Source: Harriotta raleighana
Taxonomy: Eukaryota
Reading direction: 5' to 3'
Length of the DNA: 64,000 nucleotides
Assembly: GCA_050575255.1 (NCBI GenBank)
Contig: JBNZDD010013656.1
Coordinates: forward strand, 2,043,485-2,107,484
This document shows positions 1 through 64,000 of this stretch, in pieces. Both the position numbers and the translations under genes were made by a program. Below the pieces are notes generated by a model, which made no database searches, was not told where the DNA came from, and saw nothing but the letters and a program-made list of their open reading frames with translations. Within the stretch, counting starts at the first letter, position 1; every line of letters starts with the position of its first letter.

Positions 1-12
1 ATAGCAATACTT

Positions 13-18
13 TTTATT
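13..18 (-). terminator. Candidate HoxA7 polyadenylation signal
   Basis: AATAAA on the minus strand in an AU-rich context about 1.37 kb after the stop codon. Confidence 0.5.
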
Positions 19-356
19 TAATGTTTAAGAAATGTACATGTTTTATAACACAAAAGTATATTTTTATGTTTTACTGCAATTCCCAACCACTAATATGACA
101 TGTCTGCTTACTTTTTTTTTACAGAAATGTCTTTAATACAGTACTAAAGCAGTCTTTCCACGTCAAATGCAAAACCAAGATCTGGGTAGCTCTGGTTATT
201 TTGAACTTTTAAAGTGTGCACTTTATTACAAAAACATACATCGAAGAATAATTCACATTTTTATAACTGCCAGATTATATGTATGTTCCACGAACGTGGA
301 AAAAAAACAGGACCTCTAAACGAATATGAACCAGAAGAGGTGATTGTTAAAACATT

Positions 357-410
357 TAGGTAGTTTTTCATATAGATGTGCAAGTAATCCACTATTGTGG
401 TTTAGGTAGT
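357..410 (-). promoter_or_regulatory. Two miR-196 8mer target sites, distal HoxA7 3'UTR
   Basis: Plus-strand TAGGTAGT at 357-364 and 403-410 equals ACUACCUA in the mRNA. Confidence 0.85.
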
Positions 411-1249
411 TACATTTCATTGCTCTGCGAATCAACCTCTGCATTTGCTGATTGATCCGCGATTTGCTGAGTAAACGGATACATCGAGAAATCAACCTGT
501 TAAAATTGTGTCTGGAGTAAACAAAGAGTTTGAGAAGAAAAATAGCATTGCAGCTTTCCCTTCATTGTGGGAGCTGATGTTTTTTGTGGTTTAAACATTT
601 AATTTCCAGTTGAATTAAAATGAATGATTATCACCATAGCACTGGTACTCGTGTGAATCAAAGTGATCAACAGAATATTTTTGTAAAAATGTATATTTAT
701 AAAAAAAATTAAAGTAGAGAGAATAATTCTCAGGAACAGTTCAGTGCAAGAGATTATATGGTAGCATGGAGTGTTTAGCATTAGATAGTGACTATAATTG
801 TTTTCTGTGCTTGCTGCTGTTATTCTTTCTTTTTGTATTAACGCAGATACAGATTCTAAATCCAATCCTAATAATTTTATCCTTTTCATTTTACTGGTTC
901 CCACACATTTCTGCATGCATTACCATTCATTTCATTGCTGCCAATGCGGATTCTGAATTTCAGTTCAATTTTATTTACTTCTGCCCTAACACCGCAACTC
1001 AATTTAACTCCATTTGTGTTTACCGCTTCGCTCGCAGAGTCCAATTCCCACTCTGAATCGAACTCCCAATTAATTTCACTGATTCGCAGATTCCGAATCC
1101 ATTTCCGACCTATAACACATTTATAGACATCGATTCTGAACCCAATTCCTACTTGTTTTACCCCACGCGTCTGTGCATCCAGTACTATTGAGAGAATAAT
1201 CTTATATTCAACTTGAAACCATGAATACCAAAGAGGTTACGAAAACATA

Positions 1250-1316
1250 TAGGTAGTATTATCATACGTGCTAAAGCACAGGATTTCTTCATAGTCCACT
1301 ATTGTGGTTAGGTAGT
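1250..1316 (-). promoter_or_regulatory. Two miR-196 8mer target sites, proximal HoxA7 3'UTR
   Basis: Plus-strand TAGGTAGT at 1250-1257 and 1309-1316. Confidence 0.85.
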
Positions 1317-1387
1317 TTAATGTCACAGTTAGTTGTTGCAGAACAACTTCACATGTTTGAAACATTTCTGGATCCATGGAGGAAGTC

Positions 1388-1759
<372 letters not shown>

Positions 1760-2872
1760 TTATAATTAAAAGCTTTAATGTTTATTGCAAAATGATTCCC
1801 ACGTATAAACAGCCCTGTGTAAGGTTTCAGATGCACGTCAATATTTGGAGATTTCGGCGGTTTCTTGTTCTGAGCCAAAGGTATTGTTTACACATTCTGT
1901 GTCTTCAAAGCTTCAATGGTCGGGATATATGAGTCTGAGAAGGAAATATAAATGATTTATATTCTCATTGTTTTCCGTGTGAGTCTCTGTCGTATTTTGC
2001 CTCAGATAAATGAAGCTGGGGGTAAGGTTGAATTTGCATCAAACTGTATTTTTTGCTGTTTCTGAATGGAAGTTTTGCCAGCGTAAAAAAAAATACAGTT
2101 GGCAAATAGCCAACCAACACAAATAAACAAGTTTCATATCAATATAAAACAATCAAAACTTTTTTTTTAAAACGATTGCCAGCAGTCACAGAATGAACAT
2201 TTCCACACCGGTTTTCGAATGGGGGTGAAGCCAACGAGGTTACAATGGTGTCATTCTATGTGTGATTCTTTGAATGTGTAAATGTGCTGTTATTGACGCC
2301 AGCAAAGGGGAAATTGTCCATTTCCACTGACGGGAAATTCCTCTGTATTGAAGCACTGCTAAAAAAAAAATGAACCAACTACCAGACATTTCATCTGAAC
2401 CAAGGGCTCTTTCTTGAGGTGAAAAGCAATAAAGTAATTTCTTAAATGCCAAATCGACCTTGCTTTCTCTGCAAATGTGTGTTAGTCCTGGAACATATCA
2501 CTTCTATATATACTTGTGAATACAAGAATTTTCCCCGGCTAAAAAGGGTTCCCATTGATGCTAATAAAAGGGTGGGGGGGGGGGGGGGGGGGGGNGGGGG
2601 GGGGGGGGGGGGGGGGGGGGTAAACAAGCAATATGTGAGTTGCTGTTAACTTTAAAGGAGCGGAAGTCGAGTGCTTTTACGAGGATTGTACTGATTAATT
2701 GTGCAATAAAAGTTTTATGATTGCTATCTGCATACAATGCCACATGCGTTTGAGGAACTGAGCTGAGCCATCATTAAAACTCTTTTAACTACTTTAAGGA
2801 TGTAACTGGCGTTCATCTTAGCCGGCCGTTTATATGGCCATCTCGTAGCTATGTTACATTTATGTCCCATAC

Positions 2873-3266
2873 CTGCATTCCTCATCCAGGGGTAAATCCG
2901 GAAATTGCTCTCTGCTTGAGGGTGCACGTTTGTCTGATCCAATTTTTCGCAACCCTGTTTGCTCAGATCGCTGCAAAGAACTGGAATGTTCTGGTCTAGG
3001 GAGGAGCAGCGCAGGTTGTAGGAATCTGAGTTTAGGGTATAACCTGTGTTGTACATGGAAGGGCCGTGATAGATTGCACTGTTCACATTGTACAGGCCGG
3101 CCATCGGGGCTGGGAAGGCGCCGGCGCCCGCTCCATAGCCCGACCTTTGTGAGTTGGTGGCAAAGGCGCAAGAAGTTGCTTCAGTAAAGCCACTCGCGTT
3201 CTGGAAAACCGATGTCCCCGCCGTATATTTGGGGAAAAGAGCGTTCACATAATACGACGAACTCAT
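2873..3266 (-). CDS. HOXA7: HoxA7 exon 1
   Basis: Starts MSSSYYVNALFPKY and ends with the hexapeptide NFRIYPWMRNA, then donor G|GTATGG. 394 nt, phase 1. Confidence 0.96.
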
Positions 3267-3460
3267 AATTTTGTCTGGTGATTTGTTGGCCGAGACTCTT
3301 CAGTGTCGGTTTTACGAGATAGCGTGATATATGGCAGCATTACACCCAGATTTACACCAAACACCCATTTTCCTTCGGCCCCTCTTATTTCTATTCACGT
3401 GACCCCCCCCACCACCACCCCCCTCCCACCCCACCATGTGATCCCGCCATCCAATAGCAT
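3267..3460 (-). promoter_or_regulatory. HoxA7 5'UTR and proximal promoter
   Basis: TTTTACGAG posterior-Hox-type site at about 3310-3318, E-box CACGTG at 3396-3401 and CCAAT at 3451-3455, directly upstream of the ATG. Confidence 0.55.
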
Positions 3461-6206
3461 CCCGAGACACTGCTGGTAAATATCAGCTTCTCACATTATT
3501 CTCAAAATAAAAGTAGGAAAACACAAACATCAGATGCGGTGTCACAACAACAAGGTTGTGAAAGCCTTCAGATACCCCCCCCCCCCCCCCACACCCTCCC
3601 TCCCTCCCTTTCTTTAAAAAGAAAGTGGAATAATTACGTTCAAACAGAACCTTTGGGAATGATTCCAGTTCCCTCCCTCTCTCCCTCCCTTCCCTCACAT
3701 CTGTGTAGGTTTGGGAATCTTGGGAAATCACAGGTACGGTTTGAAAAATCCAGATGAAACAATAAGATTTCCAATGTATTTAATAAACTGTTCAGCCCCA
3801 CACTAACAACGATGGGGGGGGTGGGGGGTGGGGGGGCACATGTGGGCATTGGTTTCGCTCCCTCAATAAAGTAAACCCGTCGAAGCATAAATCACTCACT
3901 CTTAATTCCTCGGGGTTACAAATCGTTATTTTTGCACTTGCTTTGATACATAATGTTAAAAGCTTTCTTTTTTTGGTGGGGGAGGAGGGGGGGATATCNC
4001 TGTTCTACAAATATGTTATTGTTGTCTTTACCCCTCCCTCTTTCCCGTTTCCTCGTCGTCGTCTCCCCCCCCCCCCCCCCCCCCCCCCATTCCCCTACAG
4101 AAACATGAGTAGGTGAAGCAACGCTAAAACTGTTAACACCATCGATTAATTATCAGTGGGATCTAATCTCTAGATTATAGCACAGGATACTGCAAGGTTT
4201 TAGCGGAGCAATAAACGCCAGAGGATATAGACTGTAGGACATCTCCGGGACCTTCACCGTGAAGCCAGCATCTCCTTATTAGCTTCTTCAGTCGAGGGTT
4301 TTTAAAAAAAAGATTTCCAGACGTGTTGCATATTGATTCCCTCTACAGTGCACAATATCAGACAAGAGACCGTGTTTCTTTCTGCTGTTACCAGTGCCAC
4401 AACTGTTCTGTGACAATCTTTCCGAGTTGCTAGGTAATCTGACCAAATCCCCGAGGGGGAATTGCCCCTGCATCATTTCCTCCTTCTGTTTTACAACTTT
4501 TTTTCCTCCCCCCCCCATCCCCCCCCCCTCCAATCCTCTCATTAAATCACAGAACTTGTTTCCGAAGCCGTTTTGCACAGTTTATTTGTAAACTCATGCT
4601 TTCTGCCGACTGCTTTCCCCTCGCTTTCACGCGGGAATTCCCGCAATGCGAATGATTCACGTGTACGTTCATTACACACTATATTTTAGTCAAGACTGAA
4701 TTCGGAATGCCTTGAATTTGCCTCAAAAGAAACGCCTCGTAAAGTCACCATTCTGTAACACTCTTTTTGCCGTATAGAAGGATAGACATAAATAATTATC
4801 AGAATATACGGTGATTTCGCCGCGATTCCCCACGCAAACCTTTCCAAAGCATTTCCGCTAATATTGTAAAAAAAAATTCTCGTTTGATCTCTGGAGACAC
4901 TTATAACGGGAAGCAAGCTTTGTGCTGAGCAGACAGGGTCTGCCTCATTGTGGGGATGTTTTAGCATGAGGTTAGTGTGCTAACTGTATTCGTCTCTCGC
5001 TCGTTTAAGCAATCTTCGTTTGAAAAAAAAACACATTTAACCCAGAACATTTATCTGTTATCTCCATCTTAGATTAAGCAGTACAGTAATTGGAGTGTTC
5101 CGGGAAGCGAATGAACTTCCCCCCCAAAATATATTCCTTGGAAAGACCCAGTAGTTTTTGAAATGCTTCACCAAATGGAGAGAGATGTGCGAATTCTTTT
5201 TTTTTTAAATTCTTTCAAAAATTTCAATAGTTTCACTCATGGATATCATGGATATTACTGCTGTCGATTGTGAGAAATGAGTGTAATTTAAACGTTTTCA
5301 TTTTTGTCTTCAGGTCTGAAAATACCTCACTGAAAAGTATGTCGCCAGTAGAGGTTATACTTTCTGTGATAAACAGCGAAGAAACGATGGAAAGTAAAAG
5401 CAATGCAAACACGCGAATATCTGCAAATCCACATAGTTAGAATAAAATAAGATGCATTATCAGGAAGCACATTAGAAATAGAGATGGTGGGTTTATTTGA
5501 TTACACTGTATGACCACGTTTTCAACAAAAGAATGATGTAAACTTAAGGAAACATTCACTGCGAGGGTGGACAAACGTGCAGATTTCCAGAATAATGCAA
5601 AACAGATGGTTTGGAACAGCTGAATTTTTTCTCTCTTCTGTTTTGTAATTTACTCCGACCTTAAACCCAAAGATTGGCAGAGTGGTAAGCTTCTTAGCAC
5701 TTTGTAAGGAAAGCATTGTTATTGCACTCTCCCCACTCGTGTGCTTTAAGCAGCCTTTGTTTTTTCCCCCCCAAAATATAGCTTCGATGTGGTATTTTGT
5801 GCACGATTTTAATTAGGACTGTTTTACATTACATCAACCTTCACTGTTGGGAAAACGTTCAAAAATACGCTTACGTCTGCAAACAATCTAAATCCACTTT
5901 TCTTCATTAATACAAAAGTCCGACCGCATTGATGTGTGTATTGCCCTGAAGTTAATTACAAAACAAAGACAAATATATGTATAGTTAAATTGCTGTGGTC
6001 ATCATTTCAAGTTTGCTCACATAAACTCTGTTAGCTGTGTTGTTTATAGAAAATAACAGGTTTCTATATGTTTGCGGATCAAGACTGAAACAACATGCCA
6101 GCACAAAGCTAAAATATGATGAATTAGTGAGAGCTGCAGATCATAGTAATCATTTTTCAAGAATTCGAAATTTAGGCAAATATGATCAGGTAGAAATTTA
6201 AATTAG

Positions 6207-6430
6207 GAATACACATATAAGTATGCATACAAATATAGAGGAACATATATACAAACTAAAATACTTATGCATAAGCCTGCATACATACATGCGTAAATGC
6301 ATACAATCAAAAATACATGCATATACATACTTACATGCATATGTACATACATCCGTGCGTGCATGTGTGTATGCATACAGACACACACATGCATGCATAC
6401 ATGTATTACAAACGCATGCATTCATACATA
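6207..6430. repeat. Degenerate (ATAC/GCAT)n purine-pyrimidine microsatellite
   Basis: Runs of atacatacatgcatgc; the source of spurious ORFs at 6198-6507. Confidence 0.85.
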
Positions 6431-7639
6431 TTAGTGTAATTTTATTGTTATCATCACGTCGTAATCATTTTACCTTATTTGTATATTTAATTGTAGATTT
6501 TTGCTGATATTGGAGGCAGTGTTTTTCAATTTTTTAATTTTTTTGATATGAACACAGATTCTCTACTATTATTTCACTGCGTTAATACAAGGAATGATTA
6601 CGGTTGATTAAAAAATATATATTATATCATGTACTTATCGAGGACAAGAAAGCGAGAGAATCATTGCAACAATCGTTGTTAGTCTGCTGCTCAGAACATA
6701 GCTCATCAAAACCCATAATTGTGGAATTCACCAGCAAAGAAGGAAAGTAATCGGAGAATATTCTCCATTTACATACAATTTAATAAGAATTCATATCGTT
6801 CTGTACAAAGTTCAATGCAAATATTTATGTTGTTTATAATGTGGTCTAATTTGAAACGCATTGTTTAACCAGAAATGATTACTATGTATTTATAATAAAA
6901 ATATGAGTGTTTTCCCACTACTTTTTGATTTCTATGTAATATCGGATTAAAATGCAACACGATAATTAAAACGGATTGTATTACATATGCAAATAAAATT
7001 TTATATACGTTTTTGTTTACAATTGCACTGAACCTTTCGAGAAAGTGTAAAGCCGAATATTAGTTTGGTACAGATGAACTGAAAGGATAATTATTGCCAA
7101 AATAAAAGTAAGTGAAAATATTTCAATCCCAAACATTTGTTTTGGGTTCAAGTTGGGTCCCTCCCCCTCTAAAAATGTGAATTGAGTGCAACAATCTGGA
7201 AACCTTTCATGAGGTTTCCTAGCTAAAGATTTCGATTTCCTTTGGGTGAGGAAAATTAAGTGACTTTATTGAAATGTAACAATCACCTTACATAAAAAGG
7301 AACACGCTTTAGTTTTAGACAGTGATTGTAAAGTTACGCAACATCATATACATTCAAACAGCAGCACAAATCAATCTCTCCATTTGTAAAATAAACCTAG
7401 ATTTTGTGCACTCCCAACTGTACTGAACATTGGTTTCGCCCACTGACCAGTGTTGTTTAAAAGCTTTATCTGGATTTTCCCAATCAAGCCTCTTTGTTGC
7501 CTTCGGAGACGAAAGGATCCTGATGATGCTGTGACAGTTAACATACACTTAAACATAGTAAACACGTAGTTTACAATGAGTTAATATATCACAGTTATAC
7601 TATAATTACACACGAATTTTGAATGTGGTTTAAGGTTGA

Positions 7640-7790
7640 ACAGAAATCCCGTCTTATCTATTTGTTTCTCTCACTTCATCTTTTTTATGTCTTTTTCGTG
7701 TGTTGCTTTATAGGGACAATAATATAATTCTACAAATCTTTACACTCTGGCTCTATCTTACATCCGCATCGCTCTGCCCGTGGCTGTTCC
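7640..7790 (-). pseudogene. Candidate highly decayed HoxA8 homeobox exon
   Basis: Minus strand after an acceptor-like CAG: ATGR/RCGCK...ELYYCPY/TRKRH/KMK*EKQIDK..F, versus Hox8 AAGRRRGRQ...EFLFNPYLTRKRR...RMKWKKENNKDKF. Needs several indels and a central deletion. Confidence 0.4.
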
Positions 7791-8332
7791 TGCATGAAAC
7801 AAGGTGCATCTGGTAATTATCTATTTCAAATGTAATATCCGTAAAATATTAAATTTTGTCCTCTAAAAATTCTACTGGAAATGTATGTTAACGTATTAAA
7901 TATGAAAACTACATGAATATTAATTATAAAGCAAGAGTGCGCCGAATAATATTGATGTTACTTCTCCGACTTGAAGAATAAGTCACAAATTAAAACTCAA
8001 GTACGTGTAAAGGCCTCGTTATAACCTTATCAGACCCAGGAATCATTTTCCTTCCTACACCCGGAATAATAGGCGGCATTCGAGATTGAATAAAACTCAA
8101 TGAACCGCAAATTTATTTCTTAACCGTGTGAGCAAATTGGTCTTTAAACATGTTGTTAGATTCCAAATCTGTATACTTCATTGACCTCGGTGTTTTTTTC
8201 TCATGTGTCATTCGTAGGAGAAGATTTTCCTCCTATTTACAAGCTGCTGCATAAATAAATCCAACCTTAAGGTGGCTATTGCATTATTTGGCAGCTTGGG
8301 GGCACTGTTTTTGTATTTTTCGGTGGATTAAC

Positions 8333-8348
8333 ACTGCCATCTGCTGGA
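8333..8348 (-). promoter_or_regulatory. CTCF-like motif between HoxA7 and HoxA9
   Basis: Minus strand TCCAGCAGATGGCAGT matches the CCASYAGRKGGCRS consensus. Confidence 0.65.
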
Positions 8349-8795
8349 TATAAAAGGAAGTGACAAGAGGAAATCGCTTTCAACGAGAATGAATAAAAAG
8401 ACATTTGTTTTCGTCAATCTGCAGGCTAAATATGAAAATTAGCGACTATACATATATGACCACATTCCCTTTTTTATATATAAATCAAATTTAATTGCAA
8501 ATAGTTTTCTTCCAGCCCTGCTTTAAAATTGCTAAAAGACCTTTTTACACCAGATTATAAATTAGCAAAGGGATATTTGAGGGGCCCACGTTAGAGACGA
8601 GACTAATAAAGGTCGTTATTTCCGCAGACCCTTTTGTCTAAGCAGCCAGACAAAACAAATGGATGGCCTTCTCTGGAAAGATACTGATTGTAGCTGGACA
8701 GTTGTAAACTCATTAAAACCTGAATTCCAGACGACTTACCAGACCCTTCGTTTTATTGCGAGTCTCCCCGTTTAGTCTTTGAAGTTCGCTCTGCA

Positions 8796-8810
8796 ACAAC
8801 AGAGGGCGCC
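8796..8810 (+). promoter_or_regulatory. CTCF-like motif between HoxA7 and HoxA9
   Basis: ACAACAGAGGGCGCC. Confidence 0.5.
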
Positions 8811-10385
8811 TCAGCATTACAGCCCTCTGGACTGAACACGAAAATAAAAAGGCAGTTCAGGTTTAGCAGCTATTTTAATAATCCCACCGAAAAGAGCATT
8901 TTCGTAATAGTTGATGCTCAATACAACTGGCCGCAGCCTCACACTGAATTCTCCAAATGTGTGATCGTCAGTGTCTTGTTTACGTGCTTCGCCCCTTAAC
9001 CTCCAGTGTTTTACACCCCATAAACGCTTACAGCAGTCATTTTCTTTTATTGCGGTACAACACTCAGAATTTTACTAACGACAGCCTTTGCCAAGACATG
9101 CAACTACTGGGGCCTTTCTGTCCAGTTTCCAAACCATTCGAGTTCCACTAAATCTATCCAAACTGTCTTCGGGATTTTTTTTTTAAAAAAGCTACTAGGC
9201 ATCCTTGTTCTTGGAAGGGAAGTTGATTTAACGGGCAGGCCGGGCACATTTTATATCGGTAAGATGTCTTGACTAAGACTAATTTAACTTTATTTGGTTC
9301 CTAAGTATTTGATTCTAGTGCTGGGTAGTTGAGAAGTACCGGCAGGATTGTAGCCAAGACATTGTTTTAACATTGCTTTTTAATAATATGCTTAAATCGA
9401 AGAACTTTGAAATTGCTTCAAGAGTCAAGTTAAGGTTCTTACTCCATTTCCAGTAAAACAACGGCTTAAATAAATAACTCACAGCCAATGTTACAAACAA
9501 CTGCAAATACGAATAAGCTAACATTGTTTGTTATTAAATCGTTTTTCCATTTTCAGAGCTATTTGGTGAGAATTGCATGTTAAGCTCACATCTACTTGAA
9601 TTTATCTCACTAACAAGATGTTTCAGCCGTGGTTTGTATTTCTTGTTTCTCTCCGAAATCCCATTTTCAGTTCAATTGAAATGACCCAGTAAATATTGCA
9701 CTCTAGCTGTTCAAGTGATAAAGTACTTCCTAATATTGATGGACAAGGCGCAAACCTTCAGTTAATTTTTTAACTGTTTGAATTTTTGAAAACGCATGAT
9801 GTTGTCGTAAGATTGTCACAACTCCAGTTACTCTTGTTGCAATATGCACTTCGAAACCAGCGTTGTGTGTTTAATAATTCGCTTAAAGGGGATAATCTTG
9901 CCAGTAATTGTTTTATTCTTTTTATTGCACTAAACTTTGAACTCCCCACTTTTGGTTTCGAAGCATATCCGCTTTACTGATGCGGTTGAAGCTTTCGTCA
10001 TGTGCCCCCCAAAAAGCAGTGACTGGTTGCAACTGAAAACTGATTTTTCTTTTCGCGTTCAGCCGTATTTTTCTTCACAATATTTTTCAATGATTAAAGG
10101 GAATGAACAAATAGCAGCCGTTGGCAGAATTAGATGCATTGCATATTCGCTGTATTTTTTTTTCCAATGGAAAACCTATGTAAATATAGTGAAACATATA
10201 TTTTATTAGACAACAAATAAAATGACATTTCATTGCAAACAGCATAGTTTGGTCAATATGCCAGGAGGTATTCATTTCAAACGTATACACAGTGTAAATG
10301 CGTTAGTTCTACAGGTCCAAAGCCAACCCTTATAAGCTCTCACTATTGCACCCAAATAGTTTTACTTGTATTGTACACAATATCG

Positions 10386-10391
10386 TTTATT
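10386..10391 (-). terminator. Candidate HoxA9 polyadenylation signal
   Basis: AATAAA on the minus strand about 1 kb after the stop codon; an alternative AATAAA lies at 10561-10566. Confidence 0.45.
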
Positions 10392-10451
10392 TGTTCAATC
10401 GTTCATAAATGCATCAAAACAATATGAAGGGTGACAGTCACACACAAAACA

Positions 10452-10482
10452 TAGGTAGTTGCTAGTTATACATATAGGTAGT
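10452..10482 (-). promoter_or_regulatory. Two miR-196 8mer target sites, HoxA9 3'UTR
   Basis: Plus-strand TAGGTAGT at 10452-10459 and 10475-10482, transcribed before the AATAAA at 10386-10391. Confidence 0.7.
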
Positions 10483-11046
10483 TTGAAACTAAAATTTATA
10501 CGTCGTTGCACCACGAAAACACCGATAAATACAAAGTTGTCTGAGAACTTTACTCGTGCTTTTATTTCAACAGACAAAAGTATCGGGTAGCATAATGCTC
10601 AGCACTGCTCTTTGAAATAAAACTTATATTAGCATTCTATGTGGTTCAGTTTCATATAATTTGTGAAGAACAACACAATCCCCATGCACCCCGGGCAAGG
10701 CCGGTACTCACAAAGACAGCATGAGCCCAGGGATTTTTCTAAATGTAATTCACTGTGAAAATAATACAATATATGTTCCAAGTTCACAACGAAACTACAT
10801 TTCATATGCACTACACAGCGGCGTTACCTTATATTAAACATCCTGAGTTAAGTTGAGACCTTTGTTTGTTTACACGACCACAAGTCAGACATCACCCAAG
10901 CACAGAGGCCCAGTCACAGAGATAATTACCACAACAGACAGACAGACACAAGGATTCAAGTATATAGACAGCCTCATTTGCTGCGTGTAAAACAACTAAT
11001 ACAGTATTACTAAATTATTGTCCACGAATAACAGTGGATTAAGAGA

Positions 11047-11061
11047 AGGTAGTTTCCATGT
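11047..11061 (-). promoter_or_regulatory. miR-196 7mer-m8 site with extended pairing, HoxA9 3'UTR
   Basis: Plus-strand AGGTAGTTTCCATGT matches miR-196 nt 2-11, then ATGT after a 1-nt bulge. Confidence 0.75.
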
Positions 11062-11368
11062 AAATAAAAGGTAGATTCCGTAACCACAGACTTTTACTTT
11101 GCCGCAAATATTTCCTTCTTTGGTTCCCAACTACAACTGAATCAACGTCCCCATCCCCCTCCCTCCCACCCCCAACTCCCCAACCTCACACACCCACTCC
11201 CCCCCCCCACAACTCCCCACCCACCCATACAGTGTCCAAAAACTGGCAAAGGAATAATTTGTGCTACTGCAAATGCAAAACGTTCCCGTGGGTGTTTTTT
11301 TTTCTTTTCTGTTTTTTGATGTGAGGCCTACTTCGATTGTNTTTTCTCTCTCTCTCTCTCTCTCCTGG

Positions 11369-11610
11369 TCACCGATCATCCTTCGGTCGTTCCTTGTTGA
11401 TTTTTTTCATCTTCATCCTCCTGTTCTGGAACCAGATTTTAACTTGTCGCTCGGTGAGATTCAGGACTCTGGCGACCTCGTATCTGCGGTCCCTTGTGAG
11501 ATACATGTTAAACAAGAATTCCTTTTCCAGCTCCAGGGTCTGATATTTAGAATAAGGGCAGCGCTTTTTCCTGGTAGATCTCGCGTGTAGCCAATTGGCG
11601 GAAGGATTGC
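11369..11610 (-). CDS. HOXA9: HoxA9 exon 2 (homeodomain)
   Basis: Acceptor CCAG|GC, then [72 protein letters not shown]. 242 nt; joined CDS 780 nt = 259 aa. Confidence 0.97.
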
Positions 11611-11709
11611 CTGGAAATATATTTAAAAATATAACTTTATTACAGCTTACCCCTTTTCGAGTTTGCTTCATGTTTTGAGTTGGAGGAATGGGGGCTATTT
11701 TGCACACAC

Positions 11710-11741
<32 letters not shown>

Positions 11742-12294
11742 AGGTGGGAGAGAGAAATTGAATTCCAGGGGCGTGTTGCTATAACTTCAGGTATGTTTAC
11801 ACATACATAAACACATACATACTTGCCCTCTGAACAGCTAACATTAATTAGGCAAATAAACTCGAAGGGAATCTGTAATTTTGTATTGATCAATTAACCC
11901 GACACGTATTCCCCCAGAAATTAAGTAGCAAAATGATGTCTAATTATGTATTGTATGGATTGTGTTTCTTCACACAGCGGCCTCGTTATCCGTAAGAATT
12001 TGCCCTTCACATAAGTACATGTATTATCAAGTCAGTTATTAGTCGCTAGCAATTTTGTTCTGGAGTGAAGGAGGGATGGTCTGTATGAACGTTAAGTATT
12101 TCGCACCAGCGTCAAAAATGCACACCACAAAAATGTGACGAAATATCACAACTACGTTTATCTTAGATAGAATAAGACAAGACTATACAACGGTTCAAAT
12201 ATACAATCCACACTGAAAAGCAATGAAAACGTGGTGGGGGTGGGTGGGTGGGGGTGAGAGGTGGGGGTGTGGAGGGGGAATTTGCCGCACTTAC

Positions 12295-12832
12295 TTGGAT
12301 CAATGCGTAGCTTATCTGCGATTGACTCAATCTCTCCCTTATTTTCAGATAAGGGAACCTCGCTCCCAAGTTTGTCTGCGGGAGAAGCTCCGCGAGTATA
12401 TTCTGAAAAGGCTAACGTGTGCGTTTCAAACGTGTTGCAGTCATTCCTGCGGGCAGTGACGGGCTCGGGTTTGATGCCGTAGTGTCTGCTGGAAGGCAAC
12501 ACCGGGAAGGACAAGGTCCCCGGGATGGGATCTAACCAGGAGCGCATGTACCTGGGGTCAGGCGCGGCGATGGGCGTCTGGTGAATGTAGGGATGATAAA
12601 CAGTGGGCACATTGGCAGAGCTCTGGCTGTGAACAGGGCTCCAAGAGGTGCTGAACACCGTGGCTTTGGACTGGAAGCTACACGAGGAGAAGTCGGGGTG
12701 CTCAGGGAGGGCTGGCTGCCTGGGGGGCTGAGCCAGTGGAACCGGTGCGTATCTGGACGGCAGCAGATCCTCGTTGTCGTGCATGATGAGCGAGTCGACA
12801 TAATAAGTGCTGAGGGTCCCCGGTGTGGACAT
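12295..12832 (-). CDS. HOXA9: HoxA9 exon 1
   Basis: MSTPGTLSTYYVDSLI...FSSCSFQSK...YMRSWLDP...HYGIKPEP (PG9 N-terminal motifs). Donor A|GTAAGT; 538 nt. Confidence 0.95.
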
Positions 12833-13080
12833 TTTCCAGAGATAAAAAAAAATAAAACCCGGCCGAGAGAGAGAAAAAAAAAGCTCCCCGTGAAAATATG
12901 AAAGAAGCAAGAATTCAATGTAACAACTTGCCGCCCGAACGAGTCCGGGCCGTTAATATGCTGCAGACGCTCTGCCCCGCCATTGGTCAGGGCCCCCACG
13001 TGATTAATACAACAACAATGGAATATAAATCAATCCGCAGGTTGCTACAGGGTCAATGTTTTATAGTCATAATTTTATAC
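12833..13080 (-). promoter_or_regulatory. HoxA9 5'UTR and proximal promoter
   Basis: CCAAT (ATTGG at 12982-12986), E-box CACGTG at 12997-13002 and TTTTAT Cdx/Hox-type sites at about 13059-13078. Confidence 0.55.
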
Positions 13081-15184
13081 AGCAACACCATATGGTTTTT
13101 AATGCAATGGGGGGTGTAATCGCCTCTGTAATAGCGAGGCGTGTTTTTTTTTTTTTTTTTTTGCGCGATGACCAGCTGAGCTTCTTTCGCGGCTCTCTTT
13201 TCCTAGGGACTATTTTATGCCGTAATCAATCTCTTCCCATCAAGTCGCTCGTTTTCTTAACGAACACCTTATAATCGTTAACCTTCGCATAACGATAATA
13301 CTACTAATAATAATAATAAAAAAAAGATGATGGGGGGAGTGAAACTGTAAACTGCATGGGTGGGTGGGTGGGAGAGATGCAACCAGTAAAGAGTTTGGAC
13401 AGGTATCTGATATTAGTGCTTAGGGTTTTTTTTTGTCTTGAAAGAAACGGGCCCTTAACAAATAAAAATCTGCAATGAAGTTATGTAAAGTGTGCCTCTG
13501 GGAAGCATTCAGTTTACCTGCTGCTGTGAAAAAAAAACCCTCTAGTTTCTTCAATGGAAGGCACGTAAAAATATACTCGAGGCGTTTCCATTTTATAACA
13601 GGTTGAGCAATAAAACTTCATGTTAGCAAACTACAGCCGTTCCAAAAGGATATTTTACCTACCGTGTGGCACAATTAATCACTGCTTCCGTTTGCAACGT
13701 GTGATTTTGCTCGGCAGATACGAATACGGCTACGAATGTGTTTCTTCACCAGGTGTACAATTCTACCGGATTTTGGCTTCCGACTCTTGGGTGTCTTGTT
13801 TCACTCTTTCATTTACGGGCTCTGAGGAGAGTAAAATTGGAAAGCTTCCCACCACACCGGCAGTAACATCCAAGTGCAATATTCGGGAAATGTATCTGTT
13901 ATACAGTCAATAACAATTAAAAACCCAAGCAACACGTAAAACAGACGTATAAATGTATATACATATATCAGATTGATATTTATATCGAGTAAGAGATCGC
14001 CGTTAAGCTTGGCTACACACGTTGGCTTTAATATAACGATATTCGCACATTCGTCCAACTTAAAAGCTGACTTTATCCAAGGGAAATTCAGTAGGCCTGC
14101 GTCTGAGCTTCACAACATGTATTCTGTATTGAGCAGTCTCCTCAAATAATGGGGAAATCGGACAATTCGGATGCCGTAAACAGCTTATGTTGGAGGAGAT
14201 CAATGTTGAGGGAATCATTTACTTTTGCAGTGAATGAACTTGCAATCGTAACGTTTTGATAACGTGATTTAAGGGAGAATTTATGGCGACCAGGACGGAA
14301 ATCTTGCAATTTTCTTACCGAGGTAATTATATTAATGCGATTTTTTTTTAAAAACACCATTACATTGTATTTCCCCCCACATGACAGTCTGAGACTGTGC
14401 GTTTGTTTGTATAACACGAGTGTCCAGATTTAACTGTACACATTGAGAATATTTACACCACAGCTCCATCCCGGTCATATAATGTTACGATTTACTTTTA
14501 CTGATCTTAAAGCACGTTTAATGTTATCATAAATATGCGCAAAGTTGAAAGGAAATTTCCGAAAGGAGAAACTTACCTTCGTTTTAAAACGCTCGGATCT
14601 TGTTCGAAGACAAACAGTAACATGACTCGAGGCGGTGAACGCTGTAGATTTGTAAGTGTATCTTATTTTTTAAAAAAGCATTATTCTGGGATTGTTTTAC
14701 GGTTCTTTCCACATTATATTCGGGGTAGGAAGAGGGGGGGGGGGGGGCGGGGGGCGGTGGGGGAAGGTTCAAGGCTCCTTCTTTGGGCCCCAAAATGTAA
14801 AACGATTGAAACTAATTCTCCCCCCCTCAACAGAATGCGCTTGATGGGCAAACGTTAAAGCTAACGTAAAATTGTCACACGTTGCCTGAAAATAAGCTTG
14901 AAGCAATTGTGCTTTTGCTTGAGGTAGAAAACGCAGAAGTACGCATTAAACAAAGACAAGTATCGGATCCCATATTTAAGCCAGCGTGGCTGAATCCACA
15001 CGGCTTGCTTCCCCAAACGCTTGCTTGTGGCCCAGGTTAACTCGTTTCTCCCCACTGATATTACCATTCTTTCCCTTTCCTCCCCCCACTTGTGGGTCTG
15101 TTTTTCTCCCGGTTCAGATTGTTTTCGCTTCATTCCTTTGGTTTGCAATTCTGGCCATTTCCCCCTTTGATTGCCGCCTGTGCN

Positions 15185-15222
<38 letters not shown>

Positions 15223-18200
15223 ACCCCACCCCACTCACTCGCTCCCCTCCGCGCCAGCCGTGGGCTCCTGACCAGCGGAGTGTTACAGCGGAGTCGGCGG
15301 GGTGCTGTGGTCTGGAGCAGAATTGAGAACAATTCAAGTCCAAAGCGGGGAAAGGGTTTTGTGTTTCCTGTGCAGCTGGCCTGAAACTAGGATTCACACA
15401 CACCCTCTGGGTTTGCAACGCGAATTCATTAACTTATCTGATATATTATACAGTGCTCTGCAACTGCATCGTGTGCACAATCCTTCTCCAATCGAAAATA
15501 CCCCGCGCTGTTGAATATATTCTGTTGCAAGTGTTTTGAAGAAATTTAAACTACGACCTTGGAATGCGTCGCGTCTTGTGATACCTAAAGATTTATAGTT
15601 TGGGTGTGAAATGCTTGATTTTGATCATCGTAGATATATATATGTTGCCAATTGCATCGTGAATTCTCGTTTGTTTCTTGCATTGATTTACATAGTTTTA
15701 GAGCTGGTTTCCAATATTGTTGTGCTGTCCGGGTTGGAGTTTTGGCCAGGCTCTTCCAAGAATTGTGTGTGGAAGTTCACCTCACACAAGTTGTTTACAA
15801 GTTAAAGGTTGCAGACCAGGAATTTTACATTTCAAACCCGAGAAGGAAAGCAAACTATTTCACGCGAGTGGATAGAACTCAAGAAAGATATCAGAGTAAA
15901 TTATTATTCAAACCCCAAATCAATTCTTCTGCATTGTAGGAAATACTTGATATATGTTTCGATTCTAATCTTAAAACGGGCATGTATATTCGGACTATGT
16001 CCCGCTTTTAATGCATGGTGAAGTGCATGGTCTGCAGATAACAAGAGAAAACTGCTTTCTACACCCTGATTTGGGGCTTCGTGTGCTTTCTTTTTTTTTC
16101 GTTTGCATTAAAAGCGTTCAAAAGAAATCATGAAATATATCAATAATACAAGAATGTCTTGGTGGGTGAAATGGGTGACTCCCAACCTTCGAAAATTAGG
16201 TAAATTCGCAAGTGCATTAAAGGTTTTCTCAACTAAGTAAAATATAAATCGAAAACACATCAGCAAGATTAGACAAAGAACACCATCCCCCAACGCCCTC
16301 CAAAATAAAATAGTACAACAGTGGGATAAAACTGCGCGATTAAATTCCCAACGCATAAAAACGAAGGAAACTTGCACAAATTCCGTTTTTTTTATGGCTT
16401 TNATTCCCAACGCATAAAAACGAAGGAAACTTGCACAAATTCCGTTTTTTTTTATGGCTTAATGTGATTTAAAGGGAACTTTAAAAACTGACGCCCGTAT
16501 TTCCATTCAGATAACATCTGTGTGAAGATGTTGCCCGTTTGTGGGCAAACAGCGTTCAAGAACAACAGTGTCTTCAAAGTACTTTAATCTCGTTCATGTT
16601 TTTTCCCTGTATACTGAATGACTTGACAAAGACGTCCAAGAAGATTTGAACAATAAAATCACAAATAACCAAAGGATGGAGACGTCTGTATGAAACAATT
16701 CAAATTAGGCTGAACCGACCCAAAATTACATCTGAATGCTGCGTTTGGGAAACAAAAAGTATACCAAGTGAAGATGTTCTCAAACAGCAAAGTTGTTGTG
16801 GGAAATAGTTGTTTTCCAAAAATAATGGTAAATAAAACCCAACCGCCCCCAAAACAACAGCAATAATAAAAGAAAGCTCTACAACAAAAAAAGGTTACAT
16901 TTCATGCACTATATTTTAAAAGAAAACCGATAAATTAGTAAAAAAAAGAAACTTACAAACGATTTACTGCTCTATATTTAAAAAATTCGTGTAATGAAAT
17001 GTGCCTCCAAATTAGAAGGTGTGCATAATATCAGTGACCCCCACCCTCCCCCCCAGTAAAGGTGTACATTTCCAGGAAAGAAAAACTTACAAATTAATAG
17101 CATAAACAAATAGGAAGCCAACGTGTGCACTTGACATATAGCTAACAGCATGTTGGCCTCGCCAGACATACTTTAAAAAAATTATAGTCATATTGTTCGA
17201 ATCAAGCATCTTACACAAGGATCCCACTGATTTCCCTCCAAAGTATATTTTATATCAAAATACAATAAGACATAGTAACGATAGAGGAAATAGTTATACA
17301 TGTGTTTGATTTGCAATGTATTTTGAATAGGATCTGATCGCTGCCGAAGTAATGAAATAGCCATGTATATAGGACACATGTTATATACATATGAGAGTGT
17401 GGATTGTTGAACTGTTTGATGATACAAAAGATACATTTGTTTCCTAAATTGTTTTATTTTTCACCAAATAAAATATTCTTAAACGGAGTTTTATCAAGCA
17501 TTCAAACATCTGTTTCGCAGCATGCGATACCTGCATTGGTTTTAAATCGACTGATAAAACACATCACATGAACACCGTAACTGTGCTAATTGAAATTAAA
17601 TGTATCTTTTTTCTGAAAAATGCATTTGTAGGGAACTTGCAAAAATCATTCGAAGCTGGTTTACATATACAGAAATGCTTTCCTCCCACGTGGGGAGGAA
17701 AACATGCATTGGACTCCTCAAGATTGTTACCATGTTTAACGGGTTTGTTTTTCAGAGTGTGTTTCTTAATATAAATTAATTGAAAACTTCACTGGCGAGA
17801 TTGCACACAAAAACTGTTCGAATTCTGTACCACTAAATGCTTCGATTGGTTAAAACCTGACAATGGAAACCGGATCTGCCATTTAAATAGCCAACCCACC
17901 AGATAAAATGCCTTGGTGTTTGTTTACCTGCTTTCCTTAGATTAAAGCTTCTGTTTGTCTCGTCTAAATAGCCAGTATAATAGCATGTCTGCTCTCTGTG
18001 TTTAGTCTGGTTTCCTGCAGCGGCAGGTCTCCAACAGAGAAGCAATACCGCTACCGTCCACAGAGGTCGCTGCTTCCCAGATTGAAACAAATTTACGCGC
18101 CTAGGCGCCATGTAATCATTATAACTGAGGCCTTGTTCCTTTCAAGTAATTTCTTTGTCTTTCACTTGGTGGAATACATATGCTTAAAACACGTACACTA

Positions 18201-18857
18201 ATATATCACTTCCTGCAGTCCCGGCTTATTTCCGATTTTCACTGGGAATTATAAGATCAATCATGAGGAGAATACACCCCAAAAAATATGCACTGTTTAA
18301 GCAATATTAACTTGATGCTGAAACATTTATTACGAACAAAGAGGAATTCTCGATGCATGTATTTACGCTGCGGTGGGGATGAAATTAGTTACATCCTGAA
18401 AATATCTGCTGCGAGTCAGTATCGACGAGAAACGACATTTAAATCACGATTCGGAAGCACAATCACAGTCTAGCAGAAATCTAAAATTGATCAAATAATC
18501 AAATTACACGTGAACTTGATCCTTCTTAGGAAATATGAACCCAATGCACAGAAACCTTTCGCAATTTCCAATTGGCAATAACTTTTTTTTAAAAGAAAAA
18601 GTAAATCCATGCTAGATTGCAAACCGAAGCACAGACTCTTCTTTTATTTTATAAACAATGAAAGTTGCATTGCTATCGAGAACGCTTAACAGAGAAGCTC
18701 TTGATATCCCTCGTATAAAACACTCAGAATTTCTAAAATAAATACTGCCAGATTACTGCTTACAACATGTGTTTCTCAGTTAGTTAAACGTGTTATTTGG
18801 TAAAGTGATGTTTTTTTATATATCCAAACCAGCGATAGATTCACTGGCGAAGTCGAT

Positions 18858-18941
18858 AACTGCAGTAATTCGAGCAGTTTCGTGTTGTAGAGTTAGACTC
18901 GAGCCCCAACAACATGAAACTACCTAAATCACACATCAGTT
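18858..18941 (-). ncRNA. MIR196: miR-196 precursor hairpin (mature 5p at 18905-18926)
   Basis: Plus strand CCCAACAACATGAAACTACCTA is the reverse complement of UAGGUAGUUUCAUGUUGUUGGG. The 3p arm CUACAACACGAAACUGCUCGA pairs back and the basal stem AACUG...CAGUU closes the hairpin. Canonical position between Hox9 and Hox10. Confidence 0.97.
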
Positions 18942-20884
18942 CTATCTTGGTTCTTTAGATTCCCATCACCGTACACAAATGGGAATGTTTTAAGGCATAT
19001 TCATGAAATTCACTAAAATCCAACAGACACATTTTCTACACCCTTAATCGCTTGTGGTTTAACGGATCACCGAAAACAAAACCTGGTCTTTTCAGCGGCT
19101 AATACTATACTTCATTTTAATCATTTTACACAAATCAGTTTTCGCCTTGCAGATCGAAATAGCATTTAATTGAAAAGATTTCACTGCCAATTCAGCATGA
19201 GAATAATTATGATTTCCGCATTAAATATGGCGAGTTCTTTATTATGCCTGTTCGGGACTTCACGTGGAATGAATACATCTTAGTCATTTAGGTAAATATA
19301 ATCCATAGTAACTTGTCCGTACTGCAATAATCACGAGTTCAAGGTTTGGCTCAAGAAAAGAACCAGTCAGATGACACAGTCCATCTAGACGTCTTTTCTT
19401 TTGTTCCTTCTCCCACACCCCCCACTAGATAGATTGTAAATTTCACCGGTACAGTAACTTGAGCTTGTACACGTTAAAATTATGTTCTTATTGTTTTTTT
19501 TTTTAAAAAACTATCAAGAATACAGCATGTTTAGCTATTATCATTGGTATTCCTTCAAAAATAAATCCCTGCAGGAAAACAGGCCTTAACATTCATTCTC
19601 CTCACATATCTTACCTTCACCATTTAATGCCTTCGGGCTTCTTATCCTTGCAAAAAGCTGATTTTATTCGATTTCTCAGAATCTTCTGAATTTGCTGATT
19701 AAAAGATCTGAAGTGCATTAGGGAGCAAAGAAAATCAATCCCCTACATCAGAGCAGTGCTCTGCACCCTCTTTCTTCGTGGCTGTTCGCTCAACTGAAAC
19801 CACTCGTCCAAGACAGCAACAACCCAGATATACTAGCAAGTCATAAAACTCAACAAAAGCCGACAAACGTTACAGCACCATTGCTATATAGCCCAGACAA
19901 ATTACGACCGTCTAGGTAATATTTAAATGCATTGGAACAGCGATTGCCAGTGTTTAAATGCACTATTCCTGTTGTAAACTTTCTGAATAGAAAAGGCAAG
20001 AAAAGAGACGAACACAAAATTAAGTAAAAAAATAAAAGAAGTATATATATATATAAAATTATGTACATATTTCTGTCTCGAAGGAATCCGACGAAATGTT
20101 TTTATTCATCGTTCATGAAAACACAAGGTCTCTTTTTTTTAACATACACAGTGCAGCAGCAAAGGACTGAGAGCATATTCTGAGTCCTGCAGTATAAGTA
20201 GCTCCTCTTTTCATACACCAAAACATATCAATTATATATATCCCTTTGCTTGCTTTCTTCTTAAAGGTGATTTGACAGTAATGGATTCAACACGCGACAT
20301 TGCTACCTTTTTATGTTTGCCACAATAATCCACATGTTTAAATGTGCTCGGATGCATCCGGTCTCTCAAGGTATGTGATATCATTATGTAAAAGCACACT
20401 TTACAGAATATCCACATTTAAGTTCTACGAACGTGTCAGCATACGGCGTTTACTTTTTGGGACTAATTTTTTTTTGAACAGAATGGGTATCTGCATTTAA
20501 ACGTTACAAAGTTGACTGCACTTAGCTGATAATTGGCAACTAACACACAATTAAAATATTGTTGACATTGGTTTCCCCACTATTGTCTGGAAAATTATCA
20601 TTACAGGCTGATAACTTCTGTACATGGCTTGCTTATCAATGGCAATACTTTCTTAATATTATCTTCATCATCATCATCATCATTAGTATTATAGCGACAA
20701 AACAGATTACCGCCACAACCAAAAAACAAAACACGTAGTTTGTAAATATCTACAACCAGCCTGAAGCTGGAAAGTCAGAGGTAAGTGGAAAAGTTTTTCA
20801 GTCTCTCAGTAATAATAGCACAACTTCTCAATGTCCCGCTGGAATCTGTAAACCAGTGTGTGTTTGTGTGTGTGTTTTTGTTTA

Positions 20885-21159
20885 TCATGAAAAGCTGAAG
20901 TTAGCTGTTAGCTCCCGGATCCTGTTCTCACGATTCATTTTCTTGAGTTTCATCCTGCGATTTTGAAACCAGATTTTGACCTGCCTGTCAGTCAGGTGGA
21001 CACTGCGGCTTATCTCTAGGCGACGCTCTCGAGTCAGGTACATATTGAAGAGAAACTCTTTTTCCAGCTCCAGGGTTTGGTGTTTGGTGTAAGGGCATCG
21101 TTTTTTCCTGCCACTCTTTGCAGTTAGCCAGTTGGCCGTATTTTCTGATTTTACTTCCC
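20885..21159 (-). CDS. HOXA10: HoxA10 exon 2 (homeodomain)
   Basis: Acceptor CTAG|GG, then [86 protein letters not shown] (ISRSVHLTD is typical of A10). 275 nt; joined CDS 344 aa. Confidence 0.97.
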
Positions 21160-21207
21160 CTAGTGAGCAAGAGAGCAAAAAAAAAGGAGACACAAGAGAC
21201 GAAAGGT

Positions 21208-21241
<34 letters not shown>

Positions 21242-21275
21242 AGAGTGAGAGAGGGAGAGAGAGAGAGAGAGAGAG
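21208..21275. repeat. (GA)n microsatellite forming the polypyrimidine region of the HoxA10 intron
   Basis: Direct inspection. Confidence 0.9.
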
Positions 21276-22759
21276 GAGTAAACAGAACAGGGAGAGTTAA
21301 CTATATTTTGTCAAATAAATTCAAATTAGGATCTTGCTTTGAGGTGGTGAAGTCATTTACAGGCTGGATTTTCTGTTTGTTTCCTCAGTATAGCTTTCCG
21401 CGGGCTATTCAATAGTTAAAATGTGTATTGGTGTTAGTTTTGAATAGCACTTACAAAATAATTTGCGTCAGCACGGAAAATTGGCTGCCGCTTGTACAAC
21501 AGAGACGCACATCCCACTGAATGCACAAAACACACAACGAGCATATTTCTAATTACTTCGTAACATAGAGATAAGTTCTTCAATGCCAAGCCCGTTCAAG
21601 AAAAGGGAGAATTGAATGTATTTCAACTAAAATCGAAATTATTTCGTAATGTCTTGTTTTTTCAAGCCTGCTCTACAACGTTTATTTATTAGTTAACGTT
21701 TTCGCTTTGATACCTGGCGTTTCATATTCGAAATTGTTTTAAAAACTAAAATCTGTGTGGATTGATTTGAAGTGAACTTTCTGATTATTCTGTTTGATTT
21801 TATAGAATCATTTCATGCAGTGATTTGATATAATCATTTCATGCAATAATTTCGTTCAAATTCTTATTCTACAAAATCCCTAAATACATGCTCAACGATT
21901 TCCACATGGAAGAAATGTATGTTGAAATCCTAAGTAAAATCCAAATAATGTGCAGAGTCCACTTTTTAGTGCCAATTTAGTGTATTTCTTTCCAATACCA
22001 TTTCGGAGCTCAGCTTACCAGCGTTGTCCTGATATTCAGTTACCAGGGCTCATTTTCAACTATGTCTATAATTCAACAAAATTGGCCAAGTGTTCTCCTT
22101 TTAAAAATCATCAGATCCAGATGAAAAACAATGAGATAGTTTCGTCACCATTGGGATGTTTCAAGATCATTACCACCCAGCGGTTTTTTTTAAAACTCTT
22201 TTTAAACTCTGAAATGATTTCCTCCAGGTTTATCTTCACAAGTTCGTTAGCAGAAAACCCCTCATTCTTATTGTTACTTTCGTTTCTGTTGTCTTGATGT
22301 TTTTTTCCACGCAATTTATCAGATTTCCAATGCACAAAAGAGCGACCATTGGTTGAAACTGATTCACAGCTTCAGGTTAGGTTTCTTGCATTTAAAATTG
22401 CATTTCAGGAATATTAGTATAGTCACAAATAGCCCCATATATATTTACACATCTTCAAGATTTTGAGGATTTTTCTCAATAAAGTTTATACTTTCTTTCT
22501 GGATACCAACGCAGGATCATAAAATATCACTATGTTCCTTAGAGTATTATTTATTGGCTGCCTTTTGTTTACTTTGGACACTGTGTGCAAATATGTCCTA
22601 CTATGCAGCACACTTAAATAACTCTAGAAATGAATCGTGGTTTTGTAACTTATCTGACAAGTTTAAACTGTGGCTACAATTGACTCCAGAGCGTGGGCTC
22701 ATGCAATAAACTATATTGGGCATTAATTTTTACAGCATAGCTCACGCCCAAAAATGGAA

Positions 22760-22773
22760 AGTTCACAAGGTCA
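22760..22773 (+). promoter_or_regulatory. DR2 nuclear-receptor (RARE-type) element in HoxA10 intron
   Basis: AGTTCA-CA-AGGTCA, a perfect RGKTCA-n2-RGKTCA, about 100 nt from the exon 1 donor. Confidence 0.7.
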
Positions 22774-22870
22774 CAAGAACACCCCCCTTTGTTAAACTTG
22801 TTAACTGTACTTGCCACGTTTACCCCTCCTGAGGTCTGTGCAGAGTCCATCTGGTATAATATTTACCTAC

Positions 22871-23630
22871 CTTTTGTTTCCTTCTCAGGAGAGTTTTTGC
22901 TGTTCTCTGAAGGTTCGGTAGACGTTTCTTCATTAGCTGAAGAAGCTTGAACCTCTACTTCTTCCCTCTCCGAACCGCAGGTTAAATGACCAGGGGATGT
23001 CCCCTCACTTCCTTTCCTCCCCAACTTACTCGGGGTCGTAGCTGAAGCAGAGGGGGTTCCGAAACGGATCTGAGACTGGGGCACGAATGAAGAGGCCCCA
23101 GCCTGTCCAGTGTTGCTATAAAGTGTCTGTTTGGATGTCGGATAGGCTTGGGACAGGCGGAAGTAGCCGGGGACAGGAACCCCGCCGCTATCAGTACTGT
23201 CATTAATGGAGCACGATTCTGATGTCAGTCTTGGGAATGTGGAGAGATCTGTGGCAGTCGCGCTTTTGGGACATTTCTCAGAGTCATACAAGCAATATGC
23301 GTTTTCTTCCTTGATACTCTGGGGGAAGGAACACGCTGCCACTTGCTGGGTTGCAGGTTGCTCCATGCGACAAGCCCTGGGAGGATCTGACCAAACTTCC
23401 ATCCCGCTCATGTACGGATGAGAAGTCAGGATCATGCTCTGAGGGTTGTTCTCGCTTCGTTTGCTCAAAGATGGGAAAAGTCCACAATTCTGGATGCCGT
23501 AAGACAGATCAGACGCAGGCGGCAGGTACAGGCTGTTGTTGGGGTAGTAAGTCCCGTCCCCACCGCGGCCCACGCTGATCAGAGAATCTACTAAAAAGGA
23601 GTTTGCAGCCGGGCTGTCTGAGCATGACAT
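22871..23630 (-). CDS. HOXA10: HoxA10 exon 1
   Basis: MSCSDSPAANSFLVDSLIS...IKEENAYCLYDSEKCPK...VPVPGYFRLSQAY. Donor G|GTAGGT; 760 nt. Confidence 0.95.
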
Positions 23631-26600
23631 TGTTGTGGGGTAATTTGGCGAAAGCAGAAGTTATCCCGCTCAGGCTGACATTTCTTGTGCAAACACGCTG
23701 AATATGATTACAGATACCTCCGCAGCAGGACAAGGGCATCGGCCAATCACAGAGCAGAGCCGGCCGCAAGCCCCACCCCCCACCGGGGCAGCTACGTCAT
23801 TAGAACTGCAAAAAGGTCACCGTATGTGTATTGGGTAAACTGCACAGACTCCTAAATGCATATCTTTATTCCCTCATTCTAGTTTATTAACATCACGTCG
23901 ACTCAATAAAAAAAATTAAACGTAAGTCTCAAATGTTGTGCCATAAAAAAGCCACGAGAATTAGGAGTGGGTAAAATTGCATTATGTTTCGTTATTGCGT
24001 TCTGACAATAATTTTAGTATTTTAAATNACAGGTATATTCTATGAAGTGCTTTGAGATGACACTCCCCTCACTCCTCTCCCCCCCTCTTCCTCCCCACCA
24101 CCACCACCACCTCCCAGCACTTACCCCCCCCCACCACCACCACCACCACCACACACACATACTCACACCTCTGCAGCTGACAAAATATCTGTTTGAGTAC
24201 TGTTATAATGTCCATTTTTAATCCTTATGCTTCAAGTGAAAGGTACGTTGGGTTTACGAGACTCAGTATAAACCGAGTAAACATGAGTAATCTTGACCAT
24301 CACATTGCGGTCACTCGAATGTAACTGGAATTTTAAATTGATAATTACAGCTATGAGCAGCAGCAGTCCTGGTTTTACTTAAATAAAACAATATTATTAT
24401 TATTCTGCCACGCGTGCTGTAAAACGCTTCCAAACATGTAGGCGTTAGTGTGCATTTCTAGTTTAATGTTTGTCGTGTCGAGTTTAGTAGGTTAATGAAA
24501 TGGACTATAGCTCTGCGGGTTAAGTGTAGAAGGTCAGCGATAACAAACTAATAAAGCGGCACCACGGTTTTCTGTGTATTTACACAGCGCAGTGCAGAAA
24601 AGCTGAGACCCTGGAATGACTTCTTTTTTAAAATGCAACACTTACCATTTCAAGCTTTGGGAAGAATTTGCTTCAAAATATTTAACTGTATGTTTTCAGC
24701 AGTTTCAGCTGCGGCGGACAACATTTGCCACATCTATAACGTTGATCTCAGGATTTTGTCTTTAAAATAAAACAAAACAAGACTGTTAAATTGAATTTAC
24801 AAGCATTTTACTCGTAGAACGGCCAAATATAAAACAAGCAAACCCAGCTTACAAGACTCGGAAGAGAAACTGAACAGTCATTTCTTGTTCTAAGCCGCCA
24901 AACTTTTAGTAACTTCAAAGGGTAATATAGAGTTTGATCGTGAACTCCAGTTTAATATAAACTTTCCCTTGGCAAGGCGGTCACATTAAAATAAAATCAC
25001 AGATTAAAACAACACATTATCCATCATTGCTGTGCCTGTAGAATATTTTTCGACAGTAAAGACGTTTTCGTCCATCAAATCAAAGCCCCATTTCTAAACG
25101 AAGGTAACCTACAGAGTTTAGTAGTTGTGTGGTATTTACCTTCGAAGTGTTAACTTCGTGGCATATCAGAATAATGTGCTACAGTATAATACAGCTCCAA
25201 AAAACATAAGGGAGGCCGTTCTGTGTAACTAACATTCTGCATATTTTGTTCGCTACCTTTGCAATCAAGTACAGCCGGGACTGACGCCTGAAAGCAAGCT
25301 CGGGTCGGGAGTAAACAGTGTGATTTCACAGTGACAAAGGATTTAACCTTCAGTCTGGGCAATAGCTGTGCTTTAGCAGTCTATTTGAGCACAAGCATAC
25401 TTCCTCTCTCTCCCACCCCCACTCCCCCCCCCCCACCCCCCCACCCCCACCCACACCCTACCACCGCCATAGTTTTTTTTGTTTTTACTTTGGGCGCTGG
25501 TCAAAAGCTCTGAAAATGTTGTTAACATTGAGTGTTAATCTAAAACAGGTTAGTTAAAATATAGTCCGTGTAAAAGTCAGCGGGATAGAAAGGCCAGCTC
25601 CCATGCATTGTGTTTTCTAAGGGCCGTCTCAAAGGATTCGTTATTCTGGCTTGTTTAGTAACATAAATGACTGTTTAAAATTATCACAGGCGTCCAGAAA
25701 TGTGGGCTTTCCTAAGTTAACCTGAAAATGTTTCTTTTGCAGTCCCACTGTGCCTATGACACATATGATCATGGGAGTAGACAGAGATTTAATGGGAAAA
25801 ACTAAATGCAATATATAGTCGACTCTCATATATAAATGCTCAAGCTACTGTACACAAATGATAACCAGCAGTGTGTTAATGTGTTGGAGACAGGATATTT
25901 ATCTGATTTTATTCTGGTAGAAATTTGACTGCTTAATAAATTTATGCCATATTTGGATAATTTTATGGGTATATTTTGGGAAAGGCTTGCAGGTTTATCA
26001 CTCGGATTCCCAGTAAAACTCTAATGTGGATAGTGGATTGGTCTTTCAGTTTCCAAGGACACTGGGAATCTCATTTTGAGCTTTTATAGGCAGGAATGAG
26101 CCCTTGGAGGCCGGCCTCGTGGCTGCTGTGTACATTCCCAAAACACGCTGGGAGAAAAATCTCCAAGAGTGCTTCATGTCTTGCAAAAAAAAATATGCTT
26201 TCCCTTTCCAGTTTGCAACACCCTTGGTTGTTACATCCGACATTGTGAACAATCAATAAACACGTTTAATTCCGCCGAGTAGGAGGAGGGTACAAATCAA
26301 ATGGGCTATATTTTGCTGCAACAGGAGAAAAGGTGCAAGGAACAGCTTCAGAATATAACACACAGCATTACACTGCTCTTTGACGTTGAGAGACTAACGA
26401 AGAGATTTTTTTTTCCACCAAGCTGTATTGATCGCGCGTATCTTGCAAGTTTTCTCTATTTCTCTTCCTTCCCGGCGCCAATAAATGGGCTAACATCCTA
26501 ACACATTACTCCAAACGAGGTAAAGTGTGTGTGTTGTCTATATTTCAGTGACTGCAGCCGAAGCTTGAAAGGCATCGCGGCCAGACTCTCTGGTTAAAAG

Positions 26601-29600
26601 CTGATACCAAAGCGTGAGCTGAGCAGACTGGCTGCTCCCACAGCCCGCACTCGTTCTTAGCCTAGATCGTGAACTTAAGACTGAAAGCAGACATCACAAG
26701 CCTTTCACTCTTTGCTAAAGTCAGATTTTAGGACAATGCCTGTGAATTCACCCGAGGCCGCGGTATAGTTATATTATGTCTAACTGATCACCTCCAACTT
26801 GCAATAGCATGTACTGTACGGTACAGCACTTTGTGAAGCACTAAAGTAGGCTCTCCGTTCAAGTGTATGAACCATTGTATGTGTGCAGTGATTTCTTTTC
26901 ATACTCCCAACTAGAGTAAATGTTTGGGAATCGTGGAGGCTGCTATCAGTCACTTTATTAAAAAAATATCTATCTATCTAAGTTGAAAGTTTAGTTTTGA
27001 AAAATAGATCATTATTCTTTTGCCCAAGAGATAAATCCGAGAACAATGATGTATTGTCTCTGTCTTTAAGTTAATCCTGTTTTATTTTTGAAAATTGAGG
27101 TTCCAGGACAGTTTGTAATATCAATGTGTATTTGAAAGTTTATTTTAATTCGTCTTTAAATAAAACTTTTTTCCGGACCAATATGGGTCGAAGACTAACA
27201 TCCGTTGGGCATTAAAATGCAACCTTCCCGTCTTTAGATTTTAATGCTAAAGCTGTAACACCGTTGTTGGGAAACAGAAACGTTTACAGAAACATTATTC
27301 TGGGGAAAAAAATGTCTGAAATCACCTTTGTATAGATACCCCCAAAACAATGCATATCATTATCAGTGTCAAATAATTCGGAGAAAAACCTCATGTTGAT
27401 TTGTTTATTTTATTCACTAAAGACTTGTTTTTTCCAATAATTTCTAGTGTCTAAGAGTCTTACTCATTTATTGCGATATCCATTTGTCCTATTTCTTAAC
27501 AGGAGATGATAAAATAACCTGTTGTATGTTCAGGAATAAATGAAGGACTTTGATCAGGAATAAATGAAGTGATTAATTTTTCCGATGTAAATTAACCGGA
27601 GATCCCAGATGTAAAAGAAAAGATAGAAAACGAAATAATCCTTGTATTGCTGTGCAAATAATCTTTGTAAAATATGGAGAAAAAATTTAAGAAAGTTAAT
27701 GGAATGCTGTTATGAACGTATAATACATATCAACCATATCAGTTGCATAGTACATACCAACCAGTTTATGTACATGTAAACTAGTTGATATATTTTATTC
27801 AGTTCTATTTCATATTAAATGCACTCACTTAGTATCTAGATGTATTGCGTACAGTATCTAAAATACAGTCTATTTTGACTGTCTATGCTTTAAATAGAAG
27901 CTGACGCTTTCCATAAGAGCTCAAAATCATCATTTTGCTTATTTATTTCAGTCATTTCATCGAAATTAAACAGAGACTGCAACCTCTCAAGTCTTATCAA
28001 TTAAAGTAACAGGTAGGAAATAACTAATATTGCAGCACTGAAGGAAGGTATAAATATGAGCGCCTTTGGTTTTATTAAAACATATCTATATTGTTATGGT
28101 AACATATTTTCTGGCCAAGGTGCATAAACAAACCCGTAACCGAGGATACCTTTCAAAAGAGAAGTTGCAAAGATTCAAATGCATCAGAATTAATGTTGTG
28201 GGACAGTATCTCAATGGAGTGTTACACACAGCACTTTACAGTGTACTGTGCGGTGATACCGCTTTCACAGTTAAGTTGATTATGATACCAGTGTTCACTT
28301 TAAAGACAAGTTTCGACGTAAAATGTTCACTAAAATGCACTCACACATCAATAATAATAATAACAATAAGAATAAATGGATGCAAAACACACGCACGGTG
28401 ATAGAAACGGACATTATCTATTACACTATTATTACTAAACAAACGCTATTGTTGGATTTTATTTAGACATGTTTCGCTTATTTAATACCCTGTACTCGTT
28501 TGGGTAATTTACAACGGAAGGCACGGATTCTGATTTTATTTAGTATGCTTTTAAATAAATGTCTGCACTGTTCTATACCGCTGACAGATTTGCTTACTGG
28601 CTTTATTCCAAAAAAGGCGGCAATTCAATTGCTTAGGCCATGGTGAAGGTGACACAGCGGGGGTCAGGCACGATTCAAAAAGCATGTCCATGTTACTCAC
28701 CGCGTTGAAAACCAAGTCTTGGTGTAAAATATACAATTAAAACAAATTTCTCGCTTAGTCTCCTGCATAGAACAGCCCCGACGTGAACGCGAGCATTCAA
28801 TAGTTTGATTCTTCCATACAAAGGAGTAGTGTGTGTGTTAATGCTCAATTTAAAGTCGTTTAATAACTGATCAAAATGCCAAGCCTCCACTACCGCAGAA
28901 ATAAAATACAGTGCAACGGACTGCAGAATAGGTGTGCAAAGGCCATTTCTGTGTGGCGCACTGTTTCAGCTCTTAATAACAAAATAAAGTTTCCCCAGAT
29001 GCAGTCTCTCGTTCAACGTGCCACACATCCGCTTGAAACAAACAACCCACAGTGACCTTGTGTTATAATATCGTGTGCTTTTACTGCTTGAAACAAAACT
29101 GCCTTTCAGCATAATATTCCTTAACATAATGATTATCTTGTTCGCCAAATCGGAGTCAAGCGATCAGAGTTTGCATACAGAGCAATATGCGTTACCAGTC
29201 ACAGCTGAAATGTATGTATATTCGTTAGTGGAAAAAGCCAACTGGTTGTGTAGAACAAATGGTTGTTGCTCTGTGTTTGTCTGAAACAGTGAAAGAATAA
29301 ATTAGCCCACCTTAAACAAAAAGCATTCAGCGTTCAACCCAAATTTTGAATGTCTAGACTGTCCTATTTTCTTAACAGTTTCAATAAAAGCACCCACAGC
29401 AGTAGGTCGGTTCTGGTGTTTGTTCTTTAGCTTCCCTCACTGTTTCTTACTGATCCTTACTATCTGGTAATGCTCCTTACTGTTCTTAGGTGCTAGGCGT
29501 CCTTACGTGGAAAATCCTCACCATTTCTCCCGGAATTTTTAGAGCGCACTTATCTGTTACCTGGCGAGCTCAATTCTTTAATCAATCGTTCAAGTTCCTA

Positions 29601-29963
29601 CGGGCTTTTCAGGGCATGCATTTTGAGTCAGTCTAAAACATAAGAAGATTCCTTGGAAGCTAAAACTTGTGCACTTAGAAAGATAAAAATTGCTACCTTA
29701 CTTTATCCCAGTGAATGGAGAGGTATGATTCATTGGTTGCATTCTATTTTGCGTTATATTGATAGTTTGAAGGATTTGCTTTAAGTGAACCGTGAATTCA
29801 CTTACAATCGACCCACCCCACTCCACCCCCCCACCAGCCCCACCACCCCCACTCCCTCTCCCCCCATCTCTCTCACTCACAGACACACATACAGACAGAC
29901 AGACACATACACACAGAATGAATGAATCATTGGTATAACACTGGAGTGCAAGCATTACTTCCA

Positions 29964-29979
29964 GACCCAGAGGGCGCTG
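29964..29979 (+). promoter_or_regulatory. CTCF-like motif between HoxA10 and HoxA11
   Basis: GACCCAGAGGGCGCTG. Confidence 0.5.
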
Positions 29980-32162
29980 TGGTCTGAAGTTACATCAGCC
30001 ACTGACTTGTGCATTAAATATTGAAGTTTTACTGATTCCAGATAAGAACACGCCATGACATGCGCGGATCACTAATAACACTCTATTAAACTAATAATCG
30101 CACAATAAAGTTGTGAGACGCAATCTTTTCTTGAGCCATTGTAAAAGCAGGCTGAGAAAAAAGTGCCTTTGTAAGGATCATAATTCAGTAGGAATACAAC
30201 TAACTTTATCAAACGCAATTATTGAATTAATACTGGTCATTAATTAATATATAATACTTGCTGTGCTTGATTAGCGACTCATTTACTAAATAGATAGACA
30301 TGGAGGATTATATATACACACATACTATACAAACACACGTACGGCTATCAACAGGCACAACAGTTTTGCGTAAATGAAAAATAAATTCTCTATGAATTAC
30401 AGTCCAATTCTTGCAGATGGTATGTTGGAGCAGTGCTCAGTCCAGCTCCGCTTGTGAAGTTAAATTTTATTGCAAATTATAATGTCAAGTGACGTTTGGC
30501 ACAAAATAAATGCATTCCGGTAAAAGTTTTGAATGAACGACTATCCAGCTCAGTTGTAATGCAATTCGTAATAATATAAAATAATTATTTGATTATTTTA
30601 GTTCACTCATTAAACTCGGAATTGAAATTACGTTTTGTTTGATGGAAATATACGCTGAACTAATTTGTTTACAGCTGCTTGATGATTCATTCTATTGTGA
30701 TTTGTTGTGTTTCTTAAACAGTGGTCTTCATCAAGATTTTTTTAAATAAAAACTGTTTGTCACACGTAGGAAACATGAACAGTCCTGAGTGTACAAACCG
30801 TCATCAATATTTGCTCTAATAACATATTGCAATGGAAAATAGAAATAACTTGATAATAACACCAATCGAAATTAGAAAAAAAACGAAAAAGCACAGTGCA
30901 TAGCCGCCTACTGAAATAAAATGCACAGTATACAATTATACCAAACTACCATGTTACACAACCTTTCGCAGTCACTTATTCCGAAACAAAATGGTCAGAT
31001 ATTTGAAGCAAGGCTATGTAAATGACAAATAATCAACAAAATGGACAAGATATCAATCAAACTACCCTCGGTTTATGTTTTAACACTATACGCAAAAGTT
31101 CTTGCAAAAATTCTAAGAAAATACAACCTCCAATGATAAGTTAATTTCAAAAAAGGAAGAGAAAGAGCAATCTGTCCTTTGTGGTTACACAGATATAGCC
31201 AAAAGACAAAAAAAGACAGACTGTTTCACGAGTTGAAGAAACGTGTTAAATATTAGGTTGGGCAAGCTTAGCTCTGTAGTGGATTGTACAGTAAATTTAT
31301 TTTAAGGTTTGTAAAAAAATATCTATTCATTTTAACAACTAGGAAGCTGAAAAAATTACCCAGTTACGGAAGCCAAACCACGTTTTCCATTGCTGGTGAA
31401 TTTGCAATAAGCCCATGTTTTTCTTAGTACTCTACCTATACACATGATACCACAGGAGAGAACACCCAACAACGGAAATCAACATTTTAAAAAAGAAAAG
31501 TAGAGTAGATAAAGAAGAACGATTTTTATGTGTCGAAATAAACTTTCTAACTAGCACACTAACCGAAGTTCATTTCAAAAATATTATCTGCTGAAAAGTG
31601 TTCATGCTTTAATTTCAATTGAACGTGAGATACATTTGAAAGCTGCCTTAGTTTGAAAGCTCGCTCAAGTCTGCTCGTGAGTTTGGAATAACATTGCTTT
31701 TCCCAGAGGTTGTCTGCGAATATAAAATTCAAATAACATTTCTCATGGGTTCGGGCATTAATTCTCTTGTGCAGTTCAATATCAAACTGATAATCCCCAT
31801 TGATAGAACTGCAGGAACAACAATAAATGACTGAAATATTTTTTAACTTGAGATATGGACTTGGGTTGAACATGCTTGGCCGTAACATGCTGGGTGGGTG
31901 TCTGATCACATACCTTGTTGTGCGTTTCAAACGACGGCTTTGGGGGGCTTTGCTAAGACGTTGCGACAGCTTTTAACTTAACTCTCCAAATTCCGAAGCA
32001 GCACGTGCATATTAAGAAACGAATAGACTTCTTTTGAGAGGGCTAAAACGGTCAAAAATTGTTTTTAACAAAAAGAGAGACGAAGACGAAGAAGAAAGAG
32101 AAAAAAAAAGTATTTTCCTCACGGTTTGTGTTGCTCCACAGCGGCTTTGACATTGATCTAAA

Positions 32163-32179
32163 TGGCGCCACCGTGTGGA
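32163..32179 (-). promoter_or_regulatory. CTCF-like motif between HoxA10 and HoxA11
   Basis: Minus strand TCCACACGGTGGCGCCA. Confidence 0.5.
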
Positions 32180-35100
32180 CTGTGGGCTGTGGACCTTCTG
32201 GAAAACAATCATGGTCACAGCTTCTTCACGGACACCGCAGGGAAACCGACAAGGGAGGCTGCAAAGAGGTACCTATAATGTGAGGACAGCTAACGTTTGG
32301 ATTCTTTGAAATCAATCCCAGCGTTTCAGCTCAAGATCCATTTGCGGTGGGCTTGTGAAGGCGAAGATGGCCATATTAAAACGGTCTTTATGACTTTTCC
32401 TGCTGTTAGTAACCACAGCAACGGCGACGATCCCTTGTCATTCGCTTGAGTTGCCTCAACCCCTTAATCTGGTACATGCCCGGTCTTAACTCCCTCTTCC
32501 CTAAAGCTAAAACGCGAAATGCAACTTTTAATTACAGCTTTCCCTGTCCATTATGGAAAGAAATTCGCACGCAGCGTTAAGCTTCCGTGGCAGAAGTTTT
32601 TAACCTGCCAGCAACTCTGCCAGTCTTCTTGATCAATATTTTATAATTCGCACTGGGCTCCTGTCACCTCCGGAGGGAGTGTAACCGGTGTATGGAAGCT
32701 TCAAACCTTGCTATTCCTTCACCCCCAAGGTTAGAGGTGACGTCCATGGCGCAACAGAAGTTCAAAGCCAGTAAACAGGCAGGAAAGCAGAAAGCAAACT
32801 GGTATTAAAATATATAATATTGAAAGCATGGCAACCAATGCCACAGCAAGATCCGAAAAATCCCACCCAACTTTTTGGAGCTGTGTTTGTCCAGTCAAAG
32901 GATGAAGACTCACAACATTGCACAACTAATAGTTGCAAGTACTTTCACTATCTAAACTGAGCTCAATTAAAAACAGTATTCTCTTCTTTCTACTGAAACA
33001 CAGTTTTGAATGGCATTGTTTTCAAAGGTGTCTTAACAAATACTTGTATTTATATTTGCCTCCTCTCTGATTCAAAGCCTTCAATCATTATAAAGTAACC
33101 CAGAAAGAAACGTGCTGATATATAGTATGTGCGGAATGTTATCCAGCTTTAATGATTGTTTATTACGTACATGAAACGCACAGGAGTACAGTACTTGCAG
33201 GTGGGTTCGGTTTGCGTTGAGGACCCGACAAAGTTCAAAAAAGCCTCCATAAAAACCACCTTTAATTACCTTTTCTATCTTGGATTTTACGTTTGCGCCA
33301 TCGGAACGAGTACATGCAATTGTTACACTTTTTCAGACTGATAAATATAAATTATATACAAATGTTAGGGAAATTTTGATACCACATTCAATTGAACAGC
33401 GTTTGATTAAGACTTGTTTTTTTTTGAAAAAAAAGAATTTCTTCCCTACTTTTAACACCAGTAGCGGAATGTAAAAAAAAAATCCACCTTCTATGGTCTT
33501 GCATTCATTTATATTCTCGGGAGTGAATTCAGTGTGCAGCAGATTGAATTGGAATTATCCAAGAACATGACATGTATACTATTCTATGCTGCAACACTGT
33601 CATCTGTCAATTCGATTACCACATAAAAGCATGTCATTCTTTTCTACAGATGGCCATGATACAGATCACAATGAAACATTTAAATTAAATAAGAATAGTA
33701 AACAAAACAGTTGTAAGGCTGGTATATGTGAACAGGTAACGTGTAGACAATATTTGTACATTACGGCCTATGGATATGTCGGCCTATAAAAGCTTATATG
33801 GTGAATGTACAGGAAATGTTGCCATTGTGCAAATAAGGAAATTAATTTCTGTCTTTGGTTCACACGGATAACGATGGCTATAAGAATTACTAGTACCGCA
33901 GATTTGTCACCTAAGAGTCCTCCGTGAAAACAATGGATGCATGAGCAGCATTTTTGAAACCCCTTCCTCATTGAAAACAGTCCATACACATTCATATTGT
34001 ACCCAAGAATGAGCGGTATATTTACATCATGTTGTGCTCAAATACGCTAACACCGGTACCATCTACTCTATCGGAAAACTTCAAAGTAAACTGCATTTGA
34101 AACATTTTGACGCACAATTGTGTCAAATTGGAATTAAGCACCGCGGACTGGATGGAGCAGCTTAAACATCCCATTTTCAAAAACGCTTCTGTATCAATTG
34201 TATTTAAAAGGCCGGCGTGATTACTGTTAAACCCCGTCACTTTGATCGCCCGCAAAGAATTAAATTACACTTCTTTTTCTTTGCGCCCTTGGGTGAATTT
34301 CACACCAAAAGTTATTTCCTTTAGAAGCCGCGTCTCTGTCTCAAATCTTCTGGTTGGATGTTCACACACATGCTTTTGTAAAACAAAATTGGGACGTTGT
34401 GGGGTCTACTGGATGTGGGTTATTGGGAAACATTTACAATTGCTATAGAGATGCATTGTACCTTGTAATCTATCTTTAATGATCTATATATACACAGGCA
34501 CATATCCGTATTCTAAGATGCGATGACCAGGCGTCAGATGCTGGGGACACATATCGCTCTGTACAGAAAATTCAGTTGCAAAAGAAGAACAACGTATCTG
34601 TTTGCCACTCTTTGCAACTGAAAATCAGAAATAATGTGTATGTCCAGTAAATTGGAATTGGCATTGAGATTCACGGAAAGCTTCCTAATCTAAAGCATGC
34701 GCACATTTTATTTTTCTCTGGAAGTAAAAAAAAATTATTGCAGCTGATCCACAACAGTCGACTTTCTCTTGTGTGACTCCGATGCTGAAATCCGAAGGCA
34801 TTTATAATCTCATTTTTTGTTCGAAACTTTCTCTCATTTTGACCTCGGGTTCGCTGAACTAACTCCAGGCGTTCACCTTGGTCTCCCGAGGTTAATCTTT
34901 TGTACAATGCACACGAACAGCACGATTGGAAACGTGATGCTGTGTCTGGGGTGTGCCTGTCTGGCGAATGTGAACTAAACTCGGGAGATTGATTCCAGTT
35001 ACAGTTTAAAGTTCGAGAAAATCTGCGAGGCGTCCGAGCCTGCTCAAAGTAGTCCATCCCGTCAAAGCCGAATTAAAGTGTCTTCTCCCAAACTCGAACT

Positions 35101-35207
35101 TGAGGGGATCTTTTGCCTCTGGTTTCTGCCGGAGATTTTTCACATGGGGTGGGGTGGGGGAGGGTGGGGGGGAAGTTAATAAGCAGTGCCTGAATCTCAG
35201 GGTAATT

Positions 35208-35440
35208 TCAGAGCAGTGGGTTTGTAGTGTAATACTGAAGGCGGTCCCTGTTTAGTTTCTTTTCCTTCATCCTCCTGTTCTGAAACCAAATTTTGACTTG
35301 GCGGTCGGTGAGGTTCAGCATCCGGGAAAGCTGAAGCCGCTTTTCTTTGTTGATGTAGACACTGAAGAAAAATTCTCTCTCCAATTCTCTGATCTGGTAT
35401 TTGGTGTAAGGACATCTCTTTTTCCGTGTACGTTGGCCAC
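35208..35440 (-). CDS. HOXA11: HoxA11 exon 2 (homeodomain)
   Basis: Acceptor TGCAG|GT, then [76 protein letters not shown]. 233 nt; joined CDS 280 aa. Confidence 0.97.
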
Positions 35441-36649
35441 CTGCACCAGGTAAACAGTGTGTGAAACCACTGATAAAAACCAAATGAATTAACTTTGTGT
35501 GCGTTTACATATTCCGCACTGTGAATCAATTCAATGTCTAACATTGGATTACATCCATTTTGATCACCATTTTCTTTCAGCATTGCCCTAGGCCATTAAA
35601 ATGCAAATACAGTTTGTTAAACATCTTGAGAGTTTGTGGAGCAAAGCCTACAATTGCAAAGTTTGGAGGACTGATCCAATTTGAAATCAAACTTGCATGT
35701 CTCCGTTTCCAGCCACATGCTTTAAAACTACAAGCGAGAGTGAGCACTAAAGATTCTCTGCCTATTTTAGGACAGAGGAACCGTGAAACACTGGAGTTCA
35801 ATTGGGATTTAAAAGACAAGGAAAAAAGTTTGGGATGAAATGACAACTATGCAGATGTACAGACTTTCATTTTGTCAACATGTTGTTGTGCCTGTGAAGG
35901 TTGGGAGGGAATGGAGGACTTCAGTTTTTATGGTTTAAATGCTAGGAACTACTTCTATCTTGACTTCAAGGCGAGGGAGGTGGGTGGGGGGGTTGGGGGG
36001 GTGCGCATTACAGTCACTCTGTAGTGTGAAACTCGACGTGGGGCAACCTTCAAATGCAATATGGAGCTTTCAGACTGCACCGCTCAAACATCCAGCTATA
36101 AAATGTGATTATTAAATAAAATATAGCTACTCGGTTCTGTTATAACTTTTTTATGATTACAAGGCTTCAATGCTGAAAGTATTACACTATTTATGTAGCT
36201 GTTAAAAATGTCATTTTGCCTTATTATGTTCCAAAGCGGTTACTTATGGAGCTGAATACAACCTATAAATAGAGTTTTTGTGTCAACACATGTGTTTTAT
36301 AGTATTGCTAGACTGTACTAGGGAGATCAGAAGCGGCCGAACCTAATCTTTTCATGAATTTACACCTAATAATTTCAGTAATGAGATTTTGAACCCCAAA
36401 CTCGATTTTTTGAGGTGCAGAGGGGAGCATTTTAACGCAGCGATTGGTTGGAGTTATTTCACGGCCAATTTCAGACCTGAACACGTGATCCTGTCATTTA
36501 TATATATATATAAAAAAAAAGTTTTGTTGGGAAATCTACAGGCCGTCCATAAACCCCCTTATATGCTTATAAAACAGCACATAAAATTTTTAACAGCAGC
36601 ACGCGAGATCGCAAACTTTCTCTCATAAGTGGGCTCTGAGACTACATAC

Positions 36650-37259
36650 TGGAATTGCTGGCTTTTTCCTCATTGTTGCCGGAAGAGGACTCGGGGCTGC
36701 TTCTCCCGGGACTCCTCTCCTTCTCCACCGACACCCTGGAAGTCTCCGAACTTGAAGTTGCTGCGGACGGCACTTTCTCCGGGCTCTTCTCCCCGCAATA
36801 CTCTGACGGCTGGTTTTCACTCGACCCATAGGCTGTCTCGAAAAATTGGTCGAACCCTTGTGGCAAGACCCCGTTCCTGCCCACGGGGTTGTAGAAGCTG
36901 GGAGGCGCGTTAGAGCCGGGATGGTAAACACTGGCGGTATTTTTCATTAGCATCTCGCCCATGCTGGCAGCAGGCAGACATTCCCTGTGCAAGAGCTCCT
37001 CTGTGGAATAGCAATGGGACAGATTGCCTCTGTGATGCCACTTATTGGAAGGGTCGATGGCATAGTCTCTGAAGGTAACTTCTCTCACAGGTTGGACTTG
37101 GGGGATGTTGGAGGAATACGCGTACGTCACGGGGCGAGAAGCCGGCGTTTGGGGTAAAAAAGTGGGAAGGCTGGAAAAATCCGGGCCCGAGACATAATAG
37201 GTGCAGCTGGGCAAGTACAGATTGGAGCCGCAAGGAACTCGCTCGTCAAAATCCATCAT
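36650..37259 (-). CDS. HOXA11: HoxA11 exon 1
   Basis: [32 protein letters not shown]...[12 protein letters not shown]...[18 protein letters not shown]. Donor A|GTATGT; 610 nt. Confidence 0.95.
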
Positions 37260-37529
37260 CGCTTTCTTGGGGTCCCCCAGCGCAGGAGAAGCTTGCATTC
37301 GCGGAGCTAAACATGGTCCTTAGATGCTGCTGCCTCTTTGAAGCTGATCCGCGGAGTAAAAATTTGGAAACGTAAGCTGACGTGGAAATGTATCTCCATA
37401 CATCGTGAGGACAGGCCGGTCATGTGACCAGCTGCCTGCCTGGAGAAAGTGACATGCATCACTTTGGATTCCCCCTCACACCCGGCGCAAAGCTCCTTCA
37501 CATCCCAGCTCTGCAAAAGTCCACAAGGG

Positions 37530-37566
37530 NNNNNNNNNNNNNNNNNNNNNNNNNNNNNNNNNNNNN
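37530..37566. other. Assembly gap next to a poly-G run upstream of HoxA11
   Basis: 37 Ns followed by about 39 Gs. Confidence 0.98.
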
Positions 37567-37606
<40 letters not shown>

Positions 37607-40600
37607 AGCCCGAATAAATGCTGTGAAGGTGTTTAACCGTCACACCAAAGGCGCATTTGGCATATTTACTGCACGTCGGTCCAACAAGCTCACTTGAAGC
37701 GAGGATGGATTTGGAAATAACAACTAACGATTTCCGCTCTGGAAATATATCAAAACCCACTTATTTTTTTAGAGAGAGAGAGAGAGTGATTTTTCAACAC
37801 ATTTCCTGCATATTGCTTTCTGCGGAAGAATTTGCATCTGGCTTAATTTATTCACCAATAATCTCCATTTGCTTGGCTCGGGTTTTTTTTGTGGGGGGGG
37901 GGGGGGTTTAAAAAAATTGATTGGGACAGGAGTGAAGCTTGCTTATTCCGGCAGAAGATTTTTATTTTTTTTTAAATTATGGATAATCTGGTGATCAGAA
38001 CTCCATAACAAGCTTAGCGAACTCTGCAATGCTAAAACCATCGATTTGTAAACGCTTAAATGGCGTGTGTGTGTTTTTTTACACACACCCACACACACAC
38101 ACACACACACACGCCGAGCCTCCCCGAGTCACCCAAAACACTAGATTACAGCCATATTTGGAGCCCAGAGAGAAAATAAGTCACATCGGCCCCGAGTTGG
38201 AGATGTTTTCTCGAATCTACCCAAATCAGTTTGAAATGAATTCCGCCGTAAAAGTATGGATGTCAATCTCGACAAGGCTGACGAGAGAATGCGTTGAATT
38301 AAGCGTTTTAGGCGAACATAACGCTGCCTCGGGGCTAGCGGAGGAGCGGGCATGGTCACGTTCAACTCCACAACGTACAAAACCCTTCCCCATTATCAAC
38401 TGGACTTTAAAACACAACTAAAAGGTTTGCTGCTGACGTGAATTGTGGGAAATGTTTATTGTAAAAAAAAAGGTTGGGGGGCGGTGGGGGGGTGGGAGAG
38501 AAAATCTGATGCACTCACTCACCTCGCATTTCGAGGTTTAGTTTTTTTTTTGGTGTGAGCATATTCCTCGGGCTGCAGCATTGCAGCCGCTTCGGATCGC
38601 CTTCATTAAACAACAAGTTCACACACACAAAAAGAGAAAGCAACGCCAAGAAGAGCAGCCAAGAAGGAATGTTGCTCACTTGGTGTTGTTTGCGGGCCCA
38701 TCTATTTTTATATCTCTGTAGAAAGACAAAAATATCAAACTGACAAAGCGAGTTTTAATGCAGATGCGAGGAATTGAAATACAGTGTATGGTTGGTGAAG
38801 GGACAGAATAATTTAATAATGTCTAGTTAAATATATTGAAGGCAAGGTTGTGTAACAGTCTCAATGATTTCAATGGACGTTAAGAACTTAACAACCATGT
38901 AATGTGCCCGGGACTGGTTCAAAAGAATGCAAACGTTGAAAATAGTCAAAGTTAAAGTTAAACATTGCTTTCAGTTTTCGAAGATTTTTCTCTTCCCAAA
39001 ACAACTGAGCAGGGCCAAAACTAACACAATTTCTCAAAAAAAAAAACTTTCCTTTATACATTTGCCAGAAAATCTGAGATTTACACTGCATTAAGTTTCA
39101 CACAACAACAAAAAAGTTGGATTCCCATTACCATTAACAATCCCTGGGTAACAGTTTAAGCCGCATTCTTCTAATTGTTTAGCTTTGGTATTTGCACAGA
39201 AATGCTCTGAAATACCCTTTGGGTATCTGAAGTGCACATTTTATCACTTCGCTCTTCTACGACAGACAAATTATTCACCCTTTATCAATTACGGTGAATG
39301 TAAGACACCCATCTGGATAATTTACTTATTTACCTGAAAAAAAATGTTTTATTCGACACAAAATTGAAAAATCAATGGTGATTATACGTGGCTTTATAAT
39401 GCGATTTTGCAATGCCCAACAAAACGCTGTCGGCTTTGAAATTTAGTTGACATTTTTCTTTTTATTTACCTGCTTTTTCCTGTAAAATTTTTAGACGTAC
39501 ATTTTTCCTCCTATTGTTTTATTGAAACCTTGTTACAAAGCAACTGGCGTTTTTTTTTAGAGAAATTAAAACAATGCAAACAGCAAGATACGATTTGGAA
39601 TATTCTAGAAATTTAAAATAGCATCCGATATATTAAAAAAAATTACACAACTGCTTTCAGACAAGATAGGATTCACTCGCTGCCGTCAGTGATATCCACG
39701 TTTAATGTGGAGATTGGAAATTAAAGCTGAAGAAAAGACAGAGCACTGTCCCCATATGAAATAGCCAAATTCCACCACATGTGCGGTGCTTTTCGTAATG
39801 TAATTGAATGCAGGATGCCTGTGAGAAACGAAGTAGTTTAGTTTGCCTGCGATTTTAATAGCGGCTTTGACAATCAGCTTCAGCAGATGCCAGGGGTGAG
39901 CTGAAGACGCCACCTACATGGAATCCTTGACATTCCCAGCTAACTCCAGCAGCCAGGCAACTCACCCCCACACACCCCCCCAAAAAAAAAAAATACCTTA
40001 AAACGCGGCCTTTGTTTGGGTGGTTGGTTTTGCAAAAGTGATTTTTTTTCACCCGTCTTTGGTGCGTGGTAAACACGAATGTGTATCTATATTTTGCCGC
40101 CTTGTCACTGGAGGGAAGGTTTCTGCACGATTTGGGCTCCAGTGCGTTTGCAGAGTCAGATGGAAGGCTTTGAACGAGACTGAAAGAGGCCAAGTTACAG
40201 ATATTTCATAAACATCCCAAACGAAAAAGGAAGCTGGGATAGCGTGTGTTCCCGATTAAATTCAGACCCTGGGATGCACTCCTATGCGCCATGTTGTTTT
40301 TTTTAATCAATCTGTATTTACCAGTTATCACACTTCTATAACCGTAAGTATCGCCTTTTATATTTCTCTGGTTGGTGGATAATTACACTTCTGACTGCCT
40401 TTGCTGGGTCCTTTTTAATTTTCTTTCGTGTAATTGTTTATACGAATGCACGAATGTGTGTAAAAAAAATAAAGTAGTGGGTTCCTAACATAAATATCCT
40501 CATCTTGTGGATGCGACTTGAGGCCTAAACCTCAACAGTAATGCTGGATTTGAAATAAACGAGACACGATGTAAACAGCAGGGTTTAGCAGATCAGTGGA

Positions 40601-43600
40601 TTAGTGTTGTGCAGGCGCTGGACTCACAGGAGTCTAGACTGAAAGAGATTGCTGAGACCCGGATGAGACTGAATTACTTGGCTTTGATGTGTTGTTTTGC
40701 AACAGTTGCTGCTGGAAACACAATCAAAGTCAAACTTCACCACTGAGATTTTTATTTAGAAAAAAAAACAACAACAAATTGCCGCCAGGCCCTTGCATGC
40801 ACGGTTCGATCTGGGTTATTTTGAAGCAGTTTTATAAATCTAAAGGATGCACTCATTTGTGGTTAACATTGAACTTCAACTTTGGGAAATCCTTTGCACT
40901 TTTCTATATGAATAAAAATCACTGTAAATTTTTAAAAGTCCCTGATTCATACTGCTTGAAATTAACATTGAGCGCTTAATTGATATCAGTTAAATTCAAC
41001 ATTTATCCTCCCAAAAGAGGAACGGGAATACAAATCTTTGATGATATCTTCTTCCCACATGTAATCCGAAGGCAAGCATGTATCGTTGTTTTGGGATTCA
41101 TTCATTTTGATGTTACTCTTCAAAAGAACGCATAGGATAGCTGTATTGGTGAGCTCGAATCATAATGTTATCCAAACATTAACCACTATGGTATCCAGTT
41201 ATTCCGTTCTGTTATCGTTTGCAGATTTGTAGGCAAATGATATTGCCATTATTTGTTTTCCTCTCATTATAAATTCCATTACTTATACGTTCGCACAATG
41301 GAAATTACTTCATATTATGTTTTATTTTATGTACCTGTGAACACACTGGACTATATAATGTAATTTTGTTGTATATCAGTCTCTGTAGCTCGCTCGAAAC
41401 ACAATCCAACACACACGTGTTTTTCCCTTAGATCAACAGAATTATTCAGAAGGCTTTTTCCCCCTCTTTTTCTTTGGAAATAAATTGCAAATGTGAAAAA
41501 AAATCTGAAAACAAACATCTATTTAGAAGTGATCACTGCCCAACTCAAGCACCCATCCACTCAATCCCTACACATTGTTACGAACAAACATACATGGCTT
41601 CTGTTTTTTAACCCATCTATTCAACATAGGCATTTTTTTCCCTGAAGAATTTCCTGACGCACAGTGGTATCGCAGATATTAGTCCCAAATTACATTTTTT
41701 CTAAAAAAAATCTTTGGAAGACGGTGTCCCGGCTGCAAGGATTCGTTATCCGTGCATCGCATTGTGTGCACACGACCATTCCACGCTTCAAATCAATGGT
41801 AGGAACTGGAATAAAACCGGTCCCATTCATACACACCCCACAACAACAAAAAATGATTACCGTTTCTCTCAGAGACCCATTGGTACTTTTGTGGATGCTG
41901 TAACAAAGGCAATGTGAACGATGCTTCTTAACGGAATTCGCCTCGCGTTAACGAAAGTTTCAGCAATGGCTTGTTGTGTTTTTTTTGTTGTTGCTCTTTT
42001 CCACAGGATCCCAAGGCTGCAGTAGCTGGCGGCCATTTTTACCTCTGGATCCATAAGCAATTCCTCGCAATGATGATTGGAAATTCCTCAAGAAATAAAT
42101 GAAAGCTTTATGAGCAGGATGTACCGATCTGATCAGCGTATTCTTAAAAGAATATGAAAATGCAGCGAGAGAGGACGAGGACGACTGGGGAATTGTATTT
42201 GCAAATTGACATGAGGGCCATGTTATTCTGGTTTTGTCAAGATTTGGTAGAATTATTATGATGAGCATAAAACAATAAAATTCCGCACAGAACGGTATGA
42301 CCGATGCAAACTAACATGGAAAAAATTTGTCTTTGAATTTTACCTTTATTTTGTTTGAAAACGTAATGCAACGCAGAAATAATCTGCTGTGAGGCTCGCA
42401 GTTTACTGATAAACCCGAGGATACCCTGTCTTCTAAAACGAATGTGAACATTTTTCTTCGTGACCCGGTGTTTTTAAACGAACATATCAGAAAAATACAC
42501 CTAAATATACAATTAAAATCACTATATTTCGAAATATTTACAACAGAAAACATCCGGATTTTGTTTGTAAGGTTTCCAAAGGTCTGCTAAAGATGTTTAT
42601 TTCCCAGTAAAGTTGTGTTTTTTTTTCCTTTCGCCCATTGTTACTATCATGAATTATGGATTTCTAAATTATACAACTATGGGACCAACATGTCAAGCTA
42701 CAGAGTGAGTCACGAAATGCTCAACATTGTTTTCTCCCAACAGTGTTCTTCTCTCAGAGCAAATCTCGTCTGTGGCTTTTACAGATTAATTATTTATTCT
42801 TTTCTCTTGCACAAAATATCAATTCCGGGGAGGGATGCATTTAATTATTTTAAAACCCACCTCACAAAATAAAACTCTTTAGGAAAAAAGTGTTCATTGT
42901 TTTCTTAAGTAACCCTTCAGCGTTCAACTGGAGGTTTAAATCTAATATCTGGAAGTCAGGCGCGTATGGAACAGCTCGATTAATGGAAATAAAACCTTAT
43001 AAATGTCCCTTTCTTAAAACCTGTATTTTCCTTCAGTTTTGGTGGAATCATAACAGCAAAAATCATATTTTCTAGTAAGTTACATTTCTCCTTCCTAACG
43101 TATGGTGTAACTGCAATGGGAACGTAGATAGAACAATTATGTGTACTGAAATCGTTGTAAGACAGCAACCGATTTATCTGAATTGAATGTGTTTGAACTT
43201 GAAAGATCTTTATGTTTGAACTTGACCAGAAGAACAGAGCCTACATTTTTTTTGGGGGGGTTGGGTGGGAGGGAAATTCTTGCATTAAAATGCGCCAATT
43301 TCACCTCCGGCTCTTCCATGTGCTCAAGGGGAAATGGAAGAAGAATTATACGATTCCTATGTATCTTTCGAACCGATTCCTCCAGCTATCTTAGTCACAG
43401 CCATAAATCCATAAATAGCCAATACCTTGAAGTGTTCACATGCAGAAGATTCGGATCATTTCCAAGGTATTTGATCTCATTGCCTTGATGAACCCACAAA
43501 AACTACTGTCCTCTAATTTCACCTACCCTGAAACGTTAACATATGCCCCCACCCACCCCCTGCCTATGGTATGGCGAAGTATGTTCAAGCAGAACATCCA

Positions 43601-43631
43601 TGACCCACGTACGTTGCATGCATGACTGCGT

Positions 43632-46134
43632 AACGTATAATGTGTCAAAAGGACTCAAACTATTCTCGGGAGGCATTAATTAGTCTGAAAATATTGAAAT
43701 CTTGTTGTGTTATAATAATGCTGCTGGTATTGCAGACACACAAAGGAGACTTTTCGAGAACGAAGCTACAGTTAATTGATTTCACGGCTTCACAAAGATA
43801 CACTTAGACCCTTTATGTTATTTTACTTAGGCGACTTGTCTAAACAAACAACTATTCTGTGCACCAAAAGTATATGTTCTGTAAGTATTGCACTAAATTT
43901 GAGGTCTGAGCTCAAATGGTCAAAGTTCACGGGCTGCCTGCTATGGCACGTTCTTTTAACGTTACTGGGTGTGATTTCCCACATTAGTTCACGAAAATAG
44001 CAAAATAGCAAGGGAGTCTTCATTTTATCTCTCGGTCTTCGACCAGAGAAACAAAAAAGAAGGTTTCGGTTAAAAAACAAAATGATGTAGGTCATAGAAA
44101 CAAAGATTTTGACGCATATATAAATCATTAAGGAGTTCGAATATTCTTGCGGGAATTCGCTGAACTTGGCAAATTCGTTAATCATTTTATAAAATCATAT
44201 CAATAAAAAAGTGAAACAACATATGACCTATATATATAAATCACTTAAGGGTATCAATACTTCTGCCGACGGATGCATTATCTGAGGCTGCGTAGAAAGC
44301 CATCCTTCATAATGATTCAACATTTTACAAATGGCCACAGAACTCATGCTTATTTCACTCAATGAAGAAAAGGAAACATCATTTGGCTACTGTTTTTTTT
44401 ACAGCATTAGATTTGTATTTCGCGATGCAACATAATATCAAAATTAGAAGTATTTACTTATTAATAAGAAGAAGTAATTACTTATTTTGATACATGAGAA
44501 AATTATTTTACGCCCAAATAGAAGTAATTCTAGCAAATGTAATCACCAATTGGAATTAGAGGTATAAAGCATTGCATGGTACAATAAATAACAAGATTTT
44601 CTTAGTTTATCAATTTATTCTGTCGAGTGGAATATGCAAACAATACATATTTCCTTAGTGTTAACCTTCAACATTTGTAAATACTGTAATAGCGTGATTG
44701 CAGTTTCAACAAGAGAAATTATTTTATGCAAATGTTTATACTGATTACAACATAATAATCTGCCATATATCCTGAAATAATATAGAACAAAAAAACAAAA
44801 TATTGTCTCCGTAATACATTACAATTTCAAATTCTAAAATAATATCGGTATACAAAGACACAAAACAATATTCGTATTTTAANAACGTATAATGTGTCAA
44901 AAGGACTCAAACTATTCTCGGGAGGCATTAATTAGTCTGAAAATATTGAAATCTTGTTGTGTTATAATAATGCTGCTGGTATTGCAGACACACAAAGGAG
45001 ACTTTTCGAGAACGAAGCTACAGTTAATTGATTTCACGGCTTCACAAAGATACACTTAGACGCTTTATGTTATTTTACTTAGGCGACTTGTCTAAACAAA
45101 CAACTATTCTGTGCACCAAAAGTATATGTTCTGTAAGTATTGCACTAAATTTGAGGTCTGAGCTCAAATGGTCAGAGTTCACGGGCTGCCTGCTATGGCA
45201 CGTTCTTTCAACGTTACTGGGTGTGATTTCCCACATTAGTGCACGAAAATAGCAAAATAGCAAGGGAGTCTTCATTTTATCTCTCGGTCTTCGACCAGAG
45301 AAACAAAAAAGAAGGTTTCGGTTAAAAAACAAAATGATGTAGGTCATAGAAACAAAGATTTTGACGCATATATAAATCATTAAGGAGTTCGAATATTCTT
45401 GCGGGAATTCGCTGAACTTGGCAAATTCGTTAATCATTTTATAAAATCATATCAATAAAAAAGTGAAACAACATATGACCTATATATATAAATCACTTAA
45501 GGGTATCAATACTTCTGCCGACGGATGCATTATCTGAGGCTGCGTAGAAAGCCATCCTTCATAATGATTCAACATTTTACAAATGGCCACAGAACTCATG
45601 CTTATTTCACTCAATGAAGAAAAGGAAACATCATTTGGCTACTGTTTTTTTTACAGCATTAGATTTGTATTTCGCGATGCAACATAATATCAAAATTAGA
45701 AGTATTTACTTATTAATAAGAAGAAGTAATTACTTATTTTGATACATGAGAAAATTATTTTACGCCCAAATAGAAGTAATTCTAGCAAATGTAATCACCA
45801 ATTGGAATTAGAGGTATAAAGCATTGCATGGTACAATAAATAACAAGATTTTCTTAGTTTATCAATTTATTCTGTCGAGTGGAATATGCAAACAATACAT
45901 ATTTCCTTAGTGTTAACCTTCAACATTTGTAAATACTGTAATAGCGTGATTGCAGTTTCAACAAGAGAAATTATTTTATGCAAATGTTTATACTGATTAC
46001 AACATAATAATCTGCCATATATCCTGAAATAATATAGAACAAAAAAACAAAATATTGTCTCCGTAATACATTACAATTTCAAATTCTAAAATAATATCGG
46101 TATACAAAGACACAAAACAATATTCGTATTTTAA
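43632..46134. repeat. Near-perfect tandem duplication, period 1252 bp, joined by a single N (probable assembly artefact)
   Basis: 43632-44882 is repeated at 44884-46134 with N at 44883. Only a few substitutions were seen, such as AGACCC/AGACGC, CAAAG/CAGAG, TTTAAC/TTCAAC and AGTTCA/AGTGCA. Confidence 0.95.
43830..44045 (-). pseudogene. Candidate highly decayed HoxA12 homeobox remnant (second copy at about 45082-45297)
   Basis: RPRDKMKTP...RELMWEI...SRQ...HLSSDLKFS, then nucleotides TTTTGGTGCACAGAATAGTTGTTTG resembling codons for IWFQNRRM. Compared with Hox12 RSRKKRKP...AELENEF...NRQKRKELSDRLNLS. By-eye only. Confidence 0.3.
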
Positions 46135-47002
46135 AAAAATCTAAATAAACCTCATTTATTATTTTAATTGGCTGCATGCATTTCTATATAGATACTGCAT
46201 TACATGTACATAGGCTCCACAGCAATACCACTACCAACTCATCTTAAATATTCACGAAAATCATGAATGTTGCGAGTCTTCCAACAAAATAGCTAGTGTA
46301 ATTATATTAAGGAAATAGCTCTTCTGATTAAAATAAACAGTTATGCTCCATAAACAGCATTAAACAATTCCCAAATGCTGTGCATATTTTTGTAATATCT
46401 ATTCCCATGACCATGGTTTGGTTATATTGTATGTTACACTCTCTGGATAGCCAATATCTTTGTCGACCAGTTGAAATGAGTAAAGCACATCCATTTGCTG
46501 TCCTGCATGTCCAAATGCTTTGCTTTAATCAGGTCCAGGCGAATTGAAAGATGAAGACTACTTTTTCTGTTATTTTCGTAGAAATAAACATTGTTATTTT
46601 TGTGTTGGTATTGTGTGAATGATACAGTCGTATTATGCATTAAATATCTCAGTACACATTATAATTTTACGCCTGTTTAGATATTTTAAAAAATACCTTT
46701 TGTTCGAAAGCACTCTCAAAATATAGATGTGTACTTTAGTGGAACAAGTACATTGAGATCAAGACTACCCAACATGCTTCACTGAAACCTCATCCAGTCT
46801 TCCTATTGACTTTCATTTAAACAATAAATGCAAATTCGGATTCCCTGGTTTTGAACTGCATCATTCGCACTCCTAAAAAATGGAAATAAATTTAAGCAAT
46901 TGTTCCGAAAAATGCAACGTGTAGTGTAAAAATGCTGCAACATATTATGTTTAGTTTAAAACGAGCTGATAGACCTCAACGCATCAGCAGGGGAAAAACT
47001 GT

Positions 47003-47127
47003 TGGACAGCGAAAGGGAGGAAACATCGCATCAACAGCGAAAATGTGTTCAACAGCGAAGATGTGTTAAACAGCGAAAGGAAGGAAAGAACTCATCAACA
47101 GCCCAAAATGTGCTTCACAGAGAAACG
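47003..47127. repeat. Degenerate minisatellite with ACAGCGAA core
   Basis: About six units, alternating AACAGCGAAAGGRAGGAAA...CATC and AACAGCGAARATGTGTTC. Confidence 0.7.
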
Positions 47128-48910
47128 AAGCAGAATAATCTGAACAAAGGATTCCGCTCAACCTTACATTAGTTTAAGTAACCAATTCTTACAATTAGAA
47201 ATGTCTAATCTAATTTAATACATCGGTGCAATAAATGAATTGATTATACATATCTGTATATATATATATAGAACGAATATTTTGATTATTGTTTCCAAAT
47301 AGTTTCCAAAATCTCAACCTAACGCTTACATACTTTAATGTGCCTTCGCCTGCCCTTTATCCCAACAGTTTCCAGATTTTGTTTCACAATATTACTCTGA
47401 ACAAGCAAAATATACATGATTAAAGTAGTTTCCCTTGCTCGCTTGATAGTGTTTTATTTCATACGATTTATATGAACATCGCATTCCATCCTGATATAAT
47501 ATTGTTCTGTTTCTTCAAAAAATAACCTAGTAGGCCTTTACTATGGCTTTTGTGCAACATAAATTCAAAGAACCAAACCACAATGATGTATGTTAATATG
47601 TCATGACATACATTGCACTCACAACGGTCGGGATATTTTATTTACTTAGTGTAAATTGAGATTCATTCTGCGTTATGTACATAGAACAGAATGATTGCAG
47701 GAACTGAAGGAAGAATCATGACCCATAGTGTCCACTTTTTATTTACATTGCATTTTCCGCTGAAGCAAAATGTTCAGTATAGTCAATTGCAATCGACCTA
47801 CACATTTCAACAATTAAAAAAGGCGAAATTGCCCATGGAATCCACTGAAATAATTCACCAAACACTGGCCAAGTGCACTCTCTTACATTTCATACACTTT
47901 ATCTCAAAGCTAAAAGACACAACAAACCAATGAAACCTCCCCACTGGGTTAACCTAACTGCAAGAATAACAGCTAAATATATGCCAACGAAATTCTACTC
48001 ATATGATCTGTTTCAACAAATGGTTTCCCCAATCTAACATTACCAATAAAAATGACGACTTGACTTGTTTCATTCCATCTGCACCGAATGTAGACAACTT
48101 GCAATTTTCTGAAGTCGTTTCATTGAAAAAAAAGGATTATTAGACTAATGTTAATTGGAGTAAATGTCAATGTTTATCTATAAATATTTTACAAATAATA
48201 TTCCGTCACTCTTACTTCAGGGAAATGTTTACAAGTGGAGTTTATGATTGGTTCGTAAACATCATGTGATGCAAGTATAATTATTGCCCTAAAATGTTGA
48301 CAGATCAACGTCCTCCTCGCAATAGACAACACCTGGACCAACGGAAAGACTGCATTAAGAAAATAGACAAGCATTAATACAGGGAGAATCCGCTCGCACC
48401 GATTCTTAAGCATGGAGACCAAAAAAAATCTATATACAATGTCATCGTTAAAAGGGAAATAAACTACTGAGAATCTGCAACGTGTATATGCCGATTCAAT
48501 GCATCTGTGAGTGTAAACGTATTAAGATGACCGAGATAACTGCACTCGTGTTGACGATTTGAAATTTACAAACACCAAAGATAAAGCGAGATCCTCAGTT
48601 TCACTTCTGTCTCTTTCTAGGGAGATTTTAGAAAATTCGCCTGTCGAGCTCAGTTCTGCTTTCTCACCTATATTTAAAATGGATGTGGAATGCATTGGTT
48701 ATAAACATACAGATGTCATCCACAATTTTTACCAGAACAGTTTATCCAGGTTCCAGTTGATGTGCACTAATTAAATGGAAGGATTAACTCAAGCGATTAG
48801 TTGTGATTTGTTAAAATAATTGAAAATGTGGACAGATGTGATCAGATTTAAAAAAAAAGTAGATTAGGAATTCAAATGTAGCCAGACAAACAAACGGATA
48901 GGGAGAGATA

Positions 48911-48966
48911 ACAACAATTTACATTTGTACAGCGCCTTGCACATCGCTAGGACGTCCCAAGGCTCT
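48911..48966 (-). mobile_element. Truncated 3' tail of a LINE2-type or SINE retroposon
   Basis: Minus strand GCCTTGGGACGTCCTAGCGATGTGCAAGGCGCTGTACAAATGTAAATTGTTGTT resembles the remembered L2/SINE tail TTGGGACGTCC...AAGGCGCTATATAAATGCAAG(TTG)n of cartilaginous fishes. Confidence 0.6.
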
Positions 48967-48973
48967 GAAATTA

Positions 48974-49068
48974 GACAGACAGATAAATAATTAGACAGAC
49001 AGACATACCAGACCGACAGACACACAGACAGACAGACCGACCGACAGACAAACAGACAGACAGACAGA
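48974..49068. repeat. (GACA)n microsatellite
   Basis: Direct inspection; adjacent to the retroposon tail. Confidence 0.9.
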
Positions 49069-49366
49069 CTTTCTCTTTCATTCCATGTACTGTATTCATA
49101 TTCACAGTAAAGCTTTTTTTGTATTACAATTACATACAGACACATTTATATAGTTAATGAAAATGTTATTTTGCATTACTGGAAATTAACCAGGACATCT
49201 AATTAAAATTTCCCCCCAAGACTCATTTTCATTCCTGTATACTTTTGAAATGGCAGAACACAAGTGCTATTGCAGCGATAACAGGATAACATTTCGCCCA
49301 GGCTGGTTTATGGACAAAACAGCAAGATTTGGAGTTCATTTCGGACATTCACCAAGTTCCTATATT

Positions 49367-49384
49367 CAACAGAAGATGGCGCAC
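49367..49384 (+). promoter_or_regulatory. CTCF-like motif downstream of HoxA13 (A11/A13 interval)
   Basis: CAACAGAAGATGGCGCAC; the core ACAGAAGATGGCGC resembles the consensus. Confidence 0.45.
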
Positions 49385-51054
49385 TTGCTCTACAAATACA
49401 GTTCATGACTATTCATGAGCTGTTAAAAGTCAAGGTCAAAGACTATCTGTTTTCGTCAAGGTCAAGGTTTAAACCCCTCCACCTCCTCCCGCATCACCCT
49501 GCGCCCCCCCCCACCCCCGACCCCCCAACCCTCCCCCTCCCCCAACCCCCACAAAAAAAAAAAACCCACATACCAATCTGGAGAGCGTATATTTACAGTC
49601 ACAATATAGATATTTTAACTGTTTCCATGTAAACTTCAGTCGTATTTTTTTTTCTAAGTATGGGCGTTCTACCTCTTGCTAAACGTGGTTTATCGTACGA
49701 GAAAAATGCTCGTTTTGAAGCAATCTATTTTTCTCAATTAACCACGGTAGCGAATCTTAATCCTTCGTAAATTTCTTGGTTCTGCATACTCCTGGCTGAT
49801 TTCAGTGGACTTTAAACAAAGAACCTGGTTTAAATCAAGACGAAAACAGTGGCCAGTCACTTCCATTTCCATATTGAAGCGCCGTATATCTTTTTTTTAA
49901 AAAAGAAAATGCGAAGCTATTGCTTATGAAGACTTTTTATTGTGAAATCATTTGTTTGTAATGCAAGTAATTCACTAGTTGAGAAAAAACAAATTGATAT
50001 ACAGGTTAAACAGTTGCATAATATTAATGCAAGACATTTTTAAAATTTCATTATTTAATTTTGTTAAGATAATCGGTAAATAGTAACTAAGCAGTAGGGG
50101 TACATGCAGGCATAATAATTCACTGTTTTTAAATACAACTGGACAGGTTTTTGTTAACTTTGTAAAGGAATCTGTGCGCCTTTAGTCTGCGTGGACACTA
50201 ATGTTATTGTGTTAGTGAGAACAGTAATATAACTTGCAAACAAAAAAGATAAGATTTAGTTCATTTATAAAGGGTCACGTCCAGGTTTGAAGACATATCT
50301 TTCTCTCCCACTGTAGAAAATTGTGAACCAGCTATTTAATTAAGAGGACGTGGATGCTCCTAAATATTTACATACAATGAAAGCCAGAATGCTAGAATAG
50401 TAAGTATTTACTTTTCCACATACATTGCTGTTTAGAATATATTCTTCCTTCTACCTGTACATATATCTTTAGAGATAGCGGATCCCTTCCAAAGAAAATG
50501 CAGTGCGTAAACATACATTAATATACATTTCACGATACATCCCATGTTTACCTGAGAAGAAATTAGCATGCACTCCAGCTTTTATTAACCAGAAAGTTTC
50601 CTTCAATGATACAGATTTTCTATTTACGTGCTTTGACGATGTTTAATGTGAAGGTACGTATTAATCAAATAGGTACATTTAATCTTTTTTAAACCGTATA
50701 TTCTATATTAACTAAAACATTAATTGCGCATGTTTGCTACCAGTTAAAAAAAAAGACCCTAGTTTGAAAATTGAAGCTTTTTTTTGCTTTGAGCGAATGT
50801 TAGTCCTTTTCTAACATATTCTTTGTACAATGTCCACCCGACATATTTCGCTTGTGTATTTCTGTTGAAAACAATGTGCAGACAGAAGGTGGTGGTGGGG
50901 GAAGAGGGGGGGAGGGTGATGGTGGTGGGGGGAGGGGGGTTCTAGCTTCAAAGGAATGAGCTGAGCTGAGGTGTTTTTTTCTCTCTCTCTCTCCAGGCAG
51001 AGATCAGTTCATTTATACTTACAAAATAAGTCCAGATTTTACTGGAAGTAATCA

Positions 51055-51299
51055 CTAACTATTACTTTTCAGTTTAGTGAGGACTTTCTTTTCTTTGACT
51101 CGTCTATTTTGAAACCAAATAGTGACTTGTCTCTCAGAGAGATTTGTTGACGCAGATATCCTCCTTCGTTTGTCTTTGGTAATGAACTTATTGGTAGCAT
51201 ATTCCCTCTCAAGTTCTTTCAACTGCACTTTTGTATAGGGGACTCTTTTCTTTCTCCCACGCCGAAAAGAGCTCGCATCTGAAGGGTGCGAAACGACGT
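51055..51299 (-). CDS. HOXA13: HoxA13 exon 2 (homeodomain; absent from the supplied ORF track)
   Basis: Manual translation after acceptor TTGCAG|AC: [81 protein letters not shown]. 245 nt; joined CDS 296 aa. Confidence 0.96.
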
Positions 51300-51770
51300 C
51301 TGCAAGAAGAAAACACGCCCATTGTTATGCACAGCTTTCAGCGTTCACTGCCCAGAAAATAACACAAGATTACAATCCTCAACCAGCCCAGTCAAGTTCA
51401 GGAGCAAAGCACGGTATATATATGCATTTGTACATGTTTATAAACGTCGCAAAATGCACAGCAAAGGTATGAAATTCGAAAATTAACAGCGAGCGATCCG
51501 AAATTGCATCTGAAGCAGTCATCCATTCATGCAGAATAACAAACTGAAAATGCATCAAGTCTGGATTAACAAATAAACACGGTATTTAATGTTGAGGAGC
51601 ATTGGGCATTTCCAAACCGTTCACCTTCGAGATACTTTATTTTTTATGTACATACAACACCCTTGCCCCGTCGTGCGTTACGCTGCCTGGTCGGTAGAAA
51701 GCCAGATCTTTTATCCGGAAATATTCTTTTGAAACAATACTAATTGGAAGCGTGTATTAGCCGAGCCTAC

Positions 51771-52416
51771 CTGGCAAAGTGGATTTCCAGAGGTGGGGAG
51801 CCTGCGGTTGCTCTTTTGAACAGCAGACTTGACTGTTCCACCCGTTAGTGATTGCCCAGGGCTGGTAGCTTTCCATGGGGAGTAATGGTTCGTGTCTCGG
51901 TTCTCCCGGGGCGCTGATGGTGGGGACCACAGGTACGTCCAAATAGCTGGGCATTGGTTGGTACGGCCCCGCATAGCCCTGGTAAAAAGCGAACTCCTTG
52001 GCTCTGGACGTGAATTCCTCGCCGGCAGACGTGTCCATGTACTTGTCGGGGGGATACCCAGCCAGGGTGGGGGGCTGAGTGCAAGACTTGATGCTGCTGT
52101 GGTGGCTCATTCTGCAAGGGTAGTAACTGCTCCCAAAGTATCCATAGGGAAGAGAAGCGCTGGACGAAGTTTGAGCGGGACAAGGGCTGCACTGTTTGAC
52201 AGGTTCAGCGGCGCCAGAGGCAGGCAATTCACCGGAGGAGTAGGCAGAGCTGGGGGCGAGGGATGCCGGATGGGCCATCAAATTCCTACACTGGTTCGCT
52301 GTGAAATTCCCTCCTGAAAATCCATCCATGTTTTTATTAATTTCATCCAAGCCGTTGTCGTATACGAACATCACCGTGTCGATCCAGCGGGGATGAAGTA
52401 TCACTGACGCTGTCAT
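51771..52416 (-). CDS. HOXA13: HoxA13 exon 1
   Basis: [21 protein letters not shown]...[13 protein letters not shown]...[12 protein letters not shown]...YLDVPVV...LWKSTLP. Donor G|GTAGGC; 646 nt. Confidence 0.96.
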
Positions 52417-52699
52417 ATCACGTCCAACATTGAGACTAGTGGCCGTTTTAAAAGCCCCAAGACTGAAAAGAGACACTGCATCTCCCCGACTTACCAACGT
52501 TGACGCGCCAGCGTCGCTGAAAAGCCTCCTTTCATTGGCTGTGGGGAAACCACGGGATATGCAGAGTGGATGATAAACATCTGAAGAATAAAAGGTAGAT
52601 ACTCCATTAGTCAAATTGAGCAACATTTGAAGGATTTACGTAAACCAGCGATCCGAATAAAACCGTGGATTGATTAAAATAACAAAATGCCAACAGTGG

Positions 52700-52732
<33 letters not shown>

Positions 52733-54606
52733 AGGACAGCTAAATGTGGACTTCGCAAAGGTGGGTATGTGAGCAATGATGCAAAACCTGATAGCTGCAA
52801 ACAGAATTGTGTGCGTGTATGTACAGAAGTATATCATTACGCTTCTGTTAACTATCTTCTTCGAATTGACTGATTCAAAAACGTTTTGAGCTATACAATA
52901 TGCAGTAATAGAAAATGTGTGTTGTGATCGTGGTCATTTGTGTATTCGACACTGGGACAAGTGTTTTCTTTTTTAAAAAATTATGATATTTGTATCCGTG
53001 TGTGATTTTCAGAGTCACCCTCACAGTCCATCTTAATTTCCCTTTTCACAAACATCGTCTCTTTTTCGAAGCGATTGTCGATTAAGCAAAAACTCGACAC
53101 AATTGCGAAGAGCCGAGCTTCATCGGCCAAGTTTAATAACAAAGCAAGAAAAAGGGGACAACAATGTTTTATGACACAAATGAAACATCTTTGTGGTCTG
53201 TGTATTGCTTGAAGGTACAACTGGCAGAACCAAATAATAAAGTAGTAAGAATTGTCCTATATTATATTGTCACGAAAGCCACATTTGGGAACGTATAATT
53301 CGAGATAAAACGCCTCATTTTTTTTGTTTTGAACATTGCTAAGAGTAAATAGATAAACAGTTGTCGCAGTGAAATCATTCTATCAATTCATGCCATTTCT
53401 ATGCTGAAATCAGTATGCATTTCAAACCCATTGAGCGAATATAAATGCTGGTGTGTTCTAATGTTGTCGAAAATGCAGTTGCTCAAATCAAAAGACAAAG
53501 AGACGTACATAATATTTGTTTACTCTTCCCCAGGCGCGATATTCAATATTAAATAAATGCCTCTAGCACATCCCGCTGATGCAGTGAATTCGTATACCGT
53601 TGTAAAATGTAGATTATTTCAGATTCCTCTGATTCACTGTGTATCATTGCGTGTGTTTCCTGAGTACATAACACGCATAAATACTGGAAAGTATGGATAC
53701 AATGCGAAAATCTGACTCAATGTTAAATGGATTAAAAGTCCAGCTGTTACTTATTGTATAATATATGGCATACTGTTAAATGTGTCAAAAATACGTCAAA
53801 TATCAACAATTTCTTAACTCCATTTCAGTTAACATGTTGTGATTTGGTGGAAAGTAAGAGTAAAGCTATTTCAGCCATGCGGGGCATTGAAATCTGGTTG
53901 TTTGTGCTTTGCGTTTAGATGTGGTGNGGGGCATTGAAATCTGGTTGTTTGTGCTTCGCGTTTAGATGTGGTGTCTTGGGTCCTGCGAGCAAAAAATGTA
54001 CATGTCGCATGAGCGCGACGCTGACAATGTTCACTTAACATGAAAAAAAATCTACCAGGAGTTGTTTCATCTTCTGACAAAAACAAAGCTTGAATTTGCC
54101 ATCATCATTGACCTGGTTTCGATGACTTGAAAGCAGGTTTATGTCTAAAGGGAGCCTCTATAGAGTAGTTCAAGTACATGTTTGTTTGTCCCATTCTCCT
54201 AGCACAAACCATGAATCCTTCAGGGATCTAGCTATTTGGATAGTGACTTTCTTCACTGTTGCTATCCCACTGCATCAAATCACTACACGTTCTCTCTTTT
54301 TGTATTTCTCCGGTGTGTTGCAGCCCGTAATTAATCCCTTGACGTTAATCTTTCCTTTCTACATACATGTCGCGTGTTATTCCAATACAGGCGCCCGTAT
54401 GATCGTTTGCAATCTTCTTATCTGCAAATCTCTTGAGGGAAGCTGTCCCTGTTTGCAGCTGGGAGGTGTGGTGGCTGCAAACATTCTTTCGCTCCTTACG
54501 CTGACAGCCTTTATTTAAAGAGAGACGCTATAATTCGAATTACCCTGGATGTAAAATTTCTCCGTTGACAACCACGCCATAAAAATAGCGAGAGAACGAG
54601 TGAGAT

Positions 54607-54622
54607 ACACACACACACACAC

Positions 54623-54656
<34 letters not shown>
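54607..54656. repeat. Compound (CA)n(GA)n microsatellite
   Basis: Direct inspection. Confidence 0.9.
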
Positions 54657-57600
54657 CAATCCTTTCCCCCTAGCGTATCTGGAAATGCATTCTTCTACCG
54701 GAACCGGCTTGGAGGTGTTGGTGGTGGATTTTCATACATTTGCACTTGTAATGATTGCAATCGTTAGAATAATAATATTTCTAATGAGATCATTTCAAAG
54801 CAAACGAACAACGCGGGGTCAGAAATACATAAAGGGGCGAAAGGAGTCAGACCGTGCGAGAGAAACCTAATACATTTAAATGTTAATATTTCGGATTCCT
54901 GAGCCAACTAATACGATTGGAAATGCTGTAATGTACACAGCAGTAACCAGGATCCGGTGAGAGAGAGAGAGAGAGAGAGTGGGGACTCCTATGCTCTTAT
55001 GTTTCTCACTATCTCTCCGGTAATTGTCTTCTAGTTACCAATAGGTCGAAACTCTTGGCTTTGGGTTTAGTCGGTGTCTCTGGGCTCTCGAAAAATAAGA
55101 TTTATCAGAATGCGCTTTTTTCGTGCGGTGAATGTCTCACTGGGAACATTTCCGCCTATTTTTGCGCTTTACTTGTGAATAAAGTGACAATCATAATGTG
55201 AACGGTAGGATGTAATGGCGGGGACTTGCTGCTGCTCAGGTTTTCGTTGTTGAAATATCCAGCCAACCGAGCGAATAGGGAATCTCATCTTCCTAGTTGT
55301 TCGGATTATATTTGTGAAAAAAAACATTTTCTTTTTTTTAAAAAAAAAACAACGTACAGCTGTAGAACACGCGGCCTTCAGTTATTCTTTCTGGACTGAA
55401 AGAGTGTCGCCCCTTCCCCCATCCCTCCCTCCCCCCCACCCCCACCCCCCACCACCCCTCATATATAACTTAAATTTGAACAGAAATGTGTCAGCCTGCT
55501 CCAATTCTCAGTGCAATCTCCCGAAGCCTCGCTTTGCAGAAGTCTGGTTACTTTGGATGATGTACATCCTCATCAGAGTTTTGCACTTGATGGAAAGGGC
55601 CATATTCAGCTACAAGATGGCAGGAGCCAAATGGGCAGCTCTTTTACATACGAGTTAGACACGGGCAAAGGCCAAGGTCAAGTTGAAAGTTGCAGTCTAG
55701 CCAATCTGAGGGCTGTCATTCAGCCGATGATGACCCTGTCTGAATTCTTATAAAGGGCAAGTCGTGAGAATTGGCTTCTTTGTTCCCATTTTGTTTGCTT
55801 GCTTTTGTCTTCCACTCGGAAGCATCCCAAAGGGAAGAAAAAAAAGCCCCCCCCCCCTCTCCCCCCCACCCCTTCCCACCCCACCCCAACCCCTGACCAT
55901 ACCGTCTCTCTTTCCAGGTTTCAGCATGGTTGGCGAAAGGATGTGAAATGAATGCAGTCGCCAAATTATGCGGGGTCGCATCCGGTTTAAACGCTCTGTT
56001 TACCAAAGCTCTTGTTTTGAACTTGCTGTTTATCCTAGGGATAGCTCTGTGTTGCTTCAAAAGGTAGGCAACTTCTGTGCAACGCAATGTGATTCCTGAC
56101 GAGCCATTCACCCGTGTATTAGGCATCCAATGCTTGTGTCAGCTGTTATTTAACATAAAGATTGCAAACTCTTCTTCGGATACTGCATGCAAGTGTTTTA
56201 CATTGTCTCATGAGGCGGTAAATAAACGACTACTGTACAGACTGCAGAGAAAAGCGCTCCCCAAGAATCTCTGGATCCAACTGTTTTGCAACTGAATTGA
56301 AACTGAATTGAAGTCGAGTTTTCGAGATGCAGTACAAACTAAGGCACGCACATTTCATGCTGTTCAAAATAAAACATCTGCCGATAAGATGAAGAGGGAA
56401 TNACTGAGGCACGCACATTTCATGCTGTTCAAAATAAAACGTCTGCCGATAAGATGAAGAGGGAAACTATTTAGGCAATTATCGGAATATTAATTATTCC
56501 TAGCCCGAGAACATACATGCGTGTTGTGTGTGTTGTCTCCTTGATATGTTGGCCCACACATCAGTATCAGCTAAAGAGGTTCCGGTATTGCGTTTCGTGT
56601 GCTTTATTGGAAGGATTGAAGAGTTAATCATCTACACACACTTTTGAGATCAGGGATTTATTTTGTCAATTCTCACCAAATGGAAAGATCTGTGTCGACC
56701 TCGAAGTTTGTGCATTTTTTATTTCCCTAATTCTTCTGTCGAATTGAAACNCTTGAGGGCCAATATGTCTGAAACATATTCCAACAGAAATGTGTGTTAC
56801 CTTGTACCCNCCCCCCCCCCCCCCCCCCCCCCCCCCGCCCCCTGTGTGCACCCAATCCAGTTCAACGTCTCAAAATAGATGAGGCTTCATGATGCTTGAG
56901 GGCCAATATGTCTGAAACATATTCCAACAGAAATGTGTGTTACCTTGTACCCAAGCGTACGCCAACGGGCTAAAACGTGTAGATGTGGTTTGTATATTTG
57001 AAGCAATCACTTTAGTAGCAACAAAACATTATATTTTACATGCACTTATGTACGCTCCAATAATTCGTTTGTATATAGCGCGGATCGCTATTCAGTTGCA
57101 ATCTTAAATCATGATACAACATGAGTCTAAAGGCGATTCCCAATTATTATTGTTAATGTGTTATTCTGACTATTTCAGATTACACAATTGTTATTGTGCA
57201 TCAATGGTTTCATGTTGCACTTGCTCACGAAATCTCAGACAAATTCAATGTATTATTCTCTGGTGTGAGTCCAAGAAACCACTGTAACAGAAATACTCAC
57301 GACTGCAGAAATGTACCTCAACTGTGAACCAGAATATTTATTTGGGGGTGTTCCTGCGATCGTTTCCATCATCAACCAGTCGATTCTTCAACAAATATTT
57401 ACGAAAATATAAGTCAAACGTAATGACAATTCCACCAAAACCAAACACATTACTATAAAATGCAACCTTTCTCTCCTGACTTTCTGATTTTCTGTCGCTC
57501 AACTCATATGAAAAAAAAACCCACTTCATTTATATTGTAACACAACATGTGTCCGGATTCACACTTGTTATGGATGATTTCAAAATTCTAGTTTTATGAG

Positions 57601-58926
57601 ACGCGAATCAGGATTTGAACGAAAATAAAAAAGTGGCTATTTTTCTTGTGTTTCTCTTTTATGTTAACATTAGTTATTTTCCCCAGTGTTTCTAGAATTT
57701 ATCCGAATAGATCCGAGATGTAACCTGATGGATTGTTGAGCATATCGTTATCTTAGTAATATTTTTCTTTAATATTTCTTATGGATTTATTTAGGATATG
57801 TATCCAGGCGACTAGAGATAAAACATCCATGAACTAACTTGTATTCAATGTTGTACCCTCAAACATTTGGGGATACGGTCCATAAACGCGTCACATTTGT
57901 ATTCACAAAATCGCAATGAAAGGGTATAAATGATAAGGAGTTTTGACACAATTGTTCTCGGTATATATTTTATTCCTAATACATTTTGGACAGATTTCAA
58001 CAACGGTGAATACTGACTCGTGATCTCTGCTATGTCGAATCACCGTAGATAAACATACGAGATAATTATATATATTACCTTCACTACCATGTTTGTTATG
58101 AAAAATCTAGTCGAATTAACCTTGTAAAGCTAGCTTTCATGTATAATTAAATAATTACAATCAACACCACAGAAGTTCCGAAAATAGTGAAAATGTATGT
58201 TTTACTAATATTCCGTGGATCCCGCCTTGTATGTATCATTCACCTACACACATAGGTTGGAAATTGGTTAAAACTGGATACAATTTGAACATGTTCACAC
58301 CAGTCCACGTTTTGTCATGTAACACATTATTTATTTCCTTATATCGAATGAGTATGGAATATCAAGAACAGCACTTACATTAGAATATAGAATAGGATTG
58401 TCGATACACATCTACATTGTCCTTTAGGAGGTTTTTAAAAACTCACCTGATTATAAACAATAAATGTGCATATACACATATAAACTGCAAGATATGATAA
58501 AATAATAGTGCACGAGATTTACATAAATTGCAATTTACCTGTACAGTTAGCTGACTTTTCATAACATTGAATATCTGAACACACGCAGTGGGAGGCGGTA
58601 ATAAAATAGAGAACTGTAATGTTTAATTTAGAGATTATTCCAAAAGCAAAGCTCGGAACGGTTTTTGATATCAAGTTGGATTTTCAATCCACATAAACAG
58701 TGTCAACAATGTCCATTGTAATCAGATTCATTTGGTAAATTAAATAGTTTTGACAAGTTGGTGAATGGGATTACATAAACGCTTTTAATAACATAGGATG
58801 AGTTAAAATCCTGCTTAAAATTAAAAGCAACGTTGTATATCCGATTCCACCTTCAGGCATGTTGTGATATTATTTACATTAATGTAATTAATTGTGTGGT
58901 TTCTCTCTCACTGTTACGCATCCAAA

Positions 58927-58999
58927 CTAAATCTTTAGTTCAGATTGCTGGCTCTGAATCAACCTTTTATCCATCCTCATGGTAAAACCACATCATCGC
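58927..58999 (-). pseudogene. HoxA14 pseudogene exon 3 (helix 3 remnant)
   Basis: After a 124-nt intron and acceptor CCTTCACAG|: AMMWFYHE [frameshift] MDKRLIQSQQSELKI*, versus VKIWFQNQRQKEKKLL. WF is at the correct offset from the splice site. Confidence 0.75.
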
Positions 59000-59123
59000 C
59001 TGTGAAGGATAAGAGTTTGGTTTCAAAAGAAAATCACCAAAACTTCAGGGAAAGAGTATAATGTGTTTTGAGTAGTGACGCTCACCGGTGCAGTTATTAT
59101 TCGTGAAACTCTTTTCTCTTTAC

Positions 59124-59278
59124 CTGCCACTGTGGTAGTCCACATTTTGCGATAATATGTGATTGTATTTCACACACCAGAAACCGACCCTGTCTCCAGC
59201 GCTGCAAATTGGTGTTTGCGATAAGTGATTACTTTCTTAAGCTACTGAACTTTTGGGTGGGCAGAACCCGGGGGGCGA
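59124..59278 (-). pseudogene. HoxA14 pseudogene exon 2 (5' part of split homeobox)
   Basis: Bounded by TTTTCAG| and CAG|GTAAAG. Reads PKVQ*LKKVITYRKHQFAALETG [frameshift] RFLVCEIQSHIIAKCGLPQWQ, versus remembered Hox14 consensus RQRKKRIPYSKQQIAELEKAFEKNRFLTPEIRLNISFKLGLTERQ. The donor follows the Q before VKIWF, the Hox14-type intron position. Confidence 0.85.
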
Positions 59279-61439
59279 CTGAAAACTCTGAGTTGTTAAC
59301 GAATCAATAGTCCAGATTGGATTGAACGATGTATCCTTTGTTAGTAGTAATGATGCCCACCTCTAATTATATCTAATGGAAATGCTCATACTGTACTTTA
59401 AAATAAAACTTATAAACCTTTATGGATCGTCAGACTCCAACGGCGTTAAATGTGTTCAATAAATGCAACCAAAAACCTCAAATGCGCTTATAAATCCACA
59501 GATGTAAGATCGCTGTTGGGTAAATTGGAGTTTCACTTGGAGTTGCAGCAGTTGCATTAAACCATGGTTAAAACGAGAAACTTTTATATTTTTAATGCGA
59601 CATTCACATCGTTTTTTTTTAAAAAAAACCCGAAACTCCCAAACTCACACATATATTATGCACTTTACGACATATAAGACTTCATATTGAATAGCATAGC
59701 AGGGAAAGTCCTATACAGTGGGATTATGTGAACTCCATGCGTTTGACACCTAAACCCTTTGAAGTCATCTCAAAATATAATTTTAAAAACGACAAGATCG
59801 AAACTTCACTTCCTTGTATGAATGAAAACATTTGTGTTTGTAAGACAGACACATCGATGGTTTCCACAGGAGGTAATTACAGAAATCTAATATGTATCCC
59901 ATTTTAAATACACGTTTCAACAAATATATTTTCCAGTATTCCTTTACATCCAGTACTCTTTGTGATTCCAGGAACTCTGTCTGTTACCAAATAACCACTC
60001 CTATACCAAGTATCCGGCATCATTGAAGAGTGTGTGGTTGGTAAGAAATTGCTTCTATTAGTGTTTATTATACACTGGAGTGAAAATGTAATTTTAGGTA
60101 CAACACCTCAATCGATCTTACTGTTACGGTATTTATTATCGTGTTTTTTTTATTCCAAAAAAAGATTGAAAATGCCGAATACAATAAAGAAATACGTACT
60201 AAATTCCCTCAATGTATTTTCAATTGGGGGACACAACATATGTCCAGCAATGTCGTTTACTTGAACAAAATATCGAATCGGATCTTTATGCTTCCCTTGG
60301 GGAACGCGTTGTGTTTAACCTGTTCAGGAATGCACACTCTTATATGTAGTCGAACCGCCAAAGCAACAAGGGAAACATTATTTGGAAACGAATGTAATTC
60401 GTGGGCATCTGTAGTATTTTGTGTTTTGTTTACGATTCGTTTATGTTCACTTCATGGCGGTCATTATAGAATTCACATCATTGCGACCCAGGACATCTTT
60501 TAACAAGTTGAAAGCCTTTGCTGTCCGACTTCAAATGTCTGAAGGGATTGAAAATAACATCTGTACATCTTCTTCCACAGGCAACCTCGGAAAGTCTTCA
60601 ATGCCCTCTAAGATGTTCTATCTATTAAGGTGCTGGGAAGGGATAATGTCTTATTAACATTGGTTTATCTCCTCTTCCTACAGATTAAAAGAGAAAAATA
60701 AAATTGTCTGAACATAAGAATCATCTGACTCGACCCAGTGAAGTTAACAAAATGTAATAATAAAATGATAGTTTGTCAATATTATTTCGGGCGTTTTGGA
60801 GTAGTTTTTCAGCTCCTTCGGTTGAAGTCTTCCTTTTAGTTATTTTATAAAGCTCAAACCAAAAACTGTCATCGATGCATTAACATCGATGGCAAAGACT
60901 GGCTTGTTCGCTTCGCTCTACGCAGTTTGTCCAATGCCTTAGAGAGTCCTTAATATTCACCTACAGAACACAGTGTCCATGGCATCAGATACGAATCTGT
61001 TACACAACAAAGGTTTACATATATACAAGTGACCTTTACTGTACAATACTGCAAAATGCCTAATACTGTAATGAAACGCGGAAATATGGGATGCTGACTG
61101 GTTTCGAACAATTCGCGTCATATCTCTGAGCCCCTTTCCAAAAGTGTTTTATTTACATAATAAATCTATAATATAATTCTATAATGACCCGTTTTTATCG
61201 AGTTTGTTTCATCCGATCGATGTTGGGTTTTGTTTCAAATTGCTTGTTGGGTCCGTCTTTTAAAACGACAGAATTGTATAACTCTGTATTTCTGTAATAT
61301 ATGAAGCGAAGTTGGTAAATTTCAAAATAGCGAAATTGTCTTCGTATCCGCAAACAAGGCGGTTTAAAATGGCACTTTGTCCCTTTAATGGGCGCCACAG
61401 GGAAAGGTTTGGTAGATCTATGAAATGAGCAATGTTCAA

Positions 61440-62000
61440 TAACTTCTGCGGCTGGAGTGAAGTGAGAAGTAAAACTATCAGAGTGAGGTTTGTGGTCATC
61501 CTTAGTTAGGTCTGTTTCATTCATGTTCCACTGGGTTTGAGCAGCCAGATCAACAGCCTTGAGTTTCCATAGCCTGGGTATTAACATGACTGAGTAGTTC
61601 ACTCCTTGCACTGGTCTGAGGAGGATCTCTGGAGAGTAAAGTGTGACCCACAGCCATTGCTGAAGTTTAGAGCAACCGGTCTCTCCTCTATTCGGAGACA
61701 AACATTTTCGGATTAAAACCGAGGGCGTCATTGTAAAAATGTCCAGAGGGGAAGGATAATCTTTTGCAGGCTGTGAGGAAGAAAACAGTGGAAAAGTACA
61801 TCCCAGATTTCCAGGGAAGATCATTCTTGTACCGTGAATGGCTGAGGCTTTTGTCCTTGCAGTGACACAACTGTTCCACTAGATGCCTGCAGAGTTAGTG
61901 GAAGATATCCAAGATCTTTATTCTTCTCTGGATTCACTGACCTGGCATTCGAAGATGAATGAATGATCTCGGTGCGGTATAGTTTTTTGAGGGGGGAATT
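61440..62000 (-). pseudogene. Probable HoxA14 pseudogene exon 1 remnant (boundaries approximate)
   Basis: Coding-like island with overlapping minus-strand ORFs in all three frames, consistent with frameshifted decay. Fragments LSFPSGHFYN, DQCKE*...YPGYG and AAQTQW recall posterior Hox N-terminal motifs. About 2.2 kb upstream of the exon 2 remnant. Confidence 0.5.
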
Positions 62001-63162
62001 TAAAATAACACAACTGAGCGTGTTAAAAAAAAAAACGTGCGCCGCCCAGCAAACAAATAAAATCCTCTCATGGAAAGAGAACCCAGCCTCCACCTGCCTG
62101 GACAAACTGGTTATTTTATGACAGGACATGTGTTTGCAAAGCAAAGTTAAACCGTACTCAACGCTCGGATTAATCGTTAATCCGGTTGAGTGCCGGTTGA
62201 GCGCCAAGGACATCGAGGCGGTGTTACTTTGCCAGCTCCACCATTACGCTCTGTGATCGAAAGGCGGGAGTGCTCAGACTTTTATAAACCTGTGCACCCA
62301 CGTTACCTTTCGAACAGGATCCTGCGAGTTACATCATCTCGGGGAGGCTGATCTGTGTTGGAACTGAGTACACGAAATATGGTTGGACAAATGGCTGCGG
62401 TCCCGCGAAGTACATGTACATGGGAGATTGGAAATTTATTGGTCATTACATCTGGCAATGCACCTAGATTGTGCTCGAAGTCACTTACGTGGGACTTTAG
62501 AACAAATATTTAGTCTCCAAGCAATAAAGTGCGAACAAATGGAGAGTCCAGTTAAAGGATCGCATGAGCAGTTAGTTAGCTGTTCACTGCCTTTCCTGAA
62601 TTTAAAAAGGTACAGACTTTCTCTATTAGCACAACACAGCTGTATTGAGGTAAATGGCCAATGTTACAGTGAAGGAAGCGTTTATATGGTGAAACTGAGA
62701 TCCTATTATTTTCTGTCCAAACTGGTCATTTTAAATTTTCAGATTTTTTTTTGTTCAATTGCAACCTTGAACCTCAGCTATTTGCATGCAAAGGAACTGC
62801 ATTGCAGGTTCATCCAGACAGTGTGGGCAGCACTGCAGTCGACATCATGAATCACACATTTAAGGCTGCATTTATTTGCGTGAGAGATGTCGTTCCCATT
62901 TTCGAAAAAAAAAATCGGGTGACCGCACTCAAAAGAATACGTCTTACATTTCACCCTGAATCAAATGCAAAGTTTATTTTTGTTCACTGGATTGCAACAC
63001 AGAAAGAATCTCTTGAGTATTTCATTTGATTCAATTCTGCATTCCGCCCCCCCCACCCCTCCCCCACCAGCCCCCCCACTCCCATCCCCACCCCCAGGAT
63101 TGTATTGACTTAGGCAAACAAGTAGATTGATGTGTAAGAGGTTTAATTACCACACAACCACA

Positions 63163-63194
<32 letters not shown>

Positions 63195-64000
63195 AGTGTG
63201 TGTGGCNGTGGCGTTTGGTGGGGGGGGGGGGGGGGGACGGGACGACGACAACTGCAGGAAAACGGCCCTCAACTGCAACATGCTTAATAACAGTTCAGGC
63301 GTGACAATTTAAACCAGCTCATGCCAATTTAAAGCAGGTATGCTGAGCAATAGTTCTTGCAGTAATTTCTTTCTGATCCAGGCAATAGTGCACAGGCGAA
63401 GCGTGTCCGTCCCTTTGTTTTTAATAAAACAGCGACTGATGGACTGCTATCACACCCGCGTACTGACCGACATGGACTTTGCTCCAGAGTGCAAGGGGTG
63501 AACTAACTCAGGGCCAAAAGGCTGGAAAGTCGTTCCAACTACTCCGGTAAGGTGTTTAATCTCCACACGGTGAGTGTTGAATCCAATGTAACGAGGGAGC
63601 ACGTTACCGGGATTGACTCGTTCTCTTTTGTACTGTACTTATCCGAGCACACCAGAGCAAAACAATCCCCACTCCCTAAATTATGACTCTTAATGCATTT
63701 GTGTGGTTTGATAGCACTTGCAAGTAGACACAGGTCTTCCCTTGTGTTCGTGTTGTTTTGAATTTAAATAATTCTGCCCACTTGACCGACGAGATATTTT
63801 CTGATTTTTTCTCTCTCTCTCTGATTGTTTACTTTGAACTATTCGTGTGTGTTTGTGAATTTGCGATTTTTGTCTTTTCGAATCTTGTCTTCTCACACTC
63901 GTAAAATATCGTTCAAGCCACCGGAGAGCGGTTATTCAAACTCGTGGTTGTATCCACATTGCTTTGCACCCCAGGGAGTCAAAAATCTTTTGAGTGGTTG

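Follow-up and report, generated by a model that had tools for sequence, protein, structure and literature searches.

A HoxA14 pseudogene, assigned by cluster position and exon 1 similarity, beyond HoxA13 in the chimaera Harriotta raleighana

Hox14 genes consist of three exons and encode the motif WFQNQR (PMC3509897). Intact HoxA14 genes are described in lungfishes (PMC3038165, PMC7875771) and in caecilians, and HoxA14 pseudogenes in turtles and some crocodilians (PMC11600591). Cartilaginous fishes are reported to carry HoxD14 together with pseudogenes of other group-14 genes (PMC3509897), and pseudogenes of HoxA14 and HoxB14 are reported for the elephant shark (PMC3707753). A HoxA14 relic of the kind described here is already known in cartilaginous fishes, as an earlier note on this DNA had also stated. 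Hoxa14 was judged absent in skate and horn shark, though a conserved element was noted 5' of where it had been, in a study that describes chondrichthyan HoxA clusters as slowly changing and containing few repeats (PMC2746220). Details of HoxA14 lesions are not given in the accessible parts of PMC1845163 and PMC7269910.

The locus presented here lies in a stretch of 64,000 nucleotides of Harriotta raleighana (contig JBNZDD010013656.1, positions 2,043,485 to 2,107,484), which was analysed as a whole and is called the window. It resembles the HoxA14 pseudogene of Callorhinchus milii: both are dead members of group 14, both stand at the 5' end of HoxA, and both species are holocephalans in which HoxD14 has been kept (PMC3707753, PMC3509897). 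The two species differ in that exon 2 of HoxD14 is 95% and not 100% identical, and in that a HoxB14 pseudogene is reported for C. milii, whereas no clear remnant was present here in the 40 kb past HoxB13. With the intact HoxA14 of coelacanth and lungfish (database proteins P0015, P0016 and P0017), the remnant shares its position, an N-terminal motif, three exons and a split homeobox. Unlike them, it contains frameshifts and stops, WFQNQR is reduced to WF, both splice sites of intron 1 are likely lost, and it shows a HoxD14-type N-terminal extension that is missing from the three database HoxA14 proteins. The bowfin hoxd14 pseudogene is likewise a dead Hox14 gene that keeps the junction splitting the homeobox; however, it is a HoxD14 and retains WFQNQR, and its transcription and splicing were reported from RNA-seq, cloning and in situ hybridisation (PMC8423624).

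On the minus strand of the window, intact homeoboxes follow one another in the order HoxA7, A9, A10, A11 and A13, and then comes the remnant on the same strand. The set 7, 9, 10, 11 and 13 is the HoxA pattern. The remnant lies about 6.5 kb past exon 1 of HoxA13, in the group-14 position 5' of Hox13, and its place in the cluster is anchored by one intact neighbour:

51079..51258, minus strand: HoxA13 homeobox

The Rfam search of 52000–64000 gave no match on the remnant. It returned a HOTTIP_2 match between HoxA13 and the remnant, at 55638–55779 on the plus strand, opposite to HoxA13 (56.7 bits, E 4.5e-13, under the gathering score of 80). The Evx1 homeobox was not found in the 30 kb past the end of the window (L005, L006, L016), and Evx1 is presumably located further out.

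This genome contains four Hox clusters. A homeobox split after query residue 46, 9 kb ahead of HoxD13, belongs to HoxD14, which is intact, with 266 amino acids encoded in three exons and with introns that measure 689 and 171 nt. The identity of its exon 2 is 95% with Callorhinchus, 73–87% with sharks and rays and 67–70% with HoxA14 of coelacanth and lungfish. With lungfish HoxA14 as the query, no second intact Hox14 gene was found among the 150 scored of 180 candidates. The noncoding flanks of A14 and D14 share a single 35-nt match (E 0.03). No remnants of HoxB14 or HoxC14 rose clearly over background in the 40 kb past HoxB13 (L007–L010) and the 40 kb past HoxC13 (L011–L014), the best HoxB14-type score past HoxB13 being -3.0 bits; a HoxB14 remnant, as reported for the elephant shark, may be too decayed for the profile used here. 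About 39 kb past HoxB13, a degenerate Evx-like gene was observed (L015, 1690–1818 and 2983–3156, plus strand), pointing away from the HoxB cluster. Its exons are 53% and 44% identical to the Evx2 exons of the genome, WFQNRR has become WYENLC and a TGA stands at the end of the homeobox exon; it is likely a decaying B-cluster copy of Evx.

Beyond HoxA13, a three-exon Hox14 remnant extends over about 61925–58945 on the minus strand, with the following parts:

61825..61925, minus strand: exon 1, 5' part, remnant of the HoxD14-type N-terminal extension, by alignment to HoxD14
61418..61824, minus strand: exon 1, main part, with several frameshifting indels, from the ATG that corresponds to the start annotated for HoxA14 in lungfish and coelacanth
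59124..59292, minus strand: exon 2 remnant, homeodomain residues up to Gln44, by homology
59242..59244, minus strand: TAG stop in exon 2
58945..58999, minus strand: exon 3 remnant, 3' end not definable

Single tblastn pieces of the remnant are weak (E 0.008–0.7 in a 190-kb database), so that plain tblastn does not suffice and frameshift-aware scoring was needed. The exons were therefore scored end to end with a frameshift-aware nucleotide profile built from the three HoxA14 proteins. Exon 2 reached 40.2 bits, whereas 672 background windows gave at most -4.7 and 500 shuffles at most -0.5. Exon 1 scored 19.6 bits with the A14 profile and -42.0 with that of D14, the null maximum being -10.3 (n = 140 background windows). 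Exon 3 alone is weak (15.0 bits, with one of 686 background windows as high), and its start coincides exactly with the AG that lies 124 nt past the donor. The homeobox remnant scored 19.3–41.2 bits against 21 Hox14 proteins, with coelacanth HoxA14 at the top, and -15.8 to 5.9 bits against seven non-14 homeodomains of the same genome (groups 7–13). This homeodomain scoring covered 21 of the 22 group-14 proteins, as one was excluded for its missing anchor motif. The group-14 features found are thus three ordered remnants, a homeobox intron at the conserved position and a best match to group-14 homeodomains. Among the database Hox14 proteins P0001–P0021, automatic names are mostly misleading (Hox-D12-like, Hox-C8-like, hhex-like and others), and five of the 21 are listed under a Hox14 name; no further HoxA14 proteins beyond P0015, P0016 and P0017 were present among 25 candidates.

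The earlier note had read the homeodomain peptides KKVITYRKHQFAALET, RFLVCEIQSHIIAKCGLPQWQ and AMMWF from the minus strand, and all three are found there, as are the lesions it listed: the in-frame TAG at 59244–59242, a deletion of 11 nt adjoining 59187/59186 and a second frameshift, which is a 5-nt deletion in exon 3. Two further lesions of exon 2, both towards its 5' end, had escaped it: an insertion of net 4 nt and a deletion of 6 nt. In exon 3, WF is kept and QNQR is lost, and the 5-nt deletion is followed by a TAA at 58969–58967. With WFYHE in place of WFQNQR, and with the TAG and the 11-nt and 5-nt deletions, the locus is a group-14 pseudogene and no working member of the group; a homeodomain protein cannot be made from it. 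At residues invariant in 18 of 22 Hox14 proteins, 13 of 48 constrained (non-degenerate) homeobox bases have changed, that is 27% (95% interval 17–41%) or about 0.34 substitutions per site.

The assignment within group 14 comes from the first exon. From the ATG at 61824, all eight N-terminal residues are identical to those of Neoceratodus HoxA14, and this match to lungfish argues for an A14 orthologue rather than D14; the local score of exon 1 is 48.9 bits with HoxA14 and 19.5 with HoxD14. In these first eight codons, 16 of 16 constrained bases are kept (P = 0.006 at 27% decay; post hoc). Without its first 28 codons, exon 1 scores -15.6 bits, within the null range (maximum -6.1), and its 3' end near 61418 is therefore weakly placed. 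Upstream of the ATG, 61898–61857 aligns without gaps to HoxD14 residues 10–23 (26 of 42 nt, 18.7 bits), the second best of 361,000 positions for an N-terminal-extension profile made from 9 of 12 suitable proteins. This stretch lies 89 nt from the GN[LF]G motif, compared with 84 nt in HoxD14, and it is out of frame with the remaining exon 1. Counting back nine codons, the ancestral start may have been near 61925, which now reads AAG.

Judged by cluster position and exon 1 similarity, the remnant is a HoxA14 pseudogene. The same identification in the earlier note is borne out by the location distal to A13, the three exons, the split homeobox, the best match to group 14 and the A14-type exon 1, and the frameshift-aware alignment to Hox14 proteins that it had named as a test is significant, exons 1 and 2 being far above their nulls. 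It had described remnants of exons 2 and 3; exon 1, from 61925 or 61824 to about 61418, did not appear there.

The splice positions of the remnant are as follows:

59000..59123, minus strand: intron 2, splitting the homeobox, phase 0, 124 nt, GT...AG intact
61416..61417, minus strand: AT where the intron-1 donor likely stood, from end-to-end alignment in both of two gap settings, a weaker placement
59293..59294, minus strand: AA where the intron-1 acceptor likely stood, by homology

Intron 2 has a CAG|GTAA donor and a pyrimidine tract with a CAG|G acceptor. Its junction follows the Gln codon that also precedes the 171-nt intron in the intact HoxD14, and all 11 bases of its extended motifs agree with HoxD14. 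Both intron-1 placements presuppose the intron-1 position of HoxD14 (phase 1), and homology placed the start of exon 2 at 59292 under two of the three gap settings used and at 59288 under the remaining one. Two further AGs lie closely downstream of the acceptor position, at 59289–59288 and 59280–59279. The latter was rejected as the ancestral acceptor: it ends a CAG codon inside QSFQSP, which is aligned to lungfish LSFHSP. The splice sites had earlier been called intact, which holds for the GT and AG of intron 2; the acceptor of exon 2 is likely AA, the AG that had been taken for it is exonic, and the intron-1 donor is likely AT. Two of four ancestral splice dinucleotides survive. In total, six of eight splice bases are kept (P = 0.63 at 27% decay), as are 19 of 22 bases of the extended motifs (P = 0.12); for intron 2 alone the values are P = 0.28 for its four bases and P = 0.03 for eleven (11/11, post hoc). 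At these values of P, the splice signals do not demonstrate selection. Nor do the surviving dinucleotides and bases lend support to the proposal that the signals may point to a spliced non-coding RNA.

Exon 1 and its upstream region also carry the following features:

61195..61824, minus strand: 209-codon ORF, which begins at the conserved exon-1 ATG, spans exon 1, extends into intron 1 for 73 codons and ends with the TAA at 61197–61195
61821..62213, minus strand: 130-codon upstream ORF, ending in a TGA that overlaps the ATG at 61824 and holding the N-terminal-extension remnant in frame
62280..62286, minus strand: TATA-like TATAAAA, the sole TATAWAW within 1 kb upstream of 61824

The 209-codon ORF, missed in the earlier note, contains none of the 23 stop triplets of that strand, the other two frames holding 9 and 14, which gives P = (2/3)^23 = 9e-5 (about 1e-4, post hoc). 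In simulations at 27% decay, 0 of 6000 sequences reached 209 codons and 0.2–0.8% kept the first 135 codons (the exon part) open; at 10% decay, 0.03–0.1% reached 209 codons. Likewise, none of 5653 background ATGs reached this length, the longest frame having 175 codons. It is the tenth longest ATG frame in 190.5 kb, and the nine longer ones belong, by position, to intact genes, as first exons or as exons of Evx2. However, three +1 shifts are needed before its middle part aligns to HoxA14, and its codon score is -0.14, with no frame preference; nine intact first exons score +0.11 to +0.31, and 172 non-coding windows -0.26 +/- 0.12. An AATAAA stands at 61153–61148, 42 nt past the stop, and this hexamer is frequent in the AT-rich intron 1 (four copies, plus two of ATTAAA). 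No homologues of the ORF scored among 43 candidates, no Pfam family was found, a look-up of the exact sequence gave no match, and a search of 1.84 billion representatives gave two matches, both to unrelated tandem-repeat proteins; for a vertebrate ORF that is not annotated, such searches carry little weight. The 130-codon upstream ORF has P = 0.005 by stop-triplet count (post hoc), and a single indel within 61856–61824 would fuse it with the 209-codon frame. Five ATGs occur within 500 nt upstream of 61824, and the CpG count in 62001–64000 is 69. All observations on the 209-codon ORF are post hoc and concern one genome.

A chance match or a transposon fragment is an explanation to which we give practically no credence. 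The weakness of single tblastn pieces and of exon 3, which alone is near background, would fit it, but three ordered exon matches lie on the cluster strand, with exons 1 and 2 far over their nulls, and transposon origin was rejected as each of the two stretches tested has one match in the genome (the search skips common words). We consider it likely that the broken HoxA14 decays inertly in place, its intron-2 signals and exon-1 frame having lasted through chance together with residual coding bias. Once the A and D copies of Hox14 had arisen, HoxD14 would have been kept and the function of HoxA14 lost long ago, at the distance of about 0.34 substitutions per site; the slow change of chondrichthyan Hox clusters and their exclusion of repeats are the likely reason that the remnant is still readable. 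The survival of two of four splice dinucleotides is what neutral decay predicts. Against inert decay count the rare 209-codon frame, the 16 of 16 N-terminal bases, the 11 of 11 bases of intron 2 and the 130-codon upstream ORF, all post hoc, as well as the bowfin precedent of a dead Hox14 gene reported to be still transcribed and spliced.

That precedent (PMC8423624), with transcription in specific domains, already exists for a non-coding RNA, and it is conceivable, if rather unlikely, that the locus is dead as a protein gene and would still be transcribed from its old promoter in posterior tissues, similarly to bowfin hoxd14. Splicing would then remove intron 2, and intron 1 would either stay in the transcript or be removed with the help of replacement sites, for which donor-like sites at 61033 or 60960 and the AGs at 59288 or 59279 are candidates. 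The match of the intron-2 motifs to HoxD14 is consistent with this, as are the TATA-like box at 62286, the CpG content of 62001–64000 and the fact that both changes from lungfish just past the lost acceptor (L to Q and H to Q) leave an AG. On the other hand, both intron-1 dinucleotides are apparently mutated, overall retention is not above neutral, no donor-like site of at least 7/9 occurs within exon 1 or the 209-codon ORF, and gar hoxd14 is described as a pseudogene with no transcription evidence (PMC8423624). No paper dedicated to the expression of a chondrichthyan HoxA14 pseudogene was found in the literature searched, most subscription journals being outside its reach. It is far less probable still that exon 1 persisted, or was put to new use, as a short gene of one exon, in which the 209-codon frame would be translated, with no homeodomain, from a transcript ending at the AATAAA at 61153. 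The rank of the frame, its low neutral probability, the fully conserved N-terminus and the polyA hexamer speak for such a gene, but the central part of the ORF has left the ancestral protein frame through three or more frameshifts, its codon use is not coding-like, five ATGs precede it within 500 nt, no related protein was found and AATAAA is common in this intron. If true, a HoxA14 without its homeobox but with its first exon would have given rise to a new single-exon gene, recycled from a Hox gene; the chimaera would make a protein of 209 residues, its frame continuing past the dead donor into intron 1 and its transcript being polyadenylated shortly beyond, with the 130-codon upstream frame overlapping its start.

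With inert decay as the preferred reading, the remnant would be of greater import only if the locus were expressed or the exon-1 frame conserved across chimaeras. The HoxD14-type extension in the remnant suggests that the ancestral HoxA14 had the longer N-terminus of HoxD14, and the annotations of coelacanth and lungfish HoxA14, which are without it in the three database proteins, may begin at an internal Met. Moreover, the list of lesions can be compared with those of the shark, skate and elephant-shark copies, which bears on whether there was one ancient loss or several, and in this way the HoxA14 relic helps to date and map the loss of Hox14 genes.
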